A DNA stretch of 64,000 bases from Candidatus Cloacimonadales bacterium (lineage in GTDB: Bacteria > Cloacimonadota > Cloacimonadia > Cloacimonadales > JAIOQZ01). A program made the translations under genes and the position numbers. This document shows positions 1 to 64,000 of the stretch, piece by piece; within the stretch, counting starts at the first letter, position 1; the number at the start of each line of letters is the position of its first letter. The notes under the pieces are model-generated. The model was not told the origin of the DNA, made no database searches, and saw only the letters and a list, made by a program, of their open reading frames with translations. The DNA lies in assembly GCA_963662655.2 (NCBI GenBank), contig CAXXTU010000002.1, positions 3,040,001-3,104,000 of the forward strand, in the 5' to 3' direction.

Positions 1-514
1 CCTTGTCGATTCCGGCGAAGAAGTTGATGTCCTCGTCTTCATCGTCGTTTTCCATAGAGTAGTTCACACCGCCGTGAAATCCGAGGTTACCCAGAAGCAG
101 ATAATTCTTGCTGAGCACCGCGTAGAATCCCTTCGATTTGAGATCGTAGCGATTATCGAATTTGTGGAAAACACCGTGTCCGCGAGAATCGTAGCCGATT
201 GCCAGCGCGGGCCACTTGGCCGATTCGTCGAGCAGGCGATATTTCGCCATGAATTCTATGCGTTCGTGCCATGTCGGCTCTTCGTTACCCACGACGTCTT
301 CGCCGCCGTAGCTCACGCCGAACATGAATCCGGGAAACAAGCCGACTTCCGCGCCCACAAGCATACCGTTCTGACGATATATCTTGGTGAATACGGATGC
401 CTCGCCGCGCTGAAGAACGCCGGCCGTCGGCGCGTCTACGAGCTTTCTCAATTCATAGGCACTGCTTGCGACAACGATTGCCGCCAGGATCAAAATCAAA
501 CAAACTTTCTTCAT
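1..514 (-). CDS. Outer-membrane beta-barrel protein, YjbH-like (3' end runs off the window)
   Basis: Not in ORF track. Read manually from ATG at 514: MKKVCLILILAAIVVASSAYELRKLVDAPTAGVLQRGEA...PALAIGYDSRG...GFHGGVNYS. Signal peptide and alternating beta-strand pattern; ATGA overlap with the upstream stop. Confidence 0.65.
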   Translation of the reverse strand, partial: MKKVCLILILAAIVVASSAYELRKLVDAPTAGVLQRGEASVFTKIYRQNGMLVGAEVGLFPGFMFGVSYGGEDVVGNEEPTWHERIEFMAKYRLLDESAKWPALAIGYDSRGHGVFHKFDNRYDLKSKGFYAVLSKNYLLLGNLGFHGGVNYSMENDDEDEDINFFAGIDK

Positions 515-1569
515 TCCGGTTTCCCTCCAGGATTTTTCACACGAAACGTTTTACTGATCTCTTCCAGCTCGATCAGCGTTGTCAATTTATAACCTTCGGG
601 ATAGTAGATTGAGTTGTCAATAAGAAAAGCGGTCGAAGTCGCAGAATCATACAATACGAAGCACTGGAAAGCCCCGCCGACGTAATATTTGTCGTTGTGC
701 CAGGGACCGGAAATCTTCAGGGCGTCGTACGGTCCGATTTTCACACTGATCGTACGGGCGAGCTTGGGATCGAACTGGTCTTCGTCGTAATAATCCCACG
801 CGAGATGCTTGCGAGTCTCCAGACCCCATGCACGGAAGTCGGGTTTTTGGTCCAGCTTCTCGTAATAGACGCCGAAGTATCGATCCGGCTGTTCGCCGAG
901 CCTTGCCAGCCATGAGAGGTAGCGATTTCCGAAATCCCGCTTGTTCAGAACATAATTCTTGGGCAGGCGCACTTGCCAGGGGAGTTCGTCGAAATCCGAT
1001 TCCTGATGGATGCCGGGCATGTAAGCGCGTCGCTGCATGCGCTGGTGCATCTTGTCTAGGAACAGATCGAATATCTCGTTCGATTTCTCGTAGTTGAATC
1101 GAGGTAAATCCTTACCGATATCGGTAATCAGGAAAACGGCGATCTGGTCGTTCGACCACAGTTCGTCGCGGGTGAAAAGGCCTCCGCCGCTCTCTTTCAC
1201 CTGCTGAATATAGGTTTCGCCCAGCTTGTTCGTGAGGTAGGAAGAGACCTTGTCCGCTGAACGGAGATTTCCCAGAAACAGCAGATTCGCGAAGCGATAG
1301 TAGGTATCCATATTGGAGATGTTCACACGCTTGACCTCGAAGTAGGGCTCGTTCTCCGTGGTGAACACCTGCCGCTCCAGCGAGTAGCGCAGGTATTTCT
1401 CGACGCCTTTCCAGACGGGATCGTCAGCGAACACGTAGATCGTTTGATTGTGTCCCCATGACGGCGGTTTATCGGTGCGGGTCTTGGGTCTGCCATCGTC
1501 TTTTCCCTGCTCGCCGCAAGCGAACAGGACAAGCGCGAGGATCAGGATCAGAATGATTCGTTTCATCAT
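511..1569 (-). CDS. Lipoprotein, DUF4837-like
   Basis: True start MMKRIILILILALVLFAC (lipobox) overlapping the pgsA stop; motifs 'VFTTENEPYF' and 'GPWHNDKYYVGGAF'. The track extension to 1878 is spurious. Confidence 0.7.
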   Translation of the reverse strand: MMKRIILILILALVLFACGEQGKDDGRPKTRTDKPPSWGHNQTIYVFADDPVWKGVEKYLRYSLERQVFTTENEPYFEVKRVNISNMDTYYRFANLLFLGNLRSADKVSSYLTNKLGETYIQQVKESGGGLFTRDELWSNDQIAVFLITDIGKDLPRFNYEKSNEIFDLFLDKMHQRMQRRAYMPGIHQESDFDELPWQVRLPKNYVLNKRDFGNRYLSWLARLGEQPDRYFGVYYEKLDQKPDFRAWGLETRKHLAWDYYDEDQFDPKLARTISVKIGPYDALKISGPWHNDKYYVGGAFQCFVLYDSATSTAFLIDNSIYYPEGYKLTTLIELEEISKTFRVKNPGGKPE

Positions 1570-2141
1570 TGTTCCTTTTTGGGCGGGATGAAATAGGTCG
1601 CGCCCGAAAGAAGCGTTATTGCCGCGATGATCCAGAAGCAGATGCGCAGGATCAATTCGATGATGCAGGATGCCTCTTGCAGGAACGTGAGGTAATGACG
1701 GAAGGCGTAAAACGTAAGCGCTGCGATAATGCCCGTCATTTGCGTGAAAGTCTTGAGCTTGCCCCAGATATTGGCGGGGATGTAGATTTTTCTGCGAGAG
1801 TAGTAATTCCTCCGCATGGTGACAGCCACTTCGCGGATGATGACCACGATGGGAATCCAGATTCCGATCATCTTCCACGGCCCCAGCGATAGTGCCAGGA
1901 TCGCCGTCACGACGACCAGCTTATCCGCCAGCGGATCCATGATCTTGCCGAAATTGGAGATCACGTTCATCTGTCTTGCGAGAACGCCGTCCAGGTAGTC
2001 GGAGATCGAGGCGATGACGAAAAAGATCAGCCCGTAGAGGTAGCCCTTTTCCGCCGGCTGATACAGGAACAAAAACCATATCAGCGCCGGCACGCAAGCG
2101 ACGCGCAGCATGGTCAGCATATTGGGTATTTGTTTTCTCAT
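1566..2141 (-). CDS. pgsA: CDP-diacylglycerol--glycerol-3-phosphate 3-phosphatidyltransferase
   Basis: PNMLTMLR start; CDP-alcohol motif DYLDGVLAR...FGKIMDPLADK; GKLKTFTQM. Confidence 0.93.
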   Translation of the reverse strand: MRKQIPNMLTMLRVACVPALIWFLFLYQPAEKGYLYGLIFFVIASISDYLDGVLARQMNVISNFGKIMDPLADKLVVVTAILALSLGPWKMIGIWIPIVVIIREVAVTMRRNYYSRRKIYIPANIWGKLKTFTQMTGIIAALTFYAFRHYLTFLQEASCIIELILRICFWIIAAITLLSGATYFIPPKKEQ

Positions 2142-2908
2142 GATTCTTCACTTCGCATGGAAAGCGCGGTAACCAGCGTTCCCAATAGCAACCCGATTCC
2201 TTGCAGTCCGGCCAGATCCAGTTCCTGCCAGGGGGATTGCAAAACATATTTTCTTACAAGGAAAACGAAAACGGCGCTGAATATTACAGGTAGAAAAACC
2301 AGCGCGAGGTAATTACGGATAAAATTCTTCAGGCGTTTACCCTCGTCTCCACCAGCCCTGCGATACACCTTCCAGAAGAGGTTGTTGCGCGTTTCCGACC
2401 ACGTTCCCATAGAGCCTACGACCAGAAACAGCACGAATGCCAGCACGATATCGACGGTGCCACGAATCACGATGGCGTCGTCGTATGCCGTTCGTAGCGA
2501 CTGCCAGCGATTGAAATCGTATTCGAGCGGAATTCCGAGCGTGTCCGCCTGGGTGGTCAGTTCCCTGATGCTGCCCTCGGTGTAATCGTCCGGTTCGAGG
2601 TTGAGGCGGAGGATATCGGGGAGGTTGACGTCGTCGAGGATGTCGCGCGCTTGCTGCAGCCCGTACTTGCTGATCAACGTATCGCTGGATTCCTCGCCCT
2701 TGATCACCGTGAGATGTTTCACGTATGCTATCCGCCGAAGCAGGCTGTCGGCGTGCTCGGTCAGGCCGTCGTCCGCGGAAAAGAACATCACCGGCGTATC
2801 GTAGAGCTGATTGCCGATACGATCGACCCGCGCTTCCAGAAAAAGACGCAGGCAGTCCCAGCTCAATACGATCGCGATAACGATTAAAAACTGCCACCAG
2901 AATTTCAC
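2138..2908 (-). CDS. FtsX-like membrane protein (short, divergent)
   Basis: N-terminal TM, periplasmic domain with 'NLPDILRL', C-terminal TM helices; coupled to an upstream ABC-ATPase-like gene. Confidence 0.5.
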   Translation of the reverse strand: MKFWWQFLIVIAIVLSWDCLRLFLEARVDRIGNQLYDTPVMFFSADDGLTEHADSLLRRIAYVKHLTVIKGEESSDTLISKYGLQQARDILDDVNLPDILRLNLEPDDYTEGSIRELTTQADTLGIPLEYDFNRWQSLRTAYDDAIVIRGTVDIVLAFVLFLVVGSMGTWSETRNNLFWKVYRRAGGDEGKRLKNFIRNYLALVFLPVIFSAVFVFLVRKYVLQSPWQELDLAGLQGIGLLLGTLVTALSMRSEES

Positions 2909-3528
2909 GATTCGTCCTCCACTACCATTCCTTGATCGATACGATAATAGCGATCGAATCCGTCAAGCTTACACTTTGCCGTAGCCAGAACTGCCGTTCC
3001 GCTTTCCATGGCGACCTTCAACGTCTCAAGAACCTTCTCGTATCGTCTGGAATCGAAATAGACATCGATGTCGTCGATGAGGATCGCAAAGGGGAGCTGG
3101 ATGACGGCGCGAATGATCTCCACCATGATTTTCTGCGAATAGGTGAGGCGGATCACCGGGGAATCGAGATATTCCCGCAGACCGAGGATGTCGCCGAGTT
3201 GCTCCGCGCGCTCGATTTGCCGCTGGGTGAGTTTATGCATGGGAATGCACAGGTTTTCACGGATGGTTTTCTTCGCCAGAAGGTGAACCTCGGGTTGAAC
3301 CAGGATCGTTTTACGCTTGATTTTGCGGCTGTGGATCGATTCGTCTTTGATCAGGATGTTGCCCTCGAGCTGACGGTATTCGCCGTGGATGGTTCTGAGC
3401 AGTAGGCTGCGTCCCTCCACGTTTGCCCCGACGATCAATGCCGATGTACGCGCCGGAAGGTGCAGGTACGGAACCGTGAGGATGGCTCTTTCCCCGTCGT
3501 TGATCTTCAGGTCGTTCACTTTAAGCAT
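2905..3528 (-). CDS. Degenerate ABC ATP-binding-like protein (FtsE-like)
   Basis: ABC fold layout (TIRENL, AILIDD), but Walker A GANVEGRS, signature LTYSQ and no H-loop His. Confidence 0.6.
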   Translation of the reverse strand: MLKVNDLKINDGERAILTVPYLHLPARTSALIVGANVEGRSLLLRTIHGEYRQLEGNILIKDESIHSRKIKRKTILVQPEVHLLAKKTIRENLCIPMHKLTQRQIERAEQLGDILGLREYLDSPVIRLTYSQKIMVEIIRAVIQLPFAILIDDIDVYFDSRRYEKVLETLKVAMESGTAVLATAKCKLDGFDRYYRIDQGMVVEDES

Positions 3529-3559
3529 TGCCTGGCTCTCCTGTTTGAAATAGTTTGAC

Positions 3560-4171
3560 TCAATACTTCAGTATAGCAATCATCATGCCTTTCTTATCAT
3601 GATGTAATGATATTATGTCATGGATGTGGAGGTCAACTAATTTTGCTTTTTCTTCCAGCTCTTCCATGCGCGATAGCGGATACAAGAGGAACGCCGTCCC
3701 CTCCGATGAAAGGTTTCTGTCGACACACGCGAGAACGTCGGCCATCGTACAAATGATTTCGTGACGGGCGATGTTGCGTTCCCGATTGGGGCCGAGGCGA
3801 CCGCTCCCAAACGGTATGAAGGGCGGGTTGGATACGACCGCGTCGAAGGGAGCGCTTGCGGTGAAGTTGCGAATATCCTCGTGCAGGAAATCAATCGACG
3901 CGCCGGTTCGCTTGCGATTGGCAATTGCCAAACGATGTGCGTCTTCGCGGATTTCTACGCCCGTGACGTTCATGTCAGGCAGGGAAAGCTTGAGCATGAT
4001 GGAGACAATGCCGATTCCGGAGCCCAGTTCAAGCAGCGAACAGGTCTTTTCCCCGATCCTTTTCGTAACCGCTTCCACCAGTGAGGCGGCATCGTGGGAG
4101 ACTGGCTGCCCGGTATCCTGGTAGATCGAAAGCTCTCCGATGGGTAGAGTAACCAGCCTGGCGCTTTCCAT
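3560..4171 (-). CDS. SAM-dependent methyltransferase, tRNA1(Val) A37 N6-methyltransferase-like
   Basis: LELGSGIG motif I, VSNPPF motif IV, 'IARHEI'. Confidence 0.8.
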   Translation of the reverse strand: MESARLVTLPIGELSIYQDTGQPVSHDAASLVEAVTKRIGEKTCSLLELGSGIGIVSIMLKLSLPDMNVTGVEIREDAHRLAIANRKRTGASIDFLHEDIRNFTASAPFDAVVSNPPFIPFGSGRLGPNRERNIARHEIICTMADVLACVDRNLSSEGTAFLLYPLSRMEELEEKAKLVDLHIHDIISLHHDKKGMMIAILKY

Positions 4172-4189
4172 ACACAAACCAAGCGCTGA

Positions 4190-5113
4190 TTAATTGCTCA
4201 GATCCAGCATGGTCCGAATGCTCTTCAATGCTCTCGCTGCGATGCCCTCTTCGATCGTCACCTCGCCGGTTTCTTCCAGGAGCGTGAGCAGTACCTCTTT
4301 CAGGGAGGTCTTCTTCATGTTGATGCAGGTAGACCGTTCGCAAAGCGCTTCGATCGACTTCAGCGGATACATGGCTTGCAGCTTCTTGACCAGTCCGACT
4401 TCCGTTCCGATGATCAGATTATCGTGGTTGGCAGCGTAGTCCTCCATCCCTTGCGTGCTGGCGACGACGTCCGCGGCGCGGAACACTTCCGGCTTGCACT
4501 CGGGATGAACGATGATGGTGTGATCGGGATATTTTACCCGGGCCTTGTCGACGTCCTCGATACGAATCATCTGGTGATGGACGTTGCAATAGCCGTCCCA
4601 GACGATGATCTTGCGCCCCGTTTGGTCCGCGGCGTAGGTTCCCAGGTTCTGGTCGGGAACGAAGAGGATGGTTTTGTCCTTCGGGATCGAATTGACGATC
4701 TTCACGGCGTTGGAAGAGGTGCAGCAGATATCGCTCTCCGCCTTCACGTCCACGGTGGAGTTCACGTAGCACAGGGTGATCGAACCGGGGTGTTGCGCCT
4801 TGAACTCCCGGAGCTTCTCGCCGGTGATCATGTCCGCCATGGGGCATCCGGCTTCTATGTGCGTGAGGAGCACTTTCGCATCGGGATTGAGCAGCTTGGC
4901 TGTTTCCGCCATGAACCGCACGCCGGCAAACACGATGATATCCGCATCAACACGCGTCGCTTCCTGAGCGAGCGCAAGCGAATCACCGGTGAAATCCGCG
5001 ACATCCTGAACGGGTAGAATCTGGTAATTGTGTGCCAGGATAACGGCGTTCTTTTCTCTCTTCAATCGTTGTATGGTTTCTTTGGTTATCTTCTCGGAAA
5101 GGTTGTTCATCAT
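4190..5113 (-). CDS. nadA: Quinolinate synthase
   Basis: ILAHNYQ, GDSLALA, VRFMAETAK, AGCPMAD, YVNST, CTSSNA, VHPEC, GTEVG, CINMKK. Confidence 0.97.
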   Translation of the reverse strand: MMNNLSEKITKETIQRLKREKNAVILAHNYQILPVQDVADFTGDSLALAQEATRVDADIIVFAGVRFMAETAKLLNPDAKVLLTHIEAGCPMADMITGEKLREFKAQHPGSITLCYVNSTVDVKAESDICCTSSNAVKIVNSIPKDKTILFVPDQNLGTYAADQTGRKIIVWDGYCNVHHQMIRIEDVDKARVKYPDHTIIVHPECKPEVFRAADVVASTQGMEDYAANHDNLIIGTEVGLVKKLQAMYPLKSIEALCERSTCINMKKTSLKEVLLTLLEETGEVTIEEGIAARALKSIRTMLDLSN

Positions 5114-5135
5114 GGAAAGCTCCTTGAGAAATGAA

Positions 5136-5576
5136 TCAGATTTGCGTGTGCCCGAAACCGCCCGTGCCCCGCTCGGTTTCGGAGAGTTCTTCGACGACGA
5201 CGAATTCGACCGCCTCGCAACGGGAGATAATCATCTGGGCGATGCGGCTTCCTGGTTCGACGGTATAGGTTTTATCGCCAAAATTATACATGATGATCCC
5301 GACTTCGCCACGGTAGTCCGAATCGATGGTACCCGGCGCATTCAGGATGCCGATGCCATGCTTGAGCGCCAGACCGCTTCTCGGGCGGATTTGAGCCTCA
5401 TAGCCCTCGGGTATCCCGATGGATATTCCGGTGGGTACCAGCTTGACCTTGCCCGGCTCCAGCGCGATCGGTGTCTCTGCCGACGTATAAAGGTCGTAGC
5501 CGGCAGCGTGCGTCGTCATTCGCTGCGGCAATCTTGCGCTTGAGGTGAGTGTTTTCAGTTCGACTCTAATCATCAA
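5136..5576 (-). CDS. dut: dUTP diphosphatase
   Basis: AAGYDL, RPRSGLA, GTIDSDYRGE, RIAQM, RGTGGFGHT. Confidence 0.97.
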   Translation of the reverse strand: MMIRVELKTLTSSARLPQRMTTHAAGYDLYTSAETPIALEPGKVKLVPTGISIGIPEGYEAQIRPRSGLALKHGIGILNAPGTIDSDYRGEVGIIMYNFGDKTYTVEPGSRIAQMIISRCEAVEFVVVEELSETERGTGGFGHTQI

Positions 5577-6460
5577 AAATCTCTGGTAAGGATGAAATCC
5601 GCCAGCATGCGAAGCATATCGGCCTTCGGGCCGTACGGCTCGAGCAGGTCAATCGCTTCCGCGACCAGTTTCTCGGCGATTTCGCGGGACTTCTCGAGTC
5701 CGTAAACAGCGGGGAAGGTTGCCTTTTTCACCTTGCTGTCCTTGCCGGTTGATTTGCCCAACTTGGCAGCGCTGCCTTCGATGTCGAGGATGTCGTCCAC
5801 GATCTGGAATGCCAGACCGATCTTGTCTCCGAATTTTTCCAGGCGTTTGATATCTTCCGCTGGAGCTTCGGCGGCATAGCAGCCAAAGCGTATCGAGAGC
5901 TTGATCAGCTTCCCGGTTTTATTGTCGTGGATAAACTTCAGTTCCTGCTCGGTGACGTCCTTGCCCTCTTTGAGGATATCCATTACCTGGCCTGCGATCA
6001 GACCCTTGTCGCCTGCTTCCTTGGCCAGTTCTTCAACCATTTGCAGTTTCACGTCGGGCGAGCCGTCCATGAGCGACAGAATCTCGAAGGCGCTTGCGAG
6101 CAGTGCGTCGCCGGCCAGAAGCGCGAGATCGGATCCGTAGATCACATGGCAGGTTTTTCTGCCGCGCCGGTAATCGTCGTTATCGATTTCGGGGAGGTCG
6201 TCGTGGATAAGCGTAAATGTGTGAAGCATCTCGATGGCTGCTCCAACCGGGCGAATCAGGGCGATGTCATCGCTGAAAAGCAGGAAGGCGTGTATGGCGA
6301 GGTAGGGGCGGAGACGCTTCCCTCCGGCAAAGAGCGTATGGCGCATCGCTTTGTGGATTTCTTTGGGGTATTCGTCTTTGCGGGGTAAAAAACGATCGAG
6401 CGTGATGTTGATGAGTTCACGCTTCTCTTTCAAATCCTTTTTAAGCAACATTTTATTCAC
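5573..6460 (-). CDS. ispA: Farnesyl diphosphate synthase (geranyltranstransferase)
   Basis: GGKRLRP, LIHDDLP..DNDDYRRG, GQVMD, KTG, AFQIVDDILD; follows xseB. Confidence 0.92.
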   Translation of the reverse strand: MNKMLLKKDLKEKRELINITLDRFLPRKDEYPKEIHKAMRHTLFAGGKRLRPYLAIHAFLLFSDDIALIRPVGAAIEMLHTFTLIHDDLPEIDNDDYRRGRKTCHVIYGSDLALLAGDALLASAFEILSLMDGSPDVKLQMVEELAKEAGDKGLIAGQVMDILKEGKDVTEQELKFIHDNKTGKLIKLSIRFGCYAAEAPAEDIKRLEKFGDKIGLAFQIVDDILDIEGSAAKLGKSTGKDSKVKKATFPAVYGLEKSREIAEKLVAEAIDLLEPYGPKADMLRMLADFILTRDF

Positions 6461-6671
6461 GGGCGTCTCCTTCGTTCGCTATCGGACTTTCTTTCATTTT
6501 GGCAGAAATCGTCTCTATTTTCAGTTCCACGTCTTTCAGCTTCTTGTTGCATAGCTGAACCAACTGCGTTCCTTCTTCGTACAGCTTCAGTATCTCGTCG
6601 AGCTCGCCTTCGCCTGTCTCCAGCCGATGGACGATGCCTTCGAGTTTGTTCAAAGCCTCTTCAAATTTCAT
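6453..6671 (-). CDS. xseB: Exodeoxyribonuclease VII small subunit
   Basis: FEEALNKLEGIVHRLE...LYEEG..L...C.KKL. Confidence 0.93.
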   Translation of the reverse strand: MKFEEALNKLEGIVHRLETGEGELDEILKLYEEGTQLVQLCNKKLKDVELKIETISAKMKESPIANEGDARE

Positions 6672-7339
6672 CTATCCTCTCCGTCAAGGGATATTATAAT
6701 CAATAAATCACCTTTCTCATAACATATTTCAGCGGGGCTGTCAACAACAACATTGCTGATCCCGCGGCATTTCTTTCTGTAGAGTGTCTCGCCACATAGC
6801 GGATACTCCATTCCACGTGTTTCAACTTTTGTAACCTCTTCGGATACGGGAAGTAGCGAAAGCGTGTGTCCCACGTGGTCCGTCAGGCAAAAGCGTGGTT
6901 GGGCGAGAAGAATCCTCTGCTTCCCCGTCTCGATTCGAGCATCGATGTTCTTTTCTTTAGCGTCATAGAGAAGCGAAAGCAGCGAAAGCGTTTGATCGAC
7001 CCGGTTTTGCATGCTGTTAACGATAACGATACATTCCGGATTGCATTCGTATGCCTTGCGAAGGGCGATCTCGGCGTCTGTTTCATCCTTGGCGGAGGGG
7101 AATATCTCCACTTCGCAACGATTACGCAGCTCGTCGAGAATCTCGGGCTCGATGGAGTCCATGTCTCCCACGAGCATATCCGGGATTATCCGCAGCCTGT
7201 GCAATAAATTTGCGCCACCATCAGCAGCAATGATTGTATCGTTTTCGGTTTTTGCCCCAAGAATCTCTTCTATGCGCAGCAGCGATTCGATATCGGTGGT
7301 TCCGTCAAATCCGGCGGTGACGATCCAGCAAGCGCTCAA
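6668..7339 (-). CDS. thiN: Thiamine diphosphokinase
   Basis: IAADGGA, GDMDSI, KDETDAEIAL, RVDQ, GMEYPL, GISN. Confidence 0.92.
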   Translation of the reverse strand: MSACWIVTAGFDGTTDIESLLRIEEILGAKTENDTIIAADGGANLLHRLRIIPDMLVGDMDSIEPEILDELRNRCEVEIFPSAKDETDAEIALRKAYECNPECIVIVNSMQNRVDQTLSLLSLLYDAKEKNIDARIETGKQRILLAQPRFCLTDHVGHTLSLLPVSEEVTKVETRGMEYPLCGETLYRKKCRGISNVVVDSPAEICYEKGDLLIIISLDGEDR

Positions 7340-7683
7340 CGATTCTCCTTGATCGAATCGTACAGCTCTTGCAGGTTCTCGTCGGATCGAAGGGAGTCCT
7401 CCAACGCCTTCATGTGTTCGATGTCTGTTTGCACGGAATCCATGACTGCCGAGAGCTCTCCTATGTGTGTTTGCAGTTTCCGGTTTTCCTGCTTCAGAAA
7501 CGAGATTTTATCGATGTCCTCTCGATGGCTGTTCACGTATAGCACGGACAAGACGATCAGGGTTATTACGATCAGAAGAACTGTAAACAAAAAGACTACA
7601 GTACGTTGCGACAGACTTACCTTGACAACCTTGTCTGAGTCCGTTCTCGACAGGGTCAGAAGCCATTTTTTCCTGATATTCAT
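7336..7683 (-). CDS. Small membrane-anchored coiled-coil protein
   Basis: Single TM then coiled coil; first gene of the operon, ATGA-coupled to thiN. Confidence 0.6.
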   Translation of the reverse strand: MNIRKKWLLTLSRTDSDKVVKVSLSQRTVVFLFTVLLIVITLIVLSVLYVNSHREDIDKISFLKQENRKLQTHIGELSAVMDSVQTDIEHMKALEDSLRSDENLQELYDSIKENR

Positions 7684-8006
7684 AAGCTACTCTCTGAACG
7701 TGATCGTTAAAAAGGCATGATTTTCGATACGAGGTGAATGTCAAGGTATTTCTTTACAGACAGTTATGGCCATTTCAACGAATGAAGAAGCAGACAGGAA
7801 CAAATTCCCATAAGGTGCGGAGGAATCGTCATTTAACTTTCGGCATGCATCCGGTACGCCCCCCATTGCCCGATTCGCATTCCTCCATATCGATTTTGCT
7901 TGCGCATAAATCAATTTGATATTTTTTTAATTGATCTGTCGGTGGAAGCCGACTAGATAGCGGCGGATGCGGATAAAATCTTTTTATAGATTGCTCGGAA
8001 GCCGAA

Positions 8007-8022
8007 TGTACGATTGCGTACA
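8007..8022. promoter_or_regulatory. Palindrome TGTACG-N4-CGTACA, candidate enhancer-binding-protein site
   Basis: Perfect 6-bp inverted repeat about 75 bp upstream of a sigma54 promoter. Confidence 0.55.
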
Positions 8023-8095
8023 ATCTTTGTTCATGCAGGAACATGAAAAACTTGACGATTGTGTGTAAAAGCTTGTTATAAGCACAAATTGTCAA

Positions 8096-8111
8096 TGGAA
8101 CGGCAAATGCA
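8096..8111 (+). promoter_or_regulatory. Sigma54 -24/-12 promoter of the exporter operon
   Basis: TGGAAC-N5-ATGCA with GG-N10-GC spacing, about 30 nt before the ATG at 8144. Confidence 0.6.
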
Positions 8112-8143
8112 ATCAGATAAGCATTCCCAAGGAAAGGTACCGT

Positions 8144-9418
8144 ATGGATCAAAATGAAGTCAGCGGCATGGATCGCATAATTGAAAAGAAGAAATGGACT
8201 CTGAAGAAGCTGTCGATCATCGCACTATCGGCAGTGTTCCTGATATTTATCGTCTATCAGATATTCTTCGCGGATCGAAGCGTAAAGCTCAATGTTCAAA
8301 CGGATCGGATATCGATTGAAGAAGTGAAAAAAGACTATTTTCTGGATAACATCACCATAACGGGAACTGTTCAGCCGATCGTTACCGTGTATCTGGATGC
8401 ACTCGAGGGCGGACGCGTGGAAGAAATCCTCATCGAGGAAGGCACCGACGTCAAGGAAGGCGATACAATCCTGAAGCTCAGTAACACCAATCTACACATG
8501 AGCATCATGAACCGTGAGGCGGAGCTCGCGGACCAGATGAACAACCTCCGCAGCACACGTCTTTCGATGGAGCAGAACAAGCTGGATCTCAAGAAACAGC
8601 TTCTTGAAAACCGCTATCTCCTGACGAACGCGAAGCGGGAATTCGAGCAGGCTAAAGCGCTTCACGAAAAGAACTTCATCTCGCCCGAAGAGTTCCGGGA
8701 AGCCGAGGATGATTACCGTTACCTCCAGCAAAAACTCAATCTGGTAATCGAGACCCAGAAGCAGGATTCGCTCTTCCGGCAGGTTCAAATCGAGCAGCTC
8801 GAGGATTCCGTCGAGCGGATGGAGGAAAACTTGCGCCTGGTGCGTACGAAGCTGGAGAACCTCAACGTGAAGGCGCCCGTCAACGGTCAGCTTGCCTGGA
8901 TCAACGCTGAAATTGGAGAAGCGAAATCGGAAGGGGAGCGGCTCGGGCAGATCAACATCCTGGATTCCTACAAGATTCGCGCGGAGATCGACGAGCATTA
9001 CATTTCGCGAGTGGTACGAGGATTGCGTGGTGATTTCGAGTTCGACGGCGAAGATTACGAACTGCAATTGACGAAGATTCACGCTGAAGTGAACGACGGA
9101 CGGTTCGATGTCGATCTGACGTTCAAGGATGATCTTCCCCCCAAGATGCGCATCGGACAAACGTTCCGCGTGAAGCTGGAACTGGGTGAACCTCGCATGG
9201 GAATCTTGATTCCGCGCGGCGGATTTTTCCAGACGACGGGCGGCCAGTGGATATTCGTGGTCGATGAAAGCGGAGAGTACGCGGTCAAGCGCGATATCCG
9301 CATCAACCGGCAAAATTCCAAATATTACGAGGTATCCGAGGGACTCGAACCGGGTGAAAAGGTGGTTGTTTCCTCGTACGATAACTTTGGCGACGTTGAT
9401 AAATTGATACTTAAATAA
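8144..9418 (+). CDS. Efflux periplasmic adaptor (HlyD/MacA-like membrane fusion protein)
   Basis: N-terminal TM, lipoyl halves (GGRVEEILIEEG; VKAPVNGQL), long alpha hairpin, EVSEGLEPGEKVV. Confidence 0.9.
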   Translation: MDQNEVSGMDRIIEKKKWTLKKLSIIALSAVFLIFIVYQIFFADRSVKLNVQTDRISIEEVKKDYFLDNITITGTVQPIVTVYLDALEGGRVEEILIEEGTDVKEGDTILKLSNTNLHMSIMNREAELADQMNNLRSTRLSMEQNKLDLKKQLLENRYLLTNAKREFEQAKALHEKNFISPEEFREAEDDYRYLQQKLNLVIETQKQDSLFRQVQIEQLEDSVERMEENLRLVRTKLENLNVKAPVNGQLAWINAEIGEAKSEGERLGQINILDSYKIRAEIDEHYISRVVRGLRGDFEFDGEDYELQLTKIHAEVNDGRFDVDLTFKDDLPPKMRIGQTFRVKLELGEPRMGILIPRGGFFQTTGGQWIFVVDESGEYAVKRDIRINRQNSKYYEVSEGLEPGEKVVVSSYDNFGDVDKLILK

Positions 9419-9439
9419 TTGAAATACCCTGGAGGCAAC

Positions 9440-10129
9440 ATGATCAAGACAGATAATCTTACAAAGGTGTACCGGACGGATGAAGTTGAAACGACCGCTT
9501 TGAATCAGGTCTCGATCGAAATCGGCGATGGCGAGTTCGTATCCGTGATGGGCCCTTCCGGCTGCGGAAAATCGACCCTGTTGAACATTCTCGGCTTGCT
9601 GGATTCACCCACAAACGGCAAAATCGATTTCCTCGGACATGAGGTGGCCGGTTACAACGAGCGCAAGCGCACCAACCTGAGAAAATCGAACATCGGTTTC
9701 ATTTTCCAGAACTTCAACCTCATCGACGAGCTGACGGTCTACGAGAATGTCGAATTGCCGCTTCTGTATCTGAAAATGAGCGCTTCCGAGAGAAAGAAAC
9801 ACGTGGAAGCAGTGCTCGACAAGATGAAGATCGCTCATCGCAAGAAACACTTCCCCCAGCAGCTTTCCGGCGGTCAGCAGCAGCGTGTGGCAGTCGCCCG
9901 AGCGGTTGTAACCAATCCGAAGCTCATCCTGGCAGACGAGCCCACCGGTAATCTCGATTCGGGCCATAGCGAAGAAGTGATGGAACTTCTCTCCGGTCTT
10001 CACAAAGAGGGAACCACCATCGTGATGGTTACCCACTCTCCCACCGATGCGGAATACAGCGAACGGATCATTCATCTTTTCGACGGTCATGTTGTAACCA
10101 AGTCGGGCGAGAAGGAGTTCCACCTGTAA
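9440..10129 (+). CDS. ABC transporter ATP-binding protein (MacB/LolD type)
   Basis: GPSGCGKST, LSGGQQQR, LADEPTGNLD, VTH; GGAGG RBS before ATG 9440. Confidence 0.95.
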   Translation: MIKTDNLTKVYRTDEVETTALNQVSIEIGDGEFVSVMGPSGCGKSTLLNILGLLDSPTNGKIDFLGHEVAGYNERKRTNLRKSNIGFIFQNFNLIDELTVYENVELPLLYLKMSASERKKHVEAVLDKMKIAHRKKHFPQQLSGGQQQRVAVARAVVTNPKLILADEPTGNLDSGHSEEVMELLSGLHKEGTTIVMVTHSPTDAEYSERIIHLFDGHVVTKSGEKEFHL

Positions 10130-10191
10130 TCCGAAGTAATATATGCCTTTACTGATCTGATCTTCTTCATTGGCATCAACAGGGAGCGTAT

Positions 10192-12627
10192 ATGCTGAAA
10201 AACTACCTGATTGTGGCTTTTCGTAATCTCAAGCGTAATAAATTTTACTCTGTCATTAACATCCTTGGCCTCGCGATTGGCTTGACCTGCATGATTTTAA
10301 TCATGCTCTACGTCAACGATGAGCTATCGTACGACAAGCATCATCTGAACCACGAGAGGGTCTACCGCCTCGAGTCTCATTTCACCATACAGGACAAGGA
10401 TGACTATTTCGCGCTCAATTCACTTCCATTCGCGCAAGCGATGAAGGATGAATACCCCGAGGTCGAGGAGATCGTACGCTTCAGGGAAAAAGCCAACACG
10501 ATGTTCAAGCTCGGCGAGAAGCAGTTCTTCGAAAATGCAATATTCTTTGCCGATTCAACCGTTTTCAAGGTGTTTACGTATCCCTTTATCTATGGCGATC
10601 CTGCAACAGCTCTCACCAAGCCGCGTACGATCGTGATTACGAAATCGATGTCCGAGAGGTTTTTCGGGAGCGCCAACCCCATAGGTGAAGAACTCGAGAC
10701 CGGATCCAGGCAAAAGCTTACGGTGACGGGTGTTATCGAGGACCTGCCCAAGAACTCTCACGTGCTGTTCAACGCGCTCATCTCCATGAAGACGCTCGAA
10801 GCCTTCTACGGCCCGGAGCGCTTCGATACGGGAAATCCCGGCAATTTCTGGAATATCGGCTATATGGCCTTCATGATGGTGAAGGAGGGAACCGATCCCC
10901 AGATTTTCTACGATCGTTTTCCCGATTTCTACGACAAATACATGCGAGCTGTCGGCGATGCGATCAACTCCAGCTATGAGCTGATGCTGACGCCCCTGGC
11001 CGATATCCACTTGCACTCCCGGCTCGATTGGGACCTCCCCACCGGGAATATCGTTTATGTGAGGATTTTCAGCATCGTCGGATTGTTCCTGCTCATTATT
11101 GCCTGTATCAACTATATGAACATGGCCACGGCTCGCGCAACGAGAAGAGCGCGCGAAGTGGGCATCCGCAAGGCCGTGGGCGGGGGACGCGGAAGTCTCG
11201 TAAGGCAGTTCCTGGGCGAATCCGTTCTTATGGCGCTGATATCTCTCGTTCTGGCGATCATTCTCGCGGAACTGCTGATTCCCATATTTAGCCAGATGAC
11301 GGACAAACAGATCACCTTCAATCCGTTCGAGAGGCCGATGCTCAGCCTCGCAATCGTCGGGTTGACCTTGTTTGTCGGATTGGTTGCCGGCAGTTATCCG
11401 GCGTTTTACCTGTCGGCTTTCAAGCCGGTTCAGGTTCTCAAGGCGTCGGCGCTCTCCACCAGGCGGGGAAGCACGCTGAGAAAGCTTCTGGTTTTCATGC
11501 AATTCACCATCTCGGTAGTGATGATTATCGGCACGCTGATTGTCATCGGGCAGATCAATTACCTGAAAACGAAGCCGCTGGGCTACGCGAAGGATAACAT
11601 TGTGTATTTTGAGGTAAGGGATACGGTGATTTCCAGGCAGATACCGAACCTGAAAGAGGAATTCAAGAACAATCCGAACATCCTGGGAACCGGGGCATCC
11701 AATTCCGTCCCGGGTGAGGAAACCGCGAAGCTGGTTATATTCGTTGAAAGCGAAGATGGCTACAAAGAAGAGCCGATGAACCTGATCTGGGTCGACAACG
11801 ATTATCTCCCGTTGCTGGAGTATCAGCTCGTCGAAGGTCGCTACTTCGACGAGGAGATGAAGACCGATATGGAGCAGGGGATTCTGATCAACGAGACCTT
11901 CGCTCGCGAATACAACTGGATGGATGATCCGCTGGGTAAGAAAATCAGCTTTGGACGGGGAGACGACGGTTCGTACGAAATTGAACTGAGCGTGATCGGC
12001 GTTCTGAAGGACTTCAATTACCGGACGCTCCACAACAATATTGAGCCCCTGGCAATACTCCTTGGCGGGGAGGGCGCAGCCATGGGGAACCTTTCCCGCA
12101 TGTATGTGAAGATTTCGGCGGAGAACACCGCGGAGACCATCCAGTACATGAAGGAAGCGTGGGAGAAGCACATCAAGGAATACCCGTTCCAGTTCAAGTT
12201 CCTGGAAGATTCCTTGAATACCCTGTACGAGTCGGAACGCAGGCTCGGCTTGATTTTCAGCTATCTGGCGTTCCTGTGTATCTTAATCGCGTGTATGGGA
12301 TTGCTCGGACTTTCCGTATTCATCACGGAGCAGCGAACCAAGGAGATTGGCATCCGCAAGGTGATGGGCGCGGAGGTCGGGAATATTTTCATCCTGCTCG
12401 TGAAGGGATTTATGACCCTGGTGAGCGTTTCGACGCTCGTGGCCATGCCGATCGCCTGGGTTGCTCTCGACAAGTGGTTGCAGAATTTTGCCTACCAGGT
12501 GGAGATTAATTGGCTGTGGCTGATTGCCGGCGCAGGCATCGCAATTCTGATTGCTTTTCTGACCATCGCGCTTCAAGCTTTGAGGGCGGCGAGATCGAAT
12601 CCGGTTAGTGCCTTGCAGTACGAATAA
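10192..12627 (+). CDS. ABC transporter permease (duplicated MacB-PCD/FtsX domains)
   Basis: INILGLAIG, IACINYMN..TAR..RAREVGIRK, EQRTKEIGIRKVMGA, NPVSALQYE. Confidence 0.93.
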   Translation: MLKNYLIVAFRNLKRNKFYSVINILGLAIGLTCMILIMLYVNDELSYDKHHLNHERVYRLESHFTIQDKDDYFALNSLPFAQAMKDEYPEVEEIVRFREKANTMFKLGEKQFFENAIFFADSTVFKVFTYPFIYGDPATALTKPRTIVITKSMSERFFGSANPIGEELETGSRQKLTVTGVIEDLPKNSHVLFNALISMKTLEAFYGPERFDTGNPGNFWNIGYMAFMMVKEGTDPQIFYDRFPDFYDKYMRAVGDAINSSYELMLTPLADIHLHSRLDWDLPTGNIVYVRIFSIVGLFLLIIACINYMNMATARATRRAREVGIRKAVGGGRGSLVRQFLGESVLMALISLVLAIILAELLIPIFSQMTDKQITFNPFERPMLSLAIVGLTLFVGLVAGSYPAFYLSAFKPVQVLKASALSTRRGSTLRKLLVFMQFTISVVMIIGTLIVIGQINYLKTKPLGYAKDNIVYFEVRDTVISRQIPNLKEEFKNNPNILGTGASNSVPGEETAKLVIFVESEDGYKEEPMNLIWVDNDYLPLLEYQLVEGRYFDEEMKTDMEQGILINETFAREYNWMDDPLGKKISFGRGDDGSYEIELSVIGVLKDFNYRTLHNNIEPLAILLGGEGAAMGNLSRMYVKISAENTAETIQYMKEAWEKHIKEYPFQFKFLEDSLNTLYESERRLGLIFSYLAFLCILIACMGLLGLSVFITEQRTKEIGIRKVMGAEVGNIFILLVKGFMTLVSVSTLVAMPIAWVALDKWLQNFAYQVEINWLWLIAGAGIAILIAFLTIALQALRAARSNPVSALQYE

Positions 12628-12637
12628 ACACTTTCTC

Positions 12638-12667
12638 TTGACAATTGATACATGAGTGGTGTTTAAT
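12638..12667 (+). promoter_or_regulatory. Sigma70-type promoter of the second ABC ATPase
   Basis: TTGACA-N18-TTTAAT in the 77-bp intergenic gap. Confidence 0.45.
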
Positions 12668-12704
12668 TGTTCATTGGGGCTCATGACAATCGGAGGTTGA
12701 ATAC

Positions 12705-13418
12705 ATGATTCGGATGGAATCAATTACGAAATTATACAAGACGAAAGAGATTGAAACAGCAGCGTTGAAAGAAGTTAGCCTGGAGATTCGGAAAGGTGAA
12801 TTCGTGGCGGTGATGGGACCATCAGGTTGCGGAAAATCGACCCTTCTGAATATCATCGGGATGCTCGATTCTCCATCCTCGGGAAAATTCTGGTTTAGCG
12901 ATCAGGAGGTATCCAGCTACTCGGAAAGACGACGCACCAATATCCGTAAAATCAACATCGGTATCGTGTTCCAAAGCTTCAACCTTATCGACGAGCTTAC
13001 CGTATATCAGAATATCGAGCTTCCGCTCGTTTACTTGGGAATCAGAGGAAAGGATCGCAAGCGACGCGTTCGCGATATGCTGGATCGCATGAATATCGCA
13101 CCGCGAGCCAACCACTATCCGCTTCAGCTTTCGGGCGGTCAACAGCAGCGTGTGGCCGTGGCCCGTGCCGTGATCGCCAGCCCGAAAATGCTTCTCGCGG
13201 ACGAGCCGACCGGTAATCTCGACAGCGAACACGGTAAAGAGGTGATGAACCTGATCTCCGAATTGAACGAGGCAGGAACGACGGTTGTCATGGTTACCCA
13301 CTCGCCAACGCACGCCGCGTACAGCCATCGCATTCTGAACTTGTTCGACGGGAAGATTATCACGGAGAACATCCAGGACGGCAAGAGGGCCGCAAGCCAG
13401 GACAATCGATTCTTTTAA
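12705..13418 (+). CDS. Second ABC transporter ATP-binding protein (paralog of 9440..10129)
   Basis: GPSGCGKST, LSGGQQQR, LADEPTGNLD; GGAGG RBS. Confidence 0.93.
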   Translation: MIRMESITKLYKTKEIETAALKEVSLEIRKGEFVAVMGPSGCGKSTLLNIIGMLDSPSSGKFWFSDQEVSSYSERRRTNIRKINIGIVFQSFNLIDELTVYQNIELPLVYLGIRGKDRKRRVRDMLDRMNIAPRANHYPLQLSGGQQQRVAVARAVIASPKMLLADEPTGNLDSEHGKEVMNLISELNEAGTTVVMVTHSPTHAAYSHRILNLFDGKIITENIQDGKRAASQDNRFF

Positions 13419-13433
13419 ATAGACTATCTTCTC

Positions 13434-13466
13434 AAAAAAAAGAGCCTGATTCGCATCAGGCTCTTC
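13434..13466. terminator. Intrinsic terminator between convergent genes
   Basis: AAGAGCCTGAT-TCGC-ATCAGGCTCTT hairpin preceded by an A-run. Confidence 0.8.
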
Positions 13467-13502
13467 TCCATTATCCATAGCCCCTTGCAGGGCATCACGT
13501 TG

Positions 13503-16500
13503 TTATTTCAGCATAACCATCTTCTTGACGGATACGTAGGTCTTCCCGTGGAGTGCGTAAACGTAAACACCCGTTCCAACCTGCTTGCCGGAGTCGTCTC
13601 TACCGTCCCATGAAATCTGATGCGGGCCTGCTTGCATTCGTGAAGAAGCAAGCGTTCGGACTTTCTGCCCAAGCGTGTTGTAGACTGTGAGATTCACATG
13701 CTGTTCCGTTGCCAGCTCGAAGCTGATAACGGTCGTCGGGTTGAATGGATTGGGGCATGCGCCGATAAGCCGCGTTGTGAATTCGGGCGTGCTGCTATCA
13801 TCGTTGGATACAATCTCCGCCTCGACGACATTCGAAGGATCCGATTCGGTTCCCCGATACATCGCCGTAACGCAGTAATGATAGACTCCCGCAGCCATAT
13901 CTTCATCGGTATAGGTGAGGGTCTCGCTGCCGGAGAGCTCCGCAATCATTTCATCTTCGCAATACACTCTGAAGCCAGTCAGGTCGTTGCGTGCAAGCGT
14001 CTTGGACGAAGAATCGTTCATTCGAAGGGCACGGTCGGACGGCATATCCCATGTGAGGATGATGTTGCAATTATCTTCGATATCAGCCGAAAGGTTCAAC
14101 GGAGGCATTGGGAGCCATATTGTGGCTTCCGCTTCGTTCGAAACCGGTGAATTGCCTTCTTCATAGGTTGCGGAGACCGTGTACAGGTACGTCCCGTTTG
14201 CAAGGCCTTCGTCGAGGTACTCGAGCGTCTCGGAATCTTCGATTTCGCTGATCAGTTCTTCATCGCGGTAGACCTTGTATCCCAGGACTTCGTCGGAGTC
14301 GCTTGGCGCGATCCATTGAAGCTGGACGTTGTTGCCGTTTTCCGAATGAGCGGTAAGCTCTGTGGGGGGGTACAACGACGGTGGAAGGATGATGTAATCG
14401 ATCCAGGCGCAGTCCTCGCCTTCCGTTGAGTTGTTGACCTTCAGGTAACGCCAGGCAATTGTATGTGCACCGTATGAGATCGGGAATGACGAGAAGCTCC
14501 AGTCGATTTCACCGTCCCAGCGTCCCATTTCTTCGTCGTCGATCAGGAAGACGAGCCTGTCCAGGTTGTCGTTCTCGTCGTCTTCGCATGAAACTTTCTT
14601 GGCGAAGGTCACTTCGCTTTCATACGGAATGTAGACATCGAGGCATAGTTCGGTGTAGAAGTATCCCGGGATCTCAGCGCTACGGGCCGAATAAGCGCCT
14701 TCCAGAGCTTGGGAATCGTCCACGTACCATGGAACCTGCGAGTTGTAGTACCATTCGAACATGGACAGATCGCCGCTCTCGAAGCTTTCGCTGGATTCGG
14801 CGAGCGTGGTGAATGTCCAGGTGTTGCCCTCGGTGTAGCCATGAACGTTAACGGCGTCGATTCGCCAGTAGTATTGTGTTCCGAACTCGAGCAGGCCGTC
14901 GAGGTTGTAGGACGTATCGGTGGTTTGTTCGCCGTTGAGGATGTTGGTGGGCGGGTATTCCGTTCCCAGATAGACCATGTAGTATTCGGCTGGATTCCCA
15001 CCGCCATCGTGCCACTGAATATCTGTTCCTGAGTGGGTGTAAACACATTCGTTTTCGGGAATCGGGTGGATCGGAGCGTAAGGCGGCATATCCGGGGGAG
15101 TTGTCGCTTCGACGGCCAGCAGGGCGTCAACCCGACCCGAGCCGTAGGTGTTGTCCTTCTCGTCCGTGATAACATAGCGGTTGTTCTCGAGGATCTGATC
15201 GATCTCTTCCGGCATGAGGTACTCGTTTTTATCCAGCATGAGTGCGATAACACCCGCGACGCACGGAGTCGCCATGGAGGTTCCGTCCCAGCCGTCGGCA
15301 TAGCCCGTATTGCTGCTGTAATCGAGTGATTTGATGTTTGCCCCCGGCGCAACGATATCGGGGCGTATCAGCCCGATTTCGACGACGTCGTTCGGCGTGT
15401 AGGGGTAATCCCCATAGGTATTGACATCTTCCCACGTACACGGACCACGGCTCGAGAAGTTCGCAATCGTGTTGCCGCTGTTGGTTGCGCCTACGCAAAC
15501 AACGCACGAGAGATCGCCCTCGAGCGTTTGATCGGGATGCAACCACGGAGGAGGGCAGCAACCGGGAACGCGTACGTTATGCGGAACCGGATACCAGCCT
15601 GTATAATCGCCTTCATTACCGGCAGCGACTGCTCCGGTAACGCCGGCTGCAAGCGTGTTGACCATCGTGTCGCGCCAGCTCTCATAATCGGGGTTGGAAC
15701 TGTCCGTCCAGCCAAGCGACATGCTAAATGCGTTCGCGCCGTGCTCTACGGCGAATTCGACCGCCTCCCATACATCGGATTCCTGGCCGTTTCCCGAACC
15801 TGTCAGAACCTTGAGGCACATAATGGTTGCATCGGGCGCCATGCCGGTTTGCGATCCGGAGGTTCCGTCGCCGGCTACAGTTCCCGCGCAGTGGGTTCCG
15901 TGACCGTTGTCGTCCATGGGATTCGTGTCGTTATTGGCAAAGTCGTAGCCGTGGTTCGGATAGTCTTCGTCTTCCCATACGTGATCCGAGAGGTCGGTGT
16001 GATTGTAGTTCACGCCGGTATCGATAACGGCGATGGTAATCCCCTCGCCGGTATATCCGAGATCCCACACCTGATGGGCGTTGACATTGGTGACGTTCCA
16101 GGTTATTTCCCGCTGACCGTCTACAATTCGCGAGTTCTGCCATTCGCGGGGATCAAGGAGATTCTGCTCGTTGTCCCAATCGATCCTGCGGATATCCGCG
16201 CGCCCGGCGAGCGATTCGATCGCTTCCGCCGTTGCGTCGCAAAGAATAACATTCGCAATCCACAGTGAGCGGACGTCGCTAACGTTTCCGCGGTTCGACA
16301 GGAGTGTTTGCTTGATTTCCCGCTGCGTGTAACTTGAAAAATTCTTCAATTCGTCAACAACGTATTGTCTCCGTTGCTGCACCGGTAAAGCTCTTGATTC
16401 GGCCAATAATTGTGCCGATGGCGTGCGCTCGGACAGCGCAATGATAATCGGAATCATTTCATCGGAAGAGGTTGAAAGCATCTTCTCTTGCAGTTCTGTG

Positions 16501-16583
16501 GTGAGCGTTGCTTCAGGCAGTGCAAACAACGATGCAAAAAAAGACATCGTAATGAACACTGTTACGATCATTCGTTTTAACAT
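13503..16583 (-). CDS. Secreted S8 (subtilisin-family) serine peptidase with propeptide, Ig-like and two FN3 domains and C-terminal sorting domain
   Basis: IDTG, HGTHCAG, AAGN, GTSMATP; C-terminal CPNPFNPTT...GTGVYVY...KKMVMLK; start MLKRMIV after AAGGAG. Confidence 0.93.
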   Translation of the reverse strand: MLKRMIVTVFITMSFFASLFALPEATLTTELQEKMLSTSSDEMIPIIIALSERTPSAQLLAESRALPVQQRRQYVVDELKNFSSYTQREIKQTLLSNRGNVSDVRSLWIANVILCDATAEAIESLAGRADIRRIDWDNEQNLLDPREWQNSRIVDGQREITWNVTNVNAHQVWDLGYTGEGITIAVIDTGVNYNHTDLSDHVWEDEDYPNHGYDFANNDTNPMDDNGHGTHCAGTVAGDGTSGSQTGMAPDATIMCLKVLTGSGNGQESDVWEAVEFAVEHGANAFSMSLGWTDSSNPDYESWRDTMVNTLAAGVTGAVAAGNEGDYTGWYPVPHNVRVPGCCPPPWLHPDQTLEGDLSCVVCVGATNSGNTIANFSSRGPCTWEDVNTYGDYPYTPNDVVEIGLIRPDIVAPGANIKSLDYSSNTGYADGWDGTSMATPCVAGVIALMLDKNEYLMPEEIDQILENNRYVITDEKDNTYGSGRVDALLAVEATTPPDMPPYAPIHPIPENECVYTHSGTDIQWHDGGGNPAEYYMVYLGTEYPPTNILNGEQTTDTSYNLDGLLEFGTQYYWRIDAVNVHGYTEGNTWTFTTLAESSESFESGDLSMFEWYYNSQVPWYVDDSQALEGAYSARSAEIPGYFYTELCLDVYIPYESEVTFAKKVSCEDDENDNLDRLVFLIDDEEMGRWDGEIDWSFSSFPISYGAHTIAWRYLKVNNSTEGEDCAWIDYIILPPSLYPPTELTAHSENGNNVQLQWIAPSDSDEVLGYKVYRDEELISEIEDSETLEYLDEGLANGTYLYTVSATYEEGNSPVSNEAEATIWLPMPPLNLSADIEDNCNIILTWDMPSDRALRMNDSSSKTLARNDLTGFRVYCEDEMIAELSGSETLTYTDEDMAAGVYHYCVTAMYRGTESDPSNVVEAEIVSNDDSSTPEFTTRLIGACPNPFNPTTVISFELATEQHVNLTVYNTLGQKVRTLASSRMQAGPHQISWDGRDDSGKQVGTGVYVYALHGKTYVSVKKMVMLK

Positions 16584-16680
16584 CTGGGACTCCTTACTTC
16601 TTATATATCGCAATAGACCGATTGCATATTTTGTTCCGATTACACCGATAGTGAGACGACTGAAATTGTAAAGAAATAAG

Positions 16681-16707
16681 AAAAAGGCTGGCGAAAAGCC
16701 AGCCTTT
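16681..16707 (-). terminator. Intrinsic terminator (duplicate of 18835..18862)
   Basis: AAAGGCTGGC-GAAAA-GCCAGCCTTT with flanking A-run (U-tract on minus strand). Confidence 0.8.
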
Positions 16708-16726
16708 CATAATGAAGCCGTCTGAA

Positions 16727-18717
16727 CTATTTCAGAAGCAGCATCTTGTTGATTTTCTTGTATGATTCGGTTTCAAGGCGGTAGAAATAGATACCAGAAC
16801 CAACAGGATTGTCGTTGTTATCGGTCCCGCTCCATTCAAGTTTATAAGATCCTGTGCTGAACGCAGGGTAGTTCTTTACAACCTGGCCAAGTACGTTGTA
16901 GATAGTGAGTTTGGCAGTTTCTTGCTTAGCAACCGAGAACTTGATGGTGGTTTTCGGGTTGAAAGGATTCGGGTAAGCGTCGCTGAGAACCGTGAATTCG
17001 GGAATAGTCGGAACTGGCTCGGGGATGGTAACGGCAACAGGGCCATAGATTGCTGCATATCCATTGTTTTCGATTGCCTGAATCCAGTAGTAGTAGTCGC
17101 CGGAATAAACGCTGTTATCGACTACTTCGTATGTTGCTGAGCTACTCTGATTACCAGCAGGGATGATGCTATCGTTCATGAAGGTTGCTGTATAGAAATT
17201 ATCTTCCTGACTGCGAAGAATGTTATAACCCATCATGTCCGATTCGGATTCTGTTACCCACTTGAGAAGAACACTCCCTTCTGACGGGTTAAATGAAGCA
17301 TGCAATGATCGGAAAAAGAAGTTCAACGTCATTTCGTGCGCGATGATCTCGATATCGCCACCTGTTCGCGATAACAAATTGAGGCCGGTTATGCTAATAA
17401 TGCCCGTGACGTCATTATAGTTCCAGGCTGCTGGAGATGTGAACTCCTGCCAGGTATCCCCTTCATTGTGGTAGAACAAATCGGTAATCGTGAAACCGGG
17501 TCCTACATCGAGCTCAATCGTTCCGTTCAAGTTTGACGGATCCCCAGCGTCGATGTCCAATCCAAACAGGAAAGAGGTGATCACAAGCGGTAGGCCGGGG
17601 CTCCCGAGCTCGTAAAGCTTTTCAGGGTCCAAAGTAAAATCCACAATTACAAGTGACGCTACGCCGGCAATCGGATCGATACGTACCTGCAAGGATGGTA
17701 GATTAATTACAACGGGGTCGGTTCCATTGCAGAAACCGGCATTTTGTTCGGCGTTTTCTCCCTCAGCGTACGTATGGAAACTCCAGATGAGAGGATCACC
17801 GGATGCACGTGATGCAATCCGAGATTCTTGGGAAGCAGGCGGTGAATAGCAAGGAGTGACTTTTGCATAGTAAGTCGTACTTTGTAACAACGCTGTGGGT
17901 ATCTCAGCCACCGTAACGGAAACTTCAATGCTGTCGATAAATGGAGATGCGAATTCTGCGTTATCGGCGAGTGTAACAATGTAACTTGTGGGTGCAACGC
18001 CAGATTCCGGAGCCTCCCACCAGAGGCATGGAAGGTCAAACGAAACTCCTGTCGCTCCGTCAGAAGGATACGGGTTGATCGGTGCATCCGGCGCCCACAC
18101 GGACACGCTGAACACAAAATCATTGTAACTCTGATCGATTGATTCGACATAGAAGAATTCCGGATCGAAGCAATAACCCTCTTTTGAAGGAGTTATTGTA
18201 ACCTCATCTCCATCGACAACGGTAAACAACCAATCCCCATTTACATCTGTAGTCAGACTCGAAGGCTCGGTGTTTGTACCCGTGAACATAACGCCGGCCT
18301 TGCCAATATTTCCACTGACCGTAAGTGGACCATAGCTATTGAGGATGATGTTTCCAATGTTGGTATTTGCACCCGCCTCGAGTATCCAGCTTCCTGATAA
18401 ATCCTGAGACGTAACATTGTCGATAAAATGAATGTTGAACATATCCCCGGGAAGCTCATTTCCACGAAAGACAAAGGAATTGTAAATGCGCCGTTAGCCT
18501 CGATATTGTACACAGATCCTACGGCTGTATCTTCTTGATCTGGATAATTGAAGAAGTAATGTTGAATATCGCCGTCCTTCCATATTTCCCAACCCGGGTT
18601 TTCCGGGTGCGAAAAAGCATCTGCAAGATACAATTGCCCGGATATCGTATCAACTGATTGGGCGAATGAAACGCTAATTGCTATAATAAACAGAGAAACG
18701 AAAATTGACCTTTTCAT
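16727..18717 (-). pseudogene. Frameshifted paralog of the 680-aa sorting-domain surface protein
   Basis: Signal-peptide ORF MKRSIFVSLF... (from 18717) aligns with the paralog N-terminus (YNWPGQTDTANGS vs FNYPDQEDTAVGS). Homology continues in another frame (track ORF 16727..18442). Frameshift lies between about 18445 and 18492. Confidence 0.8.
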
Positions 18718-18834
18718 CAAAGACTCCCTTGCAAATGGTTGGGGATATTTTGATAGCAATAACGAGAGACAAAGTTAAGTAAAGATGTAGTGATAAACAG
18801 GTTGCATGTCAAGATAAATAATTTAAGAAAAACA

Positions 18835-18862
18835 AAAAAAGGCTGGCAAAAAGCCAGCCTTT
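18835..18862 (-). terminator. Intrinsic terminator
   Basis: AAAGGCTGGC-AAAAA-GCCAGCCTTT with flanking A-run. Confidence 0.8.
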
Positions 18863-18881
18863 AATAATGAAGCCGTCTGAA

Positions 18882-20924
18882 TTATTTCAGAAGCAGCATC
18901 TTGTTGATTTTCTTGTAGGATTCGGTTTCAAGGCGGTAGAAATAGATACCAGAACCAACAGGATTGTTGTTGTTATCGATTCCGTGCCATTCTGCTGTGT
19001 GGTTACCTTCATTGTAGGTTGGGTAGGTCTTTACAACCTGGCCAAGTACGTTGTAGATGGTAAGTTTAGCAGTTTCATCCTTAGCAACCGAGAACTTGAT
19101 GGTGGTTTTCGGGTTGAAAGGATTCGGGTAAGCGTTGCTGAGAACCGTGAATTCAGGAATATCGGAAGCTGGGTCGGTAACGGTAACGGTAACAGGACCG
19201 TGGAAACCGGTAAGACCACCGTTTTCGATTGCCTGGATCCAGTAGTAGTAGTCGCCAGGTTCTACTTCATTATCGAGTTCTTCGTAAGTTGTAGTAGAGC
19301 TCTGGTTGAGAGCCTGGATAAGCTCCTGGTTGATCGGGGTAGCTGTGTTGACATCGTTTTCCTGGCTACGAAGAACGTTGTAACCAATCATATCTGATTC
19401 GGACTGAGTTACCCAAGTCAGAAGAACATTGCCATCAACCTGATTGAAGGTTGCGTGGAATGACTGGAAGGTAACAGGCAGTGTGATGTCATGAGCTGCG
19501 ATTTCTATGTCGCCACCGGTACGGGTTGAAAGATTCAGTCCCGTGATGGTGATGATACCGGTAACATCGTCATACGACCAGCTTGCTGGAGCAAGGAATT
19601 CTTCCCATGCGCCATCGTTGTGGTAGAACAGGTCGGTAATTGTGAGGCCTGGGCCAACATTGAGTTCGATGGTTCCGTTCAGGTTTGAAGGATCGCCAGC
19701 GTTGATGTTGAAACCAAACAGGAAGGTTGTTCCTGGAAGCGGAAGAGCTGGTGCACCAAATCCAAGAAGGGTTGCTTCGTCGGTTGTGTAGTCAACTAAG
19801 ACAACTGCTGTAACGCCAGCGATAGGATCGATGATCACAGTTACGCCAGGAAGGTTGATGGTTACAGGATCCGTACCGTTGCAGTTTCCACCGTTATGAG
19901 AGGTGTTTTCACCTTCAGCGTATGTTGTAAAGTTCCATACAAGAGCTTCACCCGCATCGCGGTCTTTGCTTGATTTGCTGAGCGTACGAAGGGTTGCAGC
20001 TTTCTTGAGGCCCATTGCAGCGCGTGCTGGTGGTGCGTAGAAAGGAACAACCTGTGCAAAGTATCCCATACCCATTGTAAGTTCAACAGGTACTTCTACC
20101 ATTGTATCAAGAACTTCGAGGTTATCGATGATAGGAGATTCGAAGGTTGGGTTGTCAGCAAATGTTACAAAGTAACTTGTTGGAGCAACACCAGCTTCTG
20201 GAGCATCCCACCAGAGGTAAGGAAGATCAGTAGCGATACCAGTTGCGCCGTTAGCTGGATAAGGGTTCATCGGCATATTCGGTGTCCACTGGTCAGCTGT
20301 GAATACGTAGCCGATGTAATCCTGATCGATAGCTGCTGTATAGAAGAATTCAGGATCGAAAGAGTATCCTTCTTTAGCAGGGGTAATGGTTACTTCAGCG
20401 CCTTCTGCAGCGGTAAATGACCAGTCACCTGTTTCAGTGGTTGTCAAAGTAGCTGGATCGGTATTCACGCCGGTGAATTCGACGCCAGCCATTCCAATGT
20501 TACCGCTGATGGTGTAATTGGTAGGGCCTGAGGTTCCGAAAAGGATGTCACCGAGAAGAGTCTGGTCACCACCACCTCTTGCGAAAGAACCGGTATAGAT
20601 CAAGCCCGTATCGTTGTCGATAAGAGAGTAATCAAATGGCTGAGTTGCGTAGTTAACGGTAAAGACAGACAATTGAATCTGGAAATAACCGGAAACAGCT
20701 TCGTGGAAGCTACCATTGGCAGTATCGGTCTGGCCAGGCCAGTTGTAGTAGTAAGGTCCCATTGCGAAAGGAACCGTGGTTGAAACCTGGATACCGATAT
20801 TCTCATGAGGTGTTGTACCATCTTCATAGTAGAAATATCCCCAAGCTGAATGCGGAGTACCAGGTTGTGCAAACATTAAGCTCGCGATAAAAAGTAGAGA
20901 TATAAGTCCTAATGCTTTCTTCAT
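18882..20924 (-). CDS. Secreted non-catalytic surface protein (Ig-like domains, TLPVTF linker, C-terminal sorting domain)
   Basis: Signal peptide MKKALGLISLLFIASLMFA; AYPNPFNPKTTIKF...GSGIYFYRL...KMLLLK; AAGGAG RBS. Confidence 0.85.
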   Translation of the reverse strand: MKKALGLISLLFIASLMFAQPGTPHSAWGYFYYEDGTTPHENIGIQVSTTVPFAMGPYYYNWPGQTDTANGSFHEAVSGYFQIQLSVFTVNYATQPFDYSLIDNDTGLIYTGSFARGGGDQTLLGDILFGTSGPTNYTISGNIGMAGVEFTGVNTDPATLTTTETGDWSFTAAEGAEVTITPAKEGYSFDPEFFYTAAIDQDYIGYVFTADQWTPNMPMNPYPANGATGIATDLPYLWWDAPEAGVAPTSYFVTFADNPTFESPIIDNLEVLDTMVEVPVELTMGMGYFAQVVPFYAPPARAAMGLKKAATLRTLSKSSKDRDAGEALVWNFTTYAEGENTSHNGGNCNGTDPVTINLPGVTVIIDPIAGVTAVVLVDYTTDEATLLGFGAPALPLPGTTFLFGFNINAGDPSNLNGTIELNVGPGLTITDLFYHNDGAWEEFLAPASWSYDDVTGIITITGLNLSTRTGGDIEIAAHDITLPVTFQSFHATFNQVDGNVLLTWVTQSESDMIGYNVLRSQENDVNTATPINQELIQALNQSSTTTYEELDNEVEPGDYYYWIQAIENGGLTGFHGPVTVTVTDPASDIPEFTVLSNAYPNPFNPKTTIKFSVAKDETAKLTIYNVLGQVVKTYPTYNEGNHTAEWHGIDNNNNPVGSGIYFYRLETESYKKINKMLLLK

Positions 20925-20939
20925 GACTTACTCCTTGTA

Positions 20940-21587
20940 TTATTGTTTCTTTGAATTTGATTTTGAAGTAACATTGGCTTCGTTGCGAGTTGCAGTACGA
21001 ACAGTACCATTCCAGCCAAGATACTCGGTGGTTGAATTGATGAGGATACCTTGGCCGATCTCAACACTGAAGTCACCAGGATTACCAACTATGTACTGTT
21101 GCCAGCCACCATTCCAAGCGGAAATACTGGTAACATCTGGACCAATGTCTGCCGCAAGCAAGCTAGCAAGGTTCAAGTCGCTACAATCGAGAGGCAGCAT
21201 AATCTGAGTGAAGTTGCCACCAACGATGTCGAAACTTGCGGGTGTTCCAACTGTTCCTTCAATGTACCAGGTTACAGGGCTGGAGACATTTGCATTCTTA
21301 ACAAGATAAGAATGATCAGCATAAACATCAAATACTCCTGGGTTGCCAACGAGCCACTGGTGCCAGCCGTTATCCCAGTAAGAAATGGAAGAGATGTCGG
21401 TTCCCATGTCTGTAGCAAGGTCACTAGCGTCAACCATCGTAGTTCCGAAAGGAAGTGCAACAAAGCCATAGTTGTTTGTTGCAACAGTGTACTGAATGTA
21501 CCCAACGACATCGCTTGGTTCTGACTCCAAAGCGAAAAGCATGGAAATACCGAAAAGTACGAGTAACGGTAAGATAACTCTTTTCAT
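20940..21587 (-). CDS. Small secreted protein: N-terminal ESEPSDVVGY strand, two internal repeats, basic tail
   Basis: Start MKRVILPLLVLFGISMLFA after AAGGGGG; repeats 'FVALPF..DASDLATDMGTDISSISYWDNGWHQWLVGNPG.F' and 'QIMLPL..LASLLAADIGPDVTSISAWNGGWQQYIVGNPG.F'. Confidence 0.85.
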   Translation of the reverse strand: MKRVILPLLVLFGISMLFALESEPSDVVGYIQYTVATNNYGFVALPFGTTMVDASDLATDMGTDISSISYWDNGWHQWLVGNPGVFDVYADHSYLVKNANVSSPVTWYIEGTVGTPASFDIVGGNFTQIMLPLDCSDLNLASLLAADIGPDVTSISAWNGGWQQYIVGNPGDFSVEIGQGILINSTTEYLGWNGTVRTATRNEANVTSKSNSKKQ

Positions 21588-21691
21588 TCGTTCCCCCTTA
21601 CAGGTTTTATTTTTTTTGTCAGTATTAATTTCCCCATTTATTGCCGTCATTATTTTGTTTCTCATTTCAACCTTGTCAATCTTTTTTTATT

Positions 21692-21727
21692 TTGTGGTCG
21701 GCTGAAATATTCAGCCGACCACATAAA
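21692..21727 (-). terminator. Hairpin/terminator after the 1467-aa gene
   Basis: TGTGGTCGGCTGAA...TTCAGCCGACCACA long inverted repeat. Confidence 0.65.
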
Positions 21728-21732
21728 TGACG

Positions 21733-24700
21733 TTATTTCTTGAAGTTCTCTTCTTGTTCAACTTCTACGCGACGTGTCTGGTTTCTGACAGGATCAGGTT
21801 TAACCATGGTGATCGCGAAGAACTTCTTCGTTCCGAGAGGTTCAGTGTATTCGGTAGCTGTCGTGTTCGTTTCAAGCGTCCATGTTGTTGGGGCTGCAAA
21901 CGGATCTGTGCTGCTATAGACATTATAGCTTTCAGCGCCAGCTACTGCATCCCAGTCGAGCATGTAGTTCACGCCATCATCAGAATGGGTGAAGTTCAAC
22001 GGAGTGTAGTAGAACATAATCGCCAGGTTTTCACAGAGGCGGTTCTCGTTGTATTCGTAAAGGACACCGTCTGTGCCGGATCCATTTTGGATACCAACAG
22101 TAGTGCTGTTCATTTCAATGTCATCTTCAAACAACATGTATTGGAACTTGATGTTCCCATTGCTGTAAAGAATAACCTGAGCTGTCAAGTCACCGATGCC
22201 ATTGAGTTGATGGTAATTCTGCATGGTGAATACCAGAGCATCCATTCCATCAACAGCCATGGTTTCGTAGTAAATATGAACTTCTTCATCGCCTTCATGA
22301 TCATCCGGATCGAGATCGTTCCAGAACCACGCAATCATTTCATTATGACTTGTGTAGGGGATATTATAGTTCGTATAAGAAACCTGTGATCCATCAAAAT
22401 TGAGCACGCCGTTGGCGCAGAAATAGATGGAGTCATGTTTTACACCGTAAAACTCGAAATCGAAGCCAATTGGGTAAGGCCCAATCTCTGCATCATCAGA
22501 AGGAAGTGGCAGGATTTCGGTTGGTGTGTTGTGAGTGACCCAGTTGTAGGACGGTCCGCCAGGAGCAAAGCTATTTGCCCATGTGTAGAAGAAGCCTATG
22601 CCTTCGCCATCCCAAGGAAGAGCGTTTGTTGTGATTTCATGTTCTGAGAACTTCGTCCCATCGCCCTGAGATGTCACGGTCAGAGTTGCCATGTCGGTTT
22701 CTCCGGCAAGGCCATCAATGGTAACCTGTACTTCAGCATCGTAAGTGTCGCCAGAAGCTACTGTTACGCTAGGGGCATCGACCCACACCGAGGTCCAGGC
22801 ATTGCCTGTAAGCGTAAGGTTGTAGGTATCTGCTACGCCGCCAGTATTGTTGATCGATACTGTATAAGTTACTGTTTCACCGGGGAAAGAGCTCTGTTCT
22901 TCTAAGTCGATTGTCGTTTCGAAGTCAAAGTTTGCGACAGCTTCAGTTGTCATCTCGGTTTCTGCCATACGCGTGTTGTCGCCCTGAGAGGTTACCGTCA
23001 CGGTAACGGCATCGATATCACCAGGTTCTGCTGTGCCAGGAACCGCAACCTTCACATAGATAGTGACGGCGGTACCTGAGGCGACAACGCCAGTATCGGT
23101 AATCTGGCTACGAGTGCCTCCGGAAGTATTCCAGAAGGTTACATCCCATGTGTTGTCTGTCGCTGCGAGATCGTAGGTATCGGACATCGATCCGCCATTA
23201 AAGATTTCCACTGGGTAGATTGCGTCTTCGCCAATGATAGCGGAACCGCTCTGAGGAGCTGTAAGGATACTAACAAGGTAATCCGGAGCTTCATTGATTT
23301 CAACGTTATCGACACCGATTCCGTAGCCATATTCTGATAAGCCGTTGAATGCGATCCAGTATGTGCTTGTCGGGTTGGGAAGAGCTATTTCAGCAAGTTC
23401 CCAATCGGTTATATTTTCAGTCCATTCCGTAATCATCGTCCAGTCGCCGCCCTCTGCGTTTTTATACCAGACAGAGAGAACATCCTGATCGCTTCCCCAT
23501 GCATACTGTGTGTGATAGAAAGAAAGGAATGGCTGGGAAAGTGTGGTTAAATCGAACATCGGCGTAACAAGCTTGGTCTCATCGGAGGTATAGTTACCCG
23601 AGTAGAAAGACGCGTTATAGTTGCCTTCATATGTGTGGTTGGGATAGTTATGGTTTGTGCCGTAGCAACCAACCTGGAATTTCCAGTCAATTACATCGTT
23701 TACGTATTCCTGGGACCAGCCGGCAGGAAGCGTTCCCGATTCGAAGCCCTGAGTGTATGGAAGGCTGAGGTCTTCAACTTCTGGTCCTGTGAGTTCGCCG
23801 GTTTCCGGGAATCGAAGATTGCCCATGTCGGTAGTGGCTGTGAAGTAGTATGTATGCTGTCCTGCGGTAAGAGAACCGGTGCGTACATAGGTTCCATCAC
23901 CAGGATTGCCGCTGCCGAGGGACATGGACGAACCAAAGCTATTTCCGTCGATGTGAACGTAAATATGAGTTGGAGCTGTACCCGTCGGGTGCCAGTAGTT
24001 CACGGACCATTCATAGGCGTCGGATTCAAGGCCCAATTCCGGAGTTACCGATCCCGCACTGAGGACTGGTGATGCCGGCGGAACGATGAGGTCGGCGCCG
24101 ATATCCCATGGGGTTACACGAGAGTCGCCATCGATGTCGTCTGCGAACCATGCGCCAACGTTAGTTCCGGCCTGGTAAGCTGGAGATGCACCCGCGTTGA
24201 CGTTGCTGATATGCAGGTCGTTGTTGGCGGCATCATCATAATATGGATCGCCTTCAAGACTGTTTGCATCCTGGCCATTCGCTGCTGTCCAGTCTGCAAG
24301 CGTCGTGTACGATACGTAATCAGCCAAGCCTGAATCATAGCACATAACAAGCGGAGAGCCGTCACCATTATTGAAGAACACGTTGTTGTCGATGATGGTG
24401 CTAGCATGAGTTGTCCAGTCCTGGTCAACAAAGAGAACACCATAATTGGTAACGGTTGTATCGTCACGATAAAGAATGTTATTCTTGAGTTCCACATCGG
24501 AGTTCGATATGGTTACGCACATTGCAAAGCTTCCGTTATCCAGAATTTCGAATATGGAGTTGTTCCATGCCATCATGTTAGCGCCAACTCCGCAATCATA
24601 GAAACCGATACCTTGTGTACGGTTGTTCGATGAGAAGTTGTTCCAGATTTGGCAGTTCGTAGATTCTGCGAAGCCGAAGCCTACCCAGTTGTTTGCATAA

Positions 24701-26136
24701 GAAACGCAATTGCTCACCCAAACGTTGTCGGAAAGCTCAACGCGGATACCGCCCTGATAACCGTCGGTCAAGTGGATGCCATCGAACCAGACGTTGCCTG
24801 AGTTATAGACATAAATCGAAGACCAATCAGCCCAAGCGCCGCCATCAACGATAACATCACCGCTTTGTGGATAGAAGTGTACCATAGCAGTTGGGGAAGA
24901 TCCGTAAATGGGGTTATCAAGCGTTGCCTCTTCCACGTATGTGCCGGCAGTAACTTCAACGTTCACATTTCCATCGATACCGCGCAGTATCAGATCATCG
25001 AAGCAATCCTGGAATGTTGTATAGTCTCCACCGCCAGCAGCGTCAATAACCAACGTACCGCTAAGTGGCGCATATACTTCGGGAAGAGCAACCGGTGTTT
25101 CAGGAGCTGTATCTGGGAAGTAGATGGTGCTGCTACCGGAGACAAATTCGAAGTAGTAGTTGTGCGATCCAACCGGAAGCGTGGTTGTATAAGTAAAGGT
25201 TTGCCAATCCATGTAGTCCGGAGTTCCTTCCGGTGGTGTCATGGCATACGGTGAACCGTCGATCACAACGTTGTAAGCTGTTGGTGCATTGCCAGCGGGA
25301 TCAGCGTAAGCTACCGTATAGGTAAATTCTGTTGCTGCGTTTCCTTCCTCCAGGTCAATCGCGCCGCTAGTCAGAGCGGGTTCTGTGATGGGTGGGTTGT
25401 AGCTGATTGTAAGGTACGGCGGGTTTGTTTCATTCCAGCCTTCGAAAAGGATGTAATAGGTCGTGCCGATGTCGCGGCCCCACATACCCATTGCGATCCA
25501 TCCCTGAGCTACGCAAGCCTCCGTGTCTTCCAGGATGGTACCTGTGAGGACATGGGATACCCAGTCGTTGGGGATGGTTGCCGTTTCATTCTGGTAAAGA
25601 TAGTAGCCAGCAGCGGCTTCTGCCTGCATATCGGCATACAAGTCCGCTTCAGATGCTGTGAGCGGATCGACGGTGACGGGGGTTAATGACCAGTAAGCCC
25701 AGTTGTTTTGGTATACAAATCCGTTGAACTCAACCTGTGTAATGGTTGAGCCGGCTGGAATACCGGAAAGATCAAACATAAAGTAGCCCTGTTCAGCCCC
25801 TGGGCCCCATCCGTTTACCAGGCTTGACTGGGTGCGGGTGGTTCCATCGGTAGTACCTGTCCAGTTCGCAACAGACTGCGGTCCGCAGATCACATCGTCG
25901 CGTGTACCGATAGCTGGAGCGATTACTACATTTTGTTGCGCTGCATTCAAAGTAGCGCGTTCTTCTGACGTTGCAACACCGGCAACCACGCGATCTTTCA
26001 TTTGTTGAAGCGTGTGCTGTGTTGGGTTAGCAATCCGACCATTCGGATTGTAGGACGTAACGGTTTTTGCCTGTACGGCCATCAGGGCCACAGACATCAC
26101 GAATAGAAACGCAATCAAGACAACTGTTTTTTTCAT
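21733..26136 (-). CDS. Giant secreted multidomain adhesin-like protein (Ig repeats, parallel beta-helix, cleaved-adhesin/MAM-like domain, terminal incomplete FN3; no sorting domain)
   Basis: Signal peptide; Asn-rich beta-helix; 'LPYTQGFESG...TKLVTPMFD...YWIAF...GVDNV'; AAGGAGG RBS. Confidence 0.85.
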   Translation of the reverse strand: MKKTVVLIAFLFVMSVALMAVQAKTVTSYNPNGRIANPTQHTLQQMKDRVVAGVATSEERATLNAAQQNVVIAPAIGTRDDVICGPQSVANWTGTTDGTTRTQSSLVNGWGPGAEQGYFMFDLSGIPAGSTITQVEFNGFVYQNNWAYWSLTPVTVDPLTASEADLYADMQAEAAAGYYLYQNETATIPNDWVSHVLTGTILEDTEACVAQGWIAMGMWGRDIGTTYYILFEGWNETNPPYLTISYNPPITEPALTSGAIDLEEGNAATEFTYTVAYADPAGNAPTAYNVVIDGSPYAMTPPEGTPDYMDWQTFTYTTTLPVGSHNYYFEFVSGSSTIYFPDTAPETPVALPEVYAPLSGTLVIDAAGGGDYTTFQDCFDDLILRGIDGNVNVEVTAGTYVEEATLDNPIYGSSPTAMVHFYPQSGDVIVDGGAWADWSSIYVYNSGNVWFDGIHLTDGYQGGIRVELSDNVWVSNCVSYANNWVGFGFAESTNCQIWNNFSSNNRTQGIGFYDCGVGANMMAWNNSIFEILDNGSFAMCVTISNSDVELKNNILYRDDTTVTNYGVLFVDQDWTTHASTIIDNNVFFNNGDGSPLVMCYDSGLADYVSYTTLADWTAANGQDANSLEGDPYYDDAANNDLHISNVNAGASPAYQAGTNVGAWFADDIDGDSRVTPWDIGADLIVPPASPVLSAGSVTPELGLESDAYEWSVNYWHPTGTAPTHIYVHIDGNSFGSSMSLGSGNPGDGTYVRTGSLTAGQHTYYFTATTDMGNLRFPETGELTGPEVEDLSLPYTQGFESGTLPAGWSQEYVNDVIDWKFQVGCYGTNHNYPNHTYEGNYNASFYSGNYTSDETKLVTPMFDLTTLSQPFLSFYHTQYAWGSDQDVLSVWYKNAEGGDWTMITEWTENITDWELAEIALPNPTSTYWIAFNGLSEYGYGIGVDNVEINEAPDYLVSILTAPQSGSAIIGEDAIYPVEIFNGGSMSDTYDLAATDNTWDVTFWNTSGGTRSQITDTGVVASGTAVTIYVKVAVPGTAEPGDIDAVTVTVTSQGDNTRMAETEMTTEAVANFDFETTIDLEEQSSFPGETVTYTVSINNTGGVADTYNLTLTGNAWTSVWVDAPSVTVASGDTYDAEVQVTIDGLAGETDMATLTVTSQGDGTKFSEHEITTNALPWDGEGIGFFYTWANSFAPGGPSYNWVTHNTPTEILPLPSDDAEIGPYPIGFDFEFYGVKHDSIYFCANGVLNFDGSQVSYTNYNIPYTSHNEMIAWFWNDLDPDDHEGDEEVHIYYETMAVDGMDALVFTMQNYHQLNGIGDLTAQVILYSNGNIKFQYMLFEDDIEMNSTTVGIQNGSGTDGVLYEYNENRLCENLAIMFYYTPLNFTHSDDGVNYMLDWDAVAGAESYNVYSSTDPFAAPTTWTLETNTTATEYTEPLGTKKFFAITMVKPDPVRNQTRRVEVEQEENFKK

Positions 26137-26511
26137 GTTTTCCTCCTTACGTATGCCTTTGCGTAAAATTAGAAATATTTTTCAGGTGATAATCGTGTAA
26201 AGCGCGCAGTGATACCACCTGATAAAAATCGCATTTTCAGGAAATTCGGGTTCTTAAATGAAATCGCAACGTTGTTTTCCGAGTGAAATTCTGAATCAAA
26301 TAACAAGGTGCTATATACTCCCCTCAAATTACTTACAAGGTTAAACGATTCACTTCATGCATCGTGCGGTATGCCAATCGCAGATACATTTATTACATCA
26401 TGCAGAATTTCAACACGTGCGGAGATTGTTGTCAAATTTTTTTTTTCCGGTATCGTTTTTTTTCAGGGACGGGGAATGCACGAATCCATAATCCTTATGT
26501 TTTTTAATGAT

Positions 26512-26541
26512 AAAGGGGAAGCGCCGAAACACTTCCCCTTT
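26512..26541 (-). terminator. Intrinsic terminator
   Basis: AAAGGGGAAG-N10-CTTCCCCTTT just downstream of the stop at 26562. Confidence 0.65.
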
Positions 26542-26561
26542 GCTATTTCTTACCCGAAAGA

Positions 26562-29500
26562 TTATTTCAGAAGCATCATCTTCCGGATTTCCGAATAATC
26601 GCTGGTTTTCAAGCGATAGAAGTAAATACCGCTGGCAACAGGGCGTCCCGTGCTGTCGTCTCCGCGCCATACGATATGGTCATCACCGGTAACAACACGT
26701 TCCGTAAACAGGGTTTTAACCTTCTGTCCCTTGATGTTGTATATGGTAAGCGATGCTTTGACCAGGTCGCCGTAAGTTCCCTTGATGCTGAATTTGATGT
26801 CCGTTTGCGGATTGAACGGATTCGGGAAGTTTCCACGAAGGTTCGTAACCTCACAGACAGGTACAGGTATTTCACCATCTTCCGTCACGATAGCGCTAAC
26901 AGGACCGTGGAACGAAGAATAACCGTTATTCTGATAGCTCTCAATCCAGTAGAAGTACATGGTGTTCTCTTCAGTATCGGTATCTTCGAATGTGTACCCG
27001 GATTCCTGGGTCGTATTGAAGGCTTCGATCATGCTTGGCGTGAGGCGAATCGCATCCGCAACCTCCGGCGTCTCCGAGCGAAGTACGTGGTAACCCTGCA
27101 TGTCGCTTTCGGTTTGGACAGACCAGGTGAGAAGAACACTGCCTGTATTGCTTGGAGCAGCCATGAACGAAGCGAATGTTACGGGAAGTGTCTGGCCCGG
27201 ATCGAGCGCGCCAGGCGTTCCGTTATCCGAATCATCGGTCAGCCATTCATCCTCTGTGTTGTGAACAAATTTCGTGTCCGCAGGAACGTTCGGTGTGCTG
27301 CCGAGAGAGCTTGCGCGCGTTGTTGGGTCAAACAAGTCGTAGGCCGCACCGCTGGTTAAACCGAGCGTCGTGCTTCCTGAAATGTAGTTCACGGTTTCGG
27401 TAATTCCCCAAGCTGCGGTGAATGCGGCGTAATCAGCGCCACCGCCGATCAGAAGGAAATACCCCGGGCGAATAGTGGTTCCATCCGGAATGGTGTAATA
27501 CGTTCCGGTTGGTGTGAAGTTGCCCATGCCGTCATCTGTACCGACACGAATCTGGAATCCACTCAAGTCGACGGTGTAGCCGACATTTGTCTTGAGCTCT
27601 ATGTAGCCGGTTGCTTCGTTCTCACCAGTCTTGTTGTCGCAGACCTCGGTGATAAATGTGTTTTCGGCAGTGGCCGGTGATTCGGAGACCATTACATCAT
27701 CGATACAAACGCCATAACCGTAGTCGGTAAGGCCTTCAAAGGCTATCCAGTATGTTGATGAAAGGTTTGGAAGGTCAATAACGCGAACTTGCCACGTGGC
27801 TACCGCGCCATCATAGTATTGCAATTCATTCCATGCTCCACCCGCCGTGTTTTTGTAGTACACGGTAAGAACGTCCTGATCGCTTCCCCATGGGACCTGA
27901 GCGTGTGCGAACGTCATGTGAGCGCAACCAACGCCGGTGAAATCGAGCTGTGGGGTGATCAATTTGGTTGATGTGTTCGTATAGCTGGCCAGCGACAGGC
28001 ATGCGTTATATTCACCGCTGTGCGCTGAGGACGGGTTATTGGAGCCACCGCCATTCCGGAATGTCCAGTCGTTGGTTCCCATATTGTATTCCTGCGTCCA
28101 GGCCGAAGGCATGTTTCCGCCGTTCTCAAAGTCCTCCGACCATGGAAGAGTCGTGTCAAACGGGTCGGCTTCGACGGTGAAATACCAATCGGGACAATCG
28201 CTGGCAAGGCCGTTGTTGTTATAAGGTACTACCTCCCAGTAGTAGGTCATGCCATATAGAAGGTCATCAAAGCCATCGTCGCTTGGGTCGTATGATGTCA
28301 CGTTGCCAAGGTCTTTATCCTGGCAAATATAATTATTGGCACGAGTGCCATCGTCGTACCACATGCTCATCCTGTATCCGTTTGCGCCGGCCGCTGCACT
28401 CCAGCTGAGGTTTGTATGGTATCCTATGTTCGTTGCGCCGATAATCGGAGTAGGATTGGATGCAGGGTCTGGGGCGGAGCCGACGTTGTAGATCATTACA
28501 TCGTCGACGCAAGCGCCATAGCCATAACCTTGCAAGGCATCAAACGCGATCCAGTATGTCGAGGTGGGATTCGGAAGCTCGACGCTTTCATGGGTCCAGC
28601 TTTCAATTGATGTGGTGAATTCCTGGCCCGGCAACAAGGTCCATGCTCCGGACGGTGAATTCTTGTAGTATACCCGTAATTCGTCCTGGTCAGGACTCCA
28701 TTCGAACTGGCAATGATAGTAGTCGAGGAAAGGGCTGGCAACATCGGTAAAGTCGATCATGGGTGTGATAAGTCTGGTTCGATACATAGTCGAGCTATTA
28801 CCGTAGTAGAAGCAGGCGTTGTACGAGCCGCTATGGGGGGCGCCTGGATTGCCGTCTTCTCCACCGTACTGGAAGGTCCAGTCGTTCGTTCCATTCACGA
28901 AATCCTGTGTCCAGCCAAAAGGAATGGCTCCACCATTTTCAAAGCCCTGGTTGTAAGGCAGGTCTCCCGAGTAGATTGTTTGGTCTTCCATCGTTGTGAA
29001 GCTTTCTGTTGTGCAGCCAGATGAGACACCTTTGCCATTGTATGCCTCAACATACCAGTAATAAGTTGTCTCATAGGGTAATGGTGATGAAATGGGGAAT
29101 TCATCGGTGAAGCCGATATTGACCCCGTTATAGATATTGGTCGGTGGATCGTCCGTGCCGAAGTATATATTGTAACCGAGAGGTACATTGTTGGCATGTG
29201 TCCAGCTGAGCGTCGGCATTGTAGAGGCGCCTGTCACGCCGGCAACAGGAGCAACCAGGACAGGGCAATCCGGAGCAGCAGTAACTTCCTGTATCAGTAT
29301 GTCATCGAGCATGAGAAAGGTGTCGGTGCCATCTGTTCCAGGAGTTGCATAGTTCATGCCAATGAAGAAAGGTCCAGCGCCGGTTGGGGTAAACTCAATG
29401 GCGAATGGCTCATAAGCGCCGTTCTCCGGAAGAATGCCGCCAAGGATAGGATTGACCATCGAAGCCGAGTTTTGTGAATCTCCCCACCAGATGCTGAAAG

Positions 29501-30689
29501 TCTGGCTTCCATACAATGCTGCATAGTAGCACATCAGCTGATAGGTGCTGCCGGGCGTGAAATCGAATGCGGGTGTGTAGGCCCAGTCATCGGCGGTCGA
29601 TGGCGTATTGGAGTTGATCCCTGCAGAGTATGAACCGGAATTAGGGAAGCCCGTGTACAGGCTCCAGTTCTGGTTGTCGCCGTTCTCATTGACGATATAC
29701 CAGTAGGGCGCAGCTGCCTCGAAGTCTTGTGAATAGGGCAGCGTCAACGGGCTGTAGGTCGTGAAAGACCATACCGGGCAATCCAAGGCGTCGCCATTGT
29801 CATTGCTTGGAACAACCTGCCAGTAGTAGGTGGTTCCGAAGTTCAGGGTTGCGGGGATATAGCTGGTATTGGGATATTGATCCGTACCGTTCACGATGTT
29901 TGTGGGGGGATTGTCCGTACCGAAATAGAGATAATATGCCGTAGGTCCGCCGCCACCTGATTCCCACATAAGCGCGGTATTGATATCGACACCATCCTCT
30001 GCCTGGTCTGGCTGAATCTGCATTGCACATTCCGGAGGAGTAACTACCTCTTCGGCGTAGATATGCACGTCATCCACACACCAGTAGTATCCATACGTAC
30101 CGGTGTAATGCCACATCACTTTCACCTGGCTGCTTCCGGCAGCGATGGCTGTTATATCATAAGAAAGCAGCGTGGCATTGGTTGGTATTGTAGATGTCCA
30201 AGTCTGAAGGTCTGTCCATGAGGCTCCGTTATTGCCACTGACAGAAACTGTCGCTGAGCTTGCATAGTGCCTGTAATAGTGCTCGAACTCGAGCGTAATC
30301 TCATAGCCTGTAAAGCTGGAACAATCGATCGCGGAAGTGATCAGATCGGCATCCTGGGTGTGGCCTGATCCGTATTCATCGCTATCCAAAATAGCAAAGC
30401 CGTTTGCATTCGTCGTTGAATTGAATGTTCTGCCAGCGGGATTGTCGAATTCCCAAATCTGACCTTCGCCTTCATGATCGATGTTTTCCCAGCCGGCTGG
30501 TAAACCGCTGGAAAAATCCTCAGTCAGGATGTCGGTTACAGATGCACGAGTATGAGTCGATCGGGGAGTATGCGCAGTTTCTTTTCCCCAGTACTCTTTT
30601 TGGATGTTGGGCATCTTATCCTTGGATACTGCCGTAAGGGCAGCAAACACAAGGAACACAGCGATGAAAACAAACATTGTTTTTTTCAT
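26562..30689 (-). CDS. Giant secreted adhesin-like protein (cleaved-adhesin/MAM-like and Ig-like repeats, lamin-tail-like domain, C-terminal sorting domain)
   Basis: Start MKKTMFVFIA after AAAGGAG; repeated 'LP(Y/W)..(D/G)FE...LITP..DFT...YWIAF...CVDDV'; 'FITEVCD..GYIEL'; NFPNPFNPQT...ASGIYFYRL...RKMMLLK. Confidence 0.85.
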   Translation of the reverse strand: MKKTMFVFIAVFLVFAALTAVSKDKMPNIQKEYWGKETAHTPRSTHTRASVTDILTEDFSSGLPAGWENIDHEGEGQIWEFDNPAGRTFNSTTNANGFAILDSDEYGSGHTQDADLITSAIDCSSFTGYEITLEFEHYYRHYASSATVSVSGNNGASWTDLQTWTSTIPTNATLLSYDITAIAAGSSQVKVMWHYTGTYGYYWCVDDVHIYAEEVVTPPECAMQIQPDQAEDGVDINTALMWESGGGGPTAYYLYFGTDNPPTNIVNGTDQYPNTSYIPATLNFGTTYYWQVVPSNDNGDALDCPVWSFTTYSPLTLPYSQDFEAAAPYWYIVNENGDNQNWSLYTGFPNSGSYSAGINSNTPSTADDWAYTPAFDFTPGSTYQLMCYYAALYGSQTFSIWWGDSQNSASMVNPILGGILPENGAYEPFAIEFTPTGAGPFFIGMNYATPGTDGTDTFLMLDDILIQEVTAAPDCPVLVAPVAGVTGASTMPTLSWTHANNVPLGYNIYFGTDDPPTNIYNGVNIGFTDEFPISSPLPYETTYYWYVEAYNGKGVSSGCTTESFTTMEDQTIYSGDLPYNQGFENGGAIPFGWTQDFVNGTNDWTFQYGGEDGNPGAPHSGSYNACFYYGNSSTMYRTRLITPMIDFTDVASPFLDYYHCQFEWSPDQDELRVYYKNSPSGAWTLLPGQEFTTSIESWTHESVELPNPTSTYWIAFDALQGYGYGACVDDVMIYNVGSAPDPASNPTPIIGATNIGYHTNLSWSAAAGANGYRMSMWYDDGTRANNYICQDKDLGNVTSYDPSDDGFDDLLYGMTYYWEVVPYNNNGLASDCPDWYFTVEADPFDTTLPWSEDFENGGNMPSAWTQEYNMGTNDWTFRNGGGSNNPSSAHSGEYNACLSLASYTNTSTKLITPQLDFTGVGCAHMTFAHAQVPWGSDQDVLTVYYKNTAGGAWNELQYYDGAVATWQVRVIDLPNLSSTYWIAFEGLTDYGYGVCIDDVMVSESPATAENTFITEVCDNKTGENEATGYIELKTNVGYTVDLSGFQIRVGTDDGMGNFTPTGTYYTIPDGTTIRPGYFLLIGGGADYAAFTAAWGITETVNYISGSTTLGLTSGAAYDLFDPTTRASSLGSTPNVPADTKFVHNTEDEWLTDDSDNGTPGALDPGQTLPVTFASFMAAPSNTGSVLLTWSVQTESDMQGYHVLRSETPEVADAIRLTPSMIEAFNTTQESGYTFEDTDTEENTMYFYWIESYQNNGYSSFHGPVSAIVTEDGEIPVPVCEVTNLRGNFPNPFNPQTDIKFSIKGTYGDLVKASLTIYNIKGQKVKTLFTERVVTGDDHIVWRGDDSTGRPVASGIYFYRLKTSDYSEIRKMMLLK

Positions 30690-30874
30690 AGCTTCTTCTC
30701 CTTTACGTATGTATTTTCTGTGTGGAAACATTCTTGAATTTGCCAAATAACGAAACGCATTTTTAAAAAAGATAACCGCATAACAATAACAACCTCTCTC
30801 ATATCTCCTTGTATGACTGATGGTTAACGCTCTGCAATATGGATTGCGACACACACAACCCTTTCAATAAATCA

Positions 30875-30904
30875 ATTATAAGGGGTTTGTAAAATTATTG
30901 TCAA
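30875..30904 (-). promoter_or_regulatory. Consensus sigma70 promoter
   Basis: TTGACA-N18-TATAAT on the minus strand, about 185 nt upstream of the 30689 start. Confidence 0.7.
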
Positions 30905-30952
30905 ATATTTTTTATTCTGAGAAAACGCAACATGTGATGGAGCTAAAATGAA

Positions 30953-31987
30953 CTATTCTTCAGATTTATAGCCTGCTTTCTCCCATCCGGTATAACCGGC
31001 ATGCATGTGATAGATACATGCCAGGCCCATATCCCGAAGCGCTTCCAGGGCCTTCGCGCTCCTCACGCCGCTTTTACAGTAAACCAGGCAGCAACCTCCG
31101 TGAATCGTCCGGGCAAATCTGTCTGAGAATCCGGAATCGAGGATATCGATGTTCACTGCGTTCGGGAGGTGACCGCTTTCAAATTCTTCCGGCGTACGAA
31201 CGTCTAAAACGAAGACTTCACGACCCGACTCGATGATTTTGAGCGCTTCTTCCGGAGTAACATCGATTAAATCGGTTACGGCCGTCGACCTTTTCTCGAC
31301 CTTGAGAGCAACTGCTCCGAATATATTCATGCTCCTGCTTTCAACTGACACCCAGATAGATTCACGGATGTCTTCACTCAATCTGGATGTGTCAATATCA
31401 ACCCGCATCCATCCCGATTCACCCGAGCCGAGAACTTCCGGTATAAAGCGGACGATGGCGTGTTTCAACGAGTCTCTCAGCGAAAGCCTCAAAGTGTCGC
31501 CGCAACAGTTTTTCATGCGGAAGCATTCACTTATGTATAATGTATGGGGCGAGTACGGGATTGTTATCGTGTTTTCCTTGATGAGAAGATGCCCGATGGT
31601 CTTGCGGAACTTGTTCGGATCGGGGATGACCGTACCGTCGATCGAGAGCTCGACATCGGGGATATTTTCAGCAAAAACCACGCGAGCGTTCTTTCTGAAA
31701 TCCCCCGGGCGATCGTCGGGATCGTATGAGATGCGAACTTCACCCGATTCTCCAGGGGGGATGGACCCGGCTGACCAACCGGAAGATGTGCATCCGCATG
31801 TCGCAATTACATCGCGGATCCTCACGGGGGAGTCGGACAGATTCTTGAATGGGAAAACAACTTCGCTTGGCCCGGTTTCCTCGAGGATCAGGCCGTAGCG
31901 GTGTTCGGTAAAATCGAACTCAACGCCTTGAGCGATGAGCGTGCCCAGGAGGAGTGTCAGGAATGGAATGAGAAGAAATCGTTTCAT
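30953..31987 (-). CDS. Secreted DUF1573 (Ig-like) plus rhodanese-domain protein
   Basis: Signal peptide; ATCGCT...IPPGESGEV; LDVRTPEEFESGHLPNA, VYCKSGVRS. Confidence 0.8.
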   Translation of the reverse strand: MKRFLLIPFLTLLLGTLIAQGVEFDFTEHRYGLILEETGPSEVVFPFKNLSDSPVRIRDVIATCGCTSSGWSAGSIPPGESGEVRISYDPDDRPGDFRKNARVVFAENIPDVELSIDGTVIPDPNKFRKTIGHLLIKENTITIPYSPHTLYISECFRMKNCCGDTLRLSLRDSLKHAIVRFIPEVLGSGESGWMRVDIDTSRLSEDIRESIWVSVESRSMNIFGAVALKVEKRSTAVTDLIDVTPEEALKIIESGREVFVLDVRTPEEFESGHLPNAVNIDILDSGFSDRFARTIHGGCCLVYCKSGVRSAKALEALRDMGLACIYHMHAGYTGWEKAGYKSEE

Positions 31988-32064
31988 TGTTTGTCCCATG
32001 AGTTCATAAATATACGAACGGCAAAGACGGGGTCAAACTTTTTCTAGCGGAAGCTTACAAAGAT

Positions 32065-33168
32065 TCAGGATTGTTCTAAAATGCCCCGTACTTTTTTCGC
32101 GATTGCAAGGGAGGCGGTGAGTCCGGGGGATTCGATGCCCATCAGGTTGATGAAGCGCGGCAAACCGCGCTCGGATTCTTCACGAATATAGAAATCCCTG
32201 AAAGCTCCGCCGGGTTTCTGGAGTTTAGGGCGGATGCCGCAGTCGTCGGGAGAAAAGAACTCGGGATCTACATCGATGTACTGAGTGACGGCTGCGAGAA
32301 ATTCCGGCTTGTTCCTCTCGTCCATCGCGTAATTGATCTCGTTCACGTAATAGGCGTTGGGGCCGAACCGGACTTCGCCGTTCAGGTTGATTGTCAGGTG
32401 GATTCCCAGAAATTTCCCCTGCGGGTCCGGCATGGGATAAACCAGATGCTTGATTCCCGAAAGATGGGTCGTCTTGAAATACTCCCCTTTGCACCAGTGG
32501 ATTTGCAAGTCGGATGCAACGGTATCGATTCCGGCCATTTTCGCGATTTGCTCAGAAAACAATCCGCCGCAGTTGATCAGGATTCTCGTCTGGAAGATTT
32601 CACCACCGGGAAAATGCACCCGGTAACCGTCTTCGATCTTCTCGATGTTCTCGACCGGCATATCGTATATGACGAAACCGTCCTTCTCCTCGATCAGGTC
32701 GGCGAGTCTCTTCATATAGGAATGCGTGTCGAAAATTCCCGTGGATGGAACCCACAGCCCCCTGATGGCCGTAACCGTCGGTTCGATCTCATGACACTGA
32801 TCGCCGTCGATCAATTGCAGCCCTTCAACACGATTGTTCACTCCATTACGATGGAGGGCTTCCAGCGCTACGAGCTCGTCTTCCTTGGTGGCCACGACAA
32901 TCTTACCGCAATTGGCGTGAGGGATGTCGTATTTCTGGCAGAAATCGTAGAGCATGCCGTTGCCTTCGAGGCAAAGCAGCGCTTTATCTGTGTTCTGCGG
33001 ATAATAGATGCCCGAGTGGATCACTTCGCTGTTCCGGCTGCTGGTGTGCCTTCCAAAAGAGTCTTCCTTTTCCACAACGACCACGTCGCCGCATGTTCCC
33101 GCAAGCTCGTATCCGATGGCGAGTCCAACAGCTCCCGCACCGATAATCAGGACATCCATCTGTTCCAT
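32065..33168 (-). CDS. FAD-dependent oxidoreductase, L-2-hydroxyglutarate oxidase-like
   Basis: IIGAGAVG, HTSSRNSEVIHSGIYY, LGIHLT, GIRPKL, GIESPGLTAS. Confidence 0.88.
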   Translation of the reverse strand: MEQMDVLIIGAGAVGLAIGYELAGTCGDVVVVEKEDSFGRHTSSRNSEVIHSGIYYPQNTDKALLCLEGNGMLYDFCQKYDIPHANCGKIVVATKEDELVALEALHRNGVNNRVEGLQLIDGDQCHEIEPTVTAIRGLWVPSTGIFDTHSYMKRLADLIEEKDGFVIYDMPVENIEKIEDGYRVHFPGGEIFQTRILINCGGLFSEQIAKMAGIDTVASDLQIHWCKGEYFKTTHLSGIKHLVYPMPDPQGKFLGIHLTINLNGEVRFGPNAYYVNEINYAMDERNKPEFLAAVTQYIDVDPEFFSPDDCGIRPKLQKPGGAFRDFYIREESERGLPRFINLMGIESPGLTASLAIAKKVRGILEQS

Positions 33169-33185
33169 GTGATTGTATACCTTAC

Positions 33186-34040
33186 TTAGAGTCGTATGTT
33201 GTCGATAAGCCGTGTTGCGCCCATCTTCACCGCGATGAGAATCCGATCCCCCGGCCTCACGCGATCCACGGATTGCAGAGTCTGGGAGTCAACCATCTCG
33301 ATGTAATCGATCACGCCGCCATTCTTCTCAATATGGTCTTCCATCTTCGAGCGAAGCTCCGGGGATTCGTTGATGCCGCCCATGAAGGCTTTCTTTGCCA
33401 TATCCAGCGATTCGGAGAGGCATAACGCCCGTTTTCGCTGATCGGGATCGAGATATTTGTTACGTGAGGACATCGCGAGTCCATCCGGTTCCCTGACGAT
33501 GGGGCAGCGGACGATCCTCGTGGAGAAATTCAGGTCGCGAATCATGGTTTCCAGCACAACGATCTGCTGAAAATCCTTCTCACCCATATACATGAAATCC
33601 GGATTGACGATGTTCATCAGCTTGGCAACGACGGTCGCGACGCCGCGAAAATGGGTCGGGCGCGACTTCCCGCAGAGGATTCCCGAGATATCGTCTACCG
33701 CGATGAATGTCTTGTAGCCGGCGGGGTACATGCTCTCGTTGCTTGGGAAAAACACGTAATCTACGCCTTCATTCCGCAGAAGCTCGAGATCGTGATCCAG
33801 GTCGCGGGGGTATTTGTCGAGGTCTTCCCCCGGGGCGAACTGGGTGGGATTGACGAAGATGCTCACGAAAACGACATCGCAGCTCTCTTTCGCGGCTCTC
33901 ACCAGGCTGAGATGCCCTTCGTGGAGATAGCCCATAGTGGGAACGAAGCCGATCGTCTTCCCTTCACGCACGAGTTTGTTCGAGCGTTCCCGGGTTTCTT
34001 CGATGGTCTCGATTACCGTGAGGCTCATAGCACGTGCCAT
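33186..34040 (-). CDS. panC: Pantoate--beta-alanine ligase
   Basis: VPTMGYLHEGH, SIFVNPTQF, RPTHFRGV, GEKDFQQ, GLAMSSRN, TRLIDN. Confidence 0.97.
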   Translation of the reverse strand: MARAMSLTVIETIEETRERSNKLVREGKTIGFVPTMGYLHEGHLSLVRAAKESCDVVFVSIFVNPTQFAPGEDLDKYPRDLDHDLELLRNEGVDYVFFPSNESMYPAGYKTFIAVDDISGILCGKSRPTHFRGVATVVAKLMNIVNPDFMYMGEKDFQQIVVLETMIRDLNFSTRIVRCPIVREPDGLAMSSRNKYLDPDQRKRALCLSESLDMAKKAFMGGINESPELRSKMEDHIEKNGGVIDYIEMVDSQTLQSVDRVRPGDRILIAVKMGATRLIDNIRL

Positions 34041-34384
34041 TTCTTGTTGTCGGGGCTGTCGATCACCACGACGTTTGGCCGGTATTCTTTCATCTCGGTC
34101 TCGTCGAGCATGCCGTAGTTGACAACGATGATCTTGTCGCCGCGATGGACCATGCGTGCCGCAGCGCCATTCACGCCGATGATGCCGGAGCCGGCTTCAC
34201 CCTTCAAAATATATGTCTCGAACCGGTTGCCGTTTTCGATATCGAAGATGGCCACCTGCTCGAATTCAACCATTCCGGTCGCTTTCAAAATGTCTTCGTC
34301 GATGGTTATACTGCCGACGTAATCGAGGTCGGTCTCGGTTATCACCGCTCGATGTATCTTCGAGAGCAGTTTTGAGCGTAACAT
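34025..34384 (-). CDS. panD: Aspartate 1-decarboxylase
   Basis: SKIHRA, YVGSITID (Gly-Ser self-cleavage site), NGNRFETY, NGAAAR. Confidence 0.96.
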   Translation of the reverse strand: MLRSKLLSKIHRAVITETDLDYVGSITIDEDILKATGMVEFEQVAIFDIENGNRFETYILKGEAGSGIIGVNGAAARMVHRGDKIIVVNYGMLDETEMKEYRPNVVVIDSPDNKKWHVL

Positions 34385-34653
34385 ATTCTCCTGCCTTTAT
34401 CCTGATTACCTCTCGAGGTAATGCAATTATTTATCGATCCTTCACCTTCTTAGAAAAGGTAGATGAATCGGGCGCAATCTACCAGTAAAATTTACGGTTA
34501 CGCCCTTGAGGTAATTCTTTGGATTGGCCGGATTCGTCAATGTATTTTTGGGATGAGATGATTGCCGGGACACAAGACATCATACCAACAAACCCCGATG
34601 CGTTTGGGACGGACTTGTCTTCAGGGAATCTTATGTAAAACCTCTGGGATGCG

Positions 34654-35238
34654 TCAATCGTAGATTTCTTCTACCTTCTTGAGAACAGGCACCAGTTCGT
34701 ATTCGATCATGTCCGCGAGGAGGATCCAGTCTTTGTTCTGCTGGACGTCGATCAGCTCGCTGAGCTTGGCGCTGAACATCCTGACGTATTCCTGTCCCTT
34801 GTGCTCACCGATCGGGGTGGTGTTGAAGTCTCGCCCCATGAGAACGAAAGCTTCCTGCAAGACGGTGAAGAAGGCTTGCAGGTTCTCGATGGATTGAACC
34901 AGCCGCGAATTGGCCGTCGTTTCGTCCTCCAGGCGGAATCCTTCGGCGGTCAGCTCGAGGTCTTGCACCAGCTTACCGAGCTGCTCGCGGGTGTCGTTGA
35001 AGGCATTGCGGCCGATGACGGCGGCGTCTTCAGTGGCGATGTCCATCTCGTCCTCGTTCATCAGGAAGATGCGATCCTGCTTCTGATGCCAGTTTTTTTC
35101 CAGAGGTCTATCGTTCAGCTTGATATCGATGATGAGCTGTGTAGGTGGAAGATTCAAGCTGGAAAGCGCTTTGCCCAGATGATCGACTGTTGCGATCTCA
35201 AACGTTTTCTCCATTCCGTTAACGCGGATTTTCATCAA
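34654..35238 (-). CDS. Hypothetical protein of the type found beside flagellin-glycosylation (Maf) genes
   Basis: C-terminal helical motif DWILLADMIEYELVP; overlaps the GT9 gene end. Confidence 0.6.
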   Translation of the reverse strand: MMKIRVNGMEKTFEIATVDHLGKALSSLNLPPTQLIIDIKLNDRPLEKNWHQKQDRIFLMNEDEMDIATEDAAVIGRNAFNDTREQLGKLVQDLELTAEGFRLEDETTANSRLVQSIENLQAFFTVLQEAFVLMGRDFNTTPIGEHKGQEYVRMFSAKLSELIDVQQNKDWILLADMIEYELVPVLKKVEEIYD

Positions 35239-36865
35239 GGGCCTCCTTGGTGTAATCTTTTAATAGACGTAACATCACGCCGAGCTGAAGCTCCAGGTTC
35301 CGGTAGAGCGTGATCGTACTCCTCAGAAGCTGGTTCATGTCGTCTCCGGTGAGGGCGCTCTCGCGGAACTCGGCATAATGGAAAACATCGAAGAACCCGT
35401 CGATGCCCCTGGCGGAGTCAAATATCTCGTTTTTCAGCTTTTTAACAGAGCTCCACGCGCTTCTGATTTTGTCAATTGATTTCTTGTCGCGATGGTTGAT
35501 ATCGCGCAAGGCTTCCAGTTGCGTAATATAATCTGCAACCAGCCTTTGCAGATTTCCGAGCAAGGATTTCTCCTCCGTATAATCATGCGAAGAAAGGAAA
35601 TAGTGCTCCTTCAGGTACGCAATGGTTTTCGCAGCCCAGTCGGTCTTGGGATCGATGTCCGTGAGAAGGCTCAACGCCCAAACGGCCCGTTTGAACTCGA
35701 AGAACAGCTCGCGTTTGCGGATGGCGCGCTTTCGGGCTGGAACCTGATGCTGGAGCCCGAAGATGTCTTTGACACCCCTCCACGTAAGGACTTGCTCGTA
35801 AGATTGCACGGCTTCATTGCGCAGCATCGCGCTTGCTGCTTCATACACGGTTTCCGGGGTAATGTAATGGTGGCAGTTCAGGTGACTGCATTGCGTATCG
35901 AAGCGGCAGGGATGGCACTCGATATCCGCTTGCAGAATGATCGACTTCTCGCTGTAGGGTCCCGTCTCCCATAGACTCACCGGCCCGAGCGACAGGTTGA
36001 GTATGGGGATGTCGCAGGCCGCGGCGATATGCATGGGGCCGGTATCGTTGGTGATTAGAAGATCGAGTCCCGCGATGACGGCAGTCAGTTGATCGAGGTT
36101 GCAGCCGCCAATCAGGTCGATAAAGTTTTCGTGCCGGATGTCTCCAAAAAGCGGTTTGAGAGAAGCTTCCTTGTATCCGCCCAAGAGCAGGATTTTGCAG
36201 GATCGTTCTCGTAAAAGCATCTGCATCACCCGGTGGAATTTCTCCGGCTCCCAGGCCTTGTTCGACTGGCTGGCTCCAATGTGAAATCCAACCACCGGTA
36301 TTCCGGAAAGGCTCTTGGATTGCCAGAGTTGATCCTTGAAATTCCCGGCCTCTTCCGAGTAATTGAGACGGAAAAGTTCATGCCTTACCCGCGCTCCGCC
36401 GACACCTGCGAAGATATCCACCAGATTGAAGGTGCGGTCGCCCAGATTGTGTTCGTTTGCCAGATGTGCGGCGGTCCACTCGGAATTGATGGACTGCTCG
36501 CGGTCGCGATTCATGTGCATGCCCAGGATTTTTTTCGCCGGGATCAGCGCACAGAGGATGGAAGATTGTATGGACACCACCGGATTGACCACGATGTCGT
36601 AACGCCGTTCATTCAACTGAGCCGCGACACGCTGGATTTCCAGGAAAGCGGGACGGAAATCGCTCTGGATTTCTTCGACGACCGGCTTGTCGTCAATGGT
36701 GAACACGTTGTGCAAGCGCGGGAAGTTTTCGAGGATTTTCTTGAACGAGGACATCGCCAGATAATCGATCTCGGCGTCGGGGTACTTCTCGTAAAGACCG
36801 TTGACCAGCCCGAGTGTCTGGATGATGTCTCCCATGCGGGTCAGGTTGATGATGAGGATTCTCAT
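35219..36865 (-). CDS. Glycosyltransferase family 9 (heptosyltransferase-like) with C-terminal extension
   Basis: LTRMGDIIQ, GASQSNKAW, ITNDTGPMHIAAA, CHPC. Confidence 0.88.
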   Translation of the reverse strand: MRILIINLTRMGDIIQTLGLVNGLYEKYPDAEIDYLAMSSFKKILENFPRLHNVFTIDDKPVVEEIQSDFRPAFLEIQRVAAQLNERRYDIVVNPVVSIQSSILCALIPAKKILGMHMNRDREQSINSEWTAAHLANEHNLGDRTFNLVDIFAGVGGARVRHELFRLNYSEEAGNFKDQLWQSKSLSGIPVVGFHIGASQSNKAWEPEKFHRVMQMLLRERSCKILLLGGYKEASLKPLFGDIRHENFIDLIGGCNLDQLTAVIAGLDLLITNDTGPMHIAAACDIPILNLSLGPVSLWETGPYSEKSIILQADIECHPCRFDTQCSHLNCHHYITPETVYEAASAMLRNEAVQSYEQVLTWRGVKDIFGLQHQVPARKRAIRKRELFFEFKRAVWALSLLTDIDPKTDWAAKTIAYLKEHYFLSSHDYTEEKSLLGNLQRLVADYITQLEALRDINHRDKKSIDKIRSAWSSVKKLKNEIFDSARGIDGFFDVFHYAEFRESALTGDDMNQLLRSTITLYRNLELQLGVMLRLLKDYTKEALDENPR

Positions 36866-38574
36866 GATTCGTTCCTGTAAAATGTGTCCAGCAGCAGGAG
36901 GATGGCCTCGTGGTACTTCAGCCGCCCCTTTTGCTCTTTGATTGCTTCGGTGAGGGCAGGCAACGAACGGGTCTGTTCGGGTGGAAGGGACTGGATAAAA
37001 CGCTTCAGTTCGGGATCGTTCGCCTTGTGAAGGAAGTCGTCCATGCTGCCTCTTTCGCTGGAAAGTTTGTCGCTGAGACGCGGTATTTCTCGCATGAGGT
37101 CCATCACGATGCTACGCATCCGGTGCGTGTAGGTGTGGCGCTCGAGGACCTTTCTTCGGCCGATCTCGGCTATCCGTTTACGCTCGTCGGGATGGGCGAG
37201 ATAGTAATCGATCTTGCTGCGCAAATCCGCTAAGGAATCGAAGGTGACGATCTCTTCGCCCTCGGTGAACACCTCGGGCAGAAGCAGGCGCCGGTCCACC
37301 AGTTGGAATCCTCCGCAGGCCATGATCTCGAAAGTGCGCGGATTGATGAAATCGCCGTCGATCTCAAAGAGGTCGCGATTCATGGAGGAATGAAGGTTTA
37401 TGTTGATTTTGGTAGCGTTGTAGATTTTAACGGAGTCCTCGATAGAGATACGTTCGCCGTTTCGCTGGACAAATCCTTCCAGAGCGGGGTGATCCCAGTC
37501 GGTGCCCCATATCTTCAGATCGTAGTCCAGGAGTTGCGCGAACATCTCCCGCCGGTTGGGGTAACCGGCCCCCATGAAGGATACATCCGAGCCAAACTCG
37601 TCTCGTTCGGCCTTCGAAAGCTGCAACGGACGGTGAATTTCTTCATCCGCTGCCATGGGCAGGTATTTCGGCGACTGGGCTCCCAGTTGGGTAAGCTGTG
37701 GCAGGAAGCCTTCCTTTTGAATGCCGTAGAAGCGTTCGAAATGCGGGGCGTATTCGCGCCAATAGGAGAAACGACGGTAGTCTTCCACAAACCAGAATAC
37801 GCTGATGGCACGGTTCTCGTGTCGCATTCGTTGCAGAAGGGGGATCGTCACGGGCGATTGTGCTGGGAAGAAGGCAATATGCGGCTGGAATCTCCTGAGC
37901 TCGTGCAGGTAGATATCGGATAGCATGCCGGTGAGTTGGGCGGCCATCTGTCCCGAAAAGTCGCGATCGTCCAGCGCGATAAACTTCTGCAGGAGCGGAT
38001 TGGCGACGGTGTTATCAACCGTTTTGACCTCGCAGCCGAGTCGTTTGAAAGCGTTAGCGATATATTCTGCCGTTGTGAGCGAGCCGCCGTAGACGGGGAA
38101 GTCGATCAGAACCCGGATCTGACGAAAATCCAGGATTTCATGTCGCGAAGAGGCTTCCGCCTTTTTCTCTCGCATCGTTCGCAGGAGGTTCTCCACATGA
38201 TGGGGATACTTCCGCCGCATGGAGGGGAGGTCGTAGAGCGGCAGTTCACCGAGCCCCCTGAAGTCCTCGATATGTGAAGAAATGGTAACGTGCTCCGGGA
38301 AGTCGAGTCGACGATTTTGCTTAAACGCCTGGATCATTTCCTGGTTCGGTTCGAATATGTGGATGCGCCTGTAACGATCCACCAATGGCTGGATATGATA
38401 AGCGAAACCGAGACCGAATACCACGATCTCCCGGCAATCCGGGTGGTTTTGCAGAAAACGTTCCGCGAGTTTATCCCCTTCCTCTGCGGGAGCGTACTGG
38501 CTGTGCAGGGAAAGCCCGTCCAGAACCGGAATCGGGTTGCCGTCTTTCGCTGTGATGATTTCGATTGGGAGCAT
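36862..38574 (-). CDS. CgeB/YkvP-like glycosyltransferase with Maf-like N-terminal domain
   Basis: LHSQYAPAEE and FGLGFAYH at the N-terminus; SFMGAGYPNR, KININLH, INPRTFEIMACG, HTYTHR. Confidence 0.82.
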   Translation of the reverse strand: MLPIEIITAKDGNPIPVLDGLSLHSQYAPAEEGDKLAERFLQNHPDCREIVVFGLGFAYHIQPLVDRYRRIHIFEPNQEMIQAFKQNRRLDFPEHVTISSHIEDFRGLGELPLYDLPSMRRKYPHHVENLLRTMREKKAEASSRHEILDFRQIRVLIDFPVYGGSLTTAEYIANAFKRLGCEVKTVDNTVANPLLQKFIALDDRDFSGQMAAQLTGMLSDIYLHELRRFQPHIAFFPAQSPVTIPLLQRMRHENRAISVFWFVEDYRRFSYWREYAPHFERFYGIQKEGFLPQLTQLGAQSPKYLPMAADEEIHRPLQLSKAERDEFGSDVSFMGAGYPNRREMFAQLLDYDLKIWGTDWDHPALEGFVQRNGERISIEDSVKIYNATKININLHSSMNRDLFEIDGDFINPRTFEIMACGGFQLVDRRLLLPEVFTEGEEIVTFDSLADLRSKIDYYLAHPDERKRIAEIGRRKVLERHTYTHRMRSIVMDLMREIPRLSDKLSSERGSMDDFLHKANDPELKRFIQSLPPEQTRSLPALTEAIKEQKGRLKYHEAILLLLDTFYRNES

Positions 38575-38605
38575 AAAACCTCCTGTGAATTGGAAGCGAG
38601 AATTT

Positions 38606-39700
38606 CTACTCTGTTAAAGAGAATGATATTTTAAGCTTGTTCCCAATATTCTGTTTAAGATACTTGTCATGTTGCAATCTACCGACGACGATCCCTGGAG
38701 AAATCCCAATGCTTTCAGCAAAGCGTTCAATTGGAGCAAGAGATTTTCCGTCCCATTTTTGGATGAAACGCTGAAATTCTTTTGGAGGAATAAGAAAGTC
38801 TGCGGCAAAAGAATTGGCCTCTTCCTCTTTTTCACTCGTGTAGCTATCGGAGTCTATGAATGCATTGGACTTTCCATGCTTCAATATGTGGCATGCTTCA
38901 TGAAAGAATGTGAACCAGAAGTGATCGTTCGTTTTATACCTAAGACTCAGCTGCATCACCGCCTTTTTTTTCCCACGAATCCACCGAGTCGCTCCCCACA
39001 CATGGGTTTTCTTCAACTCTTGGACAAACACGACTGCAATCCCTGTGTCCGAAAACATTGAAACCAGTCTGCTTTGGATAACATTGAAGTCAGCGCATGT
39101 CGTTAAATTTTTTGCATCCTGAAGCTTTTGCTTGAATAATTGCTTATCATAAGGCCTGCAATTGATCTTCTGCGCAAGGATTTCCCCTCTTCTCAGCCAC
39201 GCTGATACCGCTAAATAATTCTTGGTAAAGCGATCTGAATCATGGAAATTTGCTGCCTGACATTCATTCCAGACTTCTTCTTGGGCCTCGGGAGAATCAA
39301 CCTGATAGAAGTTTAAAACGATCCCTAATTGCTTCGTTGGATTGTCACCTTTTTCAATCCATCCATTTTTGATCATTTCACGTACGGGAACTTCCTTCAG
39401 CCATTTCGTATTTTTTTCAAATCGCTCTTTCTCTTCCTGGCGTTTACAATGCTCCTGATACATTTGCTCAAGATTATTCCAAAACATTGCAGGTTTTCCA
39501 AACACACGCTCAAGCTTCAGGGCCGTTTCTTGGGTTAATGGAGCCTTAGCCTGGATTATTTCATTTATTGTTTTAGGAGTTAATCCCGTGCGCACAGCCA
39601 ATTCTTTCTGCGTCATTTCGTATGCATCAATGTATTCTTCCAATATTTCACCAGGGGGAACAGAATAATCTGGAGAGAAGATATTCTTTGCATTACTCAT
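38606..39700 (-). CDS. higA: HigA-family antitoxin fused to an ImmA/IrrE-like metallopeptidase domain
   Basis: PPGEILEEY...MTQKELA.RTG...INEII HTH; FWFTFFHEACH (HExxH); EEEANSFA. Confidence 0.88.
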   Translation of the reverse strand: MSNAKNIFSPDYSVPPGEILEEYIDAYEMTQKELAVRTGLTPKTINEIIQAKAPLTQETALKLERVFGKPAMFWNNLEQMYQEHCKRQEEKERFEKNTKWLKEVPVREMIKNGWIEKGDNPTKQLGIVLNFYQVDSPEAQEEVWNECQAANFHDSDRFTKNYLAVSAWLRRGEILAQKINCRPYDKQLFKQKLQDAKNLTTCADFNVIQSRLVSMFSDTGIAVVFVQELKKTHVWGATRWIRGKKKAVMQLSLRYKTNDHFWFTFFHEACHILKHGKSNAFIDSDSYTSEKEEEANSFAADFLIPPKEFQRFIQKWDGKSLAPIERFAESIGISPGIVVGRLQHDKYLKQNIGNKLKISFSLTE

Positions 39701-40034
39701 GATAATTCTCCACTTTTAAAATCTTTATCGAATCGACTCTTGCCCAGTCCAAACCTCCATCCGGTAAGGCTGGAGGTTGTTCAAAGTCAGGCATGAATAG
39801 TAATCGATAGGGATGTTTCAAATCAATCGCAAGTATCCCCTTACGATTTCCTGTTAGTTCGTGACACCTCTCGGGTTTTTGTTTCGGGGTGAAATAACTC
39901 AAATTCTCCGCAGCTTCAAGTGCCGTCATTCTCTTCATAATAATCTTTGCCTGTTCATCTCCGAATTCCCTTCGAAGTTCTTTCTGAGACACAAAGATTT
40001 TTTTCATTTTTTCCGTAGAAAACGTAATTTGCAT
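39693..40034 (-). CDS. higB: HigB/RelE-family toxin (plasmid maintenance killer type)
   Basis: PERCHELTGNRKG..AIDLKHPYRLLF...NYH; toxin-first order overlapping higA. Confidence 0.85.
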   Translation of the reverse strand: MQITFSTEKMKKIFVSQKELRREFGDEQAKIIMKRMTALEAAENLSYFTPKQKPERCHELTGNRKGILAIDLKHPYRLLFMPDFEQPPALPDGGLDWARVDSIKILKVENYHE

Positions 40035-40056
40035 TCATTCCCCTGTCAAGATATTT

Positions 40057-40075
40057 ATTAACCCGATGGGTTAAT
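40057..40075. promoter_or_regulatory. Palindromic operator upstream of higBA
   Basis: ATTAACCC-GAT-GGGTTAAT, 22 bp upstream of higB; resembles TTAAC...GTTAA HigA/GraA operators. Confidence 0.65.
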
Positions 40076-40179
40076 TTTTTATCAAGGAAACTCAAAAACA
40101 TCTTGAACAATCGAAGCGCGACAAGCTACAATTGTCAATATTAAACCAAGTAGAAAAAAACTGCACAACCCCAAATTGA

Positions 40180-41238
40180 TCACTCGTCGAAATACGCACA
40201 GAGCTCCTTTTCACGCTTCGCTTCCGAGAATATCTCCATGATACGGCTTCTTGCCATCCTTCCTTGCTCCTCAGAGGAATTCAGCGCGTCCTTGATTGCC
40301 TGCGCGGCAGCCTCGGGATCAGGCTTGGCGAGAACGATTCCCGTATCTCCGATCGCTTTGGGAATGCCGTTGACATTCGAGCCGACGGGGACGCACTCGC
40401 AGAGCATGGCTTCGCACAGGGTGTTGGGTAAGCCTTCGCTCAGGGAGAGCTGGCAAAATACTTTCGCTCGTGAGTAGTAATCCGGTAGCTCCCGGTTGGG
40501 TACGAAGGAATGAATCTCGAGGTTGTTGGCGGTATTCCGCTTCCGCGCGTAATCAATCATCTCCTTTTGCAAACCGATGATGACGAAGCGGGTTTCGGGA
40601 AGAAGGTTGGCTGCTTCGATGAGAAGGTCAAAACCCTTGCGGCGGAATGGACGCATTTTAGAGGCGATGCCGACGGTCAGAACCATCGGTTCGCGCCCGA
40701 TATCCGGGTTGCGCTTCCATATCTCAGGATCGTAGCCGGTTGGGATGGCCTTCATGAGCGCTTTGGACTTCGGAACGAAGTATCGTACGCCTGTGGGCTG
40801 GTTCTCTTCGGCGTAGGTGTTCACCCCTTCGACCAAAGACTCATCCACTGGAAAAATCGCGTTCGCGAGCCTGTAGGACCATGTAGCGAAGAGGCGACGG
40901 AATCTGTTGGCGGAGGGATGAAAGATGCCGAAGCGGATGGACGGTATGGAGACGGCGTCGTAACCCCCGACGATGATTGCGCAGCGAATGCCTTTCAATC
41001 TGGCGAACAGAGCTGGTAGTAGGGTATGGTAATCGCAGAACCAGACGAGGATGCCGCTTGCGCCGTGCAGATTACGAAGAAGCCAGAGCTTCAATTTGAC
41101 CTGGTAAAGCAGGATGTGCAGGATCGAGGATGAAACCGGGAAGTGGAATACTTTTACGTCAGCATTCCGGCTCAGGATATCGATATCCTTTCGAACAAAC
41201 GTGCTCAACGTGTTATGCACAAGCAAAATCTTCTTCAT
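40180..41238 (-). CDS. Glycosyltransferase family 4
   Basis: RKGFDLL; EGLPNTLCEAM (ExxxxxxxE); GIPKAIGD. Confidence 0.9.
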   Translation of the reverse strand: MKKILLVHNTLSTFVRKDIDILSRNADVKVFHFPVSSSILHILLYQVKLKLWLLRNLHGASGILVWFCDYHTLLPALFARLKGIRCAIIVGGYDAVSIPSIRFGIFHPSANRFRRLFATWSYRLANAIFPVDESLVEGVNTYAEENQPTGVRYFVPKSKALMKAIPTGYDPEIWKRNPDIGREPMVLTVGIASKMRPFRRKGFDLLIEAANLLPETRFVIIGLQKEMIDYARKRNTANNLEIHSFVPNRELPDYYSRAKVFCQLSLSEGLPNTLCEAMLCECVPVGSNVNGIPKAIGDTGIVLAKPDPEAAAQAIKDALNSSEEQGRMARSRIMEIFSEAKREKELCAYFDE

Positions 41239-41428
41239 TCCGTCCTCTTTATGCGGTTCGATATATATTAACGTTTCGAGATCAGATGTATGTCCGTGTC
41301 TTTCGGCGTCAAGGAAATCGAAGAATTACCTGATGTAATGAGGCGGAATTGATAAGGTTAATATACAAATGATATAATTGGTGTGTTGGAAGAAGAGGTA
41401 GAGATTGTGTTATTTTGTGTCATCGACC

Positions 41429-41554
41429 GGCGTGGTATCTTCGCCCGATCTGCCGTGCAGACGGGGATATAACACGTCCCTGGGGCTATCGAGCGCAAAA
41501 ATGGGACGTGTAACACCCCGTCTGCACGGCAGATCGAACGAATCTACTCCCGCC
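41429..41554 (-). repeat. Dispersed long-hairpin repeat, copy 1
   Basis: Reverse complement GGCGGGAGTAGATTCGTTCGATC...GATCGGGCGAAGATACCACGCC matches copies at 55883 and 60640. Confidence 0.85.
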
Positions 41555-41572
41555 TCTACGGGAAGTTCCGAG

Positions 41573-41588
41573 TGGCATAAGAGTTGCA
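41573..41588 (+). promoter_or_regulatory. Sigma54 -24/-12 promoter of the M1 peptidase gene
   Basis: TGGCAT-AAGAG-TTGCA, near consensus, about 40 nt before ATG 41628. Confidence 0.7.
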
Positions 41589-41627
41589 ACTATTATTTTG
41601 AAAAGAAATAACATATTGGAGGCTGAT

Positions 41628-44573
41628 ATGAGAAGGATTCATGTTTTGCTTTTTGTTTTGATGTGTGCAACAATGATGTTGCAGGCGGTGGCCCCGGTCG
41701 ATTTCGGCAGGCTGGTGGAGAATTCCCGCAATTTATGCAGGGAGAAGCAGCAGTATGCCGGGCGCTGGATGGAGTATGTGTCTCGCGATACACGGGATAT
41801 GGATAACTACGATGTCCAGTACTACAGGATCAATATGACGCTCGATTTCGAAACGGGATCGATCATAGCCGACAACATCATCGAAGTGATGATTACGGAA
41901 GACAATACACAGTCGATCGAGCTGGAATTCGACGACAGTTTACAGATCACGGATTTGCAGGTGGACGAAGCGACGGCGAGTTTTACGCACGAGGATCGCG
42001 AACTGGTTGTCACGCTTTCCCAAACATACAATGAGGGTGATGTCGTATCGATCAACGTGAAATATCAAGGCAGTCCGGTGATCGACGGCTATCACGGCGG
42101 CGGTTTGTATTTCGCAACGCATGGTGGCGAACCAATAGCGTTCACTTTCGTACAACCCTGTGGTGCGCCGCAATGGTTTCCCTGCAAGGATGTCCCGAAC
42201 GACAAGGCGAATACCGTCGATATCTGGATGACGGTACCGGACGATTATGAACTCGCGGCCAATGGGTTAATTACGGAAGAGGTCGATAACGGCGACGGAA
42301 CCAAGACGGTGAAGTATCACGAATCGTATCCCATCGCGACGTATCTGATTTCGATTGCGTGTACGAATTACGATATCCAGAGCTATACATACGTAACCGG
42401 CGAAACGGAGATGCCGGTGCACAACTTCGTATTTCCCGAGGAACACGATATCCAGGTCGAAACATTCCAGGATATTCTGGAGATGATCGATTTTCTCTCG
42501 GGGATTTACGGACCGTATCCCTTCTTGGAGGAGAAGTACGGGCACGCGTTCGTTCCGGTATTCGGAGGAGCGATGGAGCATCAGACCTGCACAACGTTCG
42601 GGGGTGCGCTTCAGGGAGCCCCATACTATTCAACGGTTTTACATGAATTGACGCATCAATGGACGGGCGACTTGATAACCTGCGATACGTGGGCGTACAT
42701 CTGGCTGAACGAGGGATTTGCCGAATACTCCGAGACGCTCTACACCGAGCACCTCAATGGCTTCGACTGGTATCTCTATCACATGTCGCAGCTCGATACG
42801 GGCGACCTCGACAGCAAGCTGGAGCGAGATATCCTCGATAGTCAGAATGAAGTTCTGGATTGGGTCGTATACGCCAAGGGGGCGTGGGTGCTTCACATGC
42901 TCAGATTCATGCTGGGGGATGAAGTGTTCTTCGATGGGGTGGCCAGCTACACGAGTGATCCCGCTCTGCGTTACGGCACCGCTACGAATGAGGATTTGGA
43001 AGCGCACATGGAGGCGGCAGCCGGCATCGAACTGGACTGGTACTTCGACCAGTGGTATTATCAGTACGGAAGACCAGAATACCGTTATTGCTATTACACT
43101 TCGGTCGTCGAAGATTCGATCAAAATCACGCTGTCGTCGGAGAATACGCAGGACGAGCCATTCGACTTGTATGTGCCTTATAACGTGAACACAACAACAG
43201 GAAGAGTTTGGGCTCCCGGCGGAATCAGTCACTACACCCTCGAGCTCGAAGGGGAATTGGACAGCCTGGTTTGGGATCCGGGTAACCGCATTCTCGATTA
43301 CGGTTTTCACAACATGATACCAGAGCTGGAGGCTCCTGTCAGGCTGCGAGACGCTTCTGTGATGATCGGCCTTCCTGAGTTCTTCGATCCGGACTTTGCC
43401 GGGTATTATGTGTACCGGAGCGAGAATGGATCCGATTGGGACATGGTAACCCCGGAGCCTGTTGAACCGGGGATGTATAACGATGGAAGCGCGGAACCGG
43501 AAAGAACCTATTACTATTGTGTTGCTGCTGTAAGCGGGGAGGATCACACATTCGTCGGACCGAGTTCCAATACGGTTACGATGGAATCTGTCGAATTTAC
43601 ATTCGATCAGGGAATTCTGGCGATCGATATGACGGCCAATTTCCCCGAGAGTTCGCCCATGCCAACCGACGAGGAGACGGACGCGTTTTATCAGGATATT
43701 TTGTCCGAGTACCAAGTCACATGGTGGGACGTAATCGAGGACGGGGATGTGCCTCTTTCCGAGATGGCGAAATACTCATCGATCGTCTTATACTGCGACG
43801 ACATCAATACGATACCGTTCCACGAAGAACTGTATTGCCCGATGGCGTACATGAATGCGGGTGGTAACTTGCTTATATCCTCCTGGAGGCACCTCGAAGA
43901 TTTCAATTACAATCCGTACCGCACCATGCTGCATTTCGATGAATGCCGGTTCAACAACAGTCCTGATTTTGCTGGAACTCTGGCCTATGGCGGTTATCCC
44001 GTTCTCGACGTCGATTCGGAAAAGGTCGAGCTTGCCACGTGGAACGGACTGCTTCCCTACGTGAATTCCATCACGCCTTCCGGGGGTGCCGAAGTTCTCT
44101 ACCGGTACGACTCCGCAAGCGATGATGAAAACTGGGAGAATCAAACATGTGCGATCCGTTTCGCCGGCGATTACAAGCTTTATCTATTGGGATTTCCGCT
44201 GTTCTTCATCCAGAACGAGCAGGCGGAGCAGTTCATGGTTATGGTAATGGACGATTTCGGCGAAGTGCAGGATATTGACGGCGAAGGGATTCCTGCATAT
44301 TCGACATCGCTGAGCAATTACCCCAATCCGTTCAATCCGAGTACGACTGTGCAATTCAGTTTGCAAAGCGGCTGCGAAATCGAGTTGAGCATCTTCAATG
44401 TGCGCGGTCAGAAGATCAAAACGCTTGCGAATGATTATTACGAAAGCGGTTCGCACCAGATACAATGGGACGGAACCGGCTGGGACGGCAAGAAGGTCGG
44501 AAGCGGTGTGTATCTGTACAGACTGGAAACGCCGCACAGCACGATTAGCAAGAAGATGCTTTTGTTGCAATAG
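41628..44573 (+). CDS. Secreted M1-family aminopeptidase with FN3 and C-terminal sorting domain
   Basis: GGAMEH, HELTHQW...WLNEGFA, VYAKGAWVLHMLR; NYPNPFNPSTT...KKMLLLQ; GGAGG RBS. Confidence 0.92.
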   Translation: MRRIHVLLFVLMCATMMLQAVAPVDFGRLVENSRNLCREKQQYAGRWMEYVSRDTRDMDNYDVQYYRINMTLDFETGSIIADNIIEVMITEDNTQSIELEFDDSLQITDLQVDEATASFTHEDRELVVTLSQTYNEGDVVSINVKYQGSPVIDGYHGGGLYFATHGGEPIAFTFVQPCGAPQWFPCKDVPNDKANTVDIWMTVPDDYELAANGLITEEVDNGDGTKTVKYHESYPIATYLISIACTNYDIQSYTYVTGETEMPVHNFVFPEEHDIQVETFQDILEMIDFLSGIYGPYPFLEEKYGHAFVPVFGGAMEHQTCTTFGGALQGAPYYSTVLHELTHQWTGDLITCDTWAYIWLNEGFAEYSETLYTEHLNGFDWYLYHMSQLDTGDLDSKLERDILDSQNEVLDWVVYAKGAWVLHMLRFMLGDEVFFDGVASYTSDPALRYGTATNEDLEAHMEAAAGIELDWYFDQWYYQYGRPEYRYCYYTSVVEDSIKITLSSENTQDEPFDLYVPYNVNTTTGRVWAPGGISHYTLELEGELDSLVWDPGNRILDYGFHNMIPELEAPVRLRDASVMIGLPEFFDPDFAGYYVYRSENGSDWDMVTPEPVEPGMYNDGSAEPERTYYYCVAAVSGEDHTFVGPSSNTVTMESVEFTFDQGILAIDMTANFPESSPMPTDEETDAFYQDILSEYQVTWWDVIEDGDVPLSEMAKYSSIVLYCDDINTIPFHEELYCPMAYMNAGGNLLISSWRHLEDFNYNPYRTMLHFDECRFNNSPDFAGTLAYGGYPVLDVDSEKVELATWNGLLPYVNSITPSGGAEVLYRYDSASDDENWENQTCAIRFAGDYKLYLLGFPLFFIQNEQAEQFMVMVMDDFGEVQDIDGEGIPAYSTSLSNYPNPFNPSTTVQFSLQSGCEIELSIFNVRGQKIKTLANDYYESGSHQIQWDGTGWDGKKVGSGVYLYRLETPHSTISKKMLLLQ

Positions 44574-44596
44574 CTTTGTGCGTTCGTTACGTTATG

Positions 44597-44627
44597 GAAG
44601 CCCCGAAGATCGGGGCTTCTCTTTTTT
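44597..44627 (+). terminator. Intrinsic terminator
   Basis: GAAGCCCCGA-AGA-TCGGGGCTTC followed by TCTTTTTT. Confidence 0.85.
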
Positions 44628-44666
44628 GGGGATGAGCCGACCTGAGGTTGTCTGCCCAGCTTAGCG

Positions 44667-44774
44667 CGGGGGGCGGCGTGTTTGCTGCGCAAACGACTCC
44701 CCTGTTTCGCGTTGGGATTGCCCAACGCGAAACAGGGGAGTCCGGAAGCCTCTGGCTTCCGATGCCGCCCCCCG
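44667..44774 (+). repeat. GC-rich perfect four-way-junction (cloverleaf) element
   Basis: 13-bp closing stem plus 6-, 22- and 8-bp arms with no unpaired junction bases. Confidence 0.75.
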
Positions 44775-44884
44775 AGCGGGACTGTGCTCGGGCTCAATCT
44801 CACGCAACATTTCCATTGACATGAAGATGAGATTGAAAAAATGCTATATGTGTAGCGACGATTTTATACGGGAGGGTCATGTAA

Positions 44885-46159
44885 TTGTATCGAATGAAAT
44901 GGTGTGCTCAAGCCTTGGTTTTTCTGGCCATTGCGGTTAGCGTGGTGGCGCAGGATAGCTGGAATGTGGATTTGGTGTCGCAAACGTATTTCGAGCACGA
45001 TGCACATCTTGAAAACGTGTTGGTAAAAGACAATCTGGCGTTCCTTGTGGACTCAAACACCGGCATTCTCATTTATGATGTATCCCATCCGGCCCAACCA
45101 GTATTTGTGGGCCAATTTTTAACAGTTTCGAGCGCTAGGTGTGTGAGTGTTGTTGGCAATATCATGTATGTCGCGGACGAGGAGTATGGCCTGCATATCG
45201 TGGATGTCGGCAATCCTGCGCACCCGGATTTGGTGGGTGCTTGCGACACGCCCGGCGAGTGCCTCGGCGTGTACGTGCAAGGTGACTACGCCTATATCGC
45301 CGATTCGGGATCAGGTTTACGCATCATCGACGTAAGCGATCCGGTGCTGCCGGTCGAAGTTGGTTCATATTCTCCTGGCGACCACGCGTACGACCTTGTT
45401 GTTTCAGGGAGCTACGCATACATCACGGTCAATGCACTGGGGCTGGTCGTCGTTGAGGTCAGCGATCCCTCGCAGCCTGCGCTTTCGGGATATTTCAATG
45501 GCTGGGGGCCTGTACAGGATGTTCAATTGCATGGAAATAATGCATATATAACAGATACGGCGTACGGCCTCTTCTCGATCGACGTCGGGAATCCGGGTCA
45601 GCCTACCTATCTCGATCACTACGAAAACTCCGGCACGATGCTGGGACTGCATTACTCGGCAGACTATGTGTTTGTCGCAGATTCGGAGTTCGGTTTGTAC
45701 GTGTTCGATGCAACCGATCCATCTTCGCTTGAACTTACCGGATATTACGAAACATCATCGGAAGCCTGTGACGTATATGTCTCAGACAATATCGCTTATG
45801 TCGCCTGTGACGATCATCTGGGAATCTACGACTGCTCGGACGCCATCGGCGTCAATTCGGCGGATGGAGATGCGTCGATCGTAGGCCTGAACTCGATCTG
45901 CAACTACCCCAATCCGTTCAATTCAAGCACGACGATTCAGTACTCCCTTGCCTCATCGGGGAGCGTCAACCTCGGAATATTCAACGTGAAAGGTCAGCGT
46001 GTGAAAACACTTGTCCGTTCGCACCGTGAGGCAGGAGATCATTCCGTTTCCTGGAATGGACTTGACGATATCGGGAAAGCTGCATCCAGTGGGGTGTATT
46101 TCTGTATACTTAAAACAGGCGATGGGATGCAAACAAGGAAAATTCTGCTGATGGAATGA
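44885..46159 (+). CDS. Secreted LVIVD-repeat (beta-propeller-like) protein with C-terminal sorting domain
   Basis: Repeats 'YAYIAD..SGLRIIDVSDP..P..VG'; NYPNPFNSSTT...SSGVYF...RKILLME. Confidence 0.88.
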   Translation: MYRMKWCAQALVFLAIAVSVVAQDSWNVDLVSQTYFEHDAHLENVLVKDNLAFLVDSNTGILIYDVSHPAQPVFVGQFLTVSSARCVSVVGNIMYVADEEYGLHIVDVGNPAHPDLVGACDTPGECLGVYVQGDYAYIADSGSGLRIIDVSDPVLPVEVGSYSPGDHAYDLVVSGSYAYITVNALGLVVVEVSDPSQPALSGYFNGWGPVQDVQLHGNNAYITDTAYGLFSIDVGNPGQPTYLDHYENSGTMLGLHYSADYVFVADSEFGLYVFDATDPSSLELTGYYETSSEACDVYVSDNIAYVACDDHLGIYDCSDAIGVNSADGDASIVGLNSICNYPNPFNSSTTIQYSLASSGSVNLGIFNVKGQRVKTLVRSHREAGDHSVSWNGLDDIGKAASSGVYFCILKTGDGMQTRKILLME

Positions 46160-46208
46160 TTTTTTCATACCTCAATCTGAAAATACGAACTGGATACTGG
46201 AGAAGATA

Positions 46209-47990
46209 ATGCCGGGTGTTACGTTGTGCTATGGAAATCCGAGTGATATAGCCGGATTTGTGAATACGTGCCAGAAGAGAGAACGCGAATTACGGGAGAT
46301 ACTTCCGTTTTATTCGTGCGAAATCGAGAAGATCGATCAAAACCTGTGCGTGTTTCTGCATAAGCATTCCGGGCATGACATACACGAACTCTCAACGGAT
46401 CGCTGGACGATTTACTGGGAAAATCCCGTGCGCGAGATCGATCCGGAAGTTGTGAAGGCTGTTTTCGCCGAGTTTGATGAGAATTTCCAATTTGCGGACG
46501 TAAAGCAAACCATTGAACGGAAACTGCAATGCGCGATGAATACCGCGTTCACCTGCATCGCGATTCACCGGCCCCAAAAAACTGTCCTCTTTTTCAATGA
46601 TAGACTCGCTCGTCTTCCGCTCTATCACTATGAGAATAGTAACTTCTTCTTGCTTGGCAGAGACTTCGTGCTCCTGCGCGATAGTTTCAAGGACAGTCGG
46701 ATCGACAGACTTCAGCTTGCTCAATTCATGCTCCTGGGATACGTACCGGGAAAACCTTCGGTCTATGCTGATATACAAGATTGCCGGCCGCAGACATTTG
46801 CCGAAGCGCGTATCGGGAATGAGGTTACCCTCACGATTAGCGACAAGCCTGAAAACCGGGTGCACGGCGAGCTTCAGGAGGTCGATCAAAGCGCCTATCT
46901 GAAGGAACTTACAGATACCTTCCTTGCGGCGACAGAGCGTTGCGCCGGAAAGGACGAGCTGGTGTTGGGCCTGAGCGGTGGTCTGGATTCCAGGGCGATT
47001 GGCGGAGCCTTGCATAAGTTGAGGAAGCATTTCACGTCGTTCACCTACCGCGATCACGACCGCACCGCAACGCGCGATATCCGCTACGCGAAGAAGCTGG
47101 CAAGAAGCTGGAGTTGCCCCTTCCATATCATCGACCTCAATATTGAATCGAATGATGACTGGGCGGCTCTTTTCACGATGAAAGGAGGGGTTAATTACCT
47201 CGGCGTTAGCTTCTTTGGAAAATTTCTCTACGAAGTGCAACGGAGAGTCGGCCACTCCAATTTCGTTTTCTTCACGGGTGACGGCGGTGACAAGGTCATG
47301 CCGGACCTCTACCCGCAAAAAAGCTTGCACTCCGAGAGCGATTTCATCGAGTACCTGTTGAAACGCAACTCTATCCTGCCGCTAAAGGCTGTTTCTCAAG
47401 CGCTTGATATTGAGCCGAATGAAGTTCTCCATGCGCTCCTGAATGAAGTAAAGCAATACCCGGTAGACGGGTGGGATGAGAAATACCGCTTTCTGCTGCT
47501 CGCCGAACGCGGAGGGAGATGGCTGTTCGAGGGAGAGGATCGAAACCGGTTCTTCGCGAGAACGAATACACCGTTTTACGCTTACGATTTCTATCGGCTG
47601 GCCATGCAAGCGCCTCGATCATGGAAGAAGGACAACCGCATGTTCAAAGACCTCCTGAACTCTCTGTCGCCTGTCCTCACGAAGATTCCCAATGCGAATA
47701 CCCTGTTGAGAATCGACGGCAGAGACTACAATCCGATAAACTACTGGAATCTAGTAAATCATCGCGTGTCCAGGAAACTGAATTCGATCAAAAACAGAAA
47801 GGGAAACGGCTATCTGACAACGCACCCGTCCCTGAGGGGCAGAGTTCGCCAGCTCCTTGAATATCCCGAGATTTGTCTGGCTTATCCGGGTTTCGGTAGT
47901 TCTTTTCAGGCGGAAACGCTTTCCATGCTCAACCGTCCCCAGGCATATTACCTTTACACCGTTCTTGCTATCCTCAACGGTCAATCGTAA
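46209..47990 (+). CDS. Asparagine-synthase-like amidotransferase (probably glycan/cell-envelope modifying)
   Basis: LGLSGGLDSR PP-loop, FTGDGGD, NDRLARLPLY, TPFY; starts MPG, so lacks the catalytic Cys2. Confidence 0.75.
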   Translation: MPGVTLCYGNPSDIAGFVNTCQKRERELREILPFYSCEIEKIDQNLCVFLHKHSGHDIHELSTDRWTIYWENPVREIDPEVVKAVFAEFDENFQFADVKQTIERKLQCAMNTAFTCIAIHRPQKTVLFFNDRLARLPLYHYENSNFFLLGRDFVLLRDSFKDSRIDRLQLAQFMLLGYVPGKPSVYADIQDCRPQTFAEARIGNEVTLTISDKPENRVHGELQEVDQSAYLKELTDTFLAATERCAGKDELVLGLSGGLDSRAIGGALHKLRKHFTSFTYRDHDRTATRDIRYAKKLARSWSCPFHIIDLNIESNDDWAALFTMKGGVNYLGVSFFGKFLYEVQRRVGHSNFVFFTGDGGDKVMPDLYPQKSLHSESDFIEYLLKRNSILPLKAVSQALDIEPNEVLHALLNEVKQYPVDGWDEKYRFLLLAERGGRWLFEGEDRNRFFARTNTPFYAYDFYRLAMQAPRSWKKDNRMFKDLLNSLSPVLTKIPNANTLLRIDGRDYNPINYWNLVNHRVSRKLNSIKNRKGNGYLTTHPSLRGRVRQLLEYPEICLAYPGFGSSFQAETLSMLNRPQAYYLYTVLAILNGQS

Positions 47991-48180
47991 AACCTTATAA
48001 ATTCTTGAGAAAAGGGATGCCAATGTACCCGCAAAGACAATGAATTCAACTCATTAAATGGCTTCAACCCTATTTAATAGCAGGATGGTACAAGTTTTAT
48101 TTGACAATCTGGGGGCCATTGTGAACATTTAGTGATTTATTTACGATAACATACGTAAGAATACCCTAAAGGAGATATCT

Positions 48181-51100
48181 ATGAAAAAGCGAATGTTACT
48201 TCTGAGCTTTGTCATCGCTGCTTTCAGCATGATGTATGCATTCAGCGGCACAATCACCGAGAACACCCAATGGTCTGATGATATCATCATCACGGGTGAT
48301 GTTACGGTCGCTGCTGGCGTTGTCCTGACGATTGACGCCGGCGTAACCGTTTCATTTACCAGGATCGACGCCAATGAGGATGGCCTTGGCGATATCGACT
48401 TCACTATCAACGGCCGCCTTCTCACGAACGGTACTGCAAACAATCCCGTTATTTTCACTTCGAATGAAGATTCTCCGGTTCCTGGCGACTGGGCCGGTAT
48501 AGATTTCTTGAACACTACGAGTGTCTACTCCATTTTGAATCATACGGAAATCTACTACGCCGTTACGGGTGTTTACATCTCCGATAAATACGTGACATTC
48601 AACGATGGCATGATCGCATATTGCAAGGGTTACGGTATGCACGTGCTCAGTTCGCACGGTGGCCTCACCAGCCTGAACGATCTGATCATTTTCGAAAACA
48701 AACTCACCTCTGGTGGCGAGGGATTTGGTTTCAAAGCGGAATCGGGAGCGATCGTGAACGCGGACGGCCTGATTGTTTCCGCCAACGACGGTTATGGAAT
48801 GGTTATCACCGGAACTAATAGCTGTGTCATTTCAAATAGCCGTGCCGTAAGCAACGGAATGAATGGAGTTTACGTAAACAACGCCTCTCCTCAATTCAGC
48901 AACACCGATATATCTGAGAATGATGATACCGGACTGAGGTTGGTTGGCGCAACATCGGCCCCGGAGTTTCAATATTGTTCAATCAGCTACAATGATGGAT
49001 TCGGTGTAGCGTATGAAGATGGCTGCGATGGCTCCATCATCTATTCCAACATTATCGAGAACACAAACAGCGGTTTGATTATTACCGATAACTCCGTGCC
49101 CACGATCAACTACTGCAATATCTACAATAACGGTCAGAATGCGGAAGCGATTGTCGAGCAAATTCCATCAAGCAGTCTGTACTCCACATCCGGAAGCTCG
49201 AGTACATATTACGCGATGTTTCCCGGATACATGGTCAGCCGGATTCACGTTTCCGGATATGCGGATCATAACAGCTCGAGCGACACCTACGATTTCGACG
49301 TCTATCTCGGCGGATCCGAAGTCTATAACTACTACAGATACACAAGCTCCGACACCAGCTTCGATCTCTGGACAACCATCAATAGCTCATCGACAAGCTA
49401 CTCGTGGTATGTCAATCTTTATACGTACTCGGTATACAGCCAGTATGGCCGGGTCAGCGCGATTGAGTACGATGAGGATTATTTCACGTACCAGCTCACA
49501 TCAACGAATACATCGAGCGGTATCGATGCGAGATTCAACTGGTGGGGACAGGTCAACGGCGTTGACGATCTGATCTTCCAGCAGGTAGCTTCGACCGTCA
49601 ATTACGAAGGCTCTCAGGTCGAAGAAGTAGGTACGGCAGGAACCACATTGACCAACATGGCTCCAGCTTTTACGCTTTCAACTCCCGATTCGCTCGTGCT
49701 CAATCCGTCGAGCCTCAGCATTCAATGGTACGACATCGATATCGAAGATGACGCGATCATCAGCTTGTATTATGACGATGGCCACGATACCACCGGTACC
49801 CTGATCGTTGGAAACATCCATGAAGATTCCGCCACCGATTACTACAACTGGAACTTCGCCAACACACCGCACTCACTGTACTATATCTACGGTGTGATCG
49901 ACGACGGCGAAAATGAACCGGTTGTCTCGTATGCGCCGGGACAGGTGATGGTGGGCCCACTCAGCATCAATGCATCTGACGAACTAACCGGCGAGGCCGG
50001 TTCGCAGATCACCGTACCGATCGAGATGATAAACTCCATCGATCCGTTCGAGATTATCTCCTTCCAGTTCACCCTCGCGTTCGACTACACGCTGTTGACG
50101 GTTGCGGACATCGATAACGACGGAACTCTCACCGACGGCTGGTCGATCAACTACAACGACGAGACCCAGGGCGTTGTAACGGTTAGCGGTTACAGCACGA
50201 ACCATCTGCCCACTGACGGCACGCTCCTGAATATCGTGTTCGACATCGCGAGCGACGCGCTCGACTTCGAAACCTGCCAGCTCAACTTCAGCGATACCGA
50301 AGTGAACGACGGAGCCCGGACCGTTACCGAAAACGACGGAACGTTCACGATCCGCAACGCATACACGATAAGCGGTTTGATCGATTACTTCGCGCCGACT
50401 CGCGTCGCTGTCGATAACGCCAAACTCGTGCTTACCGGCTACGAAAACGACTCGCTTTACACCGACGCATCGGGTAACTACTCGTTTGCTCAGCATCACG
50501 CCGGAAGCTACTCGCTCAATGTCTCTTCAACCCAGGCGATTCCCGAACTGACCATCACCCCTTACGACGCATCGCTTACAGCTCGCGCTGCGCTGGGTCT
50601 GATCATTTTCGACGCGAATCAGGAAACCGCTGCCGACGTCAACGGCGACTACTATCCTACCGTGTACGACGCCGCCCTCATGGCGCAGTACTCCGTCGGC
50701 CTCATCGATGCATTCGACGCAGGTATTTGGGCGTTCAATCCTTCCTCCTACGCGATTACGCTTGGTGGAGCCAGCATCGTTCGCAACTTCACCGGTATTG
50801 TTATCGGTGATCCTTCCGGTAACTACCCGGGCTCGGCGGAACGCACCATTCCGGATATGTGGGATATCGGAACCCTCGCCCGTGACGAAGCCGGTCGCGT
50901 TCGCGTGAACGTACGTTTCGACGATGCGTTCTATTCGTTTGTGAGCCGCATCGATTTCAACCAGGAACAATTCTCTTACGCAGGTTATGAGGTCGCAGGC
51001 GATCTCGAAGATATCCAGGTGGTTGCCAACGTGCAAAACGGCTCGATCCGCGTTGCCGGTTTCGCAACCGGAGAAGTGGGAACCGCGCAGCCGGTTGTCT

Positions 51101-51483
51101 CATTCCTGTTCGATACCCTCGAAGCGGGTGACGACATCGACGTGGCATACTGCATGTTCGACGAAGCGTTCGGCGGAAATGTCGAAGTGCTCGCAGCCGA
51201 TGGCGAAGAAGTTGTACCGGCCAAATTCGGAATTTCGCAGAACTATCCGAACCCGTTCAACCCAGTTACCACCATCTCGTATGATATCGCGAAACCATGC
51301 GACGTGAACATAGAAGTCTATAACGTTAAGGGGCAGAAGGTTACTACGCTGGTAAACGAAAAGAAACAGGCAGGTAGCTACAAGGCTGTATGGAATGCCG
51401 AAAACGTTTCTTCCGGTATCTATTTCTACCGGATCAACGCAGGCGATTTCCACAGCATCCGCAAGATGATACTGATCAAGTAA
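48181..51483 (+). CDS. Secreted protein: parallel beta-helix, cohesin, dockerin-like and C-terminal sorting domain
   Basis: Signal peptide; PGDWAGI beta-helix; ITVPIEM...ISFQFTLAFD...GTLLNIVF cohesin; AADVNGDYYPTVYDAALMAQY dockerin; QNYPNPFNPVTT...RKMILIK. Confidence 0.88.
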   Translation: MKKRMLLLSFVIAAFSMMYAFSGTITENTQWSDDIIITGDVTVAAGVVLTIDAGVTVSFTRIDANEDGLGDIDFTINGRLLTNGTANNPVIFTSNEDSPVPGDWAGIDFLNTTSVYSILNHTEIYYAVTGVYISDKYVTFNDGMIAYCKGYGMHVLSSHGGLTSLNDLIIFENKLTSGGEGFGFKAESGAIVNADGLIVSANDGYGMVITGTNSCVISNSRAVSNGMNGVYVNNASPQFSNTDISENDDTGLRLVGATSAPEFQYCSISYNDGFGVAYEDGCDGSIIYSNIIENTNSGLIITDNSVPTINYCNIYNNGQNAEAIVEQIPSSSLYSTSGSSSTYYAMFPGYMVSRIHVSGYADHNSSSDTYDFDVYLGGSEVYNYYRYTSSDTSFDLWTTINSSSTSYSWYVNLYTYSVYSQYGRVSAIEYDEDYFTYQLTSTNTSSGIDARFNWWGQVNGVDDLIFQQVASTVNYEGSQVEEVGTAGTTLTNMAPAFTLSTPDSLVLNPSSLSIQWYDIDIEDDAIISLYYDDGHDTTGTLIVGNIHEDSATDYYNWNFANTPHSLYYIYGVIDDGENEPVVSYAPGQVMVGPLSINASDELTGEAGSQITVPIEMINSIDPFEIISFQFTLAFDYTLLTVADIDNDGTLTDGWSINYNDETQGVVTVSGYSTNHLPTDGTLLNIVFDIASDALDFETCQLNFSDTEVNDGARTVTENDGTFTIRNAYTISGLIDYFAPTRVAVDNAKLVLTGYENDSLYTDASGNYSFAQHHAGSYSLNVSSTQAIPELTITPYDASLTARAALGLIIFDANQETAADVNGDYYPTVYDAALMAQYSVGLIDAFDAGIWAFNPSSYAITLGGASIVRNFTGIVIGDPSGNYPGSAERTIPDMWDIGTLARDEAGRVRVNVRFDDAFYSFVSRIDFNQEQFSYAGYEVAGDLEDIQVVANVQNGSIRVAGFATGEVGTAQPVVSFLFDTLEAGDDIDVAYCMFDEAFGGNVEVLAADGEEVVPAKFGISQNYPNPFNPVTTISYDIAKPCDVNIEVYNVKGQKVTTLVNEKKQAGSYKAVWNAENVSSGIYFYRINAGDFHSIRKMILIK

Positions 51484-51570
51484 TGTCATGGCAGAAGCAT
51501 GATCAACGTGCTTAATCGATGACATGTACGAATGAAATTGTTCTCTCAATCGCAGAAAAGGAAACGATAT

Positions 51571-54500
51571 ATGCGAAGAAAAGTATCAAATAGCGGAACA
51601 CCTCGCTGGATCTGGATGTTGCTTCTGCTGACATTCTCCGCGCTGTATGCGACGGACATGGATGTCTGGATGAACGATGCCAGTGCAAACCGGCGCGAAG
51701 CTGTGCAGGTACCTGTGTATGTTTCCGATACATCCGGCTGGGACGTGTTCTCGGTCTATGCGAGAATCACGTTCGATTCCACGCTGGTAACGGTTACAAA
51801 TGTAAGTTCCGACGGCACCCTGACCGATTCATGGGGTGATCCGACATATAATCAGGCCAATGGCGGAGAGATTTCTATCTCCGCTTTCGGCACCCAGGCG
51901 CTCACCGGAGCGGGAACCCTGTTCACGATCGAATTCTGGGTTCCCGAAGGTGGTGACGCTTACACCGATCTTGTTTTCGAGCGACTCCTTCTCAACGAAG
52001 GCGGCTACGATCTCGGGGTTACCGACGGCAGTCTGACGATTACCAACCGCGTACCCTGGTTCGAAACCGTGGATGATCAGATCATCGAAGAAGAAGAATT
52101 GCTCGAACTCGACATCGTGGCGCACGATCCGCAATCGGAAAACATCACGCTCACAACCATCGATCTGCCAACCGGCGCTGGTTTCACCGACAACGGCAAT
52201 GGAGACGGCGACTTCTCCTGGCAGCCCGATCTGCTGCAAAGCGGAGCGTATACGGTGGGATTCGTCGCGGAAAACAACAGCGGTTACGCCGACACACTAT
52301 GGGTGAATATCCAGGTGGTGGAAACGCTGGATGTCTGGCTGGACGACTGGGCAATCATGCCAGGCGACACACAGCCGGTGGGAATCTACGCGAACCAGGC
52401 GACAGACCTGGAAATCTACTCGGTCTTCACGCGCATCCATACAGACCTGAGCATCGTTCGGGCGGTTGGCGCTTCGGCCGTGGGATCCTCCACCGAAGCT
52501 TGGGGCGAACCGACATGGAACGTCCTCCCGGGCGGAGACATCCTGGTTTCGCACTACGGAACCACCCCCATCGAGGGCTCCGAGCCGTTCCTCTACATCG
52601 AATTCGAGGCGACGGGGCAGCTCGAGGATCGTACCACGTTCGATTTCGTGAGCCTGATGTTCAACGAGGGCAATCCGCAGGCGACGTTGCACAATGGCAA
52701 CCTCTACGTTGGTGAGATCGGGCCGCATGTCGATCCGGTCGATCCCATCACGGCAAGCGAAGGCGACCTGGTGCAGTTCACCGTAACTGCCACCGAACCG
52801 CTTTATCAAAACATATACTACGATGCGTCCGGAGTGCCGGCAGGAGCTGATTTCATCGATAACGGCGATGGCACTGCTTCCTTCAACTGGCATACGGACG
52901 ACACTTCGGCGGGTGTCTATCAGGTCGTCGTGACTGCTGAAAACGAAGACGGGATCGAGAAGACCATCCAGGTCGATATCGAAATCCTGAACGTATATCA
53001 GTCACCCACGGTTATTGCACCGATCGGCTTGGTGGAGATCGACCAGAACGAAACCTATACGACGGTGAACCTGAACGAGGTGTTCAACGACCTCGATTCC
53101 TATCCGCTGACTTTCACCGTCTCGGGCGATCAGTATATCGATTACGTGATCAACGCCGATACGACCGTTACCTTTACACCCGAGGTGGACTGGTATGGCT
53201 TGGAAACGCTGTACATCACCGCGGAAGACGAGACAGGACTGACAGCCGTCGATCCCGTTTCGATCAAGGTGATTGGCACGCTGGACACGGTGGAGGATTT
53301 CAACCACGCCGGTCTCAACCCTACGGGCTGGACAGTCATCCACAGCGGAACCACACAGACCCCGTGGCACGCGGTTCAAGACGCTGGCGACGACTACAGC
53401 ATGCGGGTGGAGAACACGTTCTTCGCCACATCCAACGAAATGCTGAAATCTCCGGTGTACAACCTCTCCATATTTACCAGCGTCCAGGTCAGCTTCCTGC
53501 ACGACTTCTCGCCCAATTCCAACTGCAACGCGTATTTCCAGGTTTCCAACACCGGATTAACCTGGACGACGCTCGCATCCTATTCGAGTGCTACAAGCGG
53601 TGTGGTCGAGCTTACACCCGGAAATTACGTAAACCATCAGGCGTACGTTCAATTCAGGTGGTTGTTCAGCTCCAACAGTATCGATACCGCGTACTGGAAT
53701 ATCGATGATTTCTATATAACCGGTATCGTGGATGACAGTACGCCTCCCACGCGAATCACCGATCTGTCCTTCGACGGGCTGGACGGGGAAGCTGTCAAGC
53801 TGAGTTGGACGCCGTGCGAGGACCTCTATTTCTCGCACTATGAAGTGTACTGGTCAACGGACAGCGAAGTCACGACGGACGATCCGGCCTGGAACAATGA
53901 AGACGATTTGTTCCTCAACTCGATCGAAACCGATTCCACGTCCGTTTGCGGAATGCCATTCAATGCATGGTACTGGTTCGCCATTCGCGGCGTCGATACC
54001 AGCGGTAACGTGGGTGCGCTATCGAACACCGTTAGCTGTCTGCTGGCAAAGCCGCTCGAGATCATCGACCCGTATCCAGATCAGGAAACGCATGCCGGAT
54101 ACACCCTAAGAAACGCGACCATCGGCGTTACATTCGACGACGATTATCGTGTCGATCCGGCAACCCTCCAGTATCGCTTCGATGCAAACGGGAACAATGT
54201 GTATGACGCGGGGGAGACATGGCAGTCGATCATCGGCTACCTCTCTGCGGACAGCATCATTGTTCGCGTGAATGCGCTTTATCTGGTGGATGGCGACTCC
54301 CTGAAGTTCGAGTTCAGGGGTGAGGATGAAATCCAGAGTGGTATGGTCTACAGTGGAACTCAGAGCGAAGAAGGCATCGGCGACGATTACTTCGTTCGCA
54401 TCGATGCAACGCTGCCGACGACAATTGCCGATCTCGCTGTCAGCGATACGACTTCCACAAGCGTATCCCTGAGCTGGACTCCGGCAACCGATGTGCATTT

Positions 54501-55746
54501 TGAGCGCTACATCGTCTACTACGGAACCCACGACGGCATCGACGAGAGCGATGCGCAGTGGTCGGTAGCGGACGACGCGAATCTCTCGGATCAGGCGACC
54601 GCGGCAACGACTGTGACTGGCCTGCAACAAGGCATGTTCTATCGTTTCCGCATACTGGCTGTCGATACATTCGGGAATCACGCGGAGTTGTCCAATGAGG
54701 TTATCTCCATTCCTCGTGTGCTAGCGCCGATTTGCGTGAATCCGTATCCCGTACAGGATCCGGTTCCGTGGTCAACAACCGCGACTGTAACCATCGGGTG
54801 TGATTTCAGTGATTACTTCGGCATCGATCCGACCTCCGTCGAATACCGCATCGACACCAACGGAAATGGCGTTTACGACGCTGAAGAAGTATGGCAAAAC
54901 GCAGGATTGGCTGCAAGCCTTCAATCCTCTGGGCAACGGGTGGACCCCGATACGCTTCACGCGCGTGTGGATGTAACTTACTCCGCACAGGGTGAAGGAC
55001 TGTATTACGAGCTCCGCGCTTGGGACATTGATGGATACGGCCCGACATACAGCGGCTCGTCTTCATCCGAAGGCATTGGGGACGACTGGGCGGTTCGCAT
55101 CGATACAACCCCGCCAACATCGATTGGCGCGGCTGCTACAGGTTCCGTGACAAGCCAGAGCATCGAAGTGCTGTGGCTGATTAGCTCGGACCAGTTCTTC
55201 CAGGGCTATCAAGTATTCTACGATACCGAGCCTGGCGTCACGACGGATGATTCCGTGTGGGACTGGACCAATGACGGCAATCTGCAAAATCCGGGTTTTG
55301 GACACGTCTCGTCCAGTGTTACCGGGTTGCTCCCCGGACGAACCTATTACTTCCGCATACGGGCTATTGATGAGGCTGGAAATGCCTGCCCGTTGTCGAT
55401 AGAGGTGAACGGTTCGACCGATAGCGAGTTTGCGCCGCTTGCCCCGCAGAATATCGTGATAGCTACCTCCGGAAACGACGTGACAATCAGTTGGGAGCCG
55501 GTTACCGCGAATACGAACGGCGATCCGGTAAGCATCGGAGCGTACAACATCTATGTCGCCGATGTGCCGGAGTTCCCTGCGAACGCGGGTTACCTGATGA
55601 GTTCCGTTTCAACGACGTCGTTCACCCATCCGAGCGTTCTGACGGTCGCCGATCACATCTATTACAAGATTACGGCGGTGGAAGCGACGCGGGAAACGAG
55701 AACCGATGAGCAGACGGCAAGGAAGTTGCTGAATCTGAAAGAGTAA
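51571..55746 (+). CDS. Giant secreted scaffold-like protein (two cohesins, cadherin/Ig repeats, FN3 repeats, terminal incomplete FN3; no sorting domain); start uncertain (51532/51571)
   Basis: Hydrophobic signal stretch; two 'DVW..D......PV.IY...IYSV..RI..D...WG.PT.N...LF.IEF...NEG' units; three complete FN3 domains. Confidence 0.85.
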   Translation: MRRKVSNSGTPRWIWMLLLLTFSALYATDMDVWMNDASANRREAVQVPVYVSDTSGWDVFSVYARITFDSTLVTVTNVSSDGTLTDSWGDPTYNQANGGEISISAFGTQALTGAGTLFTIEFWVPEGGDAYTDLVFERLLLNEGGYDLGVTDGSLTITNRVPWFETVDDQIIEEEELLELDIVAHDPQSENITLTTIDLPTGAGFTDNGNGDGDFSWQPDLLQSGAYTVGFVAENNSGYADTLWVNIQVVETLDVWLDDWAIMPGDTQPVGIYANQATDLEIYSVFTRIHTDLSIVRAVGASAVGSSTEAWGEPTWNVLPGGDILVSHYGTTPIEGSEPFLYIEFEATGQLEDRTTFDFVSLMFNEGNPQATLHNGNLYVGEIGPHVDPVDPITASEGDLVQFTVTATEPLYQNIYYDASGVPAGADFIDNGDGTASFNWHTDDTSAGVYQVVVTAENEDGIEKTIQVDIEILNVYQSPTVIAPIGLVEIDQNETYTTVNLNEVFNDLDSYPLTFTVSGDQYIDYVINADTTVTFTPEVDWYGLETLYITAEDETGLTAVDPVSIKVIGTLDTVEDFNHAGLNPTGWTVIHSGTTQTPWHAVQDAGDDYSMRVENTFFATSNEMLKSPVYNLSIFTSVQVSFLHDFSPNSNCNAYFQVSNTGLTWTTLASYSSATSGVVELTPGNYVNHQAYVQFRWLFSSNSIDTAYWNIDDFYITGIVDDSTPPTRITDLSFDGLDGEAVKLSWTPCEDLYFSHYEVYWSTDSEVTTDDPAWNNEDDLFLNSIETDSTSVCGMPFNAWYWFAIRGVDTSGNVGALSNTVSCLLAKPLEIIDPYPDQETHAGYTLRNATIGVTFDDDYRVDPATLQYRFDANGNNVYDAGETWQSIIGYLSADSIIVRVNALYLVDGDSLKFEFRGEDEIQSGMVYSGTQSEEGIGDDYFVRIDATLPTTIADLAVSDTTSTSVSLSWTPATDVHFERYIVYYGTHDGIDESDAQWSVADDANLSDQATAATTVTGLQQGMFYRFRILAVDTFGNHAELSNEVISIPRVLAPICVNPYPVQDPVPWSTTATVTIGCDFSDYFGIDPTSVEYRIDTNGNGVYDAEEVWQNAGLAASLQSSGQRVDPDTLHARVDVTYSAQGEGLYYELRAWDIDGYGPTYSGSSSSEGIGDDWAVRIDTTPPTSIGAAATGSVTSQSIEVLWLISSDQFFQGYQVFYDTEPGVTTDDSVWDWTNDGNLQNPGFGHVSSSVTGLLPGRTYYFRIRAIDEAGNACPLSIEVNGSTDSEFAPLAPQNIVIATSGNDVTISWEPVTANTNGDPVSIGAYNIYVADVPEFPANAGYLMSSVSTTSFTHPSVLTVADHIYYKITAVEATRETRTDEQTARKLLNLKE

Positions 55747-55794
55747 ATTACGAAACAAATACGTGGCGGTACCTTTTCCCGCTCAGGATATGGA

Positions 55795-55822
55795 CAAAGC
55801 CAGCGGACCCCCGCTGGCTTTG
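55795..55822 (+). terminator. Hairpin after the scaffold gene (no clear U-tract)
   Basis: CAAAGCCAGCGG-ACCC-CCGCTGGCTTTG. Confidence 0.5.
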
Positions 55823-55882
55823 CCGCTGTAACACGATTCCCCGAGTCAATAACCACCACATTCCCGAATCACTCCTTGCAAA

Positions 55883-56008
55883 GGCGGGAGCAGATTCGTT
55901 CGATCTGACGCGAGAACGTGGTGTTATGCACCTTATCATCTCGTTCGATAGCTCAAAGGTGCATTATATCCACGTTGGAGCGGCATGATCGGGCGAAGGT
56001 GCCACGCC
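55883..56008 (+). repeat. Dispersed long-hairpin repeat, copy 2
   Basis: GGCGGGAGCAGATTCGTTCGATC...GATCGGGCGAAGGTGCCACGCC. Confidence 0.85.
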
Positions 56009-56074
56009 GCAATCCAGTAGCACAATTTCAAATAAAAACATTGCCGAAAATACATCGCTCAAGAGAATGGAATT

Positions 56075-56716
56075 ATGCTGGAAATATTGAACTCATTCTT
56101 GGAAAAGTACCGGTTGATCCGGGGACGCAGACTCCTGATGAAGGGGCATGCCCATAAAGCGCTCGATTACTTCGAGAAAATCGTCGTGCAGAATCCTTGC
56201 GACCAGAATCTCTTCATGCTCTCGCTCGCGCTGGTTGCGCTCAATCGCTACAAGGAAGCGGAGAAGCATCTGGAGACTGTCTACAACGCGCACGGCCAAA
56301 ACGAGCTCGTGCTTCTCTCGTACGCCGAGTGCCTTACCATGCTGCGTAAATGGGACAGCGCCGAAGTCGTGTTTGCTCAGCTTACACGGTTGCAGCCGGA
56401 TTATCCACGCTATCGCGAGTATCTCGATATGATCCGGGATTCGGTAAAGCGCGATCGCTTTGTGATCTCTCGTGAATTCTACGCGAAAGCACAGCTTCAG
56501 GTGGAAGAAAAGCTATACGAGCAAGCGCTGGATAACCTGATGAAAGCGCACCAAGTCGACCCGGAAAACGCTACGGTGGTCAACAATATTGGGTCAGTAC
56601 TGCTACTGATGAGAAAGCCGGCAAGCGAAGCGCTCGAGTGGTTCGAGAAAGCCCTTGCGCTCGATCCCGAGAACCACCGATTCCGCGAGAATCTTCAACA
56701 CATCAAGCGAAAATAA
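56075..56716 (+). CDS. Tetratricopeptide-repeat protein
   Basis: ALDYFEK..VQNP; VVNNIGSVL...ALEWFEKALALDPEN. Confidence 0.85.
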   Translation: MLEILNSFLEKYRLIRGRRLLMKGHAHKALDYFEKIVVQNPCDQNLFMLSLALVALNRYKEAEKHLETVYNAHGQNELVLLSYAECLTMLRKWDSAEVVFAQLTRLQPDYPRYREYLDMIRDSVKRDRFVISREFYAKAQLQVEEKLYEQALDNLMKAHQVDPENATVVNNIGSVLLLMRKPASEALEWFEKALALDPENHRFRENLQHIKRK

Positions 56717-56725
56717 TATCGTCAG

Positions 56726-57214
56726 ATGAAACAGCCTTTTGTAAGATTCCTGCTGATTGTTTTCCTCATCGTATTCTTGATTCTGAACCCGCTCTCAACG
56801 CGTCTGATGACCCTCGGTACTGCGCTTTTCTATAAGCTCGAGCCAACCTATTTCTACCGGATGATCGGCGCGGAAAGCTCGTTCCTGTTCTGGGCGCATT
56901 CCCACAAAGACGCCATTGGCTTGGGCCAGGTGAAGGAAGAAACTGCCCGGTATATATTTCCCGGATTCCCCCGGTTGTTGCTATGGTTCCCCCCGGCAAA
57001 CCTGCAAATCTCCGCCACCTATCTGAAATACCTCCTCAAACGCTACAACAACAACTGGAGTATTGCGTTAGCCGCCTACAACTGGGGTGAGACGAACGTC
57101 GATCGAACGCTGAGAGATAACGGCGTAACTGTAGAAAAAACAAAGGACTACCGTTACCTCTTCTCGAATATCCCGGAAACCAGTAAATTCCTGAACAAGA
57201 TTATGCAGAAGTAA
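56726..57214 (+). CDS. Lytic transglycosylase (SLT domain), membrane-anchored
   Basis: AESS catalytic Glu, AIGLGQV, ALAAYNWG, PET. Confidence 0.85.
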   Translation: MKQPFVRFLLIVFLIVFLILNPLSTRLMTLGTALFYKLEPTYFYRMIGAESSFLFWAHSHKDAIGLGQVKEETARYIFPGFPRLLLWFPPANLQISATYLKYLLKRYNNNWSIALAAYNWGETNVDRTLRDNGVTVEKTKDYRYLFSNIPETSKFLNKIMQK

Positions 57215-57318
57215 ACGAAGTCTCGGTTTTGAGTGGTCTGAGAATTGCATAAATATCGATGAAATATATGAAATAGGGAAGTTTTTGCCGGTTGCTGAGC
57301 AACCGAAGGAAATAATTC

Positions 57319-58386
57319 ATGGCGGACGAAGCACAAGAAAAAACTGAGAAACCTACCCCGCGACGCAAAAGCAAGGCGAGGAAGGACGGCAACGTAGCGC
57401 AGAGCCAGGAGGTTCACACAGCCTTCTTTCTGTTTCTGATGTTGCTCTATTTCAGTCTGATGGGCGGCTGGATGATGTCGCAGTTCCAGCTGCACACCGA
57501 TCTGATGCTTCGAGCCATCGGGACGCCAATTACGTTCCTGAGCATACGGGAAATCTACGTCCAGGCAATCAAGTACCTTTTCGTCGTCTTCGCGCCCATC
57601 TCCCTCGTTCTGCTTGTGTCGGCGTTTGTCAGCTCATTCGTCCAGTTCGGCTGGCTCTTCTCGACAAACTCCCTCAAGCTGAAGTGGAATTCCGTGTTCA
57701 ACTTTAAAAACCAGTTCAAGAACATGTTCTCCATGGAAGCGCTTCAGCGACTGGTGAAGAGCGTTCTCAAGCTGGTGATCCTTCTGTTTATCGCCTACAT
57801 GACCGTTCGCCCGAAGTTGCAGGCCTTTATGGCGCTACCGGATATGGAAGTCGCGCAGATTTTCGCGTTTGCCGGAAAGCTGGTTCTGAAGCTCCTTCTG
57901 AACATTCTCATCGCATATATCTTCATCGCAATTGCCGATTTTGCCGTGACGCACTACCTGCACACCAAGAAATTGAAGATGTCGAAATCGGAAGTGAAAG
58001 ACGAGCGTCGGCAGATGGAAGGCGACCCGCAAGTAAAGAACAAGATTCGTCAGCTCATGTTCCAGACGACACTCAAGCGCATGATGGAAAAGGTTCCCGA
58101 AGCCGATGTGGTCATTACAAACCCGATCCATCTGGCGGTGGCGATCCGCTACAACATCCACCAGGACGACGCGCCGGTTGTCGTAGCAAAAGGCAAGAGA
58201 CTTATCGCGGAGCGCATCAAGGAACTGGCGCGACAAAACAATATCCCCATCGTGGAAGATAAACCACTGGCAAGGTTGCTGTTCAAGACGACCCAAATCG
58301 GTCAGCAGATCAGCGTGGAGCTTTACGGAGCGGTCGCTGAAATCCTTGCCTATGTATACAACATGAAGAAAAAGCGAGTGATCTGA
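57319..58386 (+). CDS. flhB: Flagellar export apparatus protein FlhB
   Basis: EKTEKPTPRR...ARKDGNVAQSQE, KMSKSEVKDERRQMEGDPQVK, VITNPIHLAVA, AVAEILAYVY. Confidence 0.95.
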   Translation: MADEAQEKTEKPTPRRKSKARKDGNVAQSQEVHTAFFLFLMLLYFSLMGGWMMSQFQLHTDLMLRAIGTPITFLSIREIYVQAIKYLFVVFAPISLVLLVSAFVSSFVQFGWLFSTNSLKLKWNSVFNFKNQFKNMFSMEALQRLVKSVLKLVILLFIAYMTVRPKLQAFMALPDMEVAQIFAFAGKLVLKLLLNILIAYIFIAIADFAVTHYLHTKKLKMSKSEVKDERRQMEGDPQVKNKIRQLMFQTTLKRMMEKVPEADVVITNPIHLAVAIRYNIHQDDAPVVVAKGKRLIAERIKELARQNNIPIVEDKPLARLLFKTTQIGQQISVELYGAVAEILAYVYNMKKKRVI

Positions 58387-58387
58387 T

Positions 58388-60472
58388 ATGCTGGACACAA
58401 AGTCTGATCTTCAAGCCAAACTGGCGCGCAAAAGCGACTTCATGGTCGGTGCCGGGATCGTCCTGATCCTGCTGGTCATGATGGTCCCAATGCCCAAGCT
58501 GTTAATCGACATACTCCTGGTGTTCAACTTCATGATGGCGTTCATCATCCTGCTGGCGCCCATCTACATCCTCAGGCCGAGCGAATTTTCCGTCTTTCCC
58601 GGATTGCTCTTGGTCATTACGTTGTTCAGGCTTTCGCTCAACGTGGCCACGACGCGCCTCATCCTGGGCGAAGCGGACGCCGGCGCTATCATCCAGGCGT
58701 TCGGTTCATTCCTGATTCGCGGTAACTACATCGTCGGCCTGATCATCTTCTTGATCCTGTTCATCATCAACTTCAAGGTTATCACCGCCGGTTCCAGCCG
58801 CGTGGCTGAAGTTGCCGCCCGTTTCACTTTGGACGCGATGCCCGGTAAGCAGATGGCTGTCGACGCCGACCTGAACAACGGGATCATCACCGAAGCGGAA
58901 GCACGCAAGATGCGAGACGACATCCGTCGCGACGGAGATTTCTACGGAGCGATGGACGGTGCCGCCAAGTTCGTGAAAGGCGACGCCACCGCCGGACTCA
59001 TCATCACCGTCCTGAACATCATCGGCGGTATCATCATCGGTATGGTTCAATTGAAGATGACTCTTGTGAATGCGCTCCAGACCTATACGATCCTGACGGT
59101 CGGTGACGGACTCGTGGCGCAGATTCCCGCGATTCTCATCTCCTCCGCGACCGGTATCATCGTTACACGTGCCGGCACGAAATCGAACCTCGGCGAAGAG
59201 TTGATCACGCAGGTTTTCAACGAGCCCAAAGCGCTCTATGTGTCCGCAGCGGTGATCGTCCTCTTCGGATTTGTACCCGGAATGCCGTGGTACCTCTTCG
59301 GGCCCATGGGTTTGGGACTCGGGCTTTTTGCCTGGTTCCTCGGGAAATCGATGAAGATGAAGCAGGAAGAAGACGAGCAGGTCGAAGTCCCGGTCGAAGC
59401 CGAGCCGCAGGGTCCTCCGGACATGAGCGAGTACCTTCAGGTCGATGCTCTCGAGCTGGAAATCGGGTACAGCCTCATCTCCCTCGTGGACGAGAACCAG
59501 AAGGGAGATTTGCTGGATCGCATCACCAGCCTGCGAAAACAGATCGCGCTGGAGATTGGTATTATTGTTCCGCCCATTCGCGTTCGTGACAACATTTCGC
59601 TGGTTCCGAACCAGTATCTGATAAAAATTCGCGGTGAGCAGATCAGCTCCGGCGATTGTCTCGTAAACCACTTCCTGGCGCTCGATCCGGGAACCGTCGA
59701 AAAGCCCATCAAGGGCATCGAAACCCGAGAACCCGCATTCGGGCTTCCGGCAATCTGGATTTCGGAAGACAAGAAGGATATCGCCGAGATGCACGGCTAC
59801 ACGGTGATCGAACCCGCCGCGATGATCGCGACTCACATTTCCGAGATTGTTAAGTCCGGCGCGGATCAGATCATTACCCGCCAGGATGTCCAGAAGCTGC
59901 TGGAAAACGTCAAGAAGGACAATGAAGCGGTGGTCAACGAACTCGTACCCGGCATGCTCTCCATCGGCGCGGTCGAGCAGGTTCTCAAGAACCTCCTGCA
60001 CGAAGGCGTCCCCATCCGCGATATGGTGACCATCCTCGAAACGCTCGCGGACTACGCGCCGTTCGTCAAAGACGTCGACTCGCTTACCGAATATGTCCGC
60101 TACGCCCTGGCGCGGACGATTGCCCGAAGGTTCATCGCCAGCGACGGCACAGTCTATGGAATCACGCTTTCGCCGCAACTGGAGCAGCTTATCAACGACG
60201 TCGTGCAGCGCAACAAGCAGAAGCCCGGGCAGGTGAGTATCCCGCCGAACATCGTCAATTCCATGTACGACGACCTCGCCCAGGCAGTCAAGGAGATGAA
60301 CCGGACCGGTCTCCAGCCGTTGTTGATGGTAGCTCCGTCCATACGGCGGTATGTAAAACGGCTGATCGAACCCGCCATCGCGACCCTGCCGGTGATTTCG
60401 TTCAACGAGATTCCCACCCACATCCCGCTGCAATCCCGCATACAGGTCGATCTGGACCCGAAAGCGGCGTAG
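58388..60472 (+). CDS. flhA: Flagellar export apparatus protein FlhA
   Basis: FRLSLNVATTRLIL, RVAEVAARFTLDAMPGKQMAVDADL, FYGAMDGAAKFVKGDA, ELEIGYSLISLVD, EPAFGLPAIWI. Confidence 0.96.
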   Translation: MLDTKSDLQAKLARKSDFMVGAGIVLILLVMMVPMPKLLIDILLVFNFMMAFIILLAPIYILRPSEFSVFPGLLLVITLFRLSLNVATTRLILGEADAGAIIQAFGSFLIRGNYIVGLIIFLILFIINFKVITAGSSRVAEVAARFTLDAMPGKQMAVDADLNNGIITEAEARKMRDDIRRDGDFYGAMDGAAKFVKGDATAGLIITVLNIIGGIIIGMVQLKMTLVNALQTYTILTVGDGLVAQIPAILISSATGIIVTRAGTKSNLGEELITQVFNEPKALYVSAAVIVLFGFVPGMPWYLFGPMGLGLGLFAWFLGKSMKMKQEEDEQVEVPVEAEPQGPPDMSEYLQVDALELEIGYSLISLVDENQKGDLLDRITSLRKQIALEIGIIVPPIRVRDNISLVPNQYLIKIRGEQISSGDCLVNHFLALDPGTVEKPIKGIETREPAFGLPAIWISEDKKDIAEMHGYTVIEPAAMIATHISEIVKSGADQIITRQDVQKLLENVKKDNEAVVNELVPGMLSIGAVEQVLKNLLHEGVPIRDMVTILETLADYAPFVKDVDSLTEYVRYALARTIARRFIASDGTVYGITLSPQLEQLINDVVQRNKQKPGQVSIPPNIVNSMYDDLAQAVKEMNRTGLQPLLMVAPSIRRYVKRLIEPAIATLPVISFNEIPTHIPLQSRIQVDLDPKAA

Positions 60473-60572
60473 GGAAGAGGAAATCGGAGACGAATTGTCA
60501 CGCTGAGTTGCTTCTGTGACATCGGATATACCTAGTGTCTTTTTATATGTTGTGCTGGTCCCATTTTCGTTG

Positions 60573-60598
60573 TGTCATGCTGAGCGGAGTCGAAGCAT
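60573..60598 (+). repeat. REP-like short motif TGTCATGCTGAGCGGAGTCGAAGCAT
   Basis: Recalled resemblance to the 'GTCA..CTGAGCGGAGTCGAAG' extragenic repeat family; only one clear copy in the window. Confidence 0.45.
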
Positions 60599-60639
60599 AA
60601 AAAATCCCCCCCCCTCCAATTTAAAAGCGAGCCCTGATA

Positions 60640-60821
60640 GACGCGAGCAGATTCGTTCGATCGTCCGCGCAGGCGTGGTGTTGCACGTCGAAAATTCTGC
60701 TTTCGTGTAACGAAAACGATATCTTCGAACGAAAGTTTTTTGCGGAGCGAAATAACGAGAGTGGATTTATAGACGTGCTATATCCACGCTGGAGCGGAAG
60801 ATCGGGCGAAGATGCCGTGTC
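60640..60821 (+). repeat. Dispersed long-hairpin repeat, copy 3 (expanded apical loop)
   Basis: GACGCGAGCAGATTCGTTCGATC...GATCGGGCGAAGATGCCGTGTC. Confidence 0.85.
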
Positions 60822-60827
60822 GTTCGG

Positions 60828-61844
60828 CTATATCAGGCGGATCCCTTTCGTTGAAAAGGCGTTCAGGTTGAGGTCGGCGAAATCTTCCTGCTTGTACTTC
60901 TCGATGGCTGCGATGGCGATCATGGCCGCGTTGTCCGTGCAGTAAACCGGAGCGGGAATGTACAGTTCAGCGTCCATTTTACGGGCGGCTTTTTGCATCT
61001 CGAACCGCAATAAGCTGTTCGCGGTTACGCCTCCGGCCAGCAGGATTCGCTTGATCTTGTTCTGGCGCGCAAACCGGACAGTTTTCTTCACCAGAGGTTC
61101 TACGATCGCAGCTTGAACGGATGCGGCGATGTCGCTGCGATGCTGCTCGATGAATTCCGGCGTGTTTTTTTCTATGTATTGCATGGCGGCTGTCTTCATG
61201 CCGCTGTAGCTGAAATGGAAGTTGTCATTCTGATCGAGCGCTCGTGGAAAGCGATAGAACTTTGGATCGCCGTTTTTCGCTGCCTTGTCGATGGCCGGTC
61301 CCCCCGGATACCCGAGATCGAGGATCTTCGCAATCTTGTCGAACGCCTCGCCGGCAGCATCGTCCAGTGTCTGCCCGATCAATCGGTAGTCGCTTTCGTC
61401 ATGGAACCAGACCAACTCCGTGTGACCACCCGAGACGACAAGTGCGAGATAGGGAGGCTTCAACTCTGGATGCTCGATTCGGTTCGCGTTGATATGCCCG
61501 ATCATGTGGTTAACCGCAATGAGCGGAATACCGAGTCCCCACGCATAGCTTTTTGCGAAGGATACGCCCACCAGCAACGCACCGATCAAGCCGGGATTGA
61601 CCGATACGGCCACCGCGCAGAGCTCTTCGGGCCTGGTGCCCGATTCTTCCAGCGCTCTTTGCACGATGGGCATGATGTTTTTGAGATGAACGCGTGAAGC
61701 CAGTTCCGGCACCACGCCACCGTACAATTTATGTACTTCCTGCGAGGACACGATATTCGCGTGGACCTTGTAGTCAAGATCGACGATCGAGGCCGACGTG
61801 TCATCGCATGAGGTTTCGATTCCGAGAATCTTAGTCCGTTTCAA
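60828..61844 (-). CDS. tsaD: tRNA N6-adenosine threonylcarbamoyltransferase
   Basis: ILGIETSCDDT, GGVVPELASR.H, NHMIGH, VSGGHT, DDAAGEAFDK, CTDNAAMIA; likely TTG start at 61844. Confidence 0.96.
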   Translation of the reverse strand: MKRTKILGIETSCDDTSASIVDLDYKVHANIVSSQEVHKLYGGVVPELASRVHLKNIMPIVQRALEESGTRPEELCAVAVSVNPGLIGALLVGVSFAKSYAWGLGIPLIAVNHMIGHINANRIEHPELKPPYLALVVSGGHTELVWFHDESDYRLIGQTLDDAAGEAFDKIAKILDLGYPGGPAIDKAAKNGDPKFYRFPRALDQNDNFHFSYSGMKTAAMQYIEKNTPEFIEQHRSDIAASVQAAIVEPLVKKTVRFARQNKIKRILLAGGVTANSLLRFEMQKAARKMDAELYIPAPVYCTDNAAMIAIAAIEKYKQEDFADLNLNAFSTKGIRLI

Positions 61845-62790
61845 TTTTCCTGACCTGTATCCTTTCGGGAGTGAATTCGATGATCTTGACATCAGCCGGA
61901 GGATTGAACTCGATCTTTAACTCATCCCCGGTTTTCACACCTTCGAGGTTAACGAATGGGTTCAGTTCCTCTCCATCCATCTCGTCCAGCATGTCTTTTC
62001 GCCCTCTCACGAGCGCCGAAACCTTTTGCGGCATGATCTCGAACTCCGAAGAGCGTGGATTGAAGATGGGAATCAGCGGAATGGTTACGGTAACGTACTG
62101 CGCCGTGGAAATATCGATCTTGATCTTATCGGCCAGAAGCTTCACGGAGGGATCGGGGCTCACGAGCGATACCGTGGCGATGTAGTCTTTCACCATCCTC
62201 TTCGATATCGGCTCGGTCGATATCCGATCAACCGATTTGAGCAATTTCTGAGGCCCCTTAACGTCTACCCGCGATATGTTGATGATCATGTTCTTCTCGT
62301 TGAAATAAGCCCGGTCGTCCGCACTCGCGAAAATCAGTTCCACCGGCTTTTTGACGGTTATCACCTTGTCCAGCCTGATCTCGAGCCATTCCTCGAAGTC
62401 GAACTGCATTTTGTCCGAGCGCATCTCCTTGCGCATCTTCACCGGAACGTAAAGGTCCTCCCGCGTAACTCGAACGGTGTTGCTTCCTTCGGAAAACCGC
62501 TGCGCATCGATGCTGATATACGCGTTGTTGCCCTCGGAAGCTTGCAGGGATGTGTTGTTTCCCTGGAAAAACTGCTGTACCTTGAGCTTGAAGAGGTCGT
62601 ACCCCTTGCCCTCGATCTCAATCTGAATCTCGTCCTGGTTCATGCCGACCAGTATCATATCCTGAGGAATGTCGCGCAGTTTAACCGGCACGCGGAAATG
62701 GATCGTCTGCTCCTTCATGAGTTCCTGTTGGGCCCAGAGGAACACGGCGATCGCCAGCGCGAAGATCTTCAGGAACAAATTCTTTCCCAT
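61831..62790 (-). CDS. YbbR/CdaR-like membrane protein
   Basis: N-terminal NLFLKIFALAIAVFLW anchor; repeated 'V.V.G' YbbR-like units. Confidence 0.75.
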   Translation of the reverse strand: MGKNLFLKIFALAIAVFLWAQQELMKEQTIHFRVPVKLRDIPQDMILVGMNQDEIQIEIEGKGYDLFKLKVQQFFQGNNTSLQASEGNNAYISIDAQRFSEGSNTVRVTREDLYVPVKMRKEMRSDKMQFDFEEWLEIRLDKVITVKKPVELIFASADDRAYFNEKNMIINISRVDVKGPQKLLKSVDRISTEPISKRMVKDYIATVSLVSPDPSVKLLADKIKIDISTAQYVTVTIPLIPIFNPRSSEFEIMPQKVSALVRGRKDMLDEMDGEELNPFVNLEGVKTGDELKIEFNPPADVKIIEFTPERIQVRKIETD

Positions 62791-63019
62791 TGATTATCCT
62801 GTGTTTTTATTCAAATTACATCTTTATAGATACGATTTTTTTTGTCAAAGCGTATTCTGTCATACCTCACATGCGACCCTGCCCCGTTAACCGGTACCGA
62901 CGCTCTTTTTGTAGAACGTCAACTCAGAAAAATATTTACAAAAATTTTCAAGCAATTTAACATTGCCATGTTGGATATATCACAAACTTGATTTGGCATT
63001 GCGAAGACAGGAGGCTCTG

Positions 63020-64000
63020 ATGAAATACCATTCGTTGTTTTTCAGCTTGTGCGTGTTCGCACTTCTTTTTTCTCCCCTATATTCCACCGACGGAAGTGAG
63101 TTCAACGATAATAGCATAAATACATCTCCGATGCCTCTCCTGACAATCTCCGGTCGTTGCGTTGCGAACAGTGAGCCCGACATGGGGCTGGCGAATGTGC
63201 AAATCAGCCTGACTGGATACGAAACGCATCAGACAACCACGGATGGCTCCGGTTTCTTTACGCTGGATAACGTCACCTCGGGCCATACATACGAGCTGAC
63301 GGCATCCCTCTATGGATTCATCGACGGCGTCTTCGAGGTCGTTCTGGAGGATGAAGATATCGATCTGGGGGACATGATTCTCCTAACAAGACCGCCACAT
63401 CCGTCAAATGTTACCGCAACGATCAGTCCGGACTATACTTACGTGACCATTTCATGGTCACTGAACTCGGAGGAATACGTTGAATACCGCTACGATGACG
63501 GTAGTGTTGTCGGTCAGCTCGGATATCAAAACGCGAGCGAAAATGTGCGGCTGGGCTCGGTGCATTTACGTGACGCAGCGATCGATGGCTTGTCCTGGTA
63601 TCTCACGGATGACTTGGTTTCCCATTCAACCGTGAACCTGTACATCTACGGCCTGGACGAGAGCGGAGTCCCCAACGCCGACGATGTTCTCTATGAGATC
63701 ACCGGGGTGCAGAGCGAGGACAACACCTGGAACACACTGGAGATCGAAAATCCTGTTGAAGCTCCCGATGGATTCTTCATCGGAATCAATACGCCGGATC
63801 GGTTTGTTTCTCTCGGCACGGATGACGGGTTTGGCGATCCTTACACATATATCGCAGGAACGCAGTGGGCAACGAATTCTGTTAGCACAAACGAGTGGTA
63901 TACAACGGGTGATCTTGGCTTTCCCAACAATTTAGCGATACGCGCGATGGGGACCGACAACGGCGGGATCGAGCGACCTGTGCAACGCGCAAAGAACAAT
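63020..64000 (+). CDS. Secreted protein with carboxypeptidase-regulatory-like domain (3' end runs off the window)
   Basis: Not in ORF track. After AGGAGG RBS: MKYHSLFFSLCVFALLFSPLYS...LANVQISLTG...TTTDGSGFFTL...YRYDDGS; open to the window end. Confidence 0.75.
   Translation, partial: MKYHSLFFSLCVFALLFSPLYSTDGSEFNDNSINTSPMPLLTISGRCVANSEPDMGLANVQISLTGYETHQTTTDGSGFFTLDNVTSGHTYELTASLYGFIDGVFEVVLEDEDIDLGDMILLTRPPHPSNVTATISPDYTYVTISWSLNSEEYVEYRYDDGSVVGQLGYQNASENVRLGSVHLRDAAIDGLSWYLTDDLVSHSTVNLYIYGLDESGVPNADDVLYEITGVQSEDNTWNTLEIENPVEAPDGFFIGINTPDRFVSLGTDDGFGDPYTYIAGTQWATNSVSTNEWYTTGDLGFPNNLAIRAMGTDNGGIERPVQRAKNN

Follow-up and report, generated by a model that had tools for sequence, protein, structure and literature searches.

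A hairpin-forming sequence that occurs three times in a 64,000-nucleotide window of a Cloacimonadales genome raised the question of whether it is a structured RNA or a piece of DNA that moves, or is handled, as a hairpin. The original prediction, made from the letters of this window, had described three similar copies whose stems differ but stay paired, and had proposed either an unnamed structured non-coding RNA or a mobile or recombination element that is non-autonomous and served in trans. All three copies were found at the predicted places and were mutually alike. Copy 1 (41425..41559, minus strand) was a short form of 135 nt between divergent genes; it scored 134.2 bits against R1, the covariance model of the family, and 55.5 bits on the opposite strand. 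Copy 2 (55878..56012, plus strand; 121.9 bits) was also a short form of 135 nt and was flanked by two plus-strand genes. Copy 3 (60635..60825, plus strand; 112.7 bits with the full model) was a long form of 191 nt between convergent genes, with arms as in the short form and a larger apex, and it fell into a length class of ~180–190 nt. Opposite-strand R1 scores of the three copies were 43–56 bits. The predicted locations were thus correct, but the limits had been drawn too tightly, because an outer covarying stem (consensus GGCGNG...CNCGCC) adds ~10 nt on each side.

The two core motifs were located precisely in copy 1. The 5′ core, AGATTCGTTCGATC (41532..41545, minus strand), was identified by exact match, its column pairs being invariant or nearly so, and formed two U.G wobbles in pairing with the 3′ core, GATCGGGCGAAG (41439..41450, minus strand), which was assigned by exact match and pair counts. 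AGATTCGTTCGATC occurred exactly three times in the window, and GATCGGGCGAAG three times exactly and once with one mismatch (0.57 expected); in the window copies the two motifs always stood together on one strand. The intervening stems quoted in the original prediction were present and paired as described there. ORFs at the window copies had no coding potential common to the copies. Comparison of the whole window with Rfam 15, a check that had been proposed at the outset, gave nothing at gathering score, and around copy 1 the best match in E-value mode was AS-pc02 (14.9 bits, gathering score 40, E = 0.15), so that no Rfam family matched.

The description “three-copy” turned out to be true of the window only. 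The host genome (designated G000; 3.81 Mb in two contigs, 51% G+C, Cloacimonadales-type, 98.95% complete) contained 148 pairs in a loose search for the motif pair, and in an nhmmer search the profile built from 61 seed copies produced 171 hits, which were merged to 141 elements; the window copies were three of the 135 near full-length ones, and the remaining six were partial. The commonest length class was ~120–139 nt (86 copies), followed by ~170–189 nt (22 copies) and rarer forms of up to ~390 nt. Copies were dispersed as singles, about one per 27 kb, or stood as tail-to-tail pairs.

As had been suggested, a covariance model was built and run on relatives. R1 detected the hairpin repeat in 4/4 genomes of one genus (g1) and in 0/37 other genomes of the family and order; since 80 candidates were scored per genome in this survey, its copy counts are lower bounds. 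In the congener G001, where 150 candidates were scored, at least 31 matches to the model were obtained, as against 135 by nhmmer in G000. Scans with exact patterns found true members in three Cloacimonadales MAG records only (7 loci, 86–139 bits) and none in viral contigs; four genome loci from other phyla (12–17 bits) and six metagenome loci (up to 18.5 bits) were rejected as chance matches. These results indicated a range limited to a single genus of uncultured Cloacimonadales. In the portions of the literature on Cloacimonadota and REP, MITE or REPIN sequences that were accessible, no paper describing such a repeat was found.

Folding of 29 copies with RNAalifold gave one long hairpin of 43 pairs, of which 25 had compensatory changes. 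The covarying structure held in a larger alignment of 57 copies from four genomes, which was fitted to the model and so somewhat favours the structure: standard pairs made up 95.7% of 2420 pair cells, against 77.9% in shuffled alignments (0/500 shuffles reached the observed value), both sides had changed at 32/43 pairs, and the covariation score was 0.487 against 0.153. When the partners were slid by 1–3 columns, pairing fell to 31–45%. Some “compensatory” changes could come, with no selection involved, from templated correction inside quasi-palindromes. The long hairpin itself is real. Its basal stem was almost invariant, with two adjacent U.G wobbles (50/57 and 53/57 copies) and a tandem G.A; a third fixed wobble, G.U, lay at GGUGUU/UAUAUCC (54/57), and G.A/A.G and T.T occupied fixed positions in the arms. 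The stems between these conserved parts varied freely and remained paired, and the outer stem paired and covaried as well. The consensus began with CGAGGCGNGAGCAGATTCG... and ended with ...CGAAGATGCCNCGCCGGT.

The sense strand folded better than its complement, as predicted. Among 129 of the 135 copies (six without an anchor motif were dropped), it was the more stable in 128 with RNA parameters (mean −77.1 vs −62.7 kcal/mol) and in 122 with DNA parameters (−39.8 vs −35.6). Mismatches of arm against arm were of the G.T type in 674 cases and of the A.C type in 152 (364 vs 152 after removal of the three fixed positions), A.G/G.A outnumbered T.C/C.T (639 vs 173), and T.T outnumbered A.A (318 vs 82). 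One strand is the selected strand, and it is made the better folder by a fixed set of non-Watson-Crick pairs (two U.G or T.G wobbles, tandem G.A and T.T); the wobbles, the G.A loop and the T-T mismatch first seen in the window were family-wide features at fixed arm positions. Since G.U, tandem G.A and U.U are the pairs best tolerated by RNA, and since the mean RNA folding energy was as low as −77 kcal/mol, the copies might be cis-acting RNA in messengers, each a 3′-UTR hairpin that protects, ends or directs the cleavage of transcripts; some REP, ERIC and Correia elements act in this way. The same pairs, however, are also the most stable mismatches of DNA, and folding with DNA parameters likewise favours the sense strand. 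Because the same mismatches are mildest in both, this strand preference does not separate RNA from single-stranded DNA.

For orientation relative to replication, the origin of G000 was placed by the minimum of the cumulative GC skew (near 2.68 Mb; maximum near 0.78 Mb) and the densest DnaA-box cluster (2.76–2.78 Mb). The sense strand lay on the lagging strand in 96/130 chromosomal copies (p = 5e-8), and the lagging:leading ratios were 39:18 between convergent genes, 14:1 between divergent genes, 14:6 for tandem copies sense to the genes and 29:9 for tandem copies antisense to them. As the genes themselves were split nearly evenly between the strands (1527/2764 crude ORFs, or 55%, and 29/49 tRNA genes on the leading strand), their orientation cannot produce the bias of the copies, which was also present in convergent and divergent contexts; an explanation of the polarity as a by-product of gene orientation was therefore rejected. 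Another palindromic repeat of G000 (26 nt, 29 copies), used as a control, had no polarity (19:10, p = 0.14). The possibility that polarity is stronger in better-conserved copies was also rejected: lagging-strand shares by score class were 21/30, 25/30, 19/30 and 31/40, with no trend, the strand calls being less sure for the lowest-scoring copies, and the share among singletons was 88/114.

In G001, a single contig of 3.89 Mb in which the skew sampled in twenty 20-kb stretches was compared with the 31 model matches, the lagging strand carried 30/31 copies, including one near a skew switch. Fifteen copies of G000 stood where the local skew (5 kb) opposes the global one, and 13 of them followed the local skew, which would fit small inversions that carry an old polarity; their share (15/130) equalled that of intergenic sites generally (150/1388). 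Copy 1 of the window has its sense strand on the lagging strand, and copies 2 and 3 were among the skew-reversed exceptions; copy 2 belonged globally to the leading-strand minority, in a region whose local GC skew (5–10 kb) was weakly reversed (−0.009). For most copies the better-folding strand was thus shown directly to lie on the lagging strand, that is, on the leading-strand template.

Relative to the neighbouring genes, as called with a crude longest-ORF caller, orientation was inconsistent, and it tracked replication instead. Convergent genes flanked 59/135 copies, against 170/937 background gaps of more than 150 nt; 41 copies lay in tandem contexts antisense to the genes and 20 sense to them, against 521/937 for all tandem gaps, and 15 lay between divergent genes (background 246/937). 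The divergent, tandem and convergent contexts of the original prediction were therefore as described, and the counts over 135 copies bore out its view that the copies do not act consistently as 5′ cis-regulators. No gene was clearly interrupted: 17 overlaps with crude ORFs consisted of ORFs of 81–114 aa and one overlap at a 3′ end. At least one gene 3′ end adjoined 120/135 copies, at median distances of 25–46 nt. This closeness and the enrichment of convergent regions are what a hairpin acting in the 3′ ends of messengers would show. Only 20/61 tandem copies were sense to the genes, however, and this ratio of 20:41 does not suit action in cis on the upstream gene's messenger; moreover, 15 copies lay between divergent genes, replication set the orientation in every context and no T-run followed the hairpin. 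A cis-acting messenger RNA is accordingly thought improbable.

Alignment of the flanks revealed no conserved promoter, terminator or target motif, as hardly any information content was left outside the limits of −12 and +14 around the core motifs. This bears on a further reading, in which the copies are independently transcribed genes of a multi-copy structured small RNA. The strand-specific fold, the strong covariation and the lack of coding potential common to the copies agree with such genes, but the copies share neither promoter nor terminator, number ~140 diverged members with hypervariable apices, unlike known small RNA families, occupy positions that are not conserved between species, and are oriented by replication. 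We regard this reading as very improbable.

The apex was the most variable part of the hairpin. Most copies had a non-modular apex of one of several types (...GTTCGATAG..., ...GTCCGGTAG..., two pyrimidine-rich types and others). In copy 3 the apex module (60689..60771, plus strand) was recognised, by BLAST matches to arrays with a 73-nt period in G002 and G003, as one unit of a repeat with a period of ~73 nt. Long forms contained 1, 2 or 4 units of this 73-nt module, which forms hairpins by itself, and other copies contained none; the four tandem units were found inside another copy of G000. In contig C20 of G002, a stand-alone array of 7.5 nearly identical 73-nt units, without arms, lay directly behind a gene.

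Copies of G000 had a median pairwise identity of 74% and a maximum of 96.9%, and no two were identical; with no near-identical copies, the family gives the impression of being old and slow-moving in G000. Comparison with the congeners G001–G003 showed that positions are mostly not shared. None of 15 loci (1.5-kb flanks) with orthologues of the genes flanking the window copies carried a copy. Of 20 G001 copies, two had both flanks adjacent in G000, and a copy was present at both of these sites. A G000 copy lay within 400 nt of 11/39 mapped G001 flanks (9 sites), against ~3–4% expected from copy density, and at 6/9 of these shared sites its orientation relative to the conserved flank was opposite. 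At one fully syntenic site (L115 / C2:3037428), the copies that the two species carry behind the same gene end had opposite orientations and different apex types. In the single aligned pair that looks orthologous (L124 and C2:1194813), the copies were alike and their flanks could not be aligned, and the outer stem differed on both sides while pairing in each. Taken together, these results showed that favoured sites undergo turnover and that resident copies are constrained.

An empty-site comparison, which had been proposed earlier, gave the orthologous loci without a copy but no clean empty site, and the joints seen in contig comparison were partial mappings of other copies of the repeat. Copies were also considered as breakpoints of rearrangement, since 2/18 G001 sites were syntenic against 72/117 random sites; this was rejected, as the difference was weak against intergenic gaps (38/99, p = 0.03) and convergent gaps gave 3/17 (p = 0.66). 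No target-site duplication was detected in 129 copies at any boundary offset (best 3-mer 7/129, ~2 expected; best 4-mer 3/129, ~0.5 expected).

Constraint of this kind would also be expected of a DNA structural site selected by the host, now kept, however it came to spread, because a host protein of the nucleoid, a topoisomerase or a fork-associated factor uses hairpins in a replication-polar manner; REP and BIME sequences of enterobacteria have been proposed as host protein binding sites. The nearly invariant cores, the pairing kept among copies only ~74% alike, the absence of near-identical young copies, a polarity of 30/31 in G001 that does not rise with copy conservation, the conserved pair at L124 and C2:1194813 with its unalignable flanks, and the lack of a transposase found in G000 all suit such a site. 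Against it stand the mostly unshared positions (0/15 window-copy loci; 28/39 G001 flanks without a nearby G000 copy), a range of one genus, so that no general need is served, copy numbers that differ widely between congeners (135 by nhmmer in G000 and at least 31 model matches in G001), and the want of a known binding protein. A host-selected site thus seems possible but rather unlikely.

The original prediction had also advised a search for copies flanking a HUH/RAYT transposase or recombinase; none was found in G000 or at the Y1_Tnp loci of its relatives. In G000, Y1_Tnp (PF01797) had no match at E ≤ 0.01, IS110-type (DEDD) transposases had none, and TnpB gave sub-threshold matches only; Y2_Tnp also had no match, a weak negative as the control genomes were blank too. 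The best match to integron integrase (TIGR02249) was 67 bits against a cut-off of 265, and the tyrosine recombinases present were of generic type. In the relatives G001–G003, 0/12 loci with Y1_Tnp genes had a copy within ~3 kb, and such genes were also carried by genera without the hairpin repeat. A reverse transcriptase was discarded as a partner, being a single gene private to G000. Multi-copy genes of G000 were those of an ISL3 element (11 copies, with 8-bp AT-rich duplications) and an IS3-type element (8 copies); ISL3 was rejected as a parent, as its ends (GGCACTGTTGCA...) were unrelated to the hairpin repeat. Close pairs of copies enclosed 35 ordinary genes (thiamine synthesis, tRNA synthetase, UmuDC-like, helicase, phage terminase and others), none of them for a transposase, and a search of G000 for an autonomous parent with arms enclosing a gene yielded only fortuitous motif matches and a single mini-copy with an internal deletion.

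The hairpin repeat was then set beside known systems. ERIC (IRU) elements of enterobacteria are imperfect intergenic palindromes of ~127 nt, with longer variants made by internal insertions; they occur in both orientations relative to genes, and orientation-dependent effects on mRNA are possible. By description, the hairpin repeat is a similar imperfect intergenic palindrome, whereas ERIC belongs to another phylum and is usually discussed as transcribed, and we know of no replication polarity for it. The attC sites of integrons share with it a hairpin specific to a single strand, a conserved base, a variable centre that needs to pair and unpaired bases at set positions by which the strand is told apart. 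The attC strand that recombines in chromosomal integrons is on the leading-strand template, and the better-folding strand was found on that template here also. Unlike attC, however, the copies were dispersed, with no cassette arrays and no IntI, and R″/R′, the core motifs of attC, were absent from the consensus. A MITE seems unlikely as well: no target duplication was found, and the ends of ISL3 did not mark it as a parent IS; differences in presence and absence between genomes do occur.

In IS200/IS605 elements (PMC3971601), the folding strand is on the lagging-strand template, which gives a leading-strand orientation, and the fork sets orientation. The ends of these elements and of their gene-less derivatives (PATEs) resemble the hairpin repeat in being strand-specific DNA hairpins without target duplication and with a fork-set orientation. 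The better-folding strand of the hairpin repeat is placed oppositely, so that a simple copy of the IS200/IS605 mechanism does not fit; in addition, G000 had no TnpA or TnpB, and one long hairpin without a conserved flanking tetranucleotide takes the place of two small subterminal ones.

REPINs were the closest in kind. They too are hairpins of ~100–140 nt with hundreds of intergenic copies, conserved inverted arms and a covarying spacer, which is constrained only to pair and often carries compensatory changes (PMC3116915). In both cases the range is limited to certain lineages, target duplications are missing and action as single-stranded DNA is presumed. REP sequences are tagged by a GTAG or CGTC tetranucleotide at one end (PMC3733652), whereas the present consensus has no conserved GTAG or CGTC. 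The hairpin repeat also differs in its asymmetric arms with fixed wobbles and in the missing RAYT/Y1 gene in G000, with no copy adjoining the Y1 genes of relatives. It is replication-polar as a whole, and no polarity of REP or REPIN is stated in the sections of the REPIN literature available.

BOX elements of Streptococcus pneumoniae (PMC3049150) have the order boxA-(boxB)n-boxC, in which the terminal parts pair around variable tandem modules. Here, too, pairing arms enclose 0, 1, 2 or 4 self-folding units of 73 nt, and both families are intergenic, old and slow-moving, with an uncertain mobilising enzyme (PMC3049150). BOX belongs to another phylum, and no sequence kinship is expected; the mostly non-modular apices, the armless module arrays of G002 and the replication polarity set the hairpin repeat apart. 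On the best reading it belongs to a known kind, the interspersed hairpin repeats such as REPIN, BOX and ERIC, and in its working it is most like a REPIN whose apex is modular in the manner of BOX. It does not show the features that define REPIN, attC and IS200/IS605 derivatives, nor the target duplication of a MITE.

The strand-specific fold, the polarity in two genomes and the absence of a common transcription signal together suggest that the hairpin acts as single-stranded DNA tied to the fork. Our leading reading, held at about an even chance, is that it is a genus-restricted, non-autonomous mobile DNA element of ~135 nt, whose single-stranded DNA hairpin is handled at the fork by an enzyme acting in trans. 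The hairpin would then matter as DNA and not as RNA, and its spread or retention would be coupled to replication. A putative protein would recognise the basal stem (the duplex of AGATTCGTTCGATC and GATCGGGCGAAG, together with the G.A loop), and the remainder may only need to pair. Mobility is favoured by ~140 dispersed copies in one genus, at positions that differ between species and in an orientation that follows replication; the lack of a candidate enzyme, and of an empty site or target duplication to define the insertion, speaks against it. The near-invariant cores and intact pairing of old copies fit host selection on each copy as well as competence for transposition. Between these, transposition by an undescribed enzyme is preferred, with a probability near one half, over host use, to which we allot a rather small one. 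Of the two possibilities named in the original prediction, the evidence thus favours the mobile element over the non-coding RNA, with the enzyme acting in trans being inferred.

A more far-reaching proposal, offered tentatively and judged unlikely, is that the family represents a new replication-polar class of hairpin. Contrary to IS200/IS605, its single-stranded fold would be read either on the nascent lagging strand or on the leading-strand template. Its machinery would be none of HUH, TnpB, IS110 or integron; it might be a novel hairpin recombinase, or a host process at the fork that has recruited ~140 sites of chromosome architecture.

Repeats such as REP, REPIN, ERIC and BOX are common in bacteria, and for most families both movement and use by the host are still open. 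The present family belongs to an uncultured phylum found in anaerobic digesters, and its signals are unusually clean: old copies that are still paired, a fixed asymmetry and an orientation that follows the fork. Covariance model R1 lets annotators mask the copies and so avoid mistaken calls of riboswitches or small RNAs. In two genomes the sense of orientation is opposite to that of the one well-understood family of single-strand transposons. If this polarity reflects mechanism, it would point to an undescribed handling of DNA hairpins at the replication fork; if it reflects selection, the family would be a rare example of replication shaping a family of repeats.

Eight tail-to-tail pairs of the hairpin repeat (+ then −, with a spacing of 13–56 nt) were located on chromosomal contig C2 of the source genome (G000), at 13785/13949, 90000/90171, 414246/414430, 1230311/1230476, 2254768/2254950, 2349467/2349610, 2468381/2468542 and 3341170/3341333. 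Within every pair a canonical copy stood beside a low-scoring one, and the latter belonged, in at least three pairs, to a variant subfamily with a compensated change in the basal stem (AGATTGG...CCAAT/G). At C2:3426299, a mini-copy was detected with its 5′ and 3′ basal arms directly joined (...GCAGATTCGTTTGATGGGCGAAGATGCC...), the entire hairpin interior appearing to have been lost by deletion.

The 73-nt module found at the apex of long-form copies also occurred as a free-standing tandem array without hairpin arms (7.5 units, 99% alike, lying right after a stop codon). Stand-alone arrays were located in two other genomes of the genus, G002 (contig C20, at 469–1014 of locus L135, and contig C6, ~81569–81768) and G003 (contig C4, ~1157792–1157919). 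Four tandem units of the module were carried inside the G000 hairpin-repeat copy at C2:1736697.

Just upstream of copy 3, at 60570–60603 of the window, lay a short palindromic repeat distinct from the hairpin repeat, with a consensus of about TGTCATCCTGAGCGGAGTCGAAGGAT. It was present at 29 places on contig C2, where replication polarity was looked for among the copies and none was found (19:10). The relatives contained dozens of matches at 88–96%, frequently as inverted pairs ~40 nt apart.

Contig C2 also contained 11 near-identical copies of an ISL3-family insertion sequence (e.g. 1506285–1507520), with ends GGCACTGTTGCA... and 8-bp, AT-rich target duplications. Terminator T-runs were frequent landing sites of this element, and three of its copies lay 31–163 nt from a hairpin repeat. 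An IS3-type element was present in eight copies in G000.

Hairpin-repeat copies flanked a pair of genes (C2:834286–836419, locus L140), one UmuD-like (Peptidase_S24) and the other UmuC-like (IMS, Y-family polymerase), a placement that is probably coincidental. Upstream of the sole reverse-transcriptase gene of G000 (C2:981409–982605, locus L091) lay an ORF of 148 aa, with a TGA between the two, and downstream of it a LuxR/sigma-70-region-4-type gene; the reverse transcriptase was not found in a search of the family's other seven genomes.

Over the whole of G000, CTAG was nearly missing (observed/expected 0.05) and TTAA was also low (0.33), while TCGA (2.43) and GATC (1.97) were about twofold over expectation. 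Comparison of G000 with G001, another genome of the genus, showed ~70–85% nucleotide identity within genes and strong scrambling of gene order inside the genus: only 38 of 99 G001 intergenic junctions mapped to G000 were adjacent there, as were 3 of 17 convergent ones.
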